From: Basidiobolus meristosporus CBS 931.73
Taxonomy: Eukaryota > Fungi > Basidiobolomycota
Reading direction: 5' to 3'
Length of the DNA stretch: 64,000 bases
NCBI GenBank assembly: GCA_002104905.1
Contig: MCFE01000007.1
Coordinates: forward strand, 203,060-267,059
The notes beneath the pieces were generated by a model. It searched no databases, had not been told where the DNA came from, and saw nothing but the letters and a program-made list of their open reading frames with translations. Position 1 is the first letter of the stretch. Each line of letters begins with the position of its first letter. A program made the translations under genes and the position numbers. Of the stretch, positions 1-64,000 are shown piece by piece.

Positions 1-2017
1 CAATCAAGTTTAGTCGCATTCTGATTTCACTCAACGCCAGAAACCTTTTCCCGACGATGGCGAATGGTTGGTATTTATGGATGAGAGCACGAAGGGTCGT
101 TTCTACGAGCTGGGCTTAACATTAGTGTGCAAAATCAGATGGCAAAGATCAAAGGCATTCTCGCTCGCTTCCCACCAGTTTCGTTGTAAGTGCTAGTGGA
201 TACAATTATAAGCGGCATTAGGATCGCTGTAGAATACATTTATAAGTGCGAAGTACCTAATATCTATCCTACCGGAGTACCTCAAATTTTGGCCCTTTTC
301 ATACTATACCTGGTCGTAAGCTAGATCTGCTGTTATTCATGATTATCGACCCATGAATACCCTTGATGATAGGTGCTTCACTTCAATACTAATGCGTGAT
401 TTGAATATACACCACTTGTCATATTGAGCATAGCAATTTTCTATACAAGTTGGAACGAACGATTAAGATGTTACATAAGTGTATTGGAATCAGGGTATTT
501 CAGTTAAGTATCGGGTACCAGATCCTGCAAACTCATTCACATCAACTTTAAGATACAGCCCAGCAAATCAAGCTTTTATGAGAGCAATGGGAATGAGATT
601 AAAGCGGGAAGTGTTACTTTGAGCATTGGTGCAAATATTAAAGGCTAAATACGAGAGTAGCGGGTGATCATATCCCCAAAATGTTTCCAGTTCCTATTAA
701 GCTATGTAATGGTGGCAATACAGATTCACTATCTGCTGGGTAGTTGCTCTGGCTATTACCGGAATTAACACTCAAGCGCTTAAAGTCTTTACCTGTAGGT
801 ATAGAGCCTGGAATATCAGGCCCCTCGGACAGGAAAAGTTCTCCTGATTCCAGAGTGCCTACTTCAGAATGCAGGTGTAGGATCATGGCAATTGCTACCT
901 CCGACGTCCCAAAGGGTTTCACCATATAAGCAACCAATCAAAGCCCCTGACTGACATTAAAAGTGGTACGTTATAATCACAATCTCTGGTAATAGGTTAT
1001 TCTAGGGCTGCCTTATTGCCTATCTTTTAGGATACAAACTTGATAACTCGGATAGTACAGCTACCAGCACGGACCTTACTGCTCGGTGTATACACGCAAC
1101 TTCTATCAGTACATCAAGCAGTTTTACTGTCATGAGAATGATTTTGACCAGTGGGCGAGCTGAGCCCTGACATGAGTGATGACTCCATACAGAGAACGGT
1201 GTGCCTGTTTGTTACTGACAATACAACTTGATGGGAACATGGCTTGGTTTATTTGGAATCATTTGCGTGATGCAATAGATATTTCTCAACATGGAGACCT
1301 GTTAAGACTGGTTAGAATACAGCCTTGACCTGGTAGTAATGCAAATCTACTAAGATCTAGATAGATAATAAGCCAAAACCCACATCTCCAACTTCAAAAT
1401 GGATCACAACGACATAAGCCAGCTCGGCTTGATAAGTGCACCGAAAGTTAGCCGAATTCCTCCCTGATCTAATGATAAGACTGAAACTACCCAAGGGGCC
1501 TACATGGGCTTATAACGTATCATTTTAGAGTGCGATCTAGTTTCAACCAGTTGTCCCCTCAACTTGCTTCAAGCGTTTCATTGATCCCTAAACCTATCAA
1601 TTGAACCCATTATAACTGTTATTAATTGGCACGTCCTAGTGACAACTGTGGGAACTCTCCCACCATTCATTGTGTGGAAAATGATTGTTTACCACGATGT
1701 TACTGTGGAAGGAGTTTTCACACGGCTATTGAATTGATGCGTTAAATAGCCTAGTAATTGCTATATACCCTTCTGGATTAGGATCATGTGAATGTGCTAC
1801 TCCTAGACATTTGAGTGAATCCTTTCGTATTGTTTCTGAAGTTGTTTTTCGACTATATGTATATATAATACAATCAATATGATAGCTGAATTATATACCC
1901 ACGGGCACGTGATTGTGCCAAAAGATTATATACGTAAGGTTGAATCATCTCTCCCAATACAGTTGTTACTGAACTTCTCATACCCCCCCCCCATCAAACC
2001 GTCGTTTCCTTTAGAAA

Positions 2018-3331
2018 ATGCACCAAGATGATACAAAACCCTCAAATGGAGTCACTCCAATGCGCGTTACTCTGCTTTTTTCTGTAAATGACAGGGTTGG
2101 GGTCCTTGATGAAGCCCTTAAAGCGATCAATGCTTTGAATGTATCACTAACTCGAATTGAATCTCGCCCATGCAAAACTAGTGATTGGGATTACGATTTC
2201 TTTGTGGACTTCTTTACCAAGAATTTGGAGACGGTACAAACCGTAGTACAATCCCTTGAGAAGGTTTCAGGCAATGTCAAAGTGGTTAGTACTGGTGCCT
2301 CGAATTCGGCTGGAAATAGTGTACCCTGGTTCCCAAGAAAGAAGTCAGACCTAGACAGCTTCGCCGATAAAGTTTTGGAAATGGGTGAGGAACTCAGTTC
2401 TGACCATCCTGGTGCCAAAGATCCAGCCTACCGTGCCCGCCGTGCTGAGATTACCAAGATTGCCCGTACTTATCAGCACGGCCAACCATTGCCGAGGATC
2501 GATTATACTGAACAAGAGGTTGCCACTTGGGGAACCGTGTTTCGCAAACTTACAGCAATGTATCCAACTCATGCTTGTAGAGAACATCAATATGTGTTCC
2601 CTCTATTGATTGAAAATTGCGGTTATCGTGAAGATAATATCCCACAGATTGATGACATATCCCGCTTTTTGCGCGAGTGTACAGGTTTTACTCTCCGCCC
2701 AGTGATGGGTCTATTAACATCAAGAGATTTCTTAAACGGCCTAGCTTTTCGTGTATTCCACTCCACACAGTACATCAGACATCACTCCAAACCGCTTTAC
2801 ACTCCTGAGCCAGACTGCTGTCATGAGCTTTTAGGGCACGTACCCCTTTTTGCAAATCAGGACTTCGCAGATTTTTCCCAGGAAATTGGTCTCGCTTCCC
2901 TGGGGGCTAGTGACGAAGATATTGAAAAATTGGCAACAATTTATTGGTTTACAGTCGAATTTGGTCTTTGTCGCCAGGGCGAGGAAGTGAAGGCATTTGG
3001 TGCTGGGTTGTTGTCGTCTTTTGGTGAGTTGGAATACTGTTTGTCCGAAGAACCAACCAAAGTGCCATTTGACCCTTCGAAGGCTGCTGTTCAAAAATAC
3101 CCAATCACTGAATACCAGCCAGTCTACTTTGTTGCTGAAAGCTTCAAGGATGCAAAAGATAAGGTTCGGGAGTTTGCCCGCAGCTTGAATCGCCCATTTG
3201 ATGTTCGTTATAATCCGTATACCGAAACTGTTGAAGTGTTGGATACTCGTGAAAAAGTTGTCCGTTATGCTCACAATATCAAGAGCGATCTTCAGAATTT
3301 GGTTAACGCATTGGAGAAAGTCGAAATATGA
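2018..3331 (+). CDS. PAH: Phenylalanine-4-hydroxylase (ACT domain + biopterin-dependent aromatic amino acid hydroxylase), intronless
   Basis: 437-aa ORF. N-terminal ACT-like segment ([10 protein letters not shown]...LTRIESRP), iron-binding signature [34 protein letters not shown] and [11 protein letters not shown]. Confidence 0.95.
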
Positions 3332-4576
3332 TACTCCGATCAGCTAATGAAGCAGCATACCATCATGGCCTTTAAAATATCCTAGTAAATTCCAATTTTG
3401 CACTCCAGCTATTCTGTAGTTGACTACAATAAACTTTCAAATCTTAAAAAACGTGATCATTTTGCTGGTAGAAATATAGGTTGTATATCTTCGTGATTAA
3501 GTAACCTCGGGAAGCAAGGTGGATTCTATTCCATATAAGCTAAATACAATAAGGGTACCTGGTGAATAATAATACTCAAGAATAACTGTTCCGTCAGCGT
3601 TATCGGTATTATTGTTCCAGACATATATATTACGTTTAGTCGTAAATAACGCTCATATAAGTTTCAAGTGTACCCAGTTTATGACTTAAAGTACACATTG
3701 TTACATAGATTTCCCTACATAGATTACCTTTTATAGTAGATATTGCGGCCACTGTTCTCAAGACCATTTACTATAATGTATTGCAGCCTTTAGATAAGGC
3801 ATTTTGCACCAATAGCTGGCCATGGGACCGTTGCGTTTTCAAGTATATTCCCTTTTAAGAAAGCATAGCACCCATGATAGTCATCGGGAATTTGCAATCT
3901 ACTCTTTGGTCGTATTAAAGCCTAAACACGAAACAGGGATTCTTTGTGCCGACACCGATTGATTCTTGTTCGTATTTTTGAATAAATGGGATTAGTGGAG
4001 TATTCTGCAAGACGGTAACTAGGGCAATACTTCTAGGCACATCCCTGACATACATTGCAAGTGATTGGAATGGAAGCGTGAATACAATTCTTTTCTCCCA
4101 GATTGAAATATCTCCATTGTGATTTGAGTGTAACTAATTAATAGATGTACCACTTGAGCCAATGGTTCTTCAGGATGTTTGGTACAGGATAACAATGCTT
4201 GCAGGAAATCTAGTCCTGATTAAGGATTGTACAATAGTAAAATGTATACTAATGTTGTCTTACATCTCGTGGTTGATTGTCACCCCTAACTTTATGCAGC
4301 ATAAGATTGTGAAACAGGTCTCTTATGGTAATTTGGTAGAATACTAATAGACTGGGTACCATTCTCGAAGCTTGCTATTTGTAGAAAGAACGTTCTATCA
4401 CATGCTTTTCATATCACTCAATATCAAACACTTAATATGTAGAGGGGATTGAAACGTTTGAATCAGCTGCTAAGAGCCTATCTGCAAGCGGTTTTGCTAT
4501 CACCCGAGTTACATAACTACATGTATATAAGGAGTTATTTAGCTTAGAACCCATCATCTCATCAGGGCATTTTACC

Positions 4577-4798
4577 ATGAAATTGAACATCAGCTTCGTC
4601 CTTGTAATCATTCTCTCTTTAATCGCCATGGCTATGGCACACGAAGGCCACGATCATGGAGCTACCAACACCACTGTACCAAGCAACTCAACTTCTGCTG
4701 CTCCAACCTCAGAAGCTAGCCTTCCATACAACGGGCAATTTATTGCACTTGCTGTGATGTTTTCTCTTGTAACCATGTTCCAACGTTTCTTTGAGTAA
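4577..4798 (+). CDS. Small secreted, probably GPI-anchored peptide with N-terminal HEGHDH
   Basis: 73 aa: signal peptide ending AMA, mature start HEGHDH, S/T/P-rich linker, hydrophobic C-terminus. Confidence 0.7.
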   Translation: MKLNISFVLVIILSLIAMAMAHEGHDHGATNTTVPSNSTSAAPTSEASLPYNGQFIALAVMFSLVTMFQRFFE

Positions 4799-5709
4799 TG
4801 CCAGTAGCCGATGCTACGGTTAGAATGTGCTTGAATCCTGAGTTGTCAATTTATTTTCCAATAAACAAGTATTGCTTTAACAAATGCAATCTATAGCTCA
4901 AGTACGAATACCTGCAACGAAACTCGCTAATGTGCATCCATCTTTTATTCGGGCTATTTAGCGTTACCAGGATTTAAAGGCTGATTAAATCTTCAAAAAC
5001 AACAATGACTGCTACAATTAATTGGCTGTTTGGCCAGTCCATTGGAGGTAATATATGCCACATAAAGTGCATAACGATACGACAATATTGAGATATAGCA
5101 CTCTCTTTATTGCGAAGTTGATGTTTATTGGCTTGGAATATATTTTGAAAGATATTCACTAATTCTCTAAAATACTCCGAAAAAGAATTTGGCCAAGGAA
5201 TACCCAAGTTTACAGACTAGGATCCAAGTAACGAAGTTAGTGTAAGTTTTTTAAATTTATGAAATATACAACATCAGTAAGGTACCAAGATTTTCGAATT
5301 TTCCAAGGTATTCCAACCAATGCATGTAGCTTCCTGGGACCTGCTTCGAGAACTAACTTGATTGCTTCTACATTCTACGAATGCATAGATGCATTGTTTG
5401 AAATCAGTAAGCTAAACACCAATACCATTCATATCTTCTAGCCCTCCACCAAAGTTTGATGTGTATCAATATAATATCATACGGAAATCACCAATAGTTA
5501 TTTTACTTCTCTCGGATTAAGCTTATAGCTCCAAAGATACAGAATTCCAGGTTATATCTAAGTATAGTCCTAGACGTAGGTCGCAGAAAGAATCAGGAGC
5601 CGAAAACAAATCAGATTATCGAAAGATACAGCCTCTTTGCTGGCCGCTTTATTTTAAATTTTAAGCTTGGCTCCAAATACATATTCATCAAAATGATGTT
5701 CTTTCTTCC

Positions 5710-6124
5710 TTAACATACGGAAAGTGCGGGGCAGACATCCAGAGGGAGTGTACCGCCGATCACTAATTGAATTATGATGTCAGCATATTCGTATATAAAG
5801 TCATTGCAATTTTTGGAAAAACTTGTAGGCAGATAATTGCACACAGTATGAACAGCACTCTTGACATCACTCTCAGTTGCATTGTTTTTCAGCAATTCAT
5901 CAATCTGTGTCATAGCAAGTTCACAGATGGCGCAGTCCGGTGAGACCCCAATTGTTTCAGCATTGATCGGAGAGCTTCTGGCATTAATACCGATAGCAGC
6001 TCCACTTACTGTAAATTAATGATGATCAGTAGGCGGCTCTTTAAGAAAGGCAGAAAGCAACAACTGTACCGTTGGATAGGAACAAGGCACCAATAGAAGC
6101 AATGAGAGGTAGACTGAAACGCAT
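5710..6124 (-). CDS. Secreted single-domain saposin-like protein (2 exons, 117 aa)
   Basis: Exon 6124-6070 (MRFSLPLIASIGALFLSN), 61-nt GT-AG intron, exon 6008-5710. Six-Cys saposin B pattern: CAIC...VCNYLP...CNDFI..Y...II..V......DVCPALSVC. Confidence 0.85.
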
Positions 6125-8339
6125 GATTCTGATATAGCAAACTCTTCATCATCGCAGGTATTTATATATCGTCGCCATGGGAAGGTACAAAGCTGGTTAA
6201 GCAAATATCGGTTATTTCAAGGAATAGATCATCTTCCTTGAAAATGATCCGTTTCCTAGTTACACGCACGACATACACCTATGTGGAATCGGCTACAACT
6301 CAAGAGCGGTTAAACATACGATGAAATTGAATGGTTATTTGTGTGCTTGTACTTGAAATTGATTTATTAAATCAGCTTTCTATTTTTAGTGCAACTTGTA
6401 ACGTGTTACATGTATACGAAAAAACAATCATTCATATAGTAATATCTATTACGTAAATATACAAATGCATGTATTTGGGCGGCTACATACTATTAACTCT
6501 GGGATCCCCACTACTTATTATATATAATACCAGGCTACTAAGATTAGCATCGTAACAGAATGGTGTCAGGTATCTTTTGAACAACGTTGAATTAATCAAA
6601 TTTAGCTTCAATACAACGCACTGTGTGCTCTTATACATGATAGAGTGGGTTAATTGAAGGAATAGCTGATTAGTACTTGATTAAAACTGCACTCTACCTC
6701 ATGGATAATTTTATACCAAGACATTTCTCTGATTCAAGTTCTTCAATAATCAAAATCATGTAAATAGACGATCAATTTGTAGACACAAGAGGAAGTAACA
6801 TTTGTCTGACTTCCTTTCCAGCGGTTCGCCCCATTATTCTCTGTACTACTCGGATGTATTGTTGGGTACCAGTGCGTATGACTATGTTATAGAGTGCGAT
6901 AACCAAACAGCCAATGATGCTACAGTGGCAACAGAAAATCTACAAAGCTGATGATGATTTGAAAGCCCTTACATGGTACTTGGTGAAGCACTGCTAATAT
7001 TCTTCAGAGGCCAGTATATTTTAGTGCCTGTTGGATCTCATATCAATTGGGCCGATATCGATATCTTGGTACTACCCACTGATGATGGTCAGCATTATTA
7101 AATTAAAAGCCGACCGGCTACATTTTATTAAGTACCTCTTTTGGTTTTAAACCAAGTAAAGTATCTGGTTATCGACTCTATGACCCGATGACATATGCCT
7201 TACCATGGGGTGAACTTTCAATTATAGCAACTGCAAACCAAAATCAAGATACAGCAAGTCGAGCAAATAGGGCTAACGCATGACCTCGGACCTCACCGAA
7301 GGCTGAATCTGTACTTCCTTTGGGGCTATCATTACCATTACCACTTCATAAATATCTTAATAAGACATTAACAGCCGCTAAATACGTCACCATGTCTATC
7401 GTTCACGCCACTAGATGTATATATGGTATGAAGTTGCGCTGCCATTCCAGTGCTTGTGGTTGGTCAGGGAGGTTGGAATCGAACTTTTTTGATATGTTGT
7501 ACGGATGTACTAATGTGATAAGACACGAAGTTAAAGCCCTCCAAGTTTACAACAGAATGTTGATATACCTAAGTTAAAACATTAATCATATTATAGTGAC
7601 CGAAGCCTAATATGCTCTTGTACATGTGTCGATTCTTTCCGCCCCTACCATTTGTGAGACATTTTAATAATTTATACATGGTAGAATGTTGACGATAAAC
7701 CAAATATAGAAGTGATGTGTTTAGATAGTTTGGTGTCAAGTTGTGCATTCTTCTAAGTGGGAATATTTAGAATGCCTTTAGATGCCTTATTGCTCACGGA
7801 CCATTGATTCAAATTAGTAAGCTAGATGAAAACTACAATTGCCACATATTGTTGAGAGTTATCTATAGTTGTGGAAGATTGAGTATTCCAAGAATGAGCA
7901 AAAGCCCCTTGACTATGTATTCCTCTTTTATGAACTTCCCAAAGCGCATACTTGTGTGTACAAACATTGCAGATAATGCAATATTAAATAAACATCTAAT
8001 TCGAAACCCTTTAAGCCCTAGCCCGGTCTATGGTCCTATACAACATTTGGTTCGGCAGCTATTGCCCCGTATTTTAGAGTTACAAACGCGAAAACATTTA
8101 CTGCACCTATGCATTAGCTACGGCCGTGGCGCAAGGCAAATGCCTACTACAGAATGATTTTCTATTTCCCTACTAAACCAGAGTTCGTTGGCGGAGTTAC
8201 ACGCTTAGAATGGTAACTGGCTCACCATCTCATAGTATTCGTGGCCCGCCATGGTTGGTTTCTTACTTATCGCAACTCAAAGGCCTTCATCTCCTGATTG
8301 AAAACAACACGAAGACATGGGAACGGGGATCCAATAAAT

Positions 8340-10184
8340 ATGTGGTGTCAACAACGTACAATCCAGTATTCAGCTGCGAATTTCCAGAACATGGCCTCTC
8401 AACTAGTCAAGGATATATTCACGTCTTCTCTCAGCAACTCTATTACTATTAACGAATTTGTGTTGGAAATGCGAAATGCTGGGATCAAGGCGAAATTCGG
8501 GACCTTTGTCAAAAAATGTAATTTGGTGACCGTATCGAAAAGAATTACACTTGTAAAGCCAATTCTGGAAGATATGGAGAGATGTTTCAGTACCGTCGAG
8601 CTCAAGGCAAATGCTGGAATCTTGCTGCCTCAGGGAATCAGTCTCTTTTACGTAACTGATAGAGACTTATGCGACTTCAACAGCATGGAGAGTCAAGAAA
8701 GCTATGGCATCGGTATGGAAGAAAGTGGCTTGCTCCTAGTTTATGCATGGCCAAGGAATAGCGTACACATATTGGACCTGCCGCAACTTTCAGAGCAATT
8801 GGATAAGATCACCCAAAGGCTAGCTGTATTACTGGAGTCAAAATCGCCCAAGTACGTGTATAATTGTCATCAGCTATTCGAGCGCCTCAAGCAATTCCTT
8901 TGGCTAAACTACAGAGACTTCAACAACATTTCCGACATCCAAGAGACAGGCCAGGAGCTTTCGTCGATGATCAAAAAAGCTGGTCTTCACCATTATCTAA
9001 AGGACTCAATGAACCCGAGCATTGTCCGGAATAGGGATGCCTGGCTTCATAGGCCTATCCATCGGGACCTGCTCACCTGTGCAGCGCTGGATGCTTATTG
9101 TATTCATCAGATTGCCCAGGCCACCAATACCACCCTAAGAACAGAAGACGCAGTTTATAGAAAAAGTGACTTCTTTGTGACACAGGTCAACCTAGAGATT
9201 GAATGTGACACAGAAGCTATCAGTGAAAGCTTATGGCCTGAGCTGTTACAAGAGATCGAAATAACTGATACTGATTTATTTCTTGATATTGGAAAGAAGA
9301 TCCGGTTGAACAGGCATTCCTCCACCAGAGTAATCCCGGCTTTCGAGGTTAGTGAGAAGCTGGTCCACGAAATTCTTGCAAAGCATTCTCCCGGAAAGCA
9401 AAATAGGGCCATAATAGGAAGTTCTTTTCATCGACTCTCCCGGATGATGTATGACGATAAGATAGCCGGGTTGACATGGAGAATAGGGAGGAGAATCAAG
9501 GGACTCGAACCCATCTTCCACGACAAGATAGGTGGTGCAGTGAACGTACTTCTTTGCGGCCCGCCCAACGTAGGAAAAACCTCACTCATAAGGGCATTGT
9601 GTCAGAATATGGCAAGAGAACGATCCCTCTGTTTAATTGATACATCAGGCGAGGTTTGTGGCGGTGGTCCATTGGGCGATGCTAGAGTATTCAAGCCGTG
9701 TGATCCACATAAGCAATACGAATTGATGATAGATATCATCAAGAATCACTCCCCCAGTCACATGGTAATCGATGAGATCCATACTATGGAAGAGATGAAG
9801 TTATGCTCCACCATATCCAAACGGGGGGTTAAAGTTATAGCATCAGTTCATGGACTATTCGAAGAGCTGATATATAATCCACAACTCAACGTGTGCTTTG
9901 GAGGTATACACAAGATAGTTTTGTCGGACAAAAGGGCAGAAGCGTCTGGTAGAAAAACTCGAATTGAGCGATTAGAAAAATCTCTCTTTGATGTGGTTAT
10001 TCAGCTAGATTTCAAGGAGGATCGCTTTCAATACTGCTTTATTACTGAAGTAAATGATGCGGTAGATAAGGTACTAGACAACCAGCTAGTTCATGCTACA
10101 TGCCGTTATCTCGTTGGAGATAGACTATATGAGAAAACGTTGCATATTGGCTCGAGCGATGAATACCTTCATCTTCCAAATTAG
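8340..10184 (+). CDS. 3'-5' exonuclease-like domain fused to a SpoIIIAA/Ycf45-type AAA ATPase
   Basis: Intronless ORF, first ATG at 8340 with an alternative at 8391. WLHRPI...CAALDAY resembles DEDDy ExoIII. C-half has GPPNVGKTS, DTSGEVCGGG, NHSP...VIDEI, IASVHG and NPQLN..FGGI. Confidence 0.75.
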   Translation: MWCQQRTIQYSAANFQNMASQLVKDIFTSSLSNSITINEFVLEMRNAGIKAKFGTFVKKCNLVTVSKRITLVKPILEDMERCFSTVELKANAGILLPQGISLFYVTDRDLCDFNSMESQESYGIGMEESGLLLVYAWPRNSVHILDLPQLSEQLDKITQRLAVLLESKSPKYVYNCHQLFERLKQFLWLNYRDFNNISDIQETGQELSSMIKKAGLHHYLKDSMNPSIVRNRDAWLHRPIHRDLLTCAALDAYCIHQIAQATNTTLRTEDAVYRKSDFFVTQVNLEIECDTEAISESLWPELLQEIEITDTDLFLDIGKKIRLNRHSSTRVIPAFEVSEKLVHEILAKHSPGKQNRAIIGSSFHRLSRMMYDDKIAGLTWRIGRRIKGLEPIFHDKIGGAVNVLLCGPPNVGKTSLIRALCQNMARERSLCLIDTSGEVCGGGPLGDARVFKPCDPHKQYELMIDIIKNHSPSHMVIDEIHTMEEMKLCSTISKRGVKVIASVHGLFEELIYNPQLNVCFGGIHKIVLSDKRAEASGRKTRIERLEKSLFDVVIQLDFKEDRFQYCFITEVNDAVDKVLDNQLVHATCRYLVGDRLYEKTLHIGSSDEYLHLPN

Positions 10185-10746
10185 CTGGAGTATAAATTGA
10201 TAGGTTATAATGCAAACGTCAGAAGCTCTACAATCACCTTCGTTTCTCTGCAAACTTTCCGCTCTTTTAATACTCGCACAACCATAAACCATTGACAAAA
10301 AGCTCTGTGAAACTGATGTAGATTTGGATATCAATTACGTCTTAAACCAGTAGGTTTTGGTCAATATTAGAGGGAAGAAGATACGAACGTCATCTGAAAG
10401 CATTAGATTTCTAAGCTTTCCTATTTGAACTAATCTTTTACGGGATTTAAATAACCTGTCGCAGCGGGTAGTTAGAAGCAGAGGTACATAATATAGTCAC
10501 TCAACACATGACGTTGATTACATTTAGAAGATAGTAGGGCCCGGCTTGAGTAATTGGTATTTATCATATCTTCTGCTACAGCATTCATTGGCATTCGTGT
10601 AGGAGTTCCGCAATGCGAGCGATCATGAGCCATTTTAATCAAGTATTACTCAGCCGCGAGCACCAACATTCAATCAAGTTATGTGATCAGAATTAGTAAG
10701 CAGAAGATGTGTATAAATGGGCGGCTGTTCAACCTATTCACAATCA

Positions 10747-11880
10747 ATGAGTTCAATCACAGTAGCTTTGGCAGGAGGATCCGGTAATACTGAAGGACGG
10801 ACAGGTCATTTATCCACTCACTAATTGTCTTTCAATAGGTGGCTTGGGAAGATATATTCTGGATGAGCTTCTATCTCAAGGGAAGCATCGTGTAGTGATT
10901 CTTGCTAGAGAGGTAAATTTTATCTGCTTCTTGCCATGTAGTTGCTTAGTGCTGAAATCTTCCGTGAAGCCTCGACCTGATCTGGAAAAATTAGGGGCTA
11001 CGGTGGCAGTTGTCGACTACGCAAACTCCGAATCACTGTTGAAAGCGCTTCAAGGTGTCCACACAGTACTCTCCTTCATTTGGAGTGATGATGGAGGCCT
11101 GAAAGATGCGCAGATAGAGCTACTAAAGGCAGCCGAGAGAGCAGGTGTCAAACGTTTTGCCCCAAGTGAGTGGGCTTTGGATTCGGTTTCGTAAGTAGTA
11201 CCGGATTTACCATGCTGCCGCGTAAGAAACTAAGATTACCTCCAAGATATGATGACGTTCCTCAGTATGCAGATAAAAAGCCAATCCGAGAGCTCCTAAG
11301 CAAGAGCAGCATTGAATCAACGCTGTTCTTCAATGGGCTATTCTTGAATTATTTTGGGAAAGAAAAGGGGTACCTTCGAGAGGTCAATATAGTCTATGAC
11401 GTTGAAAAGGGGACAGCTGTGATCCCAGGTACGGGCGAGGAACCCTTGAGTGTCACTCACACTACAGATGTTGCACGGTATGTAGTCGCATCACTAGAGC
11501 AGCCAAAATGGAGACCTATCACAGGTATTGAGGGTGAGCGGACTACTTTCAATAAGATACTGCATTCATTGGAAAGGGCAACTGGTAAGGCTTCATGACT
11601 TTGTCGGACTGTAGAATGGCGGCATATTGATGGAAAAGGCTGATCTATTTGTGATACATTCCTACTAGGCAAAACATTCCAAGTGGATTATAAGCCTGCC
11701 TCTGTGTTTGAGGCTAACATCCAGAAGAATCAGGGCCCTACGATGGCAACATTCATGGACTATATCTGCCTGAGCTGGATCAAAGGCCATGGAGTTGTGA
11801 CCCCATCTGTGAAAGAAGATTTTCCCCATATCAAGCCTGTAGGTGTTGCTGAATTCATTCAGCAGGAATGGGGGAGCTAA
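10747..11880 (+). CDS. NmrA-like / isoflavone-reductase family NAD(P)-binding protein (spliced)
   Basis: MSSITVALAGGSG|GLG Rossmann motif across an intron, VDY...L..ALQGVHTVLS, AGVKRFAPSEW, NGLFLNYF, THTTDVARYV. GT-AG introns join the ORF-track pieces. Confidence 0.85.
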
Positions 11881-12360
11881 ACCTGCGATTGACATTCGAA
11901 AGCTTTGATAGTATTATATATATATATCAAATAAAAGCGGATTATGCTAGGGATTCACAATGATACCAGACTCTAGACTGCTCACACCAGTTGAGGTGCG
12001 GGGTGAAGTATATTCTATTTTGCACATGGTTTTGGGCTTAATGTGACTGTATCAGCATCAACAGGCGGCACGAGTCAGGCCCTGAAATTTACCAAGCATG
12101 CTGAAGTGAATCATTCACCTGGTGGCAAGTGTTCACGCAGTTACACCTATCGAATTACTAAAGAGCACCTAAACTTTAGAGTGCTCATAATGCTCAATTG
12201 GGCAAGCATTCATCAAACAATGTCAAGTAACACCATGACCTATGATGTATTGGCAATAGAGTTCACACGCAAGTATTCTTGATATATAATTTGTTTACTC
12301 TCATTCATGAATCAGAATGTTATTAAAATGACGAATAATGAATTACAGTCTCCTCTAGTC

Positions 12361-13467
12361 TTATGCGGAAATCTCCATGGCATCTTCACTCACCTCAACT
12401 AAACTATAGATGTCGGTTTTCAAGACAGCTAGACAACGGAACATTAGCTGAAACTGCGCTTACGATCCATAGTAGTCGGGATATATACCTGTAGTTCCAG
12501 CCTTGAAGGTGTAGTTCAACTCCTTGACACCACGCTCATTGGGCTTCGCATAATTACGCAACATCTCATGTTTGCCCTTTTCGATTACACAAACATCTAC
12601 GTTGGAACCGGAGCCAAGGTCGTTGAAAATACCGGCCTCGATAGCATCTTTTACGAGCTCGATAGCTTCCTGACGCTGTTCGAACGAAAAAACAATTAAA
12701 ATGACTGAATGGTAATGACTGCATACTGTATACTCACCTCCATATCTTTCTTCCAACGGCTTTCGAATATGGACATCGCAGCCAGAGAACCTGAACCCAT
12801 CGTGACAAATGGAAGCTTATCAGTGCTACCGTGTGGGTAGATGGTGAATAGTTGTGGTCCGTGAACATCGAATCCTCCTAGTACAAGGGCAGCGCCAATA
12901 TGACCTTGATATCTGGATGAGACGAATCCATTAGTTCCCGTTAATTTAGATTTGTTGAAGAAAAAATCACGTAATTACTTGAACAATTTTTGCTTCAACA
13001 TTGTCATGGCAGTAACCACTCTAGCCTCACGTCCAGTTGAGAGGCGATGCAACTCAAGCTCACTGCTAATTAATGCGGTGGTAAACTCGGTATCAGCAGC
13101 AGTACCTGCGCCGCAGCACCACATATTAGGTGCGAGGTAGTGAATTTTTTCACAGTTTTTATCAGCGACAATGGGACCTTCAGTGGCACGAGTATCGGCA
13201 CCAAGTACAACACCATCCTGAAAAGAGGTTAGAAGGCGGGATGGGAGATATTCAACGGACTAAGAGTACCTTAAATATCACGCCAACGATGGTGGTACCA
13301 GTCTTGGTGGCCTTGGGTAAGGGTAGACCTTTGGATTCAAGAACGGCATTTCTAAGAATTTGCCCTAAGTATTCTCCTCAATACTCAGCGGGAAATATCA
13401 AGCCAAGTTACCTTTTGAAGTTGTCGAAGCTAAAGCCGCCTTTGGGTAATTCGTATTGTTGCTCCAT
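12361..13467 (-). CDS. PUP1: 20S proteasome subunit beta-2 (spliced)
   Basis: Propeptide then [82 protein letters not shown]. Last exon [22 protein letters not shown]. Confidence 0.95.
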
Positions 13468-13754
13468 ATTGAAAAATGGTTGCTAGTGAGAGAACTATCA
13501 AAATGAATTGCTGTGGAAACCCGCTATTTCACATCCAAATACGTATGCGCTATGGAATATTGGAAATCAAGGTCTGCCCCTCATGTCCGGAGTGAAATCC
13601 TCTGATTACGTGTAGTATTGCTAAGGTTTCCTATTCTATGTGATTAAATGGGTGATTTATTCCGAACACGATTTTCTGCAACTTTGAATTCTGACAGTAA
13701 AGGGGGATAATTTAAGTAGGTTGGTGGAGATATGATATATGGTACGTGCATGCT

Positions 13755-14363
13755 CTAAATAGGGCAAAATATTAGAGTGTTGCGGGAACAGAAAACGAAG
13801 AAGGCCACAACAAAGACGATCATTAGAAATATTATGGAAAGCATAATGTATACAACGTTCTTGACTTTATCCCATTTGCTCGACTTTTGACAAGTCCCAT
13901 CCTTACAAGTACTAGAGTCCGAACATTGGATGGTGTCTGAGCAAGAACCCCCAACTTGAATTTTCTCTTTGCACAGATTGTCGGTGCCACAGAAAAGGGT
14001 GTTGCTTGCGCAATTCCCATAATATGGTGACAGAGTCTGTTCATTAGGTCCAAAGGCCCATTTAAGAAATTGGTTCCGGAGAGAGGGATTGGCTGGTGCT
14101 TGGCAATGAAAGCAAGTAGCGTTGACGGCACTGACTACAGGTTGAAATATGACCTTGCTAGAGGTGACCACACATCCTTGAGAGTTTCCAGGCAGACATA
14201 AAAAGCCTTCGGTTTGTACAAAGCATTTCTGGCCGACCTGAGGGCATACTGGTCCCGTTTCTACCACAGATATATCACATTGGGTGCTTTGTGCAAGGCC
14301 TGTGGGTACCAGAGCCGATATAATGACCACAACAAAGTAGATTAGTTTATCCGGATGCAGCAT
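13755..14363 (-). CDS. Cysteine-rich type I membrane protein of unknown function
   Basis: Signal peptide from ATG 14363, about 13 extracellular Cys including an EB-like module (C.EKIQVGGSC....QC.DSSTC.DGTC), single C-terminal transmembrane helix. Confidence 0.7.
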   Translation of the reverse strand: MLHPDKLIYFVVVIISALVPTGLAQSTQCDISVVETGPVCPQVGQKCFVQTEGFLCLPGNSQGCVVTSSKVIFQPVVSAVNATCFHCQAPANPSLRNQFLKWAFGPNEQTLSPYYGNCASNTLFCGTDNLCKEKIQVGGSCSDTIQCSDSSTCKDGTCQKSSKWDKVKNVVYIMLSIIFLMIVFVVAFFVFCSRNTLIFCPI

Positions 14364-14657
14364 TATGCTACTCTTGTTGAGAGGCAACCTGACTTTATGT
14401 ATTTTAGGCTTTGATCCCCAAACATTACACCACATGAAAGCTTGGCAGGTATTGGGTAAAGAAGACCACTATTACGCACCTTTTCATCATAAGAGCTTGG
14501 CTACGCACCCAATTTTGGGTTTTGCATCACACCTGGTAAAGTGGTTGTATTTAAAGATCTCCATTTATAGTAATCTCGTGGGCTAGATGATTTACGGTTG
14601 AGGTATTTATTTTGGCAGAGATATTTACAGCGGAATCCGTCAATCTGCAATTAGGCT

Positions 14658-15656
14658 TTAAGATAAATCCAGGGTGAGAGTTTCATTCAGATAAAGATAC
14701 GTGTATTCTTCCTCCGTATATACATCAACCTGACCACCAACGACATAAACCTTGTTTTGCAAACCCAGTAACCGGGGCGAGATTCTTGGACTTCCTGGCA
14801 ACTGGGGTAAGTTTTGAAGCCATTTCTTATTGGTTAAGTCATAGGCGTGGGGCTGTGTATCCTCTGATGGGACAAAAAAGACCTTGTCTCCAACCACAGT
14901 GGCAGAGAATTGCTTGAGGTTACTCGGCAAATGATCTCCCTTCGACCAAGTATTCTTGGTTGTGTCATATATTTGAATTTCATCAGAGTACTGGTAGTCC
15001 ACATCATAGTATTTCCCGCCGAAGAGATAGATGTCCGTGCCAAACGCTACGCAAGTCGCCTCCCCAACAGCAAGCGGCAGTGGGCTTCCTTGGCTCCATG
15101 TATCGGATGAAGAGGAGTATATGAGGGTGGTATTGTACGGTGTGGGGGTATCATCACCAGTGGAGTATCCTCCAAACAGGTAGATCGTCTTGTTCAGGCT
15201 GCAACCAGCAGCATCATAATACGTGTTAGGTAAAGAGGCAAGTTCACGCCACGAATCGGTGCTGGGGGTATAGGCCCAATTGTTCGCATAACTGATTAGC
15301 TCCTCGCCAGCCTTTGCCCCACCAATCACATAAAAGGTGTTTTCAATTACCACAGATGCAGTACGTTCTCGAACATCGGGTGCGTCTTTGCCGAGAGTCC
15401 AGGTGTTGTTAAGCGGAGAAAAGATTCGAGTCAATTTCGTGTCGAAAACGTCTCCACCTGAAGTGCCTTCTTGTCCCGCAACAAGGAGAAGTTGTCCATT
15501 AATTACTCCACCAGCCATGGAGGAGATCCCCCGACCAGAGAGTCTCATCTCAGTCGTAGTGGGTAAGTCAGCCAATCTTGTCCATTCAGCAGCATTGGCG
15601 AATACAGAGCCATATGCTACTGCCAACCAGGAGTGTAACGAGAAGGACAGCTTCAT
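14658..15656 (-). CDS. Secreted Kelch-repeat beta-propeller protein
   Basis: 332 aa, intronless, signal peptide. Repeated YVIGG/YLFGG...W motifs giving about six blades. Confidence 0.85.
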   Translation of the reverse strand: MKLSFSLHSWLAVAYGSVFANAAEWTRLADLPTTTEMRLSGRGISSMAGGVINGQLLLVAGQEGTSGGDVFDTKLTRIFSPLNNTWTLGKDAPDVRERTASVVIENTFYVIGGAKAGEELISYANNWAYTPSTDSWRELASLPNTYYDAAGCSLNKTIYLFGGYSTGDDTPTPYNTTLIYSSSSDTWSQGSPLPLAVGEATCVAFGTDIYLFGGKYYDVDYQYSDEIQIYDTTKNTWSKGDHLPSNLKQFSATVVGDKVFFVPSEDTQPHAYDLTNKKWLQNLPQLPGSPRISPRLLGLQNKVYVVGGQVDVYTEEEYTYLYLNETLTLDLS

Positions 15657-17419
15657 AACGTAAATGTGGAGTACAGGCTTACATCAACCAGCGCTTATAT
15701 ATTGAAAGCAAGGTTCTGACACTGGCATGGATCACTGCTGTCGAAATCCCATGCAATAGTGACATGGCTAATTGGATCATATTTCTTGGGAGGCCACTTT
15801 GATAGGGCAGGATTGGTTCAAAATGGTCTCGGGTGGAAAATGCCTGGATTAGAGGTGGAGTTGCCTTAACATATGTCCCAAATTGTCCAACAGTGCTTAA
15901 AACAACCGATTGACTCATAAATACGTCACTTCCGTGATTCTCGGTCAATGGGCATTCAGAGCTGGCATTTATACTATCTCACGGCCACCCTTGGCGCCTG
16001 TTTTCTGGCACAATGAGAATATGGGCTTGTCGGATCATTGGTGTCCACCGCATATGGCCTTCACCACAGGAGATGTGACTCAGAAATACGGCTTCCTGAT
16101 CCTATCCCCAGTCCGTTGTGTTAGGTCCTTTGGAGTGGTACTCGTTACACAGCAAGATCTATATTTCTTAACTCTGTGTTCCACACCTACGCCTGAAGGT
16201 TTACAATTGATAAGATAAATATCAAGAAACTCCACACGTTGTATGCATGGTGAGAGGAGACTTATAGATGTAGCAGTAACACTTCAAGATATATCATTTG
16301 AGGCGATATAAATCAGTTGGTGTGGTCCCCAGGATGTCCTGGCGTTGTAGGTGATCAGAGATATAGCGTTGTGTGCTAATCGGGTCATCTGATTTGCTCT
16401 ATCAGTAAGGGGGAACGAAGTGAGATTTGGAGATAAGCCTGGATCGATCAGTTTCAGCAGTATCGTCGTTCATTTCGATGTAGAGCATATACCACGCATG
16501 CCAAGCGTTGCTGTATATACGAGAGCCTAGGGACAGGCACCTCATTGGGTTCTATTCCAGTCTGGCTGAGGGCGGTGTGCTATACCCTTGGTGATCAACC
16601 CTGTTGAACTTCAGCCATACTACAACATCACCTGCCAATGCTCCGTCTTGCTACTTGCCTCATTCCTAACAAAACCTCCGAGGGTGCCAGAGGCTGCTTA
16701 AATTTGCCTATATTGACCATCAGCATCCTAGAACTTTCCATGCTCTACTCAAGATCATCATTGGCTGTGTAACCAATGCAAATCTGATGGTTTGCTGTCA
16801 ACGATGCCTGCTTATATGGTGCAAATCACCTCGATACTCATACCAGTTGAATCGCAATACAGGATTCTCGATACATCTTCCTTTTAAAATATCTAGTGGC
16901 TGGCAGCTTTGTTCTGCTCGACCTGGGGTGTGCATAGGCTCAAACAAGGTTATATTCAAGCACCTTGGCCACAATGTTTCCCCAAATGTCTTGATTGGCC
17001 ATCCGAGTACTAGAGGCTCCATTTATGCAGAGGGGGAGATGCTTCAAAAATTCATTCGGTTTTCAGCAAGTGGCTCTGAATTTGAGTCACTTATACAGAG
17101 CTCCACCGATGCTCAAGTGCGGGAGGTGATCTAGGGCTAATCCAGCCAGCAAAGGTAGAATTAGAGAAGCGTACTCCATGCCATTAAAATTCCGAACCAT
17201 ACCAACCCCCCACTTTTGGAGTGCCTCTGGTAGGTATGCAGTAAAGGAGAGGGCATCCAAAATACACTGCATATGATGTACTTGCACCCTCAAGTGTAAC
17301 CAATAAGGTTATTGCTTAGAACCACTTATTAACAAGCTTCGAAGCTCAACTAGTGACGACACCACTATCGTTCTTCAGACCATTGTTAAAGATCCTTGGA
17401 TATCCTAATACTTAGTGCA

Positions 17420-18346
17420 ATGCCATCACAATCAATTACTTCAACTCGAGATAGTGGGCTAGAATTGGCAGCATCTTCCTTTCAGTTGCCCAATCTACGT
17501 TCACTTTTTCCGGATTTGCTGGAGTCATCTAACTCTCTTGCTTCTCCGCTCCCCAACAGCAAACATCATAACCCATTCGATTTTCCTTGGAATTCTAAAG
17601 ACCTTTGCACGTTCCCAAATGAGCCCTCTAACCATGGCTCAGCTAACTGCTGCAAGCCAGGTTGTAGCTGCGACTCTAACATGCTGGGTGATAACATCTA
17701 TTTTTTCTCCAAACGGGAGAGATTACCCAGTATATCTTCAGCAAGCTCCTCCCCCTTATTAGCTACCCCGCAATCAACCACTGCCGGTCTTCCTACAGAA
17801 TTCGTCGAGGTTGCGGAAAGGGCAGGATTCGAGCCTCCAATATCAATGACAAAGCCGTTTAGTTATTTAGGAAAGTCGGTGGGATTCGATGAGGGAGTTG
17901 TTAACTGGGCCTTCTCTGCCAAAAGGCCTCCGGGGGAACCTCATCCAGGCGTCTGCCAGAAATACCCCCAACCAGAATCAAGAATTACTTGGCAGGCAGA
18001 AAACCAGAGGCCTCTCGGCTCAGGTACGAATGAGCTTCTGGGGGACATGCCCTGCTCCATCAGTAAGTCCATTCCTGCCACTATACATAAGCCCTATCGA
18101 TGCACCCATTGCGGCAAACGATTCGCCAGACCTAGCTCCTTGAATACTCACATTTACTCTCACACTGGGGAGAAACCATTCGAATGTGAGGAGGAGGGTT
18201 GCAATCGCCGCTTCTCAGTCCTCTCTAACTTAAGGCGTCATGCGAAGCTCCATGTAAGAAGCCAGAGGGGACGCCATCTCCACAACAAAACTCTCGGTTC
18301 ACCAATGAAACCAGAGGTTGGAGTGGCATATGTAGGACATTGGTAA
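17420..18346 (+). CDS. C2H2 zinc-finger transcription factor (two fingers)
   Basis: YRCTHCGKRFARPSSLNTHIYSH-TGEKPF-ECEEEGCNRRFSVLSNLRRHAKLH. Confidence 0.9.
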   Translation: MPSQSITSTRDSGLELAASSFQLPNLRSLFPDLLESSNSLASPLPNSKHHNPFDFPWNSKDLCTFPNEPSNHGSANCCKPGCSCDSNMLGDNIYFFSKRERLPSISSASSSPLLATPQSTTAGLPTEFVEVAERAGFEPPISMTKPFSYLGKSVGFDEGVVNWAFSAKRPPGEPHPGVCQKYPQPESRITWQAENQRPLGSGTNELLGDMPCSISKSIPATIHKPYRCTHCGKRFARPSSLNTHIYSHTGEKPFECEEEGCNRRFSVLSNLRRHAKLHVRSQRGRHLHNKTLGSPMKPEVGVAYVGHW

Positions 18347-19169
18347 ACAGCCTATGTCTCCTCGTACGACTCCCCTATATTTTCTCGGCTGTATATACTG
18401 CTTAATTCCTGCAAAGAACTTCGTATCATTTCTCACTTATTTATTTCAATCACATGCTTGAAATCCTCATTACAAGCCACACTTGACGCTGTAGATTCAT
18501 ATTTATATGTAGAAAAATGGATGTTTCCATTAGCGTTGACCCACTTTCCCTTACTCTCGATTAAAATATATTGCTAGCCTTTATTCCTATCTCGCATGAT
18601 TCACCTGATCCCCATCCCAAAGCCATGATGGTAGTAGGTTTTGACGGTATAATGGACTTTTGGGCTCAGTTCGCACTAACTAGCGTACGCTGCTGCTATC
18701 TTTTACCGATCTGCGCCATAAGAGAACTATATTTACCCCGCAAGCCTCCCCTCCCCCAAGTAATGAACAATAGGTTCGACGAAAAATGGCATGTGCTATT
18801 GTGACTAGATTTGGACCCACTGGATATGATCCGGATCAATCTCCACCTATACGCAGGTCTAAAAATTGTAAATAGGGGGTCTGGGGGGTGGATAACAGCA
18901 AGATGCTTAATCGAATAGAAACTATTAGGGATGCTTTATGGTTTAACCTTATACGACTTAAGCAAAATATCTAAATGGCTGAAGAGACTATGAAGCTGAC
19001 AACAAGAAAGATTCAATCGGATTGGATACGAATTGAGAGAATTTGTTGTTATGGAAGGGCCAATAAGTAAACGAGTCATCTTTGATGAAATGCCCGATAA
19101 ACAGAAAGATGGATGGAATCAAGTACGAAACTGGTGTTGCTCTAACCGCGACAAGGCTTCAGAAGAGCT

Positions 19170-20275
19170 CTAGTTGCTACCAGTGCCATTGAATTTGGCC
19201 CATAATTTTTCAAACTCATTACGGAATCCACTGATGGCTTCCGGAGCGTTGGTAATGATGATGTTTTCTTGGTTCTGGTACCGGGCACTAAAGGTGTTCC
19301 GAGGTGAGTTTTGGTGCCGGGAGGAAGCTTGTAAATGATGCTCGCCCTTACCCTTTTGTCCAGTTGTAGGATCCATTGACAACATAGGAATCATCTACGA
19401 TGGCAAACTTGTTGTGCATATGATATGTACTGGAATTACAGTTAGAAATTATCCGCCCAGATGCACTCTATCTCTGAACTACCTGCTGTCTGTACGATAA
19501 GGAATACCAAAGTCACGGTTGAGTCGAAGTACATCCGAGCCAAGAGATTTCATTTGGTCATCATCGGTGATAATTCTCACTTTCACTCCGCGCTTATGTG
19601 CGTTCGCTAGTACACTAGCCAATGAGTCGTCAGTGATGTTGAACACACACACATCCAGGGTATTCCGGGCACTCTCCAACGATTTGATGAGATTCTAAAA
19701 CAAACTGGTTCATTAGGGCACGGAGGGGGGAGGCTCAAAGATATATTACAAGTAACCTTGAAACTGTCTTCTGAAGGGAAGAATAAAGGTTTGGCATAAA
19801 CGCTAGAGTTAGGATGGGCTTCGGCCGCTGGTCTAACCACTGCTGGAGGTCCACCCTGGCCGGCCACCGCGGCCCAGCTTTGGTTCGTGTTGGGATGAGG
19901 TTGTTGATGGGGTTGAGGCTGGGGCTGAGGCTGATAAGAGACCTGCGGAGCTTGTTGACCATGGGATGCTTTGGCCAACAAGTTCTCAACAAGGACTTGC
20001 ATGTAATCAAACACTGCCCGGTCGCGATCGACAGCACAAGCGTTCTTTGCCGCATTGAACAACATAGGTAGCATGGCTCTGGGATCCTGGTTGTTTGCCA
20101 TTAGATGGTTCTGAAAGATCTTGCCCATCTCATTACGAGTGTTAGAGTCCAACGAAGGGGAGGCATTGAAGGTTTTTTCCACGAACTCAGGAACAGAGAC
20201 CTGCCCGGCTTCCTGCACCGAGATGCTGTTGGAGGGAACCAAAAAGGGAATCAAACAGTTTAGAAAATCTGCCAT
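19170..20275 (-). CDS. Single-HKD phospholipase D-family protein, PLD6/Zucchini/Nuc-like (spliced)
   Basis: Exons give LDVCVFNITDD...AHKRGVKVRIITDD, MHNKFAIVD, GSYNWTKG|ARYQNQEN and FEKLW, after a Q/P-rich N-terminal extension. Confidence 0.88.
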
Positions 20276-20811
20276 GTTAGCTGCCTGTTGGACTCTAGGA
20301 AAATGGATGAGAGCGAGTTGTGAGGTGAGGTTAGTTGACCAAAGAAGCAAATTGGGGTTGGGTTCATTCAAATAGTAACGCAGAGGCTATATTTAGAGAC
20401 CCAACCAGATCACAGCGGTGAAAAAATCCCGTCGTCTCACACTCCGCTTTGAGACATCCAAGAAAATCGATCATTGTTTGTTGTCGATTCAAGCCAATCC
20501 TAGGGATGATCAAGTGGCATGAAGGGTGGATTCTATCAATACCGAAGTACCCGAATGTAGATTGGTTGAGACACTGTTTGTCTGATATTCCCCTGAATGC
20601 AGGGAATAGGCGGGCTCCCTTGCTATCCGCATCGTCCTTGAAATATATCTCTTCCCATAGTCGCGTCAGATAGCAATCGAAATGGCAACTGGAGGTTTCT
20701 AAAGAGCTTTAATACTGATGGAACAATTGAGTGGACTAGGTTATCTACATGTATTTTGAGTTTGAGCTGGAACGGGGGAGTAGTGGGTCATCAAAATGTA
20801 TTTTACAAAGT

Positions 20812-23202
20812 CTAAGTGATGGGATGGTTGGGGTCATGACCCATGAAAAATTGGTAGATGCGCTTGGACAATGCTGGCCCAAGACGCCGTGCCGCGACAC
20901 CAGCAGAAGAACGGCCAATCTAAGTGAAGACGTTATTTAGTTCTATGAGCAAGCAAGTGGCCAGCAGTAAAAAAGACATACCGCCACATCCTGAAGCATC
21001 AGTTGTGCTTCATCAGGGTTGGGCATCAATTTGTAAGCGTCGTACAGGCTCTTCAAGGTGGGATATTCATAGATAATTGACCGAGCTACATTTGGAGTGA
21101 CCAGGTGGATTTGCTGCAGCATCAGCTCCCAAACCTCTTTTGCACTAGTCCCGGACTTAACCTGGCCCTCTACACAAAATTTGAGCTGAGTATTCCGTTT
21201 TCTACAAAAAGGCAAAGGTCAGAGAGAAGGGGCCAGGAAGGGTGTCTTTGAACAAATATTACTTGTAAGGAATGGTGGAGATATCCTTAATAAGAACGGC
21301 GATCATAGTATTCGTCTCTTCAATCGACTTCGTATGGACCAACAAGCATTTCCCCACCATTTGCAGCCAGACCAGCTGTTGTTCTACTTGCTCGATGTCC
21401 GGTCCCGTACTGACATCTCCTTTCTTTGGTTTGCCTTTTCTCCTAGTGACCTTGGGCATGGGCTCCTCATCTTCATCAGTGGTTTGGGTGAGAACTTGGT
21501 TAACAAAATTCCGGGATTCCACTCGTTTTCTCTTCTTAATAAATGTGCTCAGCCCCTCAATAATCACGGCAATCCGTTTTCCGGGATGTACTTTGTAGAT
21601 ATCATGAATGAAGCTGTACAGTTCCTGCTTTCCGACTTTCTCTATGAAGTTTTCCCAGGTGAGAACGACAAGAATTGTCTTTTCCTCTTGAACTCTGGGC
21701 ACGATGGGGATCCACATATCTTTGGCTTGATCAAACTCGGCCTGGATTCGCCGCTCGAGTTCGATGGAGTTGGGGATTTGACACGCTTTGGGGTTGACTT
21801 CAACCAGAATTTCCTCTAGGGCCACTGTAATGCCTGCTCGTTCTGTATTGCTCATAAGTGCTTCATCAATGTTGACGATCATCTCCTTGCAGCAATCCAG
21901 CTTATCGAGGCGAAGGTTGTTTACCTCCCGTAACTGACGTTCTTTGGCTTTCTCACGTTCTTTTTCTTCCTGTAAATGGTATGAAGTGCCTATTAGCGTT
22001 GTTCTGGTGTCACGTGCTGAGCAAACGAAGCCACTACCTTTTGCTGTTGCTTTTCGAGTTTTTTTGCTTCTCGTTCGAGCTTCTTTTGTTGTCTCTCATA
22101 CTCCTGATGCAAAGCAACCAGTGTAGGGTAAATATGATGCCCGTTGGCCTTAGAAAAGAGTCACTTACCTTATCGGATCGCCCTACACTCTTGAGTGTAC
22201 TCTCCGACTTCTTCCTTCTAGCCAACTCTCTCCTCACCCTCTCAAACTCGATCTCTTGTAGCGAGGTGTCTAATTTACGGGCCTCTCGCTCAAAGAAGGA
22301 AATTGGCTTATTCGAGGCGGCATAACGATCAGGATGCCGAGAATTCTCGTTGACTCTGGGTCTATTCTCGTCATTCACCAGCCTAAGACGTACGCAATCT
22401 GGAGATGTTCTTGAGGGTTTAGATACGCTATGCGATACGAGTTTCTGAAGGGTAAGCGATTCCAATTCTGTATCATCCAGCGGGTCGCTCGATGTAACAA
22501 TTATGGTATCGTGTTTCGTTGGGGTTACGTGAAGCGAGTAAGAATCACTCGTTAGATCAAAGCTAATTTGGCCTTCAAATTCTGGAGAGTCTCTTGGGTG
22601 CAAGGATTGTCCAGGGCTGATATCGACAGTTTCATCGAAGCTGTTTTCCATAGTTAAATCAAAGTTAGCCTCTATTTCAGTAAGCTCGGAACTACGCTCG
22701 ACGTAAGAAACCCGAGAGGGAGATTTTATAGGTGAGGTGAGAGGAGCCCACTTCAAGGGTGAGGTATCAAGATGAGTCTAAATCGAACAAATATTTGCTA
22801 AGGCACAGTCGCTAATGCCACAAATCTGAATCAAAGGTCTACCTGATCCATATCTTCACTTTTCTTATAGCTTCCGGCCAGTCTACATATGCGGAACCCA
22901 GTAATTTTAGTCATAGAAGGAAATTAAATCAACACATGCTTCTACCTTCTAGACCAGGACGAGCCTAACACTTGCTTCTCTAATTCTTCCAAGTCATCCT
23001 CGTCGTCAGAGATCAGAAACAAAGGTACAGGACTAATTTGGTTGAGCTCCGCATCTGCTCGAACTCTCTTGACTGTCTCCGGAATAGTCCAGTCGTCATC
23101 TGCGTAAGCGACTGTATGGGTATGTGAGGTCTGTGGGGAATCCAAAACTATGACCGCAGGTTCAGTTGTGCTGAGTGTAGGTTGATCGTCCGTAAAACCC
23201 AT
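20812..23202 (-). CDS. EME1: Crossover junction endonuclease non-catalytic subunit (EME1/MMS4-like, spliced)
   Basis: Long disordered N-terminus, ERCC4-like region (EMIVNID...VIIEGL...LVWLQ), then HhH region (WELMLQQI..VT..VA.SI...YPTLKSL.DAY) and RRLGPALSKRIY. Confidence 0.85.
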
Positions 23203-26140
23203 GACTAAACGGGGTTTGGCGAAAGGAGATTTCAGGGAGGGGACGAGAAGCTTGGTGCTCCAACCCTATAGTCTAGCTTGATTTTTTAGCGGACTGTTTG
23301 TTTTGATTTTCCCCCGTTTTGATCCTATTCATTCACATCACTTAAATTAAACAAGATCGATCTTTTCGAGGTAGTAACTTTAGTCAACTCAACAGATGGC
23401 TTTTACGCATCTTATGGGTGTCAATGAGAGTTACAGATCAATGATTGATTCCCCATTGCACTGGGAGATCACCTGGTTGAGCTGGCCTAGCCATCTGATC
23501 GGAGAGGGGCTCCTCGGAATTGGATATCTGAAACCATATCACCTGGATGGTATGATCACTTGAACTGTGTTTATTTTCTGCACCTCCGATTGGTATTCGC
23601 TATGGGCTCTATCAACTATTGAGGCAAACCGCATTGGGCGAGTTCAAGGTGAATCACTTGTCTGACACATGACAAGTTACAAAGTCATATTGCTAATGAA
23701 CACCATGGAGGGTCAACTCAGGCTGGCCACAGAGCCGATGGCCATTTCATAGATAGTACTGCATGACTGACATACCAACGACGGTAACAAAATACATAGT
23801 GTTTACCACTTCATTATGTACGGCAAGCCATACACAAGCTCATCCGAGGGTCAGAGCTATCTGCGCAGAGAACGTTTACTCTCAATAAATGGATAGGAGA
23901 AATGGCCGAGGAGCCCATAGGCAGAGGATACACTATTGAAAAGAGCTGGCGTGTTGCTCCGCAAGATGATAGAGTAAAGAGTCTACTCACTCTCGTCTCA
24001 GTGGCTTTGCTCAAACTACCTTCGAGAGTTCTTTATTCTTCTTGTCGGAGAAGTATTTTTTATGGAGAACAGGGGATATGGCCAACAGTGATGTTACGAC
24101 AATGGTGGCAATGGTGGTAAAGTTAAAGAAAGTGAGTTTCGCTCCCGCCGATAATTGGTGCAAGGCCAACCCCGCCTGCACATGCAGATACGACAATGGA
24201 CCAACGCCTATGCAAAACGCATGTTAGCTCCTTGTTGTGGTGTGCTGCTACGCAATCTCCAATCACTTACCCAAAGATGTTCCGAAAAAGAATGGCCAAA
24301 CCGGAACATCCAAATGTGGCGATGCTATGTTAATAAACCAGTTTGGGCAGATCGGTGCAATACGTAGAAACATGATAAAGTTAAACAGATGGTCACGTTC
24401 ATCGTAAACCTATGCCACTTGTTAGTAGAAAGCAGTAGATAGCTAGAATGTGACTTGATATACACCTTGCCTCGCCAATGTTCTAACTTGCTACTAAAGT
24501 ATGTTCTTATAATATCCCTACCAAGGTAGCGTGACAACAAGTAGCAAAAGGTCGCTCCGATTCCTGAGCACTATAGGCGATTTCTTTGTTAGACAAACAG
24601 GAACTCCACTGTTTACGACAGTAGAAAATGTGTACCAAACAGACGAGAAATAAAGCCAACCACGGAGAGAAAATGGCACCGGAGAGAACGCTCAACCACA
24701 TGCTTCCCGGAACAGCAAAGGCTTGTAAACTACAGAAACGGTCAATCGACCAGGGGGTCTAGGTATTGAGGAGGAATCATACGTACTATATGTATAGAAC
24801 CCCATACGCAATCATCACTTGTTCCTCATGTTTTTTCATAATTGCAGTTAGCTCTACGGCCAGCTCACGCAAATCTGAAACATCTCTTGGCATTCTCAGG
24901 GAATGCTGAAGGCTACAAGCACAAGAAGGTAAGCAGTGTGGTTTGTCCCACAGTCAGGGAGAGTCCGTTACCCTTGGTTTAAGACACAAGTTTTTAACAC
25001 AGAATAGACCACCCCGCTGGAAACCAGAAAAGCGGCAGCCAACAGAAATAATGCTTTTATGTTGTGCTGAATCGAAGATTTCGTTGCCATCGTGTGTTTC
25101 GTATATATACTTTGTACGGACTCCGCTGAGTAATATAGTATCTAGAGGTAGCAGAGGGAGGGGTGGTAGTGGCTTAGTGAAAAAGAGCGTTGCTTGCTCG
25201 AGCAGTAAAAATACCCGGATAAGAAGGAATTTCTTTTTATTTATCCCCCCTTCCCCTACATCTCTAATGTATTTACTCCTAATTGCTCCAATGCTATTCG
25301 AATATTTACACAAATCAGCGCTAATTCATCCACAGGCTACGATCCGGACTCAACTAATCGAGCCCTTTGTTTCCTTGAGTGCACTGATGTTGTTGCTACA
25401 CTTGGCATCACCAAGGCCCGCCGAAGTTCCCCAGACACAGTTCTCTAGAGATGGATGGATGCCGTTTAGGTATTAGTGCGACACAGCCAGCATACAGACA
25501 AGGATCATATGGATTCCATAATCATCAAGATGATCAGTCGACGGCATGCTCCATCCGCGGTTGATTCAATTACCAAACCAGTGATGCCAACCCCCTGCGA
25601 AATAATTTGGAGCATCTGGACCAAGTGGTTCGAACCATCTAGAAATGGCGATGCTGCTCAATGGCATCATGTGATGGTCAGGGTGTTTGAAAATGAGGGG
25701 CTGAGTACTCAGACAGCATTAGACAAAAATCCAGAGTTGATGCATTAACCACAAGAGGAAATCGTCATCTTGATGGACCACGTAAACTGCCACTATGTGA
25801 TAGAATCAGCTAATTAACCTCCCAGGAATTACGCATTTTATGATGCACGTGAGAACTGCGCTACGTAATTCCCAGCCATTGTTTACCGTGAAAAGAAGGT
25901 ATCGACATTTAACTACTGGGATAGATGGGTGTGAGACGGAATTGGAACTACCGCAGAATACGTCAACTGAATTGGTGACATGTCGGTCGTAAGCCCATGG
26001 AGTTCCTCAGCAGGTTTCATTATGAGTTTTGGGAAGTATAAAGAGGCAGATTCTCCCTTGACGCTAGGAAAAACATTAACAATACTACTACACAACAAGT
26101 TCTGTATCTACACCCCATCCCACCTCCTTTCCAAGCTAAC

Positions 26141-26356
26141 ATGACCCCACCTGAAAAAAAGAACACTGAACAGAACAACAACCACGATCGCCACCTGTCC
26201 CGCAACGGTGCTCCAGTCGACCCAAAGTCCCTGAAAAAGCAAGGTGCCGGCCGTGGAAACTGGGGAACATACGAAGATGAGATTGAAGATGCATTGCACG
26301 ATGCACCCTCCGGCCAGAAGAACCCCAGCAAAATCAATGTTGTTCGCAAAGATTAG
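26141..26356 (+). CDS. Small hydrophilin, STF2-like / HABP4-PAI-RBP1 family
   Basis: 71 aa with KKQGAGRGNWG..EDEI motif. Confidence 0.72.
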   Translation: MTPPEKKNTEQNNNHDRHLSRNGAPVDPKSLKKQGAGRGNWGTYEDEIEDALHDAPSGQKNPSKINVVRKD

Positions 26357-27578
26357 CTAGTAGCCGATGGCAATTGCTCCGCGCACCTCAGACTAATGTA
26401 AAAACAACCTTATTCCTTCCTATTACTTATGTACATTGAGGAAATCTTCGAATAAACTGTTATAGCTATACTACATTAATCGATGCCATCCCATACACGA
26501 ATGGGTTAATAATAATGGTTGCTTAGAAATGCTACCTGTGTCGAGCCTGTGGATATATGTTGAATATTCTACTTAACCAGGGATTAGTCAAGTCCAATCC
26601 CAAGGTTAAAATATCTAATCGAGAAGCTAATCACCCTGGAGCGTCATAGCACATACACAGTAAGGTCAAGATGGCTCAATTATTGACCCTTAGAATCTCA
26701 CTAGTTCACAAAGAACCTTGCATTCCAAACAATTCTACCCCACCTCTAATTAGTAGCAGGTATTAAAAATAGCTCCAACTACGACCTGCCAATGAGTACA
26801 TACACCTTCTGAAATGAGTGATGACGGATGCAATCTATCCCAGATTATTACGAGCAGTTCATATCGTCAGGTGATACAATGTGGGCAGCCTTGCATCGCA
26901 ATACATGCAATCGCATAAACTACGATAGTGTATATTGCAGTCAAACTCGACACAAAATCAACCAACATCGTACGAAATAAATGCAGAATAATATTGGCAT
27001 CAATCAATATCGGATCGGGGGAGTAATTGGCTGTGTATGAATTCAATGAAGGCCTACAAGAAACCAAGAAAAACCGGTTTTGGATACCCACTTTGGCCAC
27101 CAATGAGCAATGTCTAGAAAACCCCCGCGATCGGTTAGCTCGATGCAAATAGTGCCAATTGTGTGTTACATTGACAGGACTCGCTCGCCTAGCATGAGCG
27201 AATATAATCTAGTCGCTTAGATTCGTGTCACAAGGAGTTACGCTAGAATTCAAGCAAAGTAGGTATTCACAAGAGCTAATTTACTCATTTAGATGAAACT
27301 TGCTCTCAGAATGTTAAAGGTGAGTTCAGTTTGCCATATTACGAACAAGAACCTGGGCTGTTGAGCTGCAGTACAATCTGGATGAGTTGCTGAATGATAA
27401 GCTTCTGTTGATTCAAGTGTAACCTACTTTGGCACCGTGGACACACAGTAAGCAAGTGAGGATTGACATAAAAAGGGTGATCCATCTTCATAGTGAACCA
27501 GTTCCTACTGCTCATTCATCTTCTCCATTTCATTTCTCGAAGAGATTTCCAACCAACTTCAGTCCCAACATTTGGAAA

Positions 27579-28368
27579 ATGATCAGTATCAAATTAATCA
27601 GCACTGCTCTTGCTGCTCTCTTAGTGTTCGTCACATTGGCCGAGGCTCATTCTTGGGTAGACTGCATGGATTGGAGATTCAAGAATCCCTCGAAGAAGAG
27701 CTTCGACGATAATGCCGGTGACTGCTATGGCTTCGCCCGTCGTTTCCCAGTGAAACAGAAGGGCGGAAAATACATTGGTCAATATGCCTTTGGTTCCCTT
27801 GACTCTACTGGCGCAAGTCGCCACTACAAACAAAACGAGAAGAGCCCTGGTATGTACAATACCACACAACTTCAAATCATTTATGCTATAGAGCCTAATC
27901 ATCATCGTTCAATCTGTAGATACATGGCCTGCTTGTTCAACTGGCAAACGTCTCGGTGGTGATGAGGAGGTTGGTACCGATGAAACCAAAGCCAACCCAG
28001 TGACCAAAGCCTATGGAGGCAAGTGGGGACCAATTACTGTTGCCAAAGCTGGCCAACAGCTCTGTGTCCGCTGGCCCGCAAAGAACCATAAGAACGAGCC
28101 AAACAATATTGTCTACATTAACATGCCCCCTTCCCCAACCTCCAAGGACCCTACCCAAAAGGAATTGAACAAGTGGAACATTGCTAAGCTCCAATACGGC
28201 AACTGCTTCTCCGGCGGCTCCGACAAGGCTCGTTGCGGTGGTTGCTTCACCATCCCCAAGGATCGCAAGCCTGGAGACTACCTCATCCAATGGAGATGGA
28301 TGCTCAAGGGTGATGATGGCAAGGCAGAATGGTACACATCCTGTTCTGACGTCCAAGTCACCAAATAA
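27579..28368 (+). CDS. Secreted N-terminal-His protein, paralog 1 (putative LPMO-like; 1 intron)
   Basis: Signal peptide ...AEA|HSWVDC, intron at about 27850-27918, CVRWPAKNH, QWRW, EWYTSCSDV, 8 Cys. Confidence 0.85.
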
Positions 28369-29271
28369 GCATTATCTTGCAGTAGTTCATGAGACATGGC
28401 ATTAATAAGTAGTCATCTATCTAATTAGTCTAATAGTACGTAATACGGTTTTGAACGAACAGGTGTCGCATCTATATTTCCTTGCATAATACATTTGGCT
28501 GTCCCCCTCCTAGCCGTAATCAAATAAATGCCTGGTTTAATTTAGCCTCTTGAATTTGCATCGTCCATCTGGTTTGTGCTATTTGAGGATGAATGCTATT
28601 TCCGACAAGTATCCACTAAACATAGCTGGAAATCCAAGTCACGGAAATAGGATCATATCCTAACCTACCTGAGACACGTCAGGGATCTGCGGTATGGCTA
28701 TTTATACAAATTTGACCGTTAATCAGCCAACCTTCATCCTTGGGTGCACAATTATGATACATGGGTGTGCCAAGTCGAAGGTCCTGCGACGGACTATTAT
28801 CTAGGAAGACAAACACACACGTTCTTCAGGGAGCATCAATACCCAATTGTAGTGGAGGCACACTTATTGTGATGGTGAGATATGATATTTACGCAAGTAG
28901 CTTGCTTTCGAACAGAGCTCCACAGGTCTTAAATAGCGAATATCATGGGATTAATACTGATATATTGAAAAATCAACCTCACGTTTTGGTAATAAGTTTT
29001 TATTCTTGCAATGGAGTGCGAAGCAATCATAGAGAGTACGAGACGTGGCATATAAGATCGTCAGGTTATCATTTATTGCTTTGCAGGTGTTAGAAAATAT
29101 ATACTGTCAATGGGCCATGCCATATTCTCTTGGGATACAGCCCATCGAGTATCAAATAAACCAAGTTATATAAGAGAATGTTGAATTTGAAGATACAATC
29201 GAGTCTTTTTTTGGGTAAATTGATTGGGGCAACACTTGGGAATCCTTCATCTTTGTCCGTAGATGGCCAAG

Positions 29272-30432
29272 TTATCTTCTGAACAACTTGATGTTGCGAC
29301 GAAGGTTATAGACGGATTCCTGATTGTAGGAGCGTTTGAATCTCCTGTCATCCTCATCGTCATTGCCGTTCTTGCCTTGTCGATTTCCTCTACCACTGTT
29401 GTGGCGATTTCTCCCACCATTGCGATGGCCCTTACCATCATTCCCATTGTCATTCTCGTCATCATTGGACTGTGTTGGCTTGGCCGGGCGCGATTTGGTG
29501 GTGGTAGGGGCTTCATTATTGTCCCCATCTGTATTGGTGCTCGTAGGTTGTTTGCTATTTCCCTTGTTACCCGAGGGTGTGGGTGTAGGTGTAGATGAGG
29601 AGGTTGCCCTACCTGGGGCATTCCCACCATTGCCATTGGTGATACGGACATCCGAGCAGGATGTGTACCATTCTGGAACATTGTCGGAGCCATTCAGCTT
29701 CCATCTCCACTGGATCAGGTAGTCACCAGGACCTCGATTCTCTGGAATGGTGAAACAACCACCACAGCGAGCCTTGTCAGAGCCACCAGAGAAGCAGTTG
29801 CCATAATCCAGCTTGGCAATAGTCCACTGGTTGAGCTGGCGCTGAGTGGGATCCTGGCCCATTGGGGTTGGGGGCATATTTATATACACTATGTTGTTTG
29901 GCTCATCTTTGTGGTTCTTGGCTGGCCAGCGTACACACAATTGTTGACCAGCCTTAGCTACAGTCATTGGGCCCCACTTTCCTTGGCCATACGCTCCGTC
30001 CACAGGGCTAGCCTTAGTCTCGTCGGACCCAACCTCTTCACCTTCGCCGCCTTTGATGGCCTTTCCAGTAGAGCAAGCAGGCCAGTCATCTATAGCGGGA
30101 AATGAATGGAATATTAGTCGTTGTTTCTTACTACTTTGTCATATAATAGCAATAAAATTACCTGGATGTTTTTCGGATTGCTTGTAGTGACGGTTTGGGC
30201 TGGTACTGTCCAGAGTACCGAATGCATATCTGGGAGATATTTGGTTTCCATCATACTTGACGGGGAATCGACGTGCATACCCTGCGCAAGTTCCTTCAGC
30301 GTCATCAAAGCTCTGCTTGCTTCCTTTAAACCTCCAGTCCATGCAATCGACCCAGGAATGGGCTTCAATCAATGCGGGTAGCATCATGACGGTGCTAGCA
30401 ATTGAGGCGACGATGAGTTTAGCGTTGACCAT
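29272..30432 (-). CDS. Secreted N-terminal-His protein, paralog 2, with long low-complexity tail (1 intron)
   Basis: ...IEA|HSWVDC, same intron position, WPAKNH and EWYTSCSDV, then a T/P/N/D/R-rich tail. Confidence 0.85.
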
Positions 30433-31993
30433 GTTGGAATACTGGCGGTTTGTCAGTAGAAGAGTTCTCCAGTGAGTGAAGGTAGTGCTTTGCAGTTAGA
30501 AGATATTCCAAGATTCGGTTGACCAGCGACCTTTGTTCCCTTGGTAGAATGGAAGACAAAATATTTGATGTCCTTAATGTCAGGCAGCAAGGGTTATATA
30601 TACGTTGTAGTGGTGGGTAGAATTCTCAAATTTCAATACAAACTCAAATCAATGATTCCCTCCAATAGATAAGCTTATCGAGCCATTGTCTGGAGTTTGG
30701 TGGAAATTGAGTTTGCGCCCTTTAATCACCCCCAACCAAAGAGGCATTAAACAACCTTCTAAATATATTCTATTCCCTGACAACGAACCCAATTGCACTT
30801 GACGATTAAATCGGCATTTTAGTCGAAATCAATAGGATTCAATGACCCTCCAGTATACCAGTTTTCACTGTCCAGCGTAGTTTACACGCTGTTTGGCCAT
30901 CCAATCAATGAGTACGGTTTCTATTAAATCATAAACTTACAATTTAATAGTTGTCATCGAACTTTCCTTAATTATCTATCGACTCTGAAGAGGTACTACT
31001 TCTCCCGTATTGTGATGGCTTCCCTCTCAGTCTCACCCATTGTTTGTCCTACGCTAATGTATAGATTGGGTTTGGATAGGTCTTGAGGTTCCATTCTCAA
31101 ATCCCCTAGAAGTCGGGTCATCAATTCATATATGGCCGTGAATCCTTTACGCCCAAGTATCCTAGTCTTACTTTCAACTGGATCATAAGCCACTTGTAAA
31201 GAAGCCCTAATATAAGGTTTGAGAGCCATGGTACACAAGCATAGCAAACTGGATTCTGGTGCTACAGCCGACATGCAAGATTGATTGCTATTATCTGGAA
31301 AAAATCGATGCTAGCTTCCACTTAAGGGAATTCAGCACATGGTGATGGTGCTCATCCCTACCATTATTAGTATAAGCCCAATAGAGGCCGTGGTACCACC
31401 ATCTCATAAAGAGACTGGCCCAGCATTATTCTGGGAAGGGAAGTACTCAGACAAGGAAATGGTGTGAGATTGGTAACCCTAGAATGATATCTGGCGATTC
31501 AATCGGTAAGCGCAGCTTACAGCTGGAAACCGAAACTCAAAATCACCTTGCTCCTTCAAGTAGGAATAACGAGAAAGCCTTGTTTTCATTATATCGTTGT
31601 ACAACCTCTCAGCTAGGATATACGTGGGCTTGATAAAGACATGCTGTGACACAGGTCACCCACCGCAATTATTCAAACACCATGGGGCAGTTCTTTGACT
31701 GAAAAACTGCACATTGCGGTATTCCGGGTGGGAAAACTTATGGTTAGTTATTACTCATTCCAGTGGCGATATACACCTGTCAGACAACTATCATGCTTCT
31801 CAGGGACCCTATTTCTCAGATAAGTCACATCTTAATTGTACAAACCCCAGGATACATCTTTTCTAATCTGTGGAACATTTTCCAAGAACTCGCCATTTTT
31901 TAATATGGTGGAGGAGGACTTACGAATTCATTCCGCGACCTATCTACTTGCTTAACGGCTAACAGAACAGAGTAAAGCAATATCGAGTGCACC

Positions 31994-32270
31994 GATATGC
32001 CCAACCTCAATGGCCAGGATCCCACTCAGCGCCAGCTCAACCAGTGGACTATTGCCAAGCTGGATTATGGCAACTGCTTCTCTGGTGGCTCTGACAAGGC
32101 TCGCTGTGGTGGTTGTTTCACCATTCCAGAGAATCGAGGTCCTGGTGACTACCTGATCCAGTGGAGATGGAAGCTGAATGGCTCCGACAATGTTCCAGAA
32201 TGGTACACATCCTGCTCGGATGTCCGTATCACCAATGGCAATGGTGGGAATGCCCCAGGTAGGGAAACTT
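31994..32270 (+). pseudogene. 5'-truncated inverted near-identical copy of the 3' half of paralog 2
   Basis: Matches the reverse complement of about 29605-29880 almost exactly, lacks signal peptide and His1, then decays into frameshifted similarity up to about 32400. Confidence 0.75.
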
Positions 32271-32940
32271 CCTCACCCACTACCTTAACCTCACCCTTAC
32301 CTAACATTACCCACCCTTACATCTTCAGGTAACAATGGTAAGCACAAGCAATAACGGAGCAAACATCAATAAACTTGCAACAACATTCGAACCCTACTAC
32401 ACACCCTTCTTTTTATCAGAGACACATCCAAACAAGCATAGGAGATGCCAGCGATTGGTTACTGTTGGGTCTGCCTTGCCAATTCAAGTCTCGAGATTAC
32501 TATTAGAGGTAAGCAGCTACAAATTGGTCGCGCTACTTCGCTGGGTACGTAGTAACAATCCATTGAAAAGTCCCTTCTGGCACTAACGTCACCTCCGATC
32601 TCTCAACACCATCGGCCGGATGCCAAACCAGTTTTGGTTGGAAAATAGCTACCAACTGTTTGTAAGATAGTGATTATACACCCCCTAAGGTATCAAATGG
32701 AGTGCCGATGATTCCATGCACCTAATTGAATTCAAGCAGCATAGTTTGAGACCGCATTTTATTCCAATGGATCATCCAACTGGGCTTAATTCTGGTTACC
32801 AAGGGCATGCAGGAAAATTTGGGAATTAATTACCTAAGAACGAGTAACTGTCAAAAATTGATTCAGAAAGATGGGTGGCATTGATATTGCCCGAATGGTC
32901 ATTCGATCACGAGCGCTTTCCTGGCTTACTTGCTGCTCGT

Positions 32941-33912
32941 TTAGTGGTTAGACTTCTTATGGGTCTTCTTCTTTTGGAGCTTGTGGTGACCCTTGGACTT
33001 GTGGGTTGGGGTGTGCTTCTTGCGAGTGCTGGTGGTTTTCTTGGTAGTGGGCTTGGTGTTTTTCTTTGAACCGGACGTCTTACTAGGGGAATTAGGCTGC
33101 GCAGGGATTGTCGTATTTCCTCTTCCTTCACCATTGCCAAGGCGAACGTCTGAGCAGGAAGTATACCATTCAGGAATGTTATCCGACCCGATGAGCCTCC
33201 ATCTCCATTGAATCAAGTAGTCCCCTGGGGCACGATTTTGGGGGATGGTGAAGCATCCGCCACAACGCGCCTTATCAGAACCGCCAGAGAAGCAGTTGCC
33301 GTATTGGAGCTTGGCAATGGTCCACTGGTTGAGTTGACGCTGGGTAGGATCCTGGGAGGTTGGAGCGGGGGACATGTTGATGTAGACAATATTGTTAGGT
33401 TCATGTTGATGGTTCTTGGCTGGCCAGCGAACACAAAGCTGCTGCCCGGGCTTGGCAATGGTCATCGGACCCCACTTGTTTTGCCCGTAGGCGTTGTCCA
33501 CTGGGTTGGCCCGAGTCTCATCTGCACCAACCTCTTCATTTTCACCATCTTTATATTTGTGCCCGAGTGAGCAAGCAGGCCAGTCATCTAGGAGAGAATA
33601 AGTCATCAATTTTTGCCCTTATCACCAAATTAACCATGGCATACCTGGATGCTCTTCCGATTGTTTATAGTGACGGCTAGCTTCGGTGTCATCCAGAGAG
33701 CCAAATGCGTACTTGGGGCTAATCTTCCCTCCCTTGTAAACCACAGGGAAGCGGCGGGCATAGCCGAAGCAGGTTCCAGCATTGTCATCAAAGCTTTGCT
33801 TGCCACTGTTGAAACGCCAGTCCATACAGTCTACCCAAGAGTGGCTGTCTACCACTAGTGGAAGTGCCATGGAGAAGGCGAAGATAACTGCAAATGATTT
33901 TCCGCTCAACAT
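32941..33912 (-). CDS. Secreted N-terminal-His protein, paralog 3, with Lys/His-rich tail (1 intron)
   Basis: ATG 33912, ...VDS|HSWVDC, same intron position, WPAKNH, EWYTSCSDV, basic tail. Confidence 0.85.
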
Positions 33913-36900
33913 GAAGAAGATTGATGGGTGCGATGAAAAGTAAATTGTTATGTAGCCCTGCAACTGCTCAACAGAAAGGCTTGGAGTAAACTGAGACACA
34001 TCGCTTGCAGGGCGACCGGCTTTTATAGAGTCAATGGGGCTCCGCCAAGCCCCTATTAACCACAATTAATTTTAGTCCGTTCCATGGAGCCGCCAACTTT
34101 TGCCGTGTGGATCCTGTGAGATGGGGGATTGTTTTTAGATGCACATTGGAGATCTAGCTCTCCGTCCTCCCACTGACCCTTCCCCGTTCTAAGGATTATC
34201 CAGCGTTTTCTCTAGGTCAACAACCAGTTGACCTAATTTGTTAATTTTGTCATGAGTGCGCACACTGAGCACCACGCTGGCTAACACTTGTGTTCCGTAC
34301 GATGGAAAAATCGCAAAGTTTGTACCTCCAGGTGCTACGACACAATTGGACAGGTTTCTGACTACTTTATACGGTGTGAAGAACAGATGAGAAAAGACCT
34401 TAAAGCGGAACTAGGTGTAACCGTAGGGCCAATCTACGGAAATTGAGTATCTGCAGCCTTTGCACCCGAAAGAGTTGCAGGAGACCAAATCAGCATGATG
34501 CCACCGATTTCTCTTCTCATGGATTTACACTTAATAAAATGGCTCAATCAACCGCTGATGAATATGTGAGACATCCCAAGCATGGAATAGGGAGAATCAG
34601 CCAATCTGAGTCATGAGATCCGGTCTACCTTCGATGGTTTATCTTGGGAGCTAATAGCTACTCCAAGAAATCGGTACTTCTTGGACCAATGAAATCACCG
34701 ATTTGCGGTTGGCCTCGGTTAGCCTCAGCGTCGCATGGTCTTCTTGTGAATACCGATGAATAGCTTTCGGTCTAGTCATTGGGTGAATGGCTGACCTCTC
34801 CAACTGCCGCTCATGGCGACTCTTGGGTTGGGGTTCAGGATACTCTTGGCTATATGGATGTTGCGTCAGTTGCCCTCCATTGGCCAACTCACTGGAATGT
34901 CGTGGCAATACTCGCACTGGCATTTGGAGCGATAACCGTGCATCATAATGCACTAATGAAGGTACATACATTTCGTAATATGTGCCAATTTCTGGAGTGC
35001 AACTAAGCATCTTAGTGGTTTGGCACCGGCCCGATGATTGACCCTTGAATACCCCACATGTTTGGGTACAGTTACTTTTGCCCAGCTGAATCGCGCACTG
35101 GGTAATGGTGCTGTGTCTGCAAACTTCAGGACTGGCGTATGATTAACCCATCGAGAAAAGTACAAGCATCAGCGAAACAGGTAATCAATCGAATGGTCAT
35201 TTGTTTGTGCATAGGGGCGAATGGTTAAGGTTTAGTGCTTCGTGGGTCTTGCAGTAAGACTAACTCATGTATGAATGGGGACAGCACTAGCATAAATTTC
35301 CAACTCGACTTCAACCGTCAGGCCTCTGGAGTATGCGTGGAGTACTTCATCTGACAAGGGAATCTTCCCCCACAATTGGCCTGATAACTGTAATGAAATC
35401 ACCATACTGGGTGTGATTCGATCCGTGGTCATTTCATGCTAATGATGCTTTATCGGATGTGCCTAGGCTGTTATGAGGTATTTTCACCAATTGTCAATCT
35501 GGCGTAGGTAGTTGAGAGCCATCCTTTGATACCGTCCGTTGCGAGCCAGATGTTAAGGTCAGACCAGACATGACATCTGGCCCCTCTCTAAATCCAGGTA
35601 AATGCTATGACCTCTGGCTTCATAGTTATTATGTAATGGCATGCCACTTTTATGCAATGCAGTGTGGGCTTTGGACTTACTTCCCCACTTGTTAGCTCGC
35701 CATCCTCTATGTACCGATCGACCAGGTATGGTAAAGTTGCCGGGTAAAGTAGCAACGGCTGCACCGTTCCAAACATCCACAACTCCAATCTCGATTCGGT
35801 GGCCCATATAATACATCTCCTCTTACAGAAGTAGGTAGAAATCTAACCGGATGTTTCGGCTAGGCCGATATCATTGCGGCGAGTCAAGTTACGTCCGATT
35901 GTGCCTATAACGTATCCATCCATCAACGTAGGTTGATCTTTTCCCTCAATTCTTAAACAATCTACACACATTATGAAGCTTAGGAGTTTGGATAAATTCT
36001 TGGCAATTTGACTAGATACGGAGTATGGATAGATTACCTTTGGACGCATCAGGAGTCTTTCGCTGCTGTAATGTGTTCAGATCTGCAGTGCTGCCTGTTT
36101 GCACCATAAATTCCAAGTCTGGACATGTTTCAGTCATAGGCATGAATCAGTAAAATAATATGGGACTTGCATCCCAACCAAGCTTTGAAAAGACTGAGTG
36201 GTACTTTGTGATTCCTAGATCATTTTCCCGTACGTGATGAAAAGGCAGATATAGCCCCACTAGATATTTCTAAAGCCGTGGATAATTGGGGGAGAGTTGA
36301 GGGTTAAACTACCTAAAGCCAGCAGGGTATAATAGACCCAAGATTCAACCCTCACTATACCCCTTGCTGATGTTTCGCTTTGCTTAAGCCGTACTATTTC
36401 ACCAACAGCACATGAAGTATTGCCTGATAAGAGTCAAGATTCTATCAAGAACTGCAGCTTGCCTTTATCAAGAGTACCACCATACAAAAGCATGAGTTTA
36501 GTTGTATTGGCTTATTTCCTAGTTGGTCATTTGTTAGGATTTCACACCCAGTAATTGTATTGGAACTCAGTGCGGCTTCTCCTACAAGTATAAAGACTCT
36601 ATTGGAAGTCAACAGGTGAGCATCGTGTAGATGTTCTAGCTTTACAAGCAGTATAAGCATCTTGGTACCAAAAAACAAACATTCGGGCATCATACAAATC
36701 TTCTAACATTACAGATCATTTCTAGTGTTCCCAACACCTTGCAACATAGTTGCTGAAAAAAATAATTCAGCAAATGAATAATTTTGGAAGGGTGAGATAT
36801 ATGGTCTAAAGTCTCAACCATTTCCAGGCTCTTACCTTTGCATAGAGTTTCTAGAATACCTCTGCAAATATCTAGTAAGGGCATGAATACATTGTTTCTA

Positions 36901-37631
36901 CTAAACAAACAAAAACCACAGATATGTAATGCATCTGGTACATATCATGATGATGTTAAAACTATGACCGCAGATCTTCAAGCCTAACATGCCAAGGAAT
37001 TTGGAACTTTAAGATGATGTGGTTTTCACTTGTTGGTTTACAACGGTTAGAGTCTTCTTCACCTCCCTGGCAGATTCACTATTGGCCGTTTTTTCTTCTA
37101 TCGCACATTATACTATAGACCCTAAAGATCAATGATTTATTATGCAAACAATAGTAAGCATTTTCATTCAGAGTTTGTAGAGGTTTTTTTGTGCCCCTGC
37201 AATAACTCAGCTAGTTCAGGTCATGGCAATTGTTGAATATTATTGAGTGTAAGTAGACTTACAATTGATCCGTTGTATGCAGGAAGGCCTTTTCCGACAG
37301 TTTTGACTGATCCGCAAGACTATAAACACATCTCGGCCATTCTGTCCACGCTACCATACCCTCGTCTTTAGGTGGCCGAACGACCAACTTCTGCCCTGTT
37401 AGGACAGCGACCCAGATATTACGAATACCGACAATCAGCCAGGTTTGAGAACACCCCGCGTTTCCCAATGGAATACACACCTTTAACAACTAAGATAGTT
37501 ATGGCATATTTACCCTTTTCTACTCCTTCTGAGAACTAGCTGTACCGTGGTCTTTCAGGAATAATCTAGATATACATGGATGTATATGTGAAAGCTCACT
37601 TGAGGGTGGAAGTTTATTGGCCAATCCTTAT

Positions 37632-38009
37632 TTAAATATCAAACACCCCATCACTCTCACTAACCAATGCGCAGCGATTGCTGTAGGTTTTGGTGAAGTG
37701 GGTAGGATGTCCGTAGCCATTCCCTTCCGCGGTGGCAGTGATAGGCTCAAAGTTGTCGGTGCAGAAGGCCCCATTACTGGAAAGTTTATCGAAATATCCA
37801 TTGGCCTTGTCGAGGGCGGAGCAGGCTTGTGCAGAATGAGGATGTGTACCGCCCATAGGATGGCAGTCCAATACAACCTGTGACAGCCTCTGCCCAGAGG
37901 GACTTGACCCGCTGTAGATGGCAAGTGTGTAGTGTGCCGGTCCTTTTGTCGGTGGAGTCGCGGCCTCCAGTACGAGTGGATACAGAAGTATGATAGAGAG
38001 GGACTTCAT
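37632..38009 (-). CDS. Streptomyces subtilisin inhibitor (SSI, MEROPS I16) family protein
   Basis: 125 aa, intronless, signal peptide. LDCHPMGGTHP...AC..L..ANGYF, FCTDNFEPIT.TAEG, TYSNRC, VFDI; four Cys in SSI spacing. Confidence 0.88.
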   Translation of the reverse strand: MKSLSIILLYPLVLEAATPPTKGPAHYTLAIYSGSSPSGQRLSQVVLDCHPMGGTHPHSAQACSALDKANGYFDKLSSNGAFCTDNFEPITATAEGNGYGHPTHFTKTYSNRCALVSESDGVFDI

Positions 38010-41000
38010 TGGGATTATTACAGCACTACTGGGATGTTTGGCCAGGTTGGCAAGTATTTATATGAGTCAGTTCATTTGGTATGTATGTGGGGGTAGATTT
38101 CCATGCATTGTGCATAAGTAGAGAACGCACGCCTAGAGTTACACAATGCTCCCCACCGCTAAATATAATGGTGAAAACTTCAAGGATATGTATTTTGCTG
38201 ATACCGGAATTTAGGGCTATGGCTCGTAATGTTGCCTCATCTCAACAAGATAATCCGCATTTGCACCAAAGTAGGATTGCAGAGGATCATCTAAATCTAA
38301 TTCAATATAACCAGCGGACGTCGAAGCACGGTAGAAGTAGAACTTTTGAGCTCAGGCATTGGCCAGTGGTATCCCTGTCCGGATACAACGTCATGGTGGT
38401 TGGATGAGTCACGAAGATCCCTTTGTGTTTGTTGCGAGGCTAATGTAGTTAACCCCTAGTGCTTGCTTTAGGATCCCCTGAAATTCAATCATGGCATTCT
38501 TCGAGATTTCCCGTACAATGCATAAATTTTCTCACCAATGGAAGCCAGGTGTATATTATCTTATAACATGAATTCTTTTAAAGGCTGGTTGATTTGATGC
38601 CAAGAAGCCTTACCAGGAGTTAGTAGAGAAGTCAGTTACTGAGGCACTAGTAAAGGGGACATCCCACGCCCACCATTTGGAGGGGTTCCAATTCTATGTG
38701 AGCTGTCGTAAGAGGGTGGGTAGCAGCTCACAAAAAAAGGAAGTGTATTATCAGTACCTGCCTGTGGAATGTAGGTGTTTCATTTCCTGGAGTGTCATCA
38801 TCCTTATATCCGATAGAGAGCAGCGACAGTCAATAGTGCCTAAATCAGCCTCAACCTTGGGCCAGTACTCCCCTAGCGCCTCATTAAATGCTTGGCTCTG
38901 GACATCCCATTGGCATTGCGCATTAGAAAATATACCAGCCACTGTAGGAGTAGGATGACTTGTTGGATGTACGGATTATTCGATAATGCCTGTTTATCAC
39001 TCACAATAAGGTATTATTTCCCAATTATTCATGGAGTGGGTTTGAAAACTAAGCATTATGAATCATGATATGGATTATATTTTAACACCTTTGAAATCGG
39101 TATCTCCTCTTTCAAGAATATGTAGATAGCTAGATGAATCATGATCTCAAGTCGGATGTGTGTACTTATTGCTAAATAAAGGATGTATGAATGGAGCTCC
39201 ATATCCTTACCTAATTATTTGTTCCATGATTTTGAAGCAATCAGCAAAGTACTCCCGCTGCATAGGTAGCTTTTTTTGTTTCAACTAATTGGGACAGCCA
39301 GATATTAAAGGGATCGAACTTCACAGTAACAGTAAATACTTCACTCCAAGATGCTAACTTGTTTGCTGAGAATATTCTTTACCCGACTTGTATTCCAATC
39401 ATGTTTATAGGTTGTCATGATGAATATGCAAGGTTTTTCGGGCTTGTAACATGAGATAAAGCCAATCACCAGGTTTGTAGCATGCATGTGCACTATCATA
39501 ATATAATATTGACCTTAATCTCAAATCTGCACAAGCAGAGGGTGTGATTGAAGTCGATTATTACTGATAATTACATATTTACTCCTGGTGTCCTACAAGA
39601 GTTTCTCCATGCATTTCCTAAGCTATAGGATGGCTTTGCTCTTTAGAGGGGTGAAAGTTGCAGCTGGAATGCAGATGCATCTCAGAGTACTCCAAAATGG
39701 GTGGCTTTCACCCAAAAGTGAGTAGATTGAATATAGCACTTGTACTTCCAAATGATCTTTGTAAAAACAGTATGATATAAATACTTTGAGGAAAGCCCCA
39801 GAAATCTGTGCGCAAAGCCAGTTTCATTAGGGTGTATTTGATTTTCCTACTCCTTACAGCTTGACAACCTCAACCCTTTCATCTTGCCTTTAAATTTTAA
39901 TAAATACGTCGTGGGGCTGTAAGCTTCTAGTGCCTGTGTACAACATACCGGATATTTTGGAAAACTTTGAGAATCCTTGTGCTCAGAGTACCTGAGATGT
40001 TGGGGAAGACATTAATTTAGTAAGTTGTGATAAAGAACTTAGCCAAGAAACAAAGCTCATGAGCTTGCATCAAAGTGACTAGTCTAATACTACAATCATG
40101 GTATAAACGTGAAATATACAAAATACATTACATTCAAACAGCTATATATGAGCATCATATTATATGAAGTATTTGTCTCATCCAATGAGAGACAGTAATT
40201 ACTCGGTCAGAAAGTATTCCCAATCGCCAAAAAGCAGAATTTAGGCTAAGGGCTTCCCATCTTCATTCTGGAACAGATTAAGATATGTAACTTACATATA
40301 TACGAATAGTATCAAGCGTTAACAGTCAGATACTCTGCACATCCATTCATTTTCATTTAAAAATCAACTAGGCTCGGCATAGCATCCCCCTATGATTCTG
40401 TTGAGAGAGTGGTAAGAGCTTCTATATGATGTTTTTCAGCAAACGCCATACTTATTCAGAGATTTGCCCTGCCATCAGAATGAGAATGATACGATCTCAA
40501 CACAAAATAGCAGTGTGTTTGCAACATTGCTTACAGCTATAAAACTATGCACATACCTGGTTGCGAGTAAGTTTACTATACTTGTGGTGGAATGCTTCAT
40601 TTCCTATATCCGTTTTTGGTTTGCAATCATTCGGTAGTTAGTCGAAGCAGGGGGATTACATAAGTGCACATTCTACACCGACCCCCAATAACCGAAACTA
40701 CTGCCATTAAATCGAGTGGGGGTAGGGCAAAGGCTTGAGGCTGGTGTTCAGCTCGACTACACAGAGTGTCTTCCCAGTAGCATGATTCAACATCATCAGT
40801 GGTATATATTCAGTGAGACCTTCACCTGGTTGAGCCAAAGCCATAATAATATCCTGTACCATTAATGCAATTATGAAGTGTAGAGCCCATATCAAAATTC
40901 ACCCCCAACACCACATGTAGACCAAACCGTCATATTTTGCCCAGGAATAATCCAAATTCCCGCTGATGATATCAGATGAGTTCGATTATCAGATGACTGA

Positions 41001-41806
41001 GTAATGGGCAATGGATGGTGAATGTTGATGACCAGGGTTTAGGGCCAAATTTGGGGCCGGGAAAATCCTGTCGAACCCCGTGGTCGATGTTCGAAATGGA
41101 AGCTCAGCAAGGGAGGGGAACATGGCTCCAACCTAAGGATTCACATGATAGAGCGGATCCCTTACCGTCATTACTTTCTTCCTCTCCGTCATCAACAACC
41201 AAACCGCCCTTACCCCACCACAGCTAATACGTAGATCCGATGGAGATTGGTAGAAAAGCTTAAATGGGATTTAGTTCGATCCATCTGGCCAGGATTGGTC
41301 ATATGAGGGTGGTACGAATGGTGCTGACAGCCAGTCAGTTGGGTGATTCTTATCAGATTAGCAGGTAGGTATATGGAGAGAGGATGAGTCGAATTTCTTA
41401 CCCAATTCCACCGTTCTAGAACCGGAGAAAGTGAGCTCACAGAAAGAAAATTCATCGCTATGTCGAGTAAGTTATCTGATTATCAGTTGGGAATTACTCC
41501 ATGGGTTGAACAAGCGGCTGGTGTAGCCTTAACCTTCATCCAACCGTTGTTGTGTTCTACGACAGTGATAGCCGACTGTGGTTGGGTGAAAGTGAAGTGG
41601 GAACAGACTAAATTGGTCCTGAATGATGGCTGATCAGTGTTATCTGATTATCCACATCAAACCTGAGCCATGGTGAACTGAAGAATACAAACCAAACTGG
41701 TTCAGTGTACCTACGATTGGGTTACGAGCATTGAAATTGGGATTTATTGGGATGATTGACAAATGAATGGGGGTTTCTAGAATTGGTGAAGGGCGTCGCG
41801 AATATA

Positions 41807-42342
41807 TTAGGCAAGGTTGTAGAGCACCATCAAAAGACCGGAAACAAGAGTAGCGGCCTGCACGGAGAGGGAGCTACCAGTATTGGACTTGGTGACGGGG
41901 TCATCCTTGTGAAGATCGTACCATTTACAGGTGGAAGGATAAAGCGTGGCATATTGCATCTGGTCATCACTGCTGCAAGAGCTCATGCACAGACCGGCGT
42001 CCTTCATGAATGTCATACGTCTTGGGCCTTGCTTGCATTCAAGCTCGAGGGAATTGATGAAATCAGAGCTCTTGGGATCCCTGGTGTATTCCGCCATGAG
42101 GCCCTTTCCAGCTTTCTACGAATACAAGGGTCAACAGGAGGGAAGCTGGGAAAGCAAATGGGCTAACTTACGATGTTACAATTTTCTATGCACTGAGGCA
42201 TGGGACTGACAGGATATGCACCACTGTAGTCGTAATCACCAGCAGTACTGTTGGTGGCAGGATGCTCGAAGCCACCCTTTTCGTCAGCAAGGGCCAAACC
42301 AGAGAAAGAGGCAAGAGCAACGAGGAGAGCAGCAAAACGCAT
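41807..42342 (-). CDS. Secreted, probably GPI-anchored Cys-containing protein (2 exons)
   Basis: MRFAALLVALASFSGLALA signal, intron after PQCIENCNI, six Cys, S/T-rich linker and hydrophobic C-terminus. Confidence 0.78.
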
Positions 42343-45300
42343 TTTAGAATATTACAAGGTGGATGTTGGTTTGAAGGCGCCGTATTTCGCTTATATACTG
42401 AACAGGGGCTCGCCTACGGATTCTGCTTGCCGAGTACCACCCAGTAGAGGATCAGAAAGTTCGGTGGGATTTTTGTAGAACAGTGAAGTTTTAGAAATCA
42501 CCCAAAATGGACCGTACACCTGCCGGGGTGAGGAAAGTTGGCCACAATCCTGGAGAAATTTTGCGTGTGGTTTGTCTATCGCTCAAGAGAGGCCGGATCT
42601 GATTGGGCATGGGAGAGGTGGCCAAAAATGGAAAGATCGAGATTGCAACAAGAAGAAGAAATATCTGATAAACTTATCAGATTTATCACTTTGGTAACAA
42701 TGTAGTGGTGAATGCCATGAGGGTATTCTCCGTCAAGTTAAGGTGTAACACAAATTTGTGCACGCCAATCATTTGTGAAACATCAAAATTTAGTATTATG
42801 TGAGATAGAGTTCTACAGCTTTCGAACGAACGCTAGCTATTCACCCGTTTAATCCGATTCACCATTCTTCCGTCAACCAACTCCACCGCAGATCGATTTC
42901 ATCTTCGATATACACTGGTATCTACTTTACTCTCATGAACCATGTCAGCCATTCTCAACCACTGGCAACTCTCATTAGATGTACCTGCTCGGCTAAAGCT
43001 GTAGTGGTCGGTCAGTAAGTGTGTGTGCCATTGAGCCCATATAAGTTAATGCCTGACTCCTCGCATATATCGTCAACAGGAAATGAATCTTTGTCGATCG
43101 ATTTTTAATTGGGGTGCTAGAATCTTGATATTATGCGTATCGAAGGAATTCCTAACTTTTGAATGTTTTATGATATCATGGTAGATGATTTCCTTTGTAT
43201 TAGGAGCACTAGATTATCGATTAACCACCTACTCATGATTAATTTATTCCGCTTAGAAAACGATTGAGGGTGCTAAATTGGATTAGTGATGGCTCGTCTT
43301 CAATTTTGTCTACACCTCAAAGCATCAAAGAATTGTAGTTAGAATATTATCTCGTAGTGTGGTTTGGGGACTTCCAAGGATTTACCAGAGCTCTGCAAAG
43401 GCTAGCGAAGTAGAATGCTCGTTGATATACTACTACTTGATGTGCATGGTGGAAGTTTCTTCAATAACACCCATTCCATATCAATAATGATTGAATGCAT
43501 TTCATCACTATCTAGATTTGTTGTCCAATGCACTATGATTGCAAATCATGTGCATGTAATACTTATGTATTGCACCTAAGCTCTGAAAATTTATCAGACA
43601 AAATCAGCTTTATCTGTATATACTATATTAATCAAATAACTCACTATATATGCACAGTTCTCCTAAACAAACACTCGAATACTGCCATCCTTATATGTCT
43701 ATATTAATACTACTTGTAAAGTCAGACAGTATTAGGAACTTCAAAACTAATAGTGCTACCACCGATTTAAAAAAATGCTCCTGGAGGCTGTGTACAGAGG
43801 TATGTTTATCAATTCTAAAGATCAGTAGATATCCAACAACTAAAGCAGAAGCCAATATTCAGTATTCCAACAGTTTAGTAAATTGTAATACAATAACTTC
43901 GATGCCAAGCTAAATTATTTCACCAGCGGCTTCATAGCCCTCGCCCTAGCTCAAACTATACCCAGCCATTATTCAGTATAAATTAAAGACCTGTAAATGG
44001 TACTTGCCCTTTGCATTTATATGAGCTTCAAGTTAGTAAGTCATCTTATTTCATACTAATACACATTTTATGGGTTGATGCAACACATAATGGACAGGAG
44101 TGTTCCTCACTACTGCTGTCCAACCCGTATTGAGAGTAGTACAATATTTCACTTTTTCAGGTCATTCCGGTACAAACAAATAACCACACCATCAAAATAT
44201 ATATGCATACTCTGACCGAATGATTGAGCTTGAAGTTCTTTGGATTCTAAGAATCCTTTGGAATGTTGTCTAGTATTCTGGTTCTCAAATTCAATACTGA
44301 ATGATAAATTCCTAGAAGTTTCTGATGGATATCCTAGGAAAAATATCCTAAACCATGCTAAGCCTACAACTTCTATTAGAGTGTTGTATTTTATGAGACA
44401 GGTAGGCATTTAGCTACACAATCCATATACAATCTGCGAGTCCAACCTGAAGACCCGCCTTATCATACCGACACCCACAGGGTGGTGGGATTCCTAAGCT
44501 TCCTGAGACTCTCTCTAAAGCCGTCCCTAATCGCATCACTTTTCAGTCATCAACAGAGAACAGCCTCCAATATATGGTCGACTTTGGGATAATTTCAGGT
44601 TATCAAACAGTGCATGAGTACCAGTATGTTTGTATGTTGATACCACCATAGATGGCATCACTTGAGAGGAGATTTGATGGAGTGTATAGGGCGGGTTTCG
44701 ATTTCGCCACCTCCAAAGATTACGTTTCGGTACTAATCAAGGGATATGCCAAAGGGGAGAGGAAAGAAGGAGCTTCCACAAGGAAAATTTTCATAATTTG
44801 CACGTCGGATGAGTTAATCTGTCACCGACTCTGTGTATCTACGACCGCCAAACCATCTCAAATCCTAGGAAGGTGGGTACTCGCCCTTACGTATAGGTGT
44901 TCAACCGATTATCTGACTATCGAATTCCAAATTCCTATTTATGTAAAGGCTACTCAATCAGGAGGGAACTCCGGTGTGACCAGCTGTTGGCCTCATGATA
45001 TGCTACCCAATGGACCGCATGGAGTGGCCTCGCTTCAAGCAATCATGGCCAAAACACTTGAACCATACTGGGGTTAGGGAGGAGGGATTTTGGAGAGCAT
45101 TAGGAGACTGGACTGGTACCAAAGGCCGTTACACTCATCCCCTTTTTTAATTACCATTGCGTTTCTACTGCTGGTTCCAAAACAAGAACCGAACACATTG
45201 GTTACTTATGTCGTGCAACGGGTGGTGGTAGTGGTTGACCAAGTGATCAGTCAACATCGGCGATCGCCGTTGGTACATAGGGAGTGGAAGACTGATCGCT

Positions 45301-47693
45301 TGGATCGCTGACATCCTGCTGGGTCTGCCACCAGGACCAATATAGAGGTAGCTCGGAGGCATTTGCACACGGTCGAATCAAATGACTCTACCAGCAATGA
45401 TCCCCATGTCGCACAAGGGTATTTTGGGGCCAGTTGGACAACTAGTACACTCAATATGTATGTGGTTACCAGATCATATTGAACCTTGCTTGAGCTATAT
45501 CATCTTATTGGTTCCGCTAAATGTCCCAACCGCGTATTTTCATGTACCAAATCCAGACATGGATCATCCATGCTCGAACCAGGAAGCAAAGGAGGTTGAT
45601 GAGTAGCTCAAACAACTTCCAGCTGCGCAGTGGTAGCATAATGGCGTTGACTATATCGCTTTTGGGTCAGATGTTACAAAAGCGGTGGTGCCTAGCAGCC
45701 TCGAGGGCCCCATTCATTGAATGGATCTTGGGTGTCGAAAACAGCAAGTACATGTTCCGGCCGGGTTCCTCGAGAACGATACATCCCGACCCGCTCGCGG
45801 TAACGAAGCGTATCCAACACCAGGTCTAGGCTTGGGAAGCCTTTGTGAGGTTGTACAAGGTGATGCTAAGGGGTCTTTGGAATAGTCATTCGTCCAATCC
45901 ACAATTGGATGGTTTTGGCGGGTCAGTGATTGTCACAGGATATCCAATTTTCCAGGAGATTTCAAAAATTCTTCACAACCGGTTTGTTGAACCATCCTCT
46001 GGCGATCCATTGGGGGTAGGGATGATCTCTACCAAAAACACAGTGGAGGGTGCACGCCAAAGAATACCTGATTCTGCTTAATCTTACCGACAAGGTGGTC
46101 GGATTACTCGTAGGCCATTCAATGATTGGATCCTATTCAGAAGTTATTTGCTGTATCTCTCGCTTCATTGATAGATGCCTCCAGGTCGGATTTACCCATC
46201 CATACTGGCGCATATTTGGCTTCCATTTCGTAGCATCGCCACCTCATGAGGTCCCCGAATTCACCTCAAATCTACAACCACGCTTCCCTGTCGTTTTCAA
46301 GGGTTGGCGGGTTAAGCAAGCTCTCGAATACAGTAGTGAGGAGGAAGAAAATGTGTAGTAAACTGGCCATGAGCAATTGGATTTGAGCACACGACAATTA
46401 ATAATGAACAAAATTGCAAATCATCATTCTGGTTTCTGCCGCAATCAGTAATTTTAGCATGCGGCCGATCTTCAGCATTGACTGGTGTCCGCCGAAGTCA
46501 TTAGCGGCATCCCTTGGTTGTTGGGGATTCACACAGCCATTCTAGAACCACATGTAGCTATATTCCATTCACTTGTAAGCTAATACCTGCATCGGCTGGT
46601 TTTGATGGGGATCCCACTGTTGCTAGAAGCCACAGATGTACTGTGACCCAAAATTCCCTATTCCGAACTATGTCCGATGACTTCGGCTCGTAGTGGCGTT
46701 GTTGCGATGCACAGGTAATTTCCACGCCACTTTACCACTTCATCGCCCCTCAAGAGGCGCTGACTCCTCCCTTTTCGCCATGGTTTGAGCAGCCCATATA
46801 TAAGCGGTCCTGGAAGGCAGCATTCCGATATTGATATCACCGCTCCAATACCCCAGAGTGTCAACCTATTAGATATTACGTGGGGGTATGATGTGGCCAT
46901 AGGTGAGCTTCTTCTATGCAACATCCGCTTATGAAGTATCTAGCCCCTCCCCACCTTCGCGCAGCTCTGATGACACTCAAAGTGTATAAATATGTAAATA
47001 TCTGGGCCATTCGATGAACAATGTGGGGATTTTGGTAGAACATATCTAATAGGCCTGCTGCTCAAGCGTATGATGTGAAATCCCCTCTGTAGTCATGTTC
47101 CTAAATAATTCCAAGGTAGCCATCATAGAGTGCGTCTGATTCTTTCGGGTTGGGTAGAACTTGGTGATGCAAGCCATTCATCCAACTGAAAATAGTGCAT
47201 GGCAGCATGATCAATTTCATTGCGTCATTGCGTCGTCTCCACCAATCATCGTCTGTGGACAAGGGATGGTCGTGGGTGGGCAACCTATGGAGGCAGTTCA
47301 TAAATCAGGCTTTCGCAACATGGCTCTCCGAAGGAGATCACGATAGATTCCCAGGGATTCGTAGTTTCAACATTTCCTTTGGGGTCCATTCCCATGATTC
47401 AAGCTGCAACCTTCCACCGTGGAACTTATCGACGGTTACGGCGATGTCACGATTGGGTTAGGGTTTGGGTTTGATCCACCTGTAACAGTACCAATAAGGG
47501 CTGATTCAGCGAACTGACCAAGCGCTTATCCATCCATTGATGATATCATCAAGTTGATGTTTTTATTGCCGAGGGTGATGGCCATTTGTGAAATAGACTT
47601 GGTTGCAACTGGGAGCAAATCTGGAAATTGGAAATTTACACATAGAGCATATATATATACATGGATTAGAATTGGTACAAATTCGAGGACATC

Positions 47694-48719
47694 TCACTCA
47701 ATGTGATGGTAGGGAGGAGGGAGACAAACAACCACGGCGTCATCCTCTGGATTTCTGATTGCTGAATGATATGTGGGTGGAAGTTCGATTGTTTGATATT
47801 TAGGTAGCTGATCGAAATCTGGAGAGCCTATGAGAGAGACGATGGTGATGGGAATGTTCATCACAAAGGAATCCTTCCGGCCCTCAGAGGACTCCCAGCT
47901 GATTCGCATACTCAGCACATGAGATATCTCCACGAGCGGATTGAAGCAGCTGCAGCTTGCGCTTTCTGGTGCCTTCATGAGCAAGGTTTTCTCCTGCTCG
48001 TCGTTGCGGAAGGAGCTCGAGGTAATACTTAAACACTTCATGTATTCCGCCACCGAGAGCCTGGTTTGATCGTTCTTCGAAGGGATATGGAAGTGTGTAT
48101 ACTCCTTCAGTGTGCAGGTTATATTTGATACACTTACGCTATCGATGAGAGGCAGTGCGGACATTTGAACATCGAACTTCTCTCCAGGAATGTATTCAGA
48201 CGTTGGGAGGGTAACATTGCATGTAAGCTTGCCTTCAACTCCACCTTCCATTGTGTATTCACCGGTGAACTCTTGCTGGGTACTGGTAGCAGCGTTACGT
48301 TGTATCATGATGGGGACCTCCGATTTCAGGTCAGAATTGATGAACGGCGTCTCAACAATGGCCTTCAGCGAGTACTTGATTTTTCCATACTCCCCACAGA
48401 ATGACTCAGGGAGATCACTGGGAACTAGGAGTTCAAAGGGAAACGAGCGTTGGCCGGAGATGGGGGTGGCCTTCTCATGCTCGAAAAGAATGATTGTTTG
48501 ATCCACCAGGTCGCGGCGGGTCTTTTTTATGGAGGCGGGGAATTGCATCGACAGTTTTCCATTGAATTGAAGACTTAACCTCTTCGCCTTCAGGGTGGAG
48601 TTTGCGTTTATCACAACACTTCCACGAAGCGCCATTTGGGTCGTATCTTCGGCAGTGTAGAAGTTTGTGAATAGGGTATCTGTTTGCAGGGCGATCGTTA
48701 GCGTGGATGAGGAGAACAT
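47694..48719 (-). CDS. Alpha-arrestin (arrestin_N domain, PY motifs), paralog A
   Basis: Likely start MFSSS at 48719. LRGSVVI, FPFEL.VP.DLPES....YGKIKY.LKA, C-terminal LPKY/PPTY/PPPY. Confidence 0.88.
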   Translation of the reverse strand: MFSSSTLTIALQTDTLFTNFYTAEDTTQMALRGSVVINANSTLKAKRLSLQFNGKLSMQFPASIKKTRRDLVDQTIILFEHEKATPISGQRSFPFELLVPSDLPESFCGEYGKIKYSLKAIVETPFINSDLKSEVPIMIQRNAATSTQQEFTGEYTMEGGVEGKLTCNVTLPTSEYIPGEKFDVQMSALPLIDSVSVSNITCTLKEYTHFHIPSKNDQTRLSVAEYMKCLSITSSSFRNDEQEKTLLMKAPESASCSCFNPLVEISHVLSMRISWESSEGRKDSFVMNIPITIVSLIGSPDFDQLPKYQTIELPPTYHSAIRNPEDDAVVVCLPPPYHHIE

Positions 48720-51380
48720 GGTGCTGACGATAGTGTATGGTGCAACTGGAACGCTAGATGATGAATCAACGACTGATTGAAACCCAATACTGGTTGGCAG
48801 GCTTTTATACTTCGCAAATCCTCTTGCTTCAGACCCTGAATAATCATTCTCTGCATAGGATTGAGACATTTGATAAAGCAGTCCAAGTTTGTAAATTTCG
48901 ATGACCATATCTGCCACAGGGGTTTCCTTTTTAGTTAGGCAAAATCACTTCCCACCTTGATCTCCCCCAAACATCCATTCGATAACGTACAATCTACTTC
49001 AAGCATGGAACAGCATGATGCAATAGCTCTCGGGTATTACAAAGGGCGAGATAGCATCAAGGCTAAACCTTCATTCTGACACACTCCTGTGAAAGTGTCC
49101 CTCTGCTATGAGCGCTGCCTATCAACGGGCCTGTTAGACACCAGCAGTAGATAAGGTCCCGGTGGTGATGAAAGATACCAATCCTCCCTCAGGGCATTCA
49201 TTGCCTGAACCACGACTTGGCTCGAATGCCGTCTGTGATACGTAAGTAGTCCAATTGTTTCAATGGCCGCTGATCCACCGATCTCCCCTCCTTGGACTGA
49301 TTTTAATCTTCATGTGCGGTCCTAAACGTTTACAGGAAAGACGGATCTCCAAGATGCGAATCATGGATGGTGGAGCATTCATCGTCACATCAGTCGTTAC
49401 TGTCATGATTACTCAGTCCTGGAATCGAATCCACTATCATTTGATCGATACTACTGGGACCAAACCATATCCGCGGTCACCTAATTATGGATCGGGATGA
49501 TTAACAAATCTGGATAAGCTATTAATAGCAGGGGTTATCGGGAAATCGGGCGAATAGTGTCCCCTTGGGTCCTTTGGGATACAAATCTCTAGTGGTAGGT
49601 TAGGTGACCCTGACCCAGGGCTGTGGCGGCGGTGCTAATGGATTGATTGACAAGCTCCAGTACATCGAGTACCCACGTCCGCGAGCGCTCTGTATGGATG
49701 CCCGTGGATAGATAATATTGACATATCTTACGATGGAAGGAACGCAGGATGATGTCTACTTTCCCCTGATAAAGCTGCCCCTAACCAATTATAGGAATCC
49801 GTGGAATCCAATCTTGGGTAACATCTAATCGGCTAATGCCCCTCACTCCAATCTGAATTGGTACCGTTTGGATCGTAGTATGCTTAGCCTAAGGCGGCGT
49901 ACCATCCATAAAACAGACTGCACCTCTTGATAAGAGGCTACCCCTCTGAGTCACAACAAATGTTTGTATATGTTCTATTTTTAAACAAATATATCAAGTA
50001 CGTTAGTACTCAACCTCCGGCTGATAAGATGTGCTCAAGATAAGACAAGGCGAGATACCAAATACAAAGATTTCTTACACGTTCCCCGTCCATACTCCAT
50101 GACTTGCTACCGTCCATCGTCATCGAAGCACACATATTGGCGATTACTATTCTTGGCAGGAATCTCCTGAGCTTTGGACCGTAGGGATGAAGACCGAAGA
50201 TTTGCATGTCGGCTATCAGTTGGTAGATTGAGGGGCCGTGTCCTCGCTAGTCATCCCTGTACGTCTAATGGGTGTTTTCTAGCAGTGTTTCTTGGCAAAG
50301 GCGCTCTATTCGCCCCGCTCTGTTCAGCCACGGTTAAAGGCTCACTTCCTACGTGACTGCGGGGGCTGATCAGAACATATTGCAATTGTACTAGACCGCA
50401 CGGGAATAACATAAATGACAAGCTGAATGTTACGGGAACTGACTCGGGTGGACAGCACTGATAGCACACCAAAGCCAATAGCGTTAGGCCGTCTATCTCT
50501 GCGAAGCGTAGGGAAGAGATAGCGAAAGACCCAAACCTAAATTGACATTAAAGTGCTGAGCCGTATTTGGATTGATACGAAATCCACAACATTCCTACGG
50601 CCAATGGATTACGCACCTGGCCACCAACGGCCTAACTGATAAACAACCCTTTATCTGAATATCAGCAGAGTTGACTCCAACGATGGTCCCGTTGACAGTT
50701 ATGGTGGTCAGCTTGTTGGTGTAGGAATTGCTCTCGGCGAGGCTCCTAAGCCATAATACTCCCAGCTAATCGCAAGTCGGAGTTTGCAAGAGTGCCTAAG
50801 TTGGGCAGTAATCAGTTACCAAAATCATCCTTTGTGGAGTATCCGGTAGGTATCCAGCTTGCTGCCTTCTCATGAACAGTAGTGAGGATAATAGATTTGT
50901 CCACCGCGCAGAATCCAGTTGCATTAACTCTAATTGTATCCTATCAATCCAGAGGGGAAATAATCCCCCAATTTTATTGCCCAAAAACAACTGGGTAAAT
51001 GATAAATCAATGATCCATGGGATCATCGATTAGGAGGTTCTACCTGTTTTACTTCGCCATGACTGATTCCTACTTGGTTCAGATTCGGCATTCCACTAAG
51101 TATGCAGTGGGCGATCTATCCTTAATATTTCAATACCGGTTTATTCTAAATGGCTACTGAATACCACTGGTGAAAACAATATATCCCAACTATGATGAAG
51201 GCTTCCACCGTATTGGCAGCCCTAATACCAACCTCCCTAGCATCCCTGGTATCTTCTCCTAATGTGGTAAGTCAACTTGGGGACGGATTGCACGGGCGAC
51301 AATGATGGTATAAAAGAGGGTCACCATGGAGGTTCCAAGCAACTATTGTGCCAGTAGTCTTCCATTTGGAGAAGCTCATC

Positions 51381-52391
51381 ATGTTCTCATCATCCTCGCT
51401 AAATATCTTCCTTCAAAATAGTACTCTTTTCTCGAATCCTTACACGGACGAAGCTACACCATCAATAAGCCTGCGCGGTAGTGTTGCGTTGAACATCAAC
51501 TCGACACTGAAAATCAAGAAGCTTTACCTGCAGTTTAGTGGCAAACTATCCATGCAATTTCCCGGTACCATAAAGAAAACCCGCCGCGACATTATTGAGC
51601 TCGCAGTCTCGCTTCTTGAATATGACAAAGCTACCTCGATCTCTGGTCAACATACCTTTCCATTCGAACTCCTGGTGCCGAGCGACCTCCCTGAATCGCT
51701 GCATGGGGATTACGGAAAGATCAAATATACTCTAAAGGCCGTTGTTGAGACATCCTTCATCAACTTCGATCTGAAGACCGAAGTCCCCGTACAAGTCCTG
51801 CGTAATATCACCGCTCAACAGGAGCTCGCTAGTGAGTGCATGGTCGAGGATATCGCGCGTGACAGCCTCGCTTGCAAGGTCTCAATGCCAACATCGGAGT
51901 ATATTCCGGGAGAGAAATTCGACCTACAAGTATCTACGCTGCCGCTTGTGGATGGTGTGAATGTAAAAAATGCAACATGTACACTTAAAGAGCATACTCA
52001 CTTCCACATCCCATCGAAGACTGATCAATCCCGCGTGTACGTAGCGGAGTATAGCAAATGCCTAGACATCAAATCCAAGGCGCTCACTAACAACGAGCAA
52101 GTGAAGACGATCCTCCTGAAGGCCCCTGAAGATTCCGGCTACAGTTGCATCAATTCCTTCGTCGAAGTAACTCATGAGCTCGTAGTTCGTATCTACTGGG
52201 AGAAAGACACCGAGATGGATTGCATAACACTGAGCATCCCCATCAATATTATCACCCCTGTTGGTGAATACGAGTTTGATCAGCTCCCAACATATTGTAT
52301 GATCGAGTCTCCTCCACCGTACCATAAGCAATCTCGGTTCATAGAAGTCGAGACTGTAGCCATCTCTCTACCCCCCTCCTACGACCTCTAA
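51381..52391 (+). CDS. Alpha-arrestin, paralog B
   Basis: MFSSS start at 51381. Collinear with paralog A; LPTY/PPPY/PPSY. Confidence 0.88.
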   Translation: MFSSSSLNIFLQNSTLFSNPYTDEATPSISLRGSVALNINSTLKIKKLYLQFSGKLSMQFPGTIKKTRRDIIELAVSLLEYDKATSISGQHTFPFELLVPSDLPESLHGDYGKIKYTLKAVVETSFINFDLKTEVPVQVLRNITAQQELASECMVEDIARDSLACKVSMPTSEYIPGEKFDLQVSTLPLVDGVNVKNATCTLKEHTHFHIPSKTDQSRVYVAEYSKCLDIKSKALTNNEQVKTILLKAPEDSGYSCINSFVEVTHELVVRIYWEKDTEMDCITLSIPINIITPVGEYEFDQLPTYCMIESPPPYHKQSRFIEVETVAISLPPSYDL

Positions 52392-54538
52392 GTCAGCTTG
52401 AGGCCATACATGCAACCATATAACTGAATATTGTATATAATCGCCACCAACATAGATTAGATGTATATATTTCATAACCCATGATAATCCTGGGCAATGT
52501 CTAAAATCAAATAAAACGTCTGCTTAACAATAAACCTCATTTAGTGTTCCCTTCCCGCATTGCGATACACTTGCCTGGGTATCAACAAACCATCCAGTAC
52601 ATCTTCGTACCTAAAGAATAGACTTGTCGTAACCAGCATATAACGGTGTCTAGAGACTATTTGATTCTATGAGATTTGACTATGCTCCTCCTGGAATATC
52701 GACCCCCCCCCACAAAAATAGGTCGGAATAAGCGTCACATTCATCCAAAATGGTAAGTTTTCTTTCGATGGGTTGATATGAAGTCATCAAACCATCATCC
52801 CAAGTGGTGGATTCTTAGATAATACAGCTGCTCTTCAACTGTACATAGCCGTTGTTGAATAGGCTTAAAATGACAAGATGGCACTGTCCCAACCTTCCGG
52901 ACGGTCATGGATGGTGCGTTGACATGTGGCTAGCTGTTCAACACATCGTGGAGCCGCAGTACGGTTCTATCTAATCCTCCATATTGGCCCTGGGACCACA
53001 CCCTAATTGCGAGGATACGGAATGGTTCTTGCGGATGGCCGCCACTGACGGTGTGTGAGGATCCAACCTGTAGCTCGGGCTCCTCAAAAAGCCATATCAT
53101 CATTGCAGATGGATCCAGAATTCTGCCAGCTGATAACCTTAGTATGTACCAAGGGTAGTGTTCTAAAAATAAGTCATCGGTTTGACGGTAATCTCATATT
53201 TGCGTTATATGTGCGAGACAGGCAATAATCCTCTCTTGGTGCATATAGTCTAGAATTCGGAGGCCCGGGCGCTTGATGTTCCTTTTGAGTCGTGTGGTGT
53301 TCCCAAGTGAAGGCACCGAATGTGCAACGATAGATCTTATAAGGCGGGTTTGGCAATAAGCCTGGCATGTTTTGGAAGGAGTATCTTGGTCAGTTATGGA
53401 TTATCAGTGTTTAATAGGGAATTGCCTGTTCCTAGATCGCTCAAGTCGATATAGCAATTTCTATTTACCAATTGCTGATTGTGCTGAATTCTTCCTATTG
53501 GCCTTCGTGGATCTTCAGCTTGTTACTCGGGACGTCTTTAGCATATCCCTCAGCAGCCAATCATGTCGAGGAGGCTTTTACTCTCGTGCATTGCTGCCAC
53601 CGCTTCCACAGGCTGCCACTCTGCAGATTGGAAATTCCTCCTGCCAAGGCCCCCAGCGTCGCTGACAGTCCAAAGAGAAGACGCCATACGTACGTACGAA
53701 GGCATCCATAAGCCGGAAGTCAGGGTGCTCCCCTGGCAGGATGAAAGTTCACACCAATAATTCCCAGAACTGCGAGTGGCCTTCGCACCTTCTGCTCGTA
53801 AACAGAGTCCTCGCGGACCTTGGCGATCTTGCGTCTGCCCACATCAATGGTTTGGCGTGCTGGATAATCATAATAAACGTAAGGCCATCCAACTCGATCA
53901 ACACAGAACCAAGAATGCAAGCAGATCCAATGCTAGCGCCAGGTTCCTTCGCCTCCCATTTAAGGAAATCGCTGGATAAGTATATCAACGAGGACCTTCG
54001 CTAGATAGTATCGGTGAATGCCTAAAGTGCCCTCTGGACCTGGAACTAGACCCGCATGATTGGCCAGTTCCACGAGATACGTTTATTCAATATGATCAGG
54101 AGAAGATCGGAGGAAATGCTCGAGGAGTGAACATTGCATGTATTAGCCCCACAATTCAGGGCACACGATCTGGTAGCTAGCCAAGAAATCCTCGTTTTAG
54201 GCGGAATCATGACAACCGAAGGCCATGGAAGGATCCAGGATTTCCACATTCAGCAGACCTGCAATTACCAACATGTGGAACGGTCACAACTTTGAGATAC
54301 AGATACTCTATCCTATCGAGTAAATATCACATCGGTGTGTGACATCAAGTCCCTTAGCTACACATGGATCCTTCGGCCATTTATTCTGAACAATTACGCG
54401 CACATAGGAAGGGAGATCATAAGCTTATATATTGGCGAGTCTCTTTCCATTCCAGGGATCCAGTTTGCCAACCGAGCTTTCCGGGGTGTAGGTTTTCACT
54501 ATTAAGCATTGCAGTGTTTAAGTGCTTTTGGTGGTAGA

Positions 54539-55330
54539 ATGCAGTCTGGGAGGTAGTCTACTATAACTGTTTACTTGGATTGTTCTACATACTTACCACA
54601 AACTTTATTCGAAACTCCTTCCTCTCCACGCTATGTTCATTCGGAATACTGCAGGCAATATACCCTGACCATAATCCAACAGCCTAGAATAGGATACGCC
54701 TTTTGCTCCAATGTGCAAGATCGCCTCCCACTCGAGCCTGCTTTAATGCTCCAAGTGGGTTTGTATGATGAGCACGGTAATGAGTGTCAGAGGTATGTAT
54801 TTTCTTGAATCTTTCTTACAGTAGTCTACACCGTGCACGACCCTGACTCTTGGGTTTGTCTTACGCTTCTTTCACCTGTCTAGTCGCCCAACGGATCTGA
54901 CTTTCTTGGTGGCTCACGTCAGTCTATGGTCCACTGATGGAGCGGAGGACGGAAATGACACTTTAAGCCACTGTTCTATAGACAAGTCTCACTTGCTGCT
55001 AGGAAACACCGTAAGCTCTGTGGAAAGCTCCGTTAGCAATGATCAGAACCACTTTTTATTTGACGATCTGTCGATCAAAGAACCTGGAGAGTATCGTCTA
55101 GCTATTGCATTGTTTGATATCAAAAGGTATGTAGAATGATCTGCACTTGATATTCCAATGCATTAACACCCCTACTCTTTTTCCAAACAGAAACATTCTC
55201 TTTGGCGAACAAGATACCCAGTGCACCTCAACAGTCTTCACGGACAGGTTTGAGGTGGTGCCAAAGACCCAAGAAGGACGTAGATATGTAACCCATTTGC
55301 CACATTGATTTATTCTTAGGACTCAAATGA
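54539..55330 (+). CDS. Minimal velvet-domain protein (spliced)
   Basis: Exons give YTLTIIQQPRIG...QDRLPLEPA.MLQV, LLGNTVSS, FLFDDLSIKEPGEYRL...LFDI and TDRFEV. Exact splice sites are inferred. Confidence 0.72.
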
Positions 55331-55772
55331 TAAAAATACGCTTCTTGTCTGGGGGAATAATAGAAACTAGTCCTAGAAGCTCTTGTAATTGCACTCATGT
55401 GATAGAGGTCATATACAACTCAGAAAATTTTGCTGCTTCTCATATTCTCCGATATGCCAAAATCCATCAGAATCCTAATTTGCCAATCATTAAGCCCTAG
55501 TAATAAAAATGGAGCAAATTTTGGTCACTGTGAGCCTTTCCGCCCCTAGTTGCATTGTAATCACTTGGGTGTGACTGTAAGTGGCTGCCATAAACAACAT
55601 TCTTGTGCTTCCTTTCCCTATTATCTACTTCCATCAGGTGATTGATGGTTTAATATACGAGGTTGCACTATTCCTAATGTTCAAGAATTGTATTTAGTGC
55701 AATGACTATGTAGCTTGCCATATATTGATGTATTATCAGATTTTGAAATCCTTGAAATTTCAATTTTGGGCA

Positions 55773-55870
55773 GGGGGGGGGAGACAGTCATCAACAGGTG
55801 AAGTCTTTATTTTAGTTGAAGCAAAGAAGCCAGCACTACTGCTCTAGCTTTGACACTATAGACTGTAGCT
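55773..55870 (-). mobile_element. About 100-bp diverged 3'-end remnant of the LINE seen at 61265-64000
   Basis: ggggagacagtcatcaacaggtgaagtctttattttagttgaagcaaagaagccagcactact... aligns to 61268-61365 and is followed by TTAGGG x2. Confidence 0.8.
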
Positions 55871-55887
55871 TAAGGTTAGGGTTAGGG

Positions 55888-57098
55888 GTCTAAATTCTAT
55901 TATTGAATCTGATAAAGTATATTAATACCACTTTGACTTGATTCAAGTTGAATAGTGCAAATTGTACAAAGAAACTATATCTATAGTAATGTAAAGGTCA
56001 AAATACTGTCAAAATTTAGGGGAGGGAAAGTCACCAAGTTGGTGAAATCTTTATTTGAGTTAAGAACTAATCTAAGTACAAATAAAGAAGCCAATTAAGA
56101 GGCCTATGTTGTAAAAATTTGTAATTCCACCTGAATATTCACCTAACTTAGTCACTTAGATCATTACCCTCAAATCCTAGAGAATACTGACCAAATTCCT
56201 TGTTGGGATTTACTTAGAATATTTTCACCAAAATACCAGGTACCCAGAATATGAAAATTCTCAAAGTTGTCCAAACTGTTGCAATATTCTGAGGAGTATT
56301 GGAAGTGATGTGGAGAACTAGAAGATTTACATGTTATTCACTTGTAGATTTATTGATCAAAAGTATGGTATTTATACTTTTGATAAAGTAGAGGAAACAA
56401 ACGTGTAGAGTTTGTTAAGGAAGGTCCCAAGAATATGTGTGCAAAGTTTGGGGTCTTTTGGACGACTTTGAGAAAAATAATAATCTGGGTACCTGACAAT
56501 TTGGTGAAAATATTCTAAGTAAATCCCGACAAGAAATCTAGTCAGGACAGAATGCTAATCACAGAATAAGATCTATGTGACTAAGTTAGCATGAATATTT
56601 AGGTGACAATTCAATAATTACAACACAAACAGCCCCAAACTTTGCACACATGTTCTTGGGACCTTCCTTAACCTATTCTACGTGTTTGAAATGCCAAGAC
56701 TAGGTAAAAGTATAAATACTACCTTTACATTTGATAAATCATTAAGTGAAAACCACATAATTTACTTGTTCTCCAAATCACTTCCAATATCTCCAAGACT
56801 CTTACAACAGTCTAGAACCTCTCTAATAAGTAATCTAACTTATGTTTTGTTTCATCTCTAATGTTTGTTTCAATAAAGTAAAGCTCATCAGGGGTAAATA
56901 TAAAACTCAAGGGTTTTAGGGGAAGTACAAATTGTAGATGTTTCTGATCAATATAATCTAAGACTGGAACATTAGGGTTAGGGTTAGGGGCCTTAATTCT
57001 TTTATTGAATCTGATCAAGTATAGTAATACTATTTCAACTTGATTCAAGTTGAAAAGTGCATATTGTACAAAGAAGATATATCTATAGTAATGTGAAG
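55888..57098. repeat. About 110-bp AT-rich direct repeat (55888-56000 and 56990-57098), each copy just after TTAGGG tracts
   Basis: aattct.ttattgaatctgat.aagtat...acttgattcaagttgaa.agtgca.attgtacaaagaa..tatatctatagtaatgt.aaggt in both copies. Confidence 0.85.
56107..56810. repeat. Interleaved inverted repeats in X-Y-X'-Y' order
   Basis: X about 56107-56275 is the reverse complement of X' about 56457-56625. Y about 56280-56453 is the reverse complement of Y' about 56633-56810, with a 39-nt block (56415-56453 vs 56633-56671) showing one mismatch. Confidence 0.88.
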
Positions 57099-57348
57099 GT
57101 AAGGGTTAGGGGATGATCATCACCAAAGGGTTAGGGTTAGGGTTCTAGTGCTTTATTGGGATAATGAGTATTGTAATGGAACATACATGCTAAAGGAGCC
57201 AATACTAGCTGATGTGAAGCCTGTGTAAGCAAGAGGTATAGCTGGGAGTGTTCAGAGTGTGAAAATTATGTCAAAGTGGTTTGAACATGAAAGGGCTAAG
57301 GTAATTTCATAGTAGCTGGTAATCATTTGTGTTAGTGGTACAGATATT

Positions 57349-58260
57349 TCAAGGCAGAAGCTCAGGTCTAATTGCAGCTATTATGCAATATAATCTTCTG
57401 ACCAAAGCTCTCTGAGTATGAAACTGGAAGAGTGCATCAGTATCCTTGAATTCAAAGCATCTTTCAGCATGAGTATAGTAGAAGGGCTGCTTGCAGATTG
57501 GGCACTTGGAGCCCAGACATATGGTATTCATCCTCCATCTTATAGCCTGGAGGGAATAGAAGGTGCTCTTCAGGTACAATGACACATCAGCACCACTATG
57601 TGTGTGTCTACTGTCTTTTCTGATAAGCCTAATTCTATCCCTTGATGTAGTAACTTGTGATATATTCTGAAGTCTCCTTTGATGCATCGCAACCCAAAGG
57701 GGAATCTGTCCACCAGGAGGTGCACTGCTGTTGGCTAGCACATATTGTTTGTAGCCAGCTGGGCAATGTACTCCTTTTTTGATTAAAGAGTTTGGAGTAG
57801 TGTCTATTCTTCTTCCTACTATGGCATCTACCAAAGCCCTCAATGGGTTGTCAGGGCTAGACTTTGCAAAGTGCTGGCCAAACCTGATACTTAAAGTCTC
57901 AAATCTCTGGGATACTGATTCAATGCCAGTCAAGCTTTGAATTAATCTATGGTACTGTTTAGTATGATACAGAGAAGAACTTACTACCCAGCCTAAGCTT
58001 TCCCTTTGTACTAGTTCAATTCTGTGCAAGATATCAGGGCTGAGAGTGAAGTGCATCATTGGGGCAGAGTACTCCCAGCAAGATCTTAGGAAGGATTTGA
58101 ATAATTGCAGTCTAACAAGGGGGGGCCATCTTGAACCTTTTGCCTGCAAAGTTTTCAGTAGTGCAAGAGCTTTTGATATACATTTGTCAACATAAAGTTG
58201 CCAATCAACACCAGTGCTACATACAGGTAGGCCTAGATAGCTGTAATAACTGGGAGCAGG
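57349..58260 (-). pseudogene. 5'-truncated ORF2 of a second LINE lineage (RT motif 7, thumb, C-terminal CCHC finger)
   Basis: YSYLGLP, LFKSFLRSCWEY, ELVQRESL, CPICKQPFYYTHAERC. Open frame, but it begins right at a TTAGGG/3'-motif junction. Confidence 0.8.
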
Positions 58261-58265
58261 AAGGG

Positions 58266-58660
58266 TTAGGGGGAGGAAAGTCACCAAGTGGTGAAATCTT
58301 TATTTACTTATGACAAGTATTTAAAGAAGCCAAGTTAATCTGAAGTAATTCCTAGAAAGCTAGGTCTGAGAGATATCTTCCTGGTAAGCCAGGTCTGAGA
58401 GTTGAGAAGCTGAGTGGTACTATATTTCCTAGTTAGCTAGGTCTGAGAGAGGTTTCCTGGAAAGCCAGGCCTGAGAAGTGAGAATCTGAGTATATCTGAG
58501 GTGAGTTGTACTGATTTGCGGTAGCTTGTTTGTGGCCAGAATGGCCAGTAGACTGGGGGAACTGAGGGGTATTTCTGGGCGATCACTGGCCAAATTTACT
58601 AGGCAAATTTGACCAATTAGCATTTCAAGGATTTCAGCCAATCAGAGCCTTTACTTTGCC
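58266..58660 (-). mobile_element. SINE-like unit, copy 1 (5'-truncated, no tRNA head)
   Basis: Closely similar to 59811-60205. Confidence 0.8.
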
Positions 58661-58794
58661 CGGTGGTAGGGGAGGGAAAGTCACCAAGGTAGGTGAAATC
58701 TTTATTTGATTTCAGACAAGTCTAACTACAAATAAAGAAGCCAGCTGGGAATAGAAGATTCCCAAAGTAAATACTAAGTTGAATATGAATAAAT

Positions 58795-59523
58795 CTAAGC
58801 TAAAGTTAAGGCAGTATCCCAGAGTACACTGGAGTTCAGGTTCATGGGGGAGTGAAGTAGATAAGCTTGAGAGATATAATAATCTTTGAGGAAGTGGGTA
58901 ACAGCAGGTGAAGGGGAGTTTTTGATAAGTGAAGTGAATCTTGAGAGCAGAGATTCCTCTAAGGAGAAGGTCTTGTAAACTGGAGAATCAGGAAACTCTT
59001 TAAAGGCATGGTCAGTAGGTTCCCAGTAAAGCTGGTCAGAGACATTTTGAGAGAACTCTTTAGCAATACTTTTGTCAAGTACTACCTCCAGAGTGTGATG
59101 GTTGATAAATCTCATGTTGACAATCTTGGATAAGTTGTAACCTTGTTGCTTGAGATACATCCTATGCTCAGATATAGGAATAAACTCCACATTGGCAAAG
59201 TAGCAGACAGCCCAGTCAGTAGCAGGAGGCAAATCAGAAGTGGCAGGAAACTTTCTTTTGGTCTTGGGAGGAGCAGCAGGATGTCTTGAGGGAGCAGGAA
59301 CAGACTTTTTGACAACTTCAGAGTAGGAAGAGTGAGCAGGAGCAGATGATTCTTGGGGAGTCTTGTTGGCAGGAAGGGTTGGCACAGGGACAATAGATTC
59401 TTGCAGATCAGAGAAGGCAGAAAAGAGCTTTTGAACTTGTTTCTTGAGTAGAGCATTTTCAGCTTCAACAAGAGCAGGCCTTTCCTCAAGGAAAGAAATC
59501 TGAAGGGAATGGAGTGAAGGCAT
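58795..59523 (-). CDS. LINE ORF1/gag-like protein in a unit with no RT
   Basis: ATG 59523 (MPSLHSLQ), 242 aa. Coiled coil (LVEAENALLKKQVQKL), SYSEVVKK, P-rich linker, RRM-like YFANV...ISE.R..L...G...SKIVNMRFI...LEVV. Bounded by the 3' motif at about 58670 and TTAGGG at 59796. Confidence 0.68.
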   Translation of the reverse strand: MPSLHSLQISFLEERPALVEAENALLKKQVQKLFSAFSDLQESIVPVPTLPANKTPQESSAPAHSSYSEVVKKSVPAPSRHPAAPPKTKRKFPATSDLPPATDWAVCYFANVEFIPISEHRMYLKQQGYNLSKIVNMRFINHHTLEVVLDKSIAKEFSQNVSDQLYWEPTDHAFKEFPDSPVYKTFSLEESLLSRFTSLIKNSPSPAVTHFLKDYYISQAYLLHSPMNLNSSVLWDTALTLA

Positions 59524-59563
59524 AAGAAATAAGAAGAAGAGGGTAAGATGGGGTGGGTGGGAG

Positions 59564-59790
59564 GGAAAATTAGCAGGGAGAAGAGAAGGAAGGAGCAAAA
59601 ATTCCAGAAGTCAGAATTTATAGATGGATGGACAAGGGTAGATGGATGGATTATTCCTGGGTTAGGAAAATTAGCAGGGAGAAGAGAAGGAAGGAGCAAA
59701 AATTCCAGAAGTCAGAATTTATAGATGGATGGACAAGGGTAGATGGATGGATTATTCCTGGGTTAGGAAAATTAGCAGGGAGAAGAGAAG
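59564..59790. repeat. 101-bp tandem repeat (2.25 copies) upstream of ORF1
   Basis: ggaaaattagcagggagaagagaagg... restarts at 59564, 59665 and 59766. Confidence 0.92.
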
Positions 59791-59810
59791 GGGATTTAGG
59801 GTTAGGGTTA

Positions 59811-60338
59811 GGGGGGGAGGAAAGTCACCAAGTGGTGAAATCTTTATTTACTTATGACAAGTATCTAAAGAAGCCAAGTTAATCTGAAGTTATTCCTAGA
59901 AAGCTAGGTCTGAGAGATATCTTCCTGGTAAGCCAGGTCTGAGAGTTGAGAAGCTGAGTGGTACTATATTTCCTAGTTAGCTAGGTCTGAGAGAGGTTTT
60001 CCTGGAAAGCCAGGCCTGAGAAGTGAGAATCTGAATATATCTGAGCTAAGTTATACTGGTTTGCGGTAGCTGAATTGTGGCCAGAATGGCCAGTAGACTG
60101 GGGGAGCTGAGATGAATTTCTGGGCGATCACTGGCCAAATTTACTAGGCAAATCTGGCCAATTAGCATTTCAAGGATTTCAGCCAATCAGAGCCTTTACT
60201 TTGCCCAATGGTTGATCAAGCCATCTCCCAATGAGCACACATCAATTTTATTAATCAAATTTTTGCTGGATCCAGGATTTGAACCCACAACCATGGGTAT
60301 GGAAGGGTTAGGGATAACCACAAGGCTAAGTGTTCTTG
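59811..60338 (-). mobile_element. tRNA-derived SINE-like unit, copy 2 (full length)
   Basis: A box and B box at canonical tRNA spacing, about 390-nt structured body, LINE-type 3' motif. Period 533 bp to the next copy. Confidence 0.78.
60275..60328 (-). promoter_or_regulatory. Pol III type-2 internal promoter (A box 60328-60318, B box 60285-60275)
   Basis: Minus strand TAGCCTTGTGG(TTA)...GGTTCAAATCC. Second copy at 60858-60848 and 60815-60805. Confidence 0.7.
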
Positions 60339-60342
60339 GGTT

Positions 60343-60868
60343 AGGGGGGGAGGAAAGTCACCAAGTGGTGAAATCTTTATTTACTTATGACAAGTATCTA
60401 AAGAAGCCAAGTTAATCTGAAGTTATTCCTAGAAAGCTAGGTCTGAGAGATATCTTCCTGGTAAGCCAGGTCTGAGAGTTGAGAAGCTGAATGGTACTAT
60501 ATTTCCTAGTTAGCTAGGTCTGAGAGTTGTTTCCTGGAAAGCCAGGCCTGAGAAGTGAGAATCAGAATATATCTGAGCTAAGTTATACTGGTTTGCGGTA
60601 GCTGAATTGTGGCCGGAATGGCCAGTAGACTGGGGGAACTGAGAGGAATTTCTGGGTGATCACTGGCCAAATTTACTAGGCAAATCTGGCCAATTAGCAT
60701 TTCAAGGATTTCAGCCAATCAGATCCTTTACTTTGCCTGATGGTTGATCAAGCCATCTCCCAATGAGCACACATCAATTTATTAATCAAATTTTGCTGGA
60801 TCCAGGATTTGAACCCACAACCATGGGTATGGAAGGGTTAGGGATAACCACAAGGCTAAGTGTTCTTG
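60343..60868 (-). mobile_element. tRNA-derived SINE-like unit, copy 3 (full length)
   Basis: Near-identical to copy 2, with a few substitutions. Confidence 0.78.
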
Positions 60869-60870
60869 GT

Positions 60871-61260
60871 TAGGGGGGGGGGAGGAAAGTCACCAAGTGG
60901 TGAAATCTTTACTTACTTATGACAAGTATCTAAAGAAGCCAAGTTAATCTGAAGTAATTCCTAGAAAGCTAGGTCCGAGAGATATCTTCCTGGTAAGCCA
61001 GGTCTGAGAGGTGAGAAGCTGAGTGGTACTATATTTCCTAGTTAGCTAGGTCTGAGAGAGGTTTCCTGGAAAGCCAGCCCTGAGAAGTGAGAATCTGAAT
61101 ATATCTGAGCTAAGTTATACTGGTTTGCAGTAGCTGAATTGTGGCCGGAATGGCCAGTAGACTGGGGGAACTGAGATGAATTTCTGGGCGATCACTGGCC
61201 AAATTTACTAGGCAAATCTGGCCAATTAGCATTTCAAGGATTTCAGCCAATCAGAGCCTT
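60871..61260 (-). mobile_element. SINE-like unit, copy 4 (5'-truncated, capped by agggttaggg)
   Basis: Matches copy 2 up to cagccaatcagagcctt, then telomeric repeat. Confidence 0.8.
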
Positions 61261-61327
61261 AGGGTTAGGGGGGAGACAGTCACCAACAGGTGAAATCTTT
61301 ATTTCAGTTGAAACAAAGAAGCCAGCG

Positions 61328-63982
61328 CTACTGTTGTAGCTTTGATACAAGAGTGTGTAGCTGAGGGGAATTTGTAGGTAAGTTAATAAGAAGTGATGAT
61401 AGTTCTTCAGTGCTCAAGACACTGTTCAGTGGGAAGGGGGGTAGCAAGAGAGGTAAGAATGACTTGTGAACAACATTAATGAGGGGAATGTGATAAGGAT
61501 TGATATTCATCATAAAGGGAGTGTGCTGCTGCAGATATTGCTGCCAAAGGTCTGTCAAGTACTTCAGGTAGGCCAGCTTGGGTTTTTCTGACTGCAGAAT
61601 ATAGTGAGCAAACTTCTTGACTTCAGGATCTCCGAGTATAGTTCTCCAGCAGGAGCCAGGTGTTGTGTGGTGTGTTCTCTTCCAGGCCTTAATCAGTGGG
61701 TTGTTGCAGTTGTGAAGTCTGAGGTATAATCTGGTTCTAAGGTAGAGAAGTCTGATCTTATAGGGCATAAACCCAAAAGCACCAAGAATAGCATGTCTGT
61801 AGGGGCATTCAGGCAAATGAGGCACCAAGGAGGTAATGCACCATACTGCAAACTTGTCAAGCTTAGTGCAGTCTCTAGAAGTAAGAGAGAGAAGTGGTAA
61901 GCCAAATTCCAGGACAGGGAAGACAAACTGCTTGAGTAGAAGGAGGCAGCTGGGAGCTGAAGTTGTAGGAGGAGTAACAGCCAGTAGCTTGTGGAGTGCC
62001 TGTCTTGCCAGGATAATTCTCTTCTTCAGGTGTGCTCCAGAGTCTAGTCCAGTAGGAAGGAAAGGAAAGCCAAGATATGTAGCAGAAACCTGAGCAGGTA
62101 GAGTGGAGTTCTCCAAGTTGATGGGAGAGCCCAAAGGTACTGTCTTTGCAATGGAAAGCTGGAGATTATTCTTCTGCAGATACTGGTGGATGGTCTGGGA
62201 GTCTTGTTGCACACTGGAGGAGGATATTCTGATGTCATCAGCAAAGAGAGTAACCAGGCAGTCAGCTGAGAGTCTTGGGAAATCATTCAGGAAGATGGCA
62301 AACAGTATAGGACCAAGCACAGAGCCTTGAACCACTCCATTAGGAACTGAGAACACAGCTGATTGCTCACTTGGGTGCAGAATTCTTGCTTGTGGATCCA
62401 GAAACAGAGACCTGACAAGGAGGGTGAGAGAGGTACTGGAGAAGCATTGCAACTTGGACCAAAGCAGATTTCTGTCAACTGAATCAAAGGCCTTAGTAAT
62501 ATCAAACAGAACAGAGGGATACTTGCACTGGAGAGAGTGATCTTGGCTAAGTATGACTGCATATTCCAAGGAGAGGCCAGGAACAAAGCCAAACTGTGCA
62601 GGATGAAACTTGAGAGAGTCAGAGTAGAGCTCCTGAGCAAGCAGAAGCTCAAACACCTTTCTGCAGGTGGGCAGCAGAGATATTGGCCTGTAGGAGCTAG
62701 GATCCAGGTGCTTTCCTTTACCCTTGTACAGTGGCAGAACATTTGCAAAGGACCATTCCTCAGGAGTAGAAAGCTGGGCTGAGCATTGCTGAAACAGTGG
62801 AAGCAGAAGTGCAGACATGGCCTTGGTACTAGTCTTCAGAAGCTCATAGGAGATTGTGTCCACACCTGGAGCAGTAGAGTTGGGAAGCCTCTTGAGCACA
62901 TTATGGATTCTCCTTTGATCAAGTGCAAGTGGGATGGGCAGAGTCTTGAAGTCAGGATGAAAGCCAGGAGTTGAGTACTGCTTTGTAGAGAAGAAGATGT
63001 TAGCCAGCTGTTCTGTTGAAGGTAACTTCCTGGAAGAGGGCCTCATTGCCCTGTAGAGTCTTGATACTGTTCTTGTTATAGAGTTGGAAGATTGCAGAGG
63101 CAAGGAACTCATAATATGATCCCAGAGCTGAGTATGCAGAGTGTGGTGAATTGCCTTGGAGTGGTGTATTGCTGTCAGGAGGAGGTTCTCTGTTTTTGGG
63201 TTAGGGAAGCTCAGGTAGCTTTGTTGCAGGGCTGAAACAATGGATTCCCATTTTCTTGAGGCAACCGCAGTAGTCTTGCATGGCAGTGAGAGGGAGGCAG
63301 ACACCAGAATCAGATGCTTCACAAAGAGCCAGGCAAAGTTGAGATCATCTGGCAGAGAAAGTAGCAAACTGGCAAGCTTCAAGTAGTTCCCAAAGTCTTT
63401 CTTCTGATTCTTGGTAGCTTTGTGGGTGAGCACAGTAAGTTTTGGCAGCTTCCTCTTCACAACTGGTTGCATAGAAAGGGACCAGGCTGGGTGGTCAGAG
63501 GCTCTCAAGGATCCTAGCTCAGCTCCAGAGAATTGCTTAACTTCATTCACAAAGTAGAGGGCAGCAGCAGAAGGGCAGATCCAGTCAACACATCTTTTCT
63601 CAGATTGAGCACCTAGTGCTAGCAGGTGGCTTTCTCTCAGGAAGTTCAGTAGGAATGTAGACCTTGGCTTCATTCTTGCAGTCAGAGTAGTCTTGTTCTC
63701 AGGATGGGGAATGTTGAGATCTCCAAGCAAGATAACAGGTGTTGATATAGATTGTTGGTATTGCTGAACCTTCTGGCATATAACTTGCACTTCCTGAAGG
63801 GCTAGACTTGGAGGCAGATAGCAGAGCACCAGACTGATAGTTGGCAACTGGAGAGCAGCACAGTAAGGGGAGTAAAGAGGAACACAGAGCTGAGGAGTAT
63901 TGATGGTAGAAGAGATGAAGCAGATAGAGGAGGTATTCTTTGTTCTAGGAGTAGAAAAGCAATATAGATTAGTCAAAAGCAA
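61328..63982 (-). CDS. Non-LTR retrotransposon ORF2: APE endonuclease + reverse transcriptase (5' end beyond window or broken)
   Basis: APE motifs CYLPP, LLGDLN, VDWI, SDH. RT motifs TAPGVDTI, YRPISLL, QFGFVPG, DITKAFDSV, GVVQGSVLGP, LFADD, YLGFP. The stop codon lies immediately next to the shared 3' motif. Confidence 0.93.
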   Translation of the reverse strand: MLLTNLYCFSTPRTKNTSSICFISSTINTPQLCVPLYSPYCAALQLPTISLVLCYLPPSLALQEVQVICQKVQQYQQSISTPVILLGDLNIPHPENKTTLTARMKPRSTFLLNFLRESHLLALGAQSEKRCVDWICPSAAALYFVNEVKQFSGAELGSLRASDHPAWSLSMQPVVKRKLPKLTVLTHKATKNQKKDFGNYLKLASLLLSLPDDLNFAWLFVKHLILVSASLSLPCKTTAVASRKWESIVSALQQSYLSFPNPKTENLLLTAIHHSKAIHHTLHTQLWDHIMSSLPLQSSNSITRTVSRLYRAMRPSSRKLPSTEQLANIFFSTKQYSTPGFHPDFKTLPIPLALDQRRIHNVLKRLPNSTAPGVDTISYELLKTSTKAMSALLLPLFQQCSAQLSTPEEWSFANVLPLYKGKGKHLDPSSYRPISLLPTCRKVFELLLAQELYSDSLKFHPAQFGFVPGLSLEYAVILSQDHSLQCKYPSVLFDITKAFDSVDRNLLWSKLQCFSSTSLTLLVRSLFLDPQARILHPSEQSAVFSVPNGVVQGSVLGPILFAIFLNDFPRLSADCLVTLFADDIRISSSSVQQDSQTIHQYLQKNNLQLSIAKTVPLGSPINLENSTLPAQVSATYLGFPFLPTGLDSGAHLKKRIILARQALHKLLAVTPPTTSAPSCLLLLKQFVFPVLEFGLPLLSLTSRDCTKLDKFAVWCITSLVPHLPECPYRHAILGAFGFMPYKIRLLYLRTRLYLRLHNCNNPLIKAWKRTHHTTPGSCWRTILGDPEVKKFAHYILQSEKPKLAYLKYLTDLWQQYLQQHTPFMMNINPYHIPLINVVHKSFLPLLLPPFPLNSVLSTEELSSLLINLPTNSPQLHTLVSKLQQ

Positions 63983-64000
63983 TATAGATTAGTCAAAAGT

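Follow-up and report, generated by a model that had tools for sequence, protein, structure and literature searches.

An abundant SINE of Basidiobolus meristosporus with a tRNA-Gly-like head, a LINE-type tail and an internal telomere repeat

Related SINEs and telomere-targeted elements

In the 'stringent' SINE/LINE pairs typified by UnaSINE1/UnaL2 (PMC5786205), the SINE is built of head, body and tail, carries A and B boxes and shares a 3' stem-loop module with its LINE; SINEs of this type are also non-coding, present in high copy number and accompanied by 5'-truncated copies. The unit of ~529 nt that we describe here, from a 64,000-nt stretch of Basidiobolus meristosporus DNA that was analysed as a whole (the window), is alike in all of these respects. 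It differs from tRNA-derived SINEs in that its insertions are found only at telomere-repeat junctions, in one orientation and in head-to-tail arrays; its 3' end is a C-run followed by a telomere repeat, rather than poly(A) or a microsatellite; no target-site duplications were seen; and a telomeric 10-mer lies within its head.

Among fungi, telomere-targeted non-LTR elements have been described in Pyricularia oryzae (MoTeR1 and MoTeR2) and in Fusarium (FoTeRs) (PMC8381367, PMC12857005). These resemble the present system in their arrays split by short TTAGGG tracts, their short non-autonomous partner (MoTeR2), their 5' telomere-like repeats and their very short 5'-truncated relics. On the other hand, MoTeR2 is an internally deleted relative of MoTeR1, whereas the SINE described here appears from its sequence to be a tRNA-headed, Pol III-type element. 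Neither its body nor its head has BLAST similarity to LINE sequence within the window, where the 5' end of the LINE is missing; the 3' module is shared. The 5' repeats of MoTeRs are variant CCCGAA/CCCAAA arrays at the very end of the element, as against one exact 10-mer situated 26 nt inside. MoTeRs encode a restriction-like endonuclease; the endonuclease match of our LINE is APE-like, unlike MoTeR.

Orientation-specific, head-to-tail and variably 5'-truncated arrays at chromosome ends are likewise formed by HeT-A/TART/TAHRE of Drosophila and SART1/TRAS1 of Bombyx, and HeT-A is an ORF1-only, non-autonomous member that relies on an RT-encoding partner, much like a gag-only element in the array analysed here; in contrast to the present system, no Pol III SINE is reported for these elements, their ends are poly(A), and SART1 requires at least three TTAGG repeats where the junctions here often comprise about one (PMC5537684, PMC7265360). 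A further parallel is the template of telomerase RNA, a C-strand sequence of ~1.5 repeats within an RNA that is reverse-transcribed at chromosome ends. The SINE differs from telomerase RNA in having no Rfam match and no identified boundary or pseudoknot elements, and in that the whole of its RNA would be copied into DNA; where a telomerase RNA core comprises a pseudoknot, a template boundary and a three-way junction, we find in the SINE only a template-sized 10-mer.

We found no report of a telomere-specialised Pol III-type or tRNA SINE in the full-text literature, nor any paper there on a telomere element or SINE of Basidiobolus; to our knowledge, SINEs are few in fungi. The new point is the conserved internal telomere repeat, set in a combination of two known kinds of system, the SINE/LINE partnership and the telomere-targeted retroelement. 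We consider it likely (a probability of roughly 0.68) that the ~529-nt unit is a non-autonomous retroposon of B. meristosporus, that is, a SINE with a tRNA-Gly head, a LINE tail and a retained telomere seed.

The array, its SINE units and their shared tail

A retroelement array of single orientation, with the minus strand as its sense strand throughout, occupies the right end of the window (55773-64000). Read on the plus strand, each element of this array begins with 1-3 TTAGGG units, followed by a G-run and then the complement of a conserved tail. The window stops within the LINE at 64000, with the G strand oriented rightwards, as it would be at a chromosome end. Two full SINE units lie head to tail at 59807-60868 and are followed by a third unit that is truncated at its 5' end; the features of this part of the array are as follows.

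59807-60339, minus strand: SINE unit 1, full length, 533 nt (window searched by BLAST with unit 2, and sequence)
60340-60868, minus strand: SINE unit 2, full length, 529 nt (BLAST and sequence)
60869-61260, minus strand: SINE unit 3, 5'-truncated at unit position ~389, where TAGGGTTAGGGGGG joins the LINE tail (BLAST and sequence)
58266-58667, minus strand: SINE copy 4, 5'-truncated at unit position ~405, 94% identical (BLAST and tail model)
60426-60568, minus strand: internal 76-nt duplication in the SINE body, with four short hairpins (repeat and fold analysis)
60158-60232, plus strand: four CCAAT motifs inside the SINE, in the same orientation and 22-25 nt apart, ATTGG on the sense strand (motif scan)
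60337-60412, minus strand: SINE 3' module, consisting of a GGCTTCTTT...AAAGA hairpin, a TCACC-ACTT-GGTGA hairpin, a C-run and TAACCC; other copies from 59802, 60869 and 58260 (tail model R1, E 4e-12 to 5e-15)
58668-59795, minus strand: ORF1-only ('gag-only') element whose tail is of the same type; CCTAACCC occurs in each of its 5' 101-bp repeats (59659-59666, 59760-59767)

The minus-strand string quoted in the initial annotation of this DNA occurs verbatim in both full units, which are 97.4% identical over 532 nt in the BLAST search of unit 2 against the window; neighbouring SINE units diverge by 2.6-3.4%. In the same search the two truncated copies match at 60876-61260 and 58269-58667. The longest ORF in a unit is 67 aa, no homologue of a 41-aa ORF in the head was found by protein look-up, and ten window ORFs that were looked up exactly in a protein collection gave no matches. 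For the unit as a whole, the fold z-score is -1.7. We also observed, at 57100-57133, a 34-nt insert that consists of tail only.

The tail was captured in a covariance model (R1), built from 11 tails of different families, some found in the window and others in LINE relatives from further samples. This model finds eight tails in the window, between 55.7 and 61.3 kb, all of them minus-strand and all scoring 55-71 bits: the four SINE tails score 55-66 bits and the LINE tail 71 bits, with E ≤ 4e-12 in every case. All eight continue into TAACCC or variants of it. The tails of SINE and LINE have the same two-hairpin fold, followed by a single-stranded C-run and UAACCC, while their inner loop sequences differ. 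An earlier claim that the unit ends in the 3' motif of the LINE is thus borne out both by the model matches and by the shared fold.

Two DNA runs of this organism supplied Logan contigs, which were mapped to SINE unit 2. Between 2081 and 2090 contigs fall on it, with a summed word depth of ~5e5-1e6, as compared with a depth of ~90-120 for long, presumably unique contigs that touch the unit; this suggests on the order of 10^3-10^4 copy equivalents of the SINE, a rough figure, since summed depth does not measure copy number. The depth of the head is close to that of the body. Many joints lead from varied internal positions of the unit to the start of the next tail, via 0-3 telomere repeats, and such variation in 5' truncation is characteristic of target-primed reverse transcription. 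Ahead of the tails stand many unrelated sequences with GGGTTA at their ends. At the SINE-SINE junctions (CTT-GGG-TTAGGGGGGG and CTT-GG-TTAGGGGGGGGGG), only 2-3 G are held in common with the end of the previous unit, which suggests that the cDNA end of the preceding element, or just one added repeat, suffices as primer. A contig of a second organism contains sequence with ~95% identity to 60595-60845. The assignment to the SINE class that had been made beforehand is upheld by a unit that is short, non-coding and very abundant, that begins with Pol III-type A and B boxes and carries the 3' module of a LINE, and whose copies are joined head to tail through telomere repeats.

The tRNA-like head and its telomeric 10-mer

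Four features define the head of the SINE in each of the two full units.

60794-60865 (unit 2) and 60264-60335 (unit 1), minus strand: tRNA-Gly(UCC)-like head, 72 nt (top window against the tRNA-Gly(UCC) of loci L009 and L035)
60858-60848 (unit 2) and 60328-60318 (unit 1), minus strand: A box TAGCCTTGTGG, 10/11 to TRGCNNAGTGG (motif scan)
60843-60834 (unit 2) and 60313-60304 (unit 1), minus strand: telomeric 10-mer CCCTAACCCT, at the former 3' side of the D stem and 5' side of the anticodon stem (tRNA alignment and telomeric k-mer scan)
60815-60805 (unit 2) and 60285-60275 (unit 1), minus strand: B box GGTTCAAATCC, 11/11 to GGTTCRANTCC (motif scan)

The A box begins 11-12 nt from the 5' end of the unit and is separated from the B box by 32 nt, which is the spacing of a tRNA, as had been proposed; 0.017 A+B pairs of such quality are expected per 128 kb of Markov-shuffled sequence. 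Furthermore, the head aligns end to end, over 72 nt, with a yeast-type tRNA-Gly(UCC) gene (L009:2043-2114, minus strand), the exact runs being TTAG, GTGGTTATC, ACCCTTCCA and GGGTTC. The two head windows outscore all others among the 127,856 72-nt windows of both strands, and their register is exact: with two different eukaryote-type tRNA-Gly(UCC) genes as reference, their score is 20, as compared with 12 for the best unrelated window, a comparison that is biased towards a match because the comparator tRNAs had been selected with a pattern derived from the head. That pattern, GTGGTTAT-N5-8-CCCTTCCA-N10-18-GGTTC, describes three head blocks with the spacing that they have there, and was used to scan a metagenome collection. 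It gave 29 loci, at 23 of which ARAGORN calls a tRNA-Gly(UCC) gene where the pattern matches; the remaining six are chance matches. These loci yielded tRNA genes only and no relatives of the SINE. The 5' end of the SINE unit lies 2-5 nt upstream of tRNA position 1, as it would for a start at a tRNA-type promoter, and it is uniform in most copies.

Models of intact tRNAs do not recover the head. ARAGORN reports no tRNA there with either default or relaxed settings, a tRNA-Gly profile gives no nhmmer match at E ≤ 100, and a covariance model of 12 tRNA-Gly(UCC) genes (R2) gives a non-significant 9.3 bits (E 2.4); the six chance pattern matches, which served as controls for this model, score no better. 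A cloverleaf fold is not formed (z -0.3). Rfam searches at the gathering thresholds or at E ≤ 10, covering the 64 kb, a 1.9-kb portion and a 106-nt slice, returned only two chance snoRNA matches (E 2.3 and 5.5), both in the 1.9-kb search; for the head, the 106-nt slice had no match at E ≤ 10.

The anticodon loop of the head reads CTTCCAT, which places TCC (Gly) at the anticodon. The initial annotation had taken TTCCATA as a Trp-like (CCA) loop; we rejected this reading, which is off by one in the loop and departs from the collinearity of the head with tRNA-Gly(UCC). Judging from the alignment, we think it fairly likely that the head is a decayed copy of tRNA-Gly(UCC) that has retained its promoter boxes. 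As such it is most likely an internal Pol III promoter, and we infer that the SINE is transcribed by Pol III. The reported absence of TTTT from the sense strand is confirmed in all four SINE copies; the probability that a single unit lacks TTTT is ~0.05 under a first-order Markov null, and the LINE is TTTT-depleted too (4 observed against 12.8 expected), so that the lack of TTTT is only weak evidence, which fits Pol III without being diagnostic of it.

In both full heads CCCTAACCCT sits between the A and B boxes, at tRNA positions 23-33 of the alignment. We estimate at ~0.003 the chance of a telomeric 10-mer in this orientation in ~520 nt. The motif had been described as replacing the 3' side of the D stem and the 5' side of the anticodon stem. 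The position stands, but a clean replacement does not, since seven of the ten bases are identical to those of yeast-type tRNA-Gly(UCC) (CATCCCACCCT vs C-CCTAACCCT). Relative to this reference, a yeast-type metagenome gene rather than the tRNA-Gly of B. meristosporus, the motif amounts to about three substitutions and one deletion; against other tRNA-Gly variants the tally of identical bases could be lower. With 7/10 bases already tRNA-like, it would represent a small edit of a natively C-rich segment and not a block that was swapped in. In the SINE RNA its predicted accessibility is only average.

The partner LINE and a possible role of the internal repeat

The truncated third SINE unit abuts the tail of the LINE, and inside ORF2 of this LINE we find a second internal telomere repeat.

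61259-64000, minus strand: partner LINE, with its ORF at 61328-63982 and its tail at 61259-61307 (RVT_1 2e-25; weak APE match to Exo_endo_phos_2, 3e-4)
63206-63198, minus strand: internal CCCTAACCC in LINE ORF2, codons F-P-N-P (telomeric 8-mer scan); core CCTAACCCA, 63197-63205, without variation among six lineages

Metagenome contigs from ENA and Logan contain close relatives of this LINE (48-80% identity), which have an ORF1 of ~430-500 aa in addition to ORF2, the same tail, a CCCTAACCC end, and other tail-bearing fragments behind it; the LINE system is therefore conserved beyond the B. meristosporus genome. The body of the SINE was not found in the contigs of these relatives (L001-L008, L038 and L039), though tails are present in them. 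Every LINE relative has CCCTAACCC at the homologous place. In a codon alignment of six LINE lineages that share 48-80% protein identity, F-P-N-P is encoded as TT(C/T) CCT AAC CCA in six out of six. One codon is kept in all six lineages at only 21 of 226 amino-acid-invariant degenerate columns, and at two of 33 invariant prolines, both of them within this motif; CCT-AAC-CCA is the sole run of three all-identical codons among those 226 columns. Moreover, CCTAACCCA is the longest invariant nucleotide run in the 1989 aligned columns and exceeds any run in the RT core. Bearing in mind the divergence of these proteins, the LINE motif appears to be under selection at the nucleotide level. The FPNP sequence is located in the linker between APE and RT, and LINEs that are more distantly related lack it. 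Structure prediction makes the motif stand out as unpaired in the LINE RNA (percentile 80-100), which is a weak result because this RNA is G-poor.

Since nucleotide-level conservation of the same 9-mer is seen in the partner LINE, we take the internal CCCTAACCCT of the SINE to be, most likely, a telomere 'seed' that has been retained and not an accident; a functional reading of it is plausible, not proven. The repeated CCTAACCC of the ORF1-only element and a rare joint at the motif, 60840->60876, point the same way. We suggest tentatively, as an idea that may well prove wrong, that (C)CCUAACCC is a selected, functional part of a consortium of telomeric retroelements, represented in the SINE head, in the ORF2 linker of the LINE and in the 5' repeats of the ORF1-only element. 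In that case it could anchor RNA to the G-overhang or, as DNA, be a built-in seed through which ends that are eroded or newly made become capped, elongated by telomerase or primed for a further element.

We envisage the following cycle. The first ~75 nt of the SINE would be a decayed tRNA-Gly(UCC) in which D-loop/A box, anticodon loop and T-loop/B box retain their native register; Pol III would initiate 2-5 nt upstream of tRNA position 1 and read through the unit, which has no terminator of its own. The last ~75 nt would supply the module of two hairpins, C-run and UAACCC that is also found in the telomere-targeting APE/RT LINE family, and the reverse transcriptase of the LINE would bind the two hairpins in the SINE RNA; we infer, in other words, that the SINE is mobilised in trans by the LINE. 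The primer would be a 3' end of the G strand that base-pairs with the terminal CCCUAACCC, either through TTAGGG or through no more than the GG(G) of the previous element. Copying of the SINE RNA onto G-strand 3' ends in this manner would generate head-to-tail arrays with variable 5' truncation. The internal motif might then act as DNA, where GGGTTAGGG, 26 nt from the new tip, could offer a site for a telomere protein, for telomerase or for priming of the next element after fraying; or it might act as RNA, with the transcript anchored to the G-overhang by the internal motif.

A possible account, though on balance a doubtful one, is that the internal CCCTAACCCT has no function, having arisen by drift in the C-rich tRNA-Gly segment (CCCACCC) of a master copy and been inherited by its progeny. 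The tRNA-like bases at seven of its ten positions are compatible with drift, as is the frequency of telomeric 9-mers elsewhere in the window, which is roughly that of chance (~3 per 128 kb); the T and A substitutions also form a local GGUUA/UAACC hairpin. Contig depth shows no excess of leader-only (26-nt) copies of the kind expected from internal priming, and a single rare joint at the motif, 60840->60876, in which a tail directly follows the internal GGGTTAGGG (a single contig per run, depth ~220). Set against this are the LINE, whose copy of the 9-mer does not vary at synonymous sites across six lineages, the 8-mer version that is repeated in the ORF1-only element, and a chance that we estimate at ~0.04 that three mutated positions would give the exact telomeric bases. 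The motif has also been read as a surrogate template or decoy for telomerase or a telomeric reverse transcriptase. Its ten nucleotides do amount to 1.67 C-strand repeats, the size of a template, and are oriented as the terminal repeats are. We nevertheless judge this very improbable, and the data lend it no support: no Rfam family matches at E ≤ 10, telomerase RNAs included, there is no sign of a template boundary or pseudoknot, the 26-nt leader is not in surplus, and the motif is partly paired in the predicted fold of the SINE RNA. Hardly credible, finally, is a chimeric unit in which the internal GGGTTAGGG marks the junction of a tail fragment with the SINE body, as the initial annotation had allowed. 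The leader, AAGAACAC...GTGGTTATCCCTAACCC, is loosely similar to tail variants such as L001:5599-5647, and the tail-only insert described above shows that such pieces occur; but we rejected the leader as a tail fragment when tail model R1 gave no match to the 35-nt leader at E ≤ 10, while real tails score 55-71 bits. In addition, the tRNA alignment is collinear across the motif, contig depth is unbroken over it, and the complete head reaches nearly the depth of the body among the copies, all of which argues that it is not a fragment junction.

Other alternatives concern how the SINE is transcribed and how its arrays grow. The likeness to a tRNA could be coincidental or convergent, with transcription by Pol II from the CCAAT cluster, from a neighbouring promoter or by read-through of the array. 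That all tRNA models fail on the head speaks for this, as do the four periodic CCAAT motifs within the unit, the only marginally unusual absence of TTTT, and the lack of a sense-strand terminator at the unit's end, through which Pol III would enter the next unit. We regard it as unlikely in view of a perfect B box and a 10/11 A box at native spacing, the 72-nt collinearity that ranks first among 127,856 windows, and the uniform position of the 5' end just upstream of tRNA position 1 in most copies. Slightly less probable again, in our estimation, is growth of the arrays mainly through recombination, by break-induced or telomere-attrition-induced replication that invades interstitial telomere motifs in the manner of MoTeRs. 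Near-identical head-to-tail units parted by short telomere tracts are what this process would leave, and MoTeR arrays do amplify so after TERT knockout (PMC8381367). Recombination accounts less readily for the many points of 5' truncation, each with a complete tail behind it, for junctions of varying length, for tails that adjoin many unrelated sequences, or for the 2.6-3.4% by which adjacent units differ; the two processes, recombination and retrotransposition, can in any case coexist.

If the consortium idea is true, thousands of copies of a tRNA-headed SINE would help to maintain the chromosome ends of a telomerase-bearing fungus. By contig depth, the SINE seems to be a major building block of those ends. 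The internal repeat in the coding sequence of the LINE, mirrored in the head of the SINE, offers a mutable element with which to test how an RNP finds chromosome ends, how it primes there and how ends are re-seeded. A SINE, a LINE and an ORF1-only partner, together in an organism that still makes TTAGGG, would represent an intermediate between telomeres maintained by telomerase only and the retrotransposon telomeres of Drosophila.

A telomere repeat within the LINE coding region

Telomere repeat sequence is found within ORF2 of the LINE that partners the SINE with the tRNA-Gly(UCC)-like head, where it encodes F-P-N-P, and it recurs in six contigs of LINE relatives:

63197-63206, minus strand: repeat in ORF2 of the window's LINE
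L001:3568-3576, L002:3097-3105, L008:3011-3019: repeat in relatives
L038:2562-2570, L039:1867-1875, L006:2343-2350: repeat in further relatives

When six lineages were compared, the core of this repeat, CCTAACCCA, proved to be the longest invariant nucleotide run. The F-P-N-P amino-acid motif was not found in more distant LINEs.

Truncation, tails and other members of the array

Extreme 5' truncation occurs in the retroelement array: a mini-insert consisting only of tail (GGTGATGATCATCCCCTAACCC, window 57100-57133), flanked by telomere repeats, demonstrates that truncation can reach ~20-30 nt. We also observed an element of ~110-130 nt, without the hairpin tail, in two copies (window 55888-56015 and 56990-57099), each immediately following (TTAGGG)2-3; this looks like another member of the array. 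A second LINE family is represented by an element truncated at its 5' end (window 57126-58265); this element carries a differing tail, CCCAATAAAGCACTAGAACCCTAACCC, and its ORF (57349-58287) has no Pfam match.

An exact 14-mer, GTGGTTATCATCCC, is common to a relative's tail variant (L001:5599-5647) and a yeast-type tRNA-Gly(UCC) (L009:2043-2114, minus strand). This may hint at why tRNA-Gly(UCC) was recruited, or may be chance.

5' ends and junctions

In one relative, the two ends of a single contig overlap (L002:1-30 and L002:5040-5075), which implies a tandem LINE-LINE junction; here CCCTAACCC directly precedes the LINE 5' end (TTGCATCCATCC...). On the 5' side of the window's LINE copy, at the window's edge, a 20-bp unit is repeated in tandem without mismatch (2.2 copies, 63955-63999). 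Some SINE copies begin with four additional bases, TTGG (contigs from the organism's own DNA runs; window 60335 and 60344), and the length of the junction G-run varies among copies in those contigs; such variants would fit a 5' end at which slippage or template jumping takes place.

CCAAT motifs in the SINE body

The SINE body contains up to four CCAAT motifs in a single orientation, spaced 22-25 nt apart, versus ~0.2 expected in the same span:

60158-60232, plus strand: CCAAT motifs
60690-60764, 61222-61251, 58613-58642: further sets

These motifs could constitute a promoter of the NF-Y type that works in both possible orientations, one of them facing the chromosome end.
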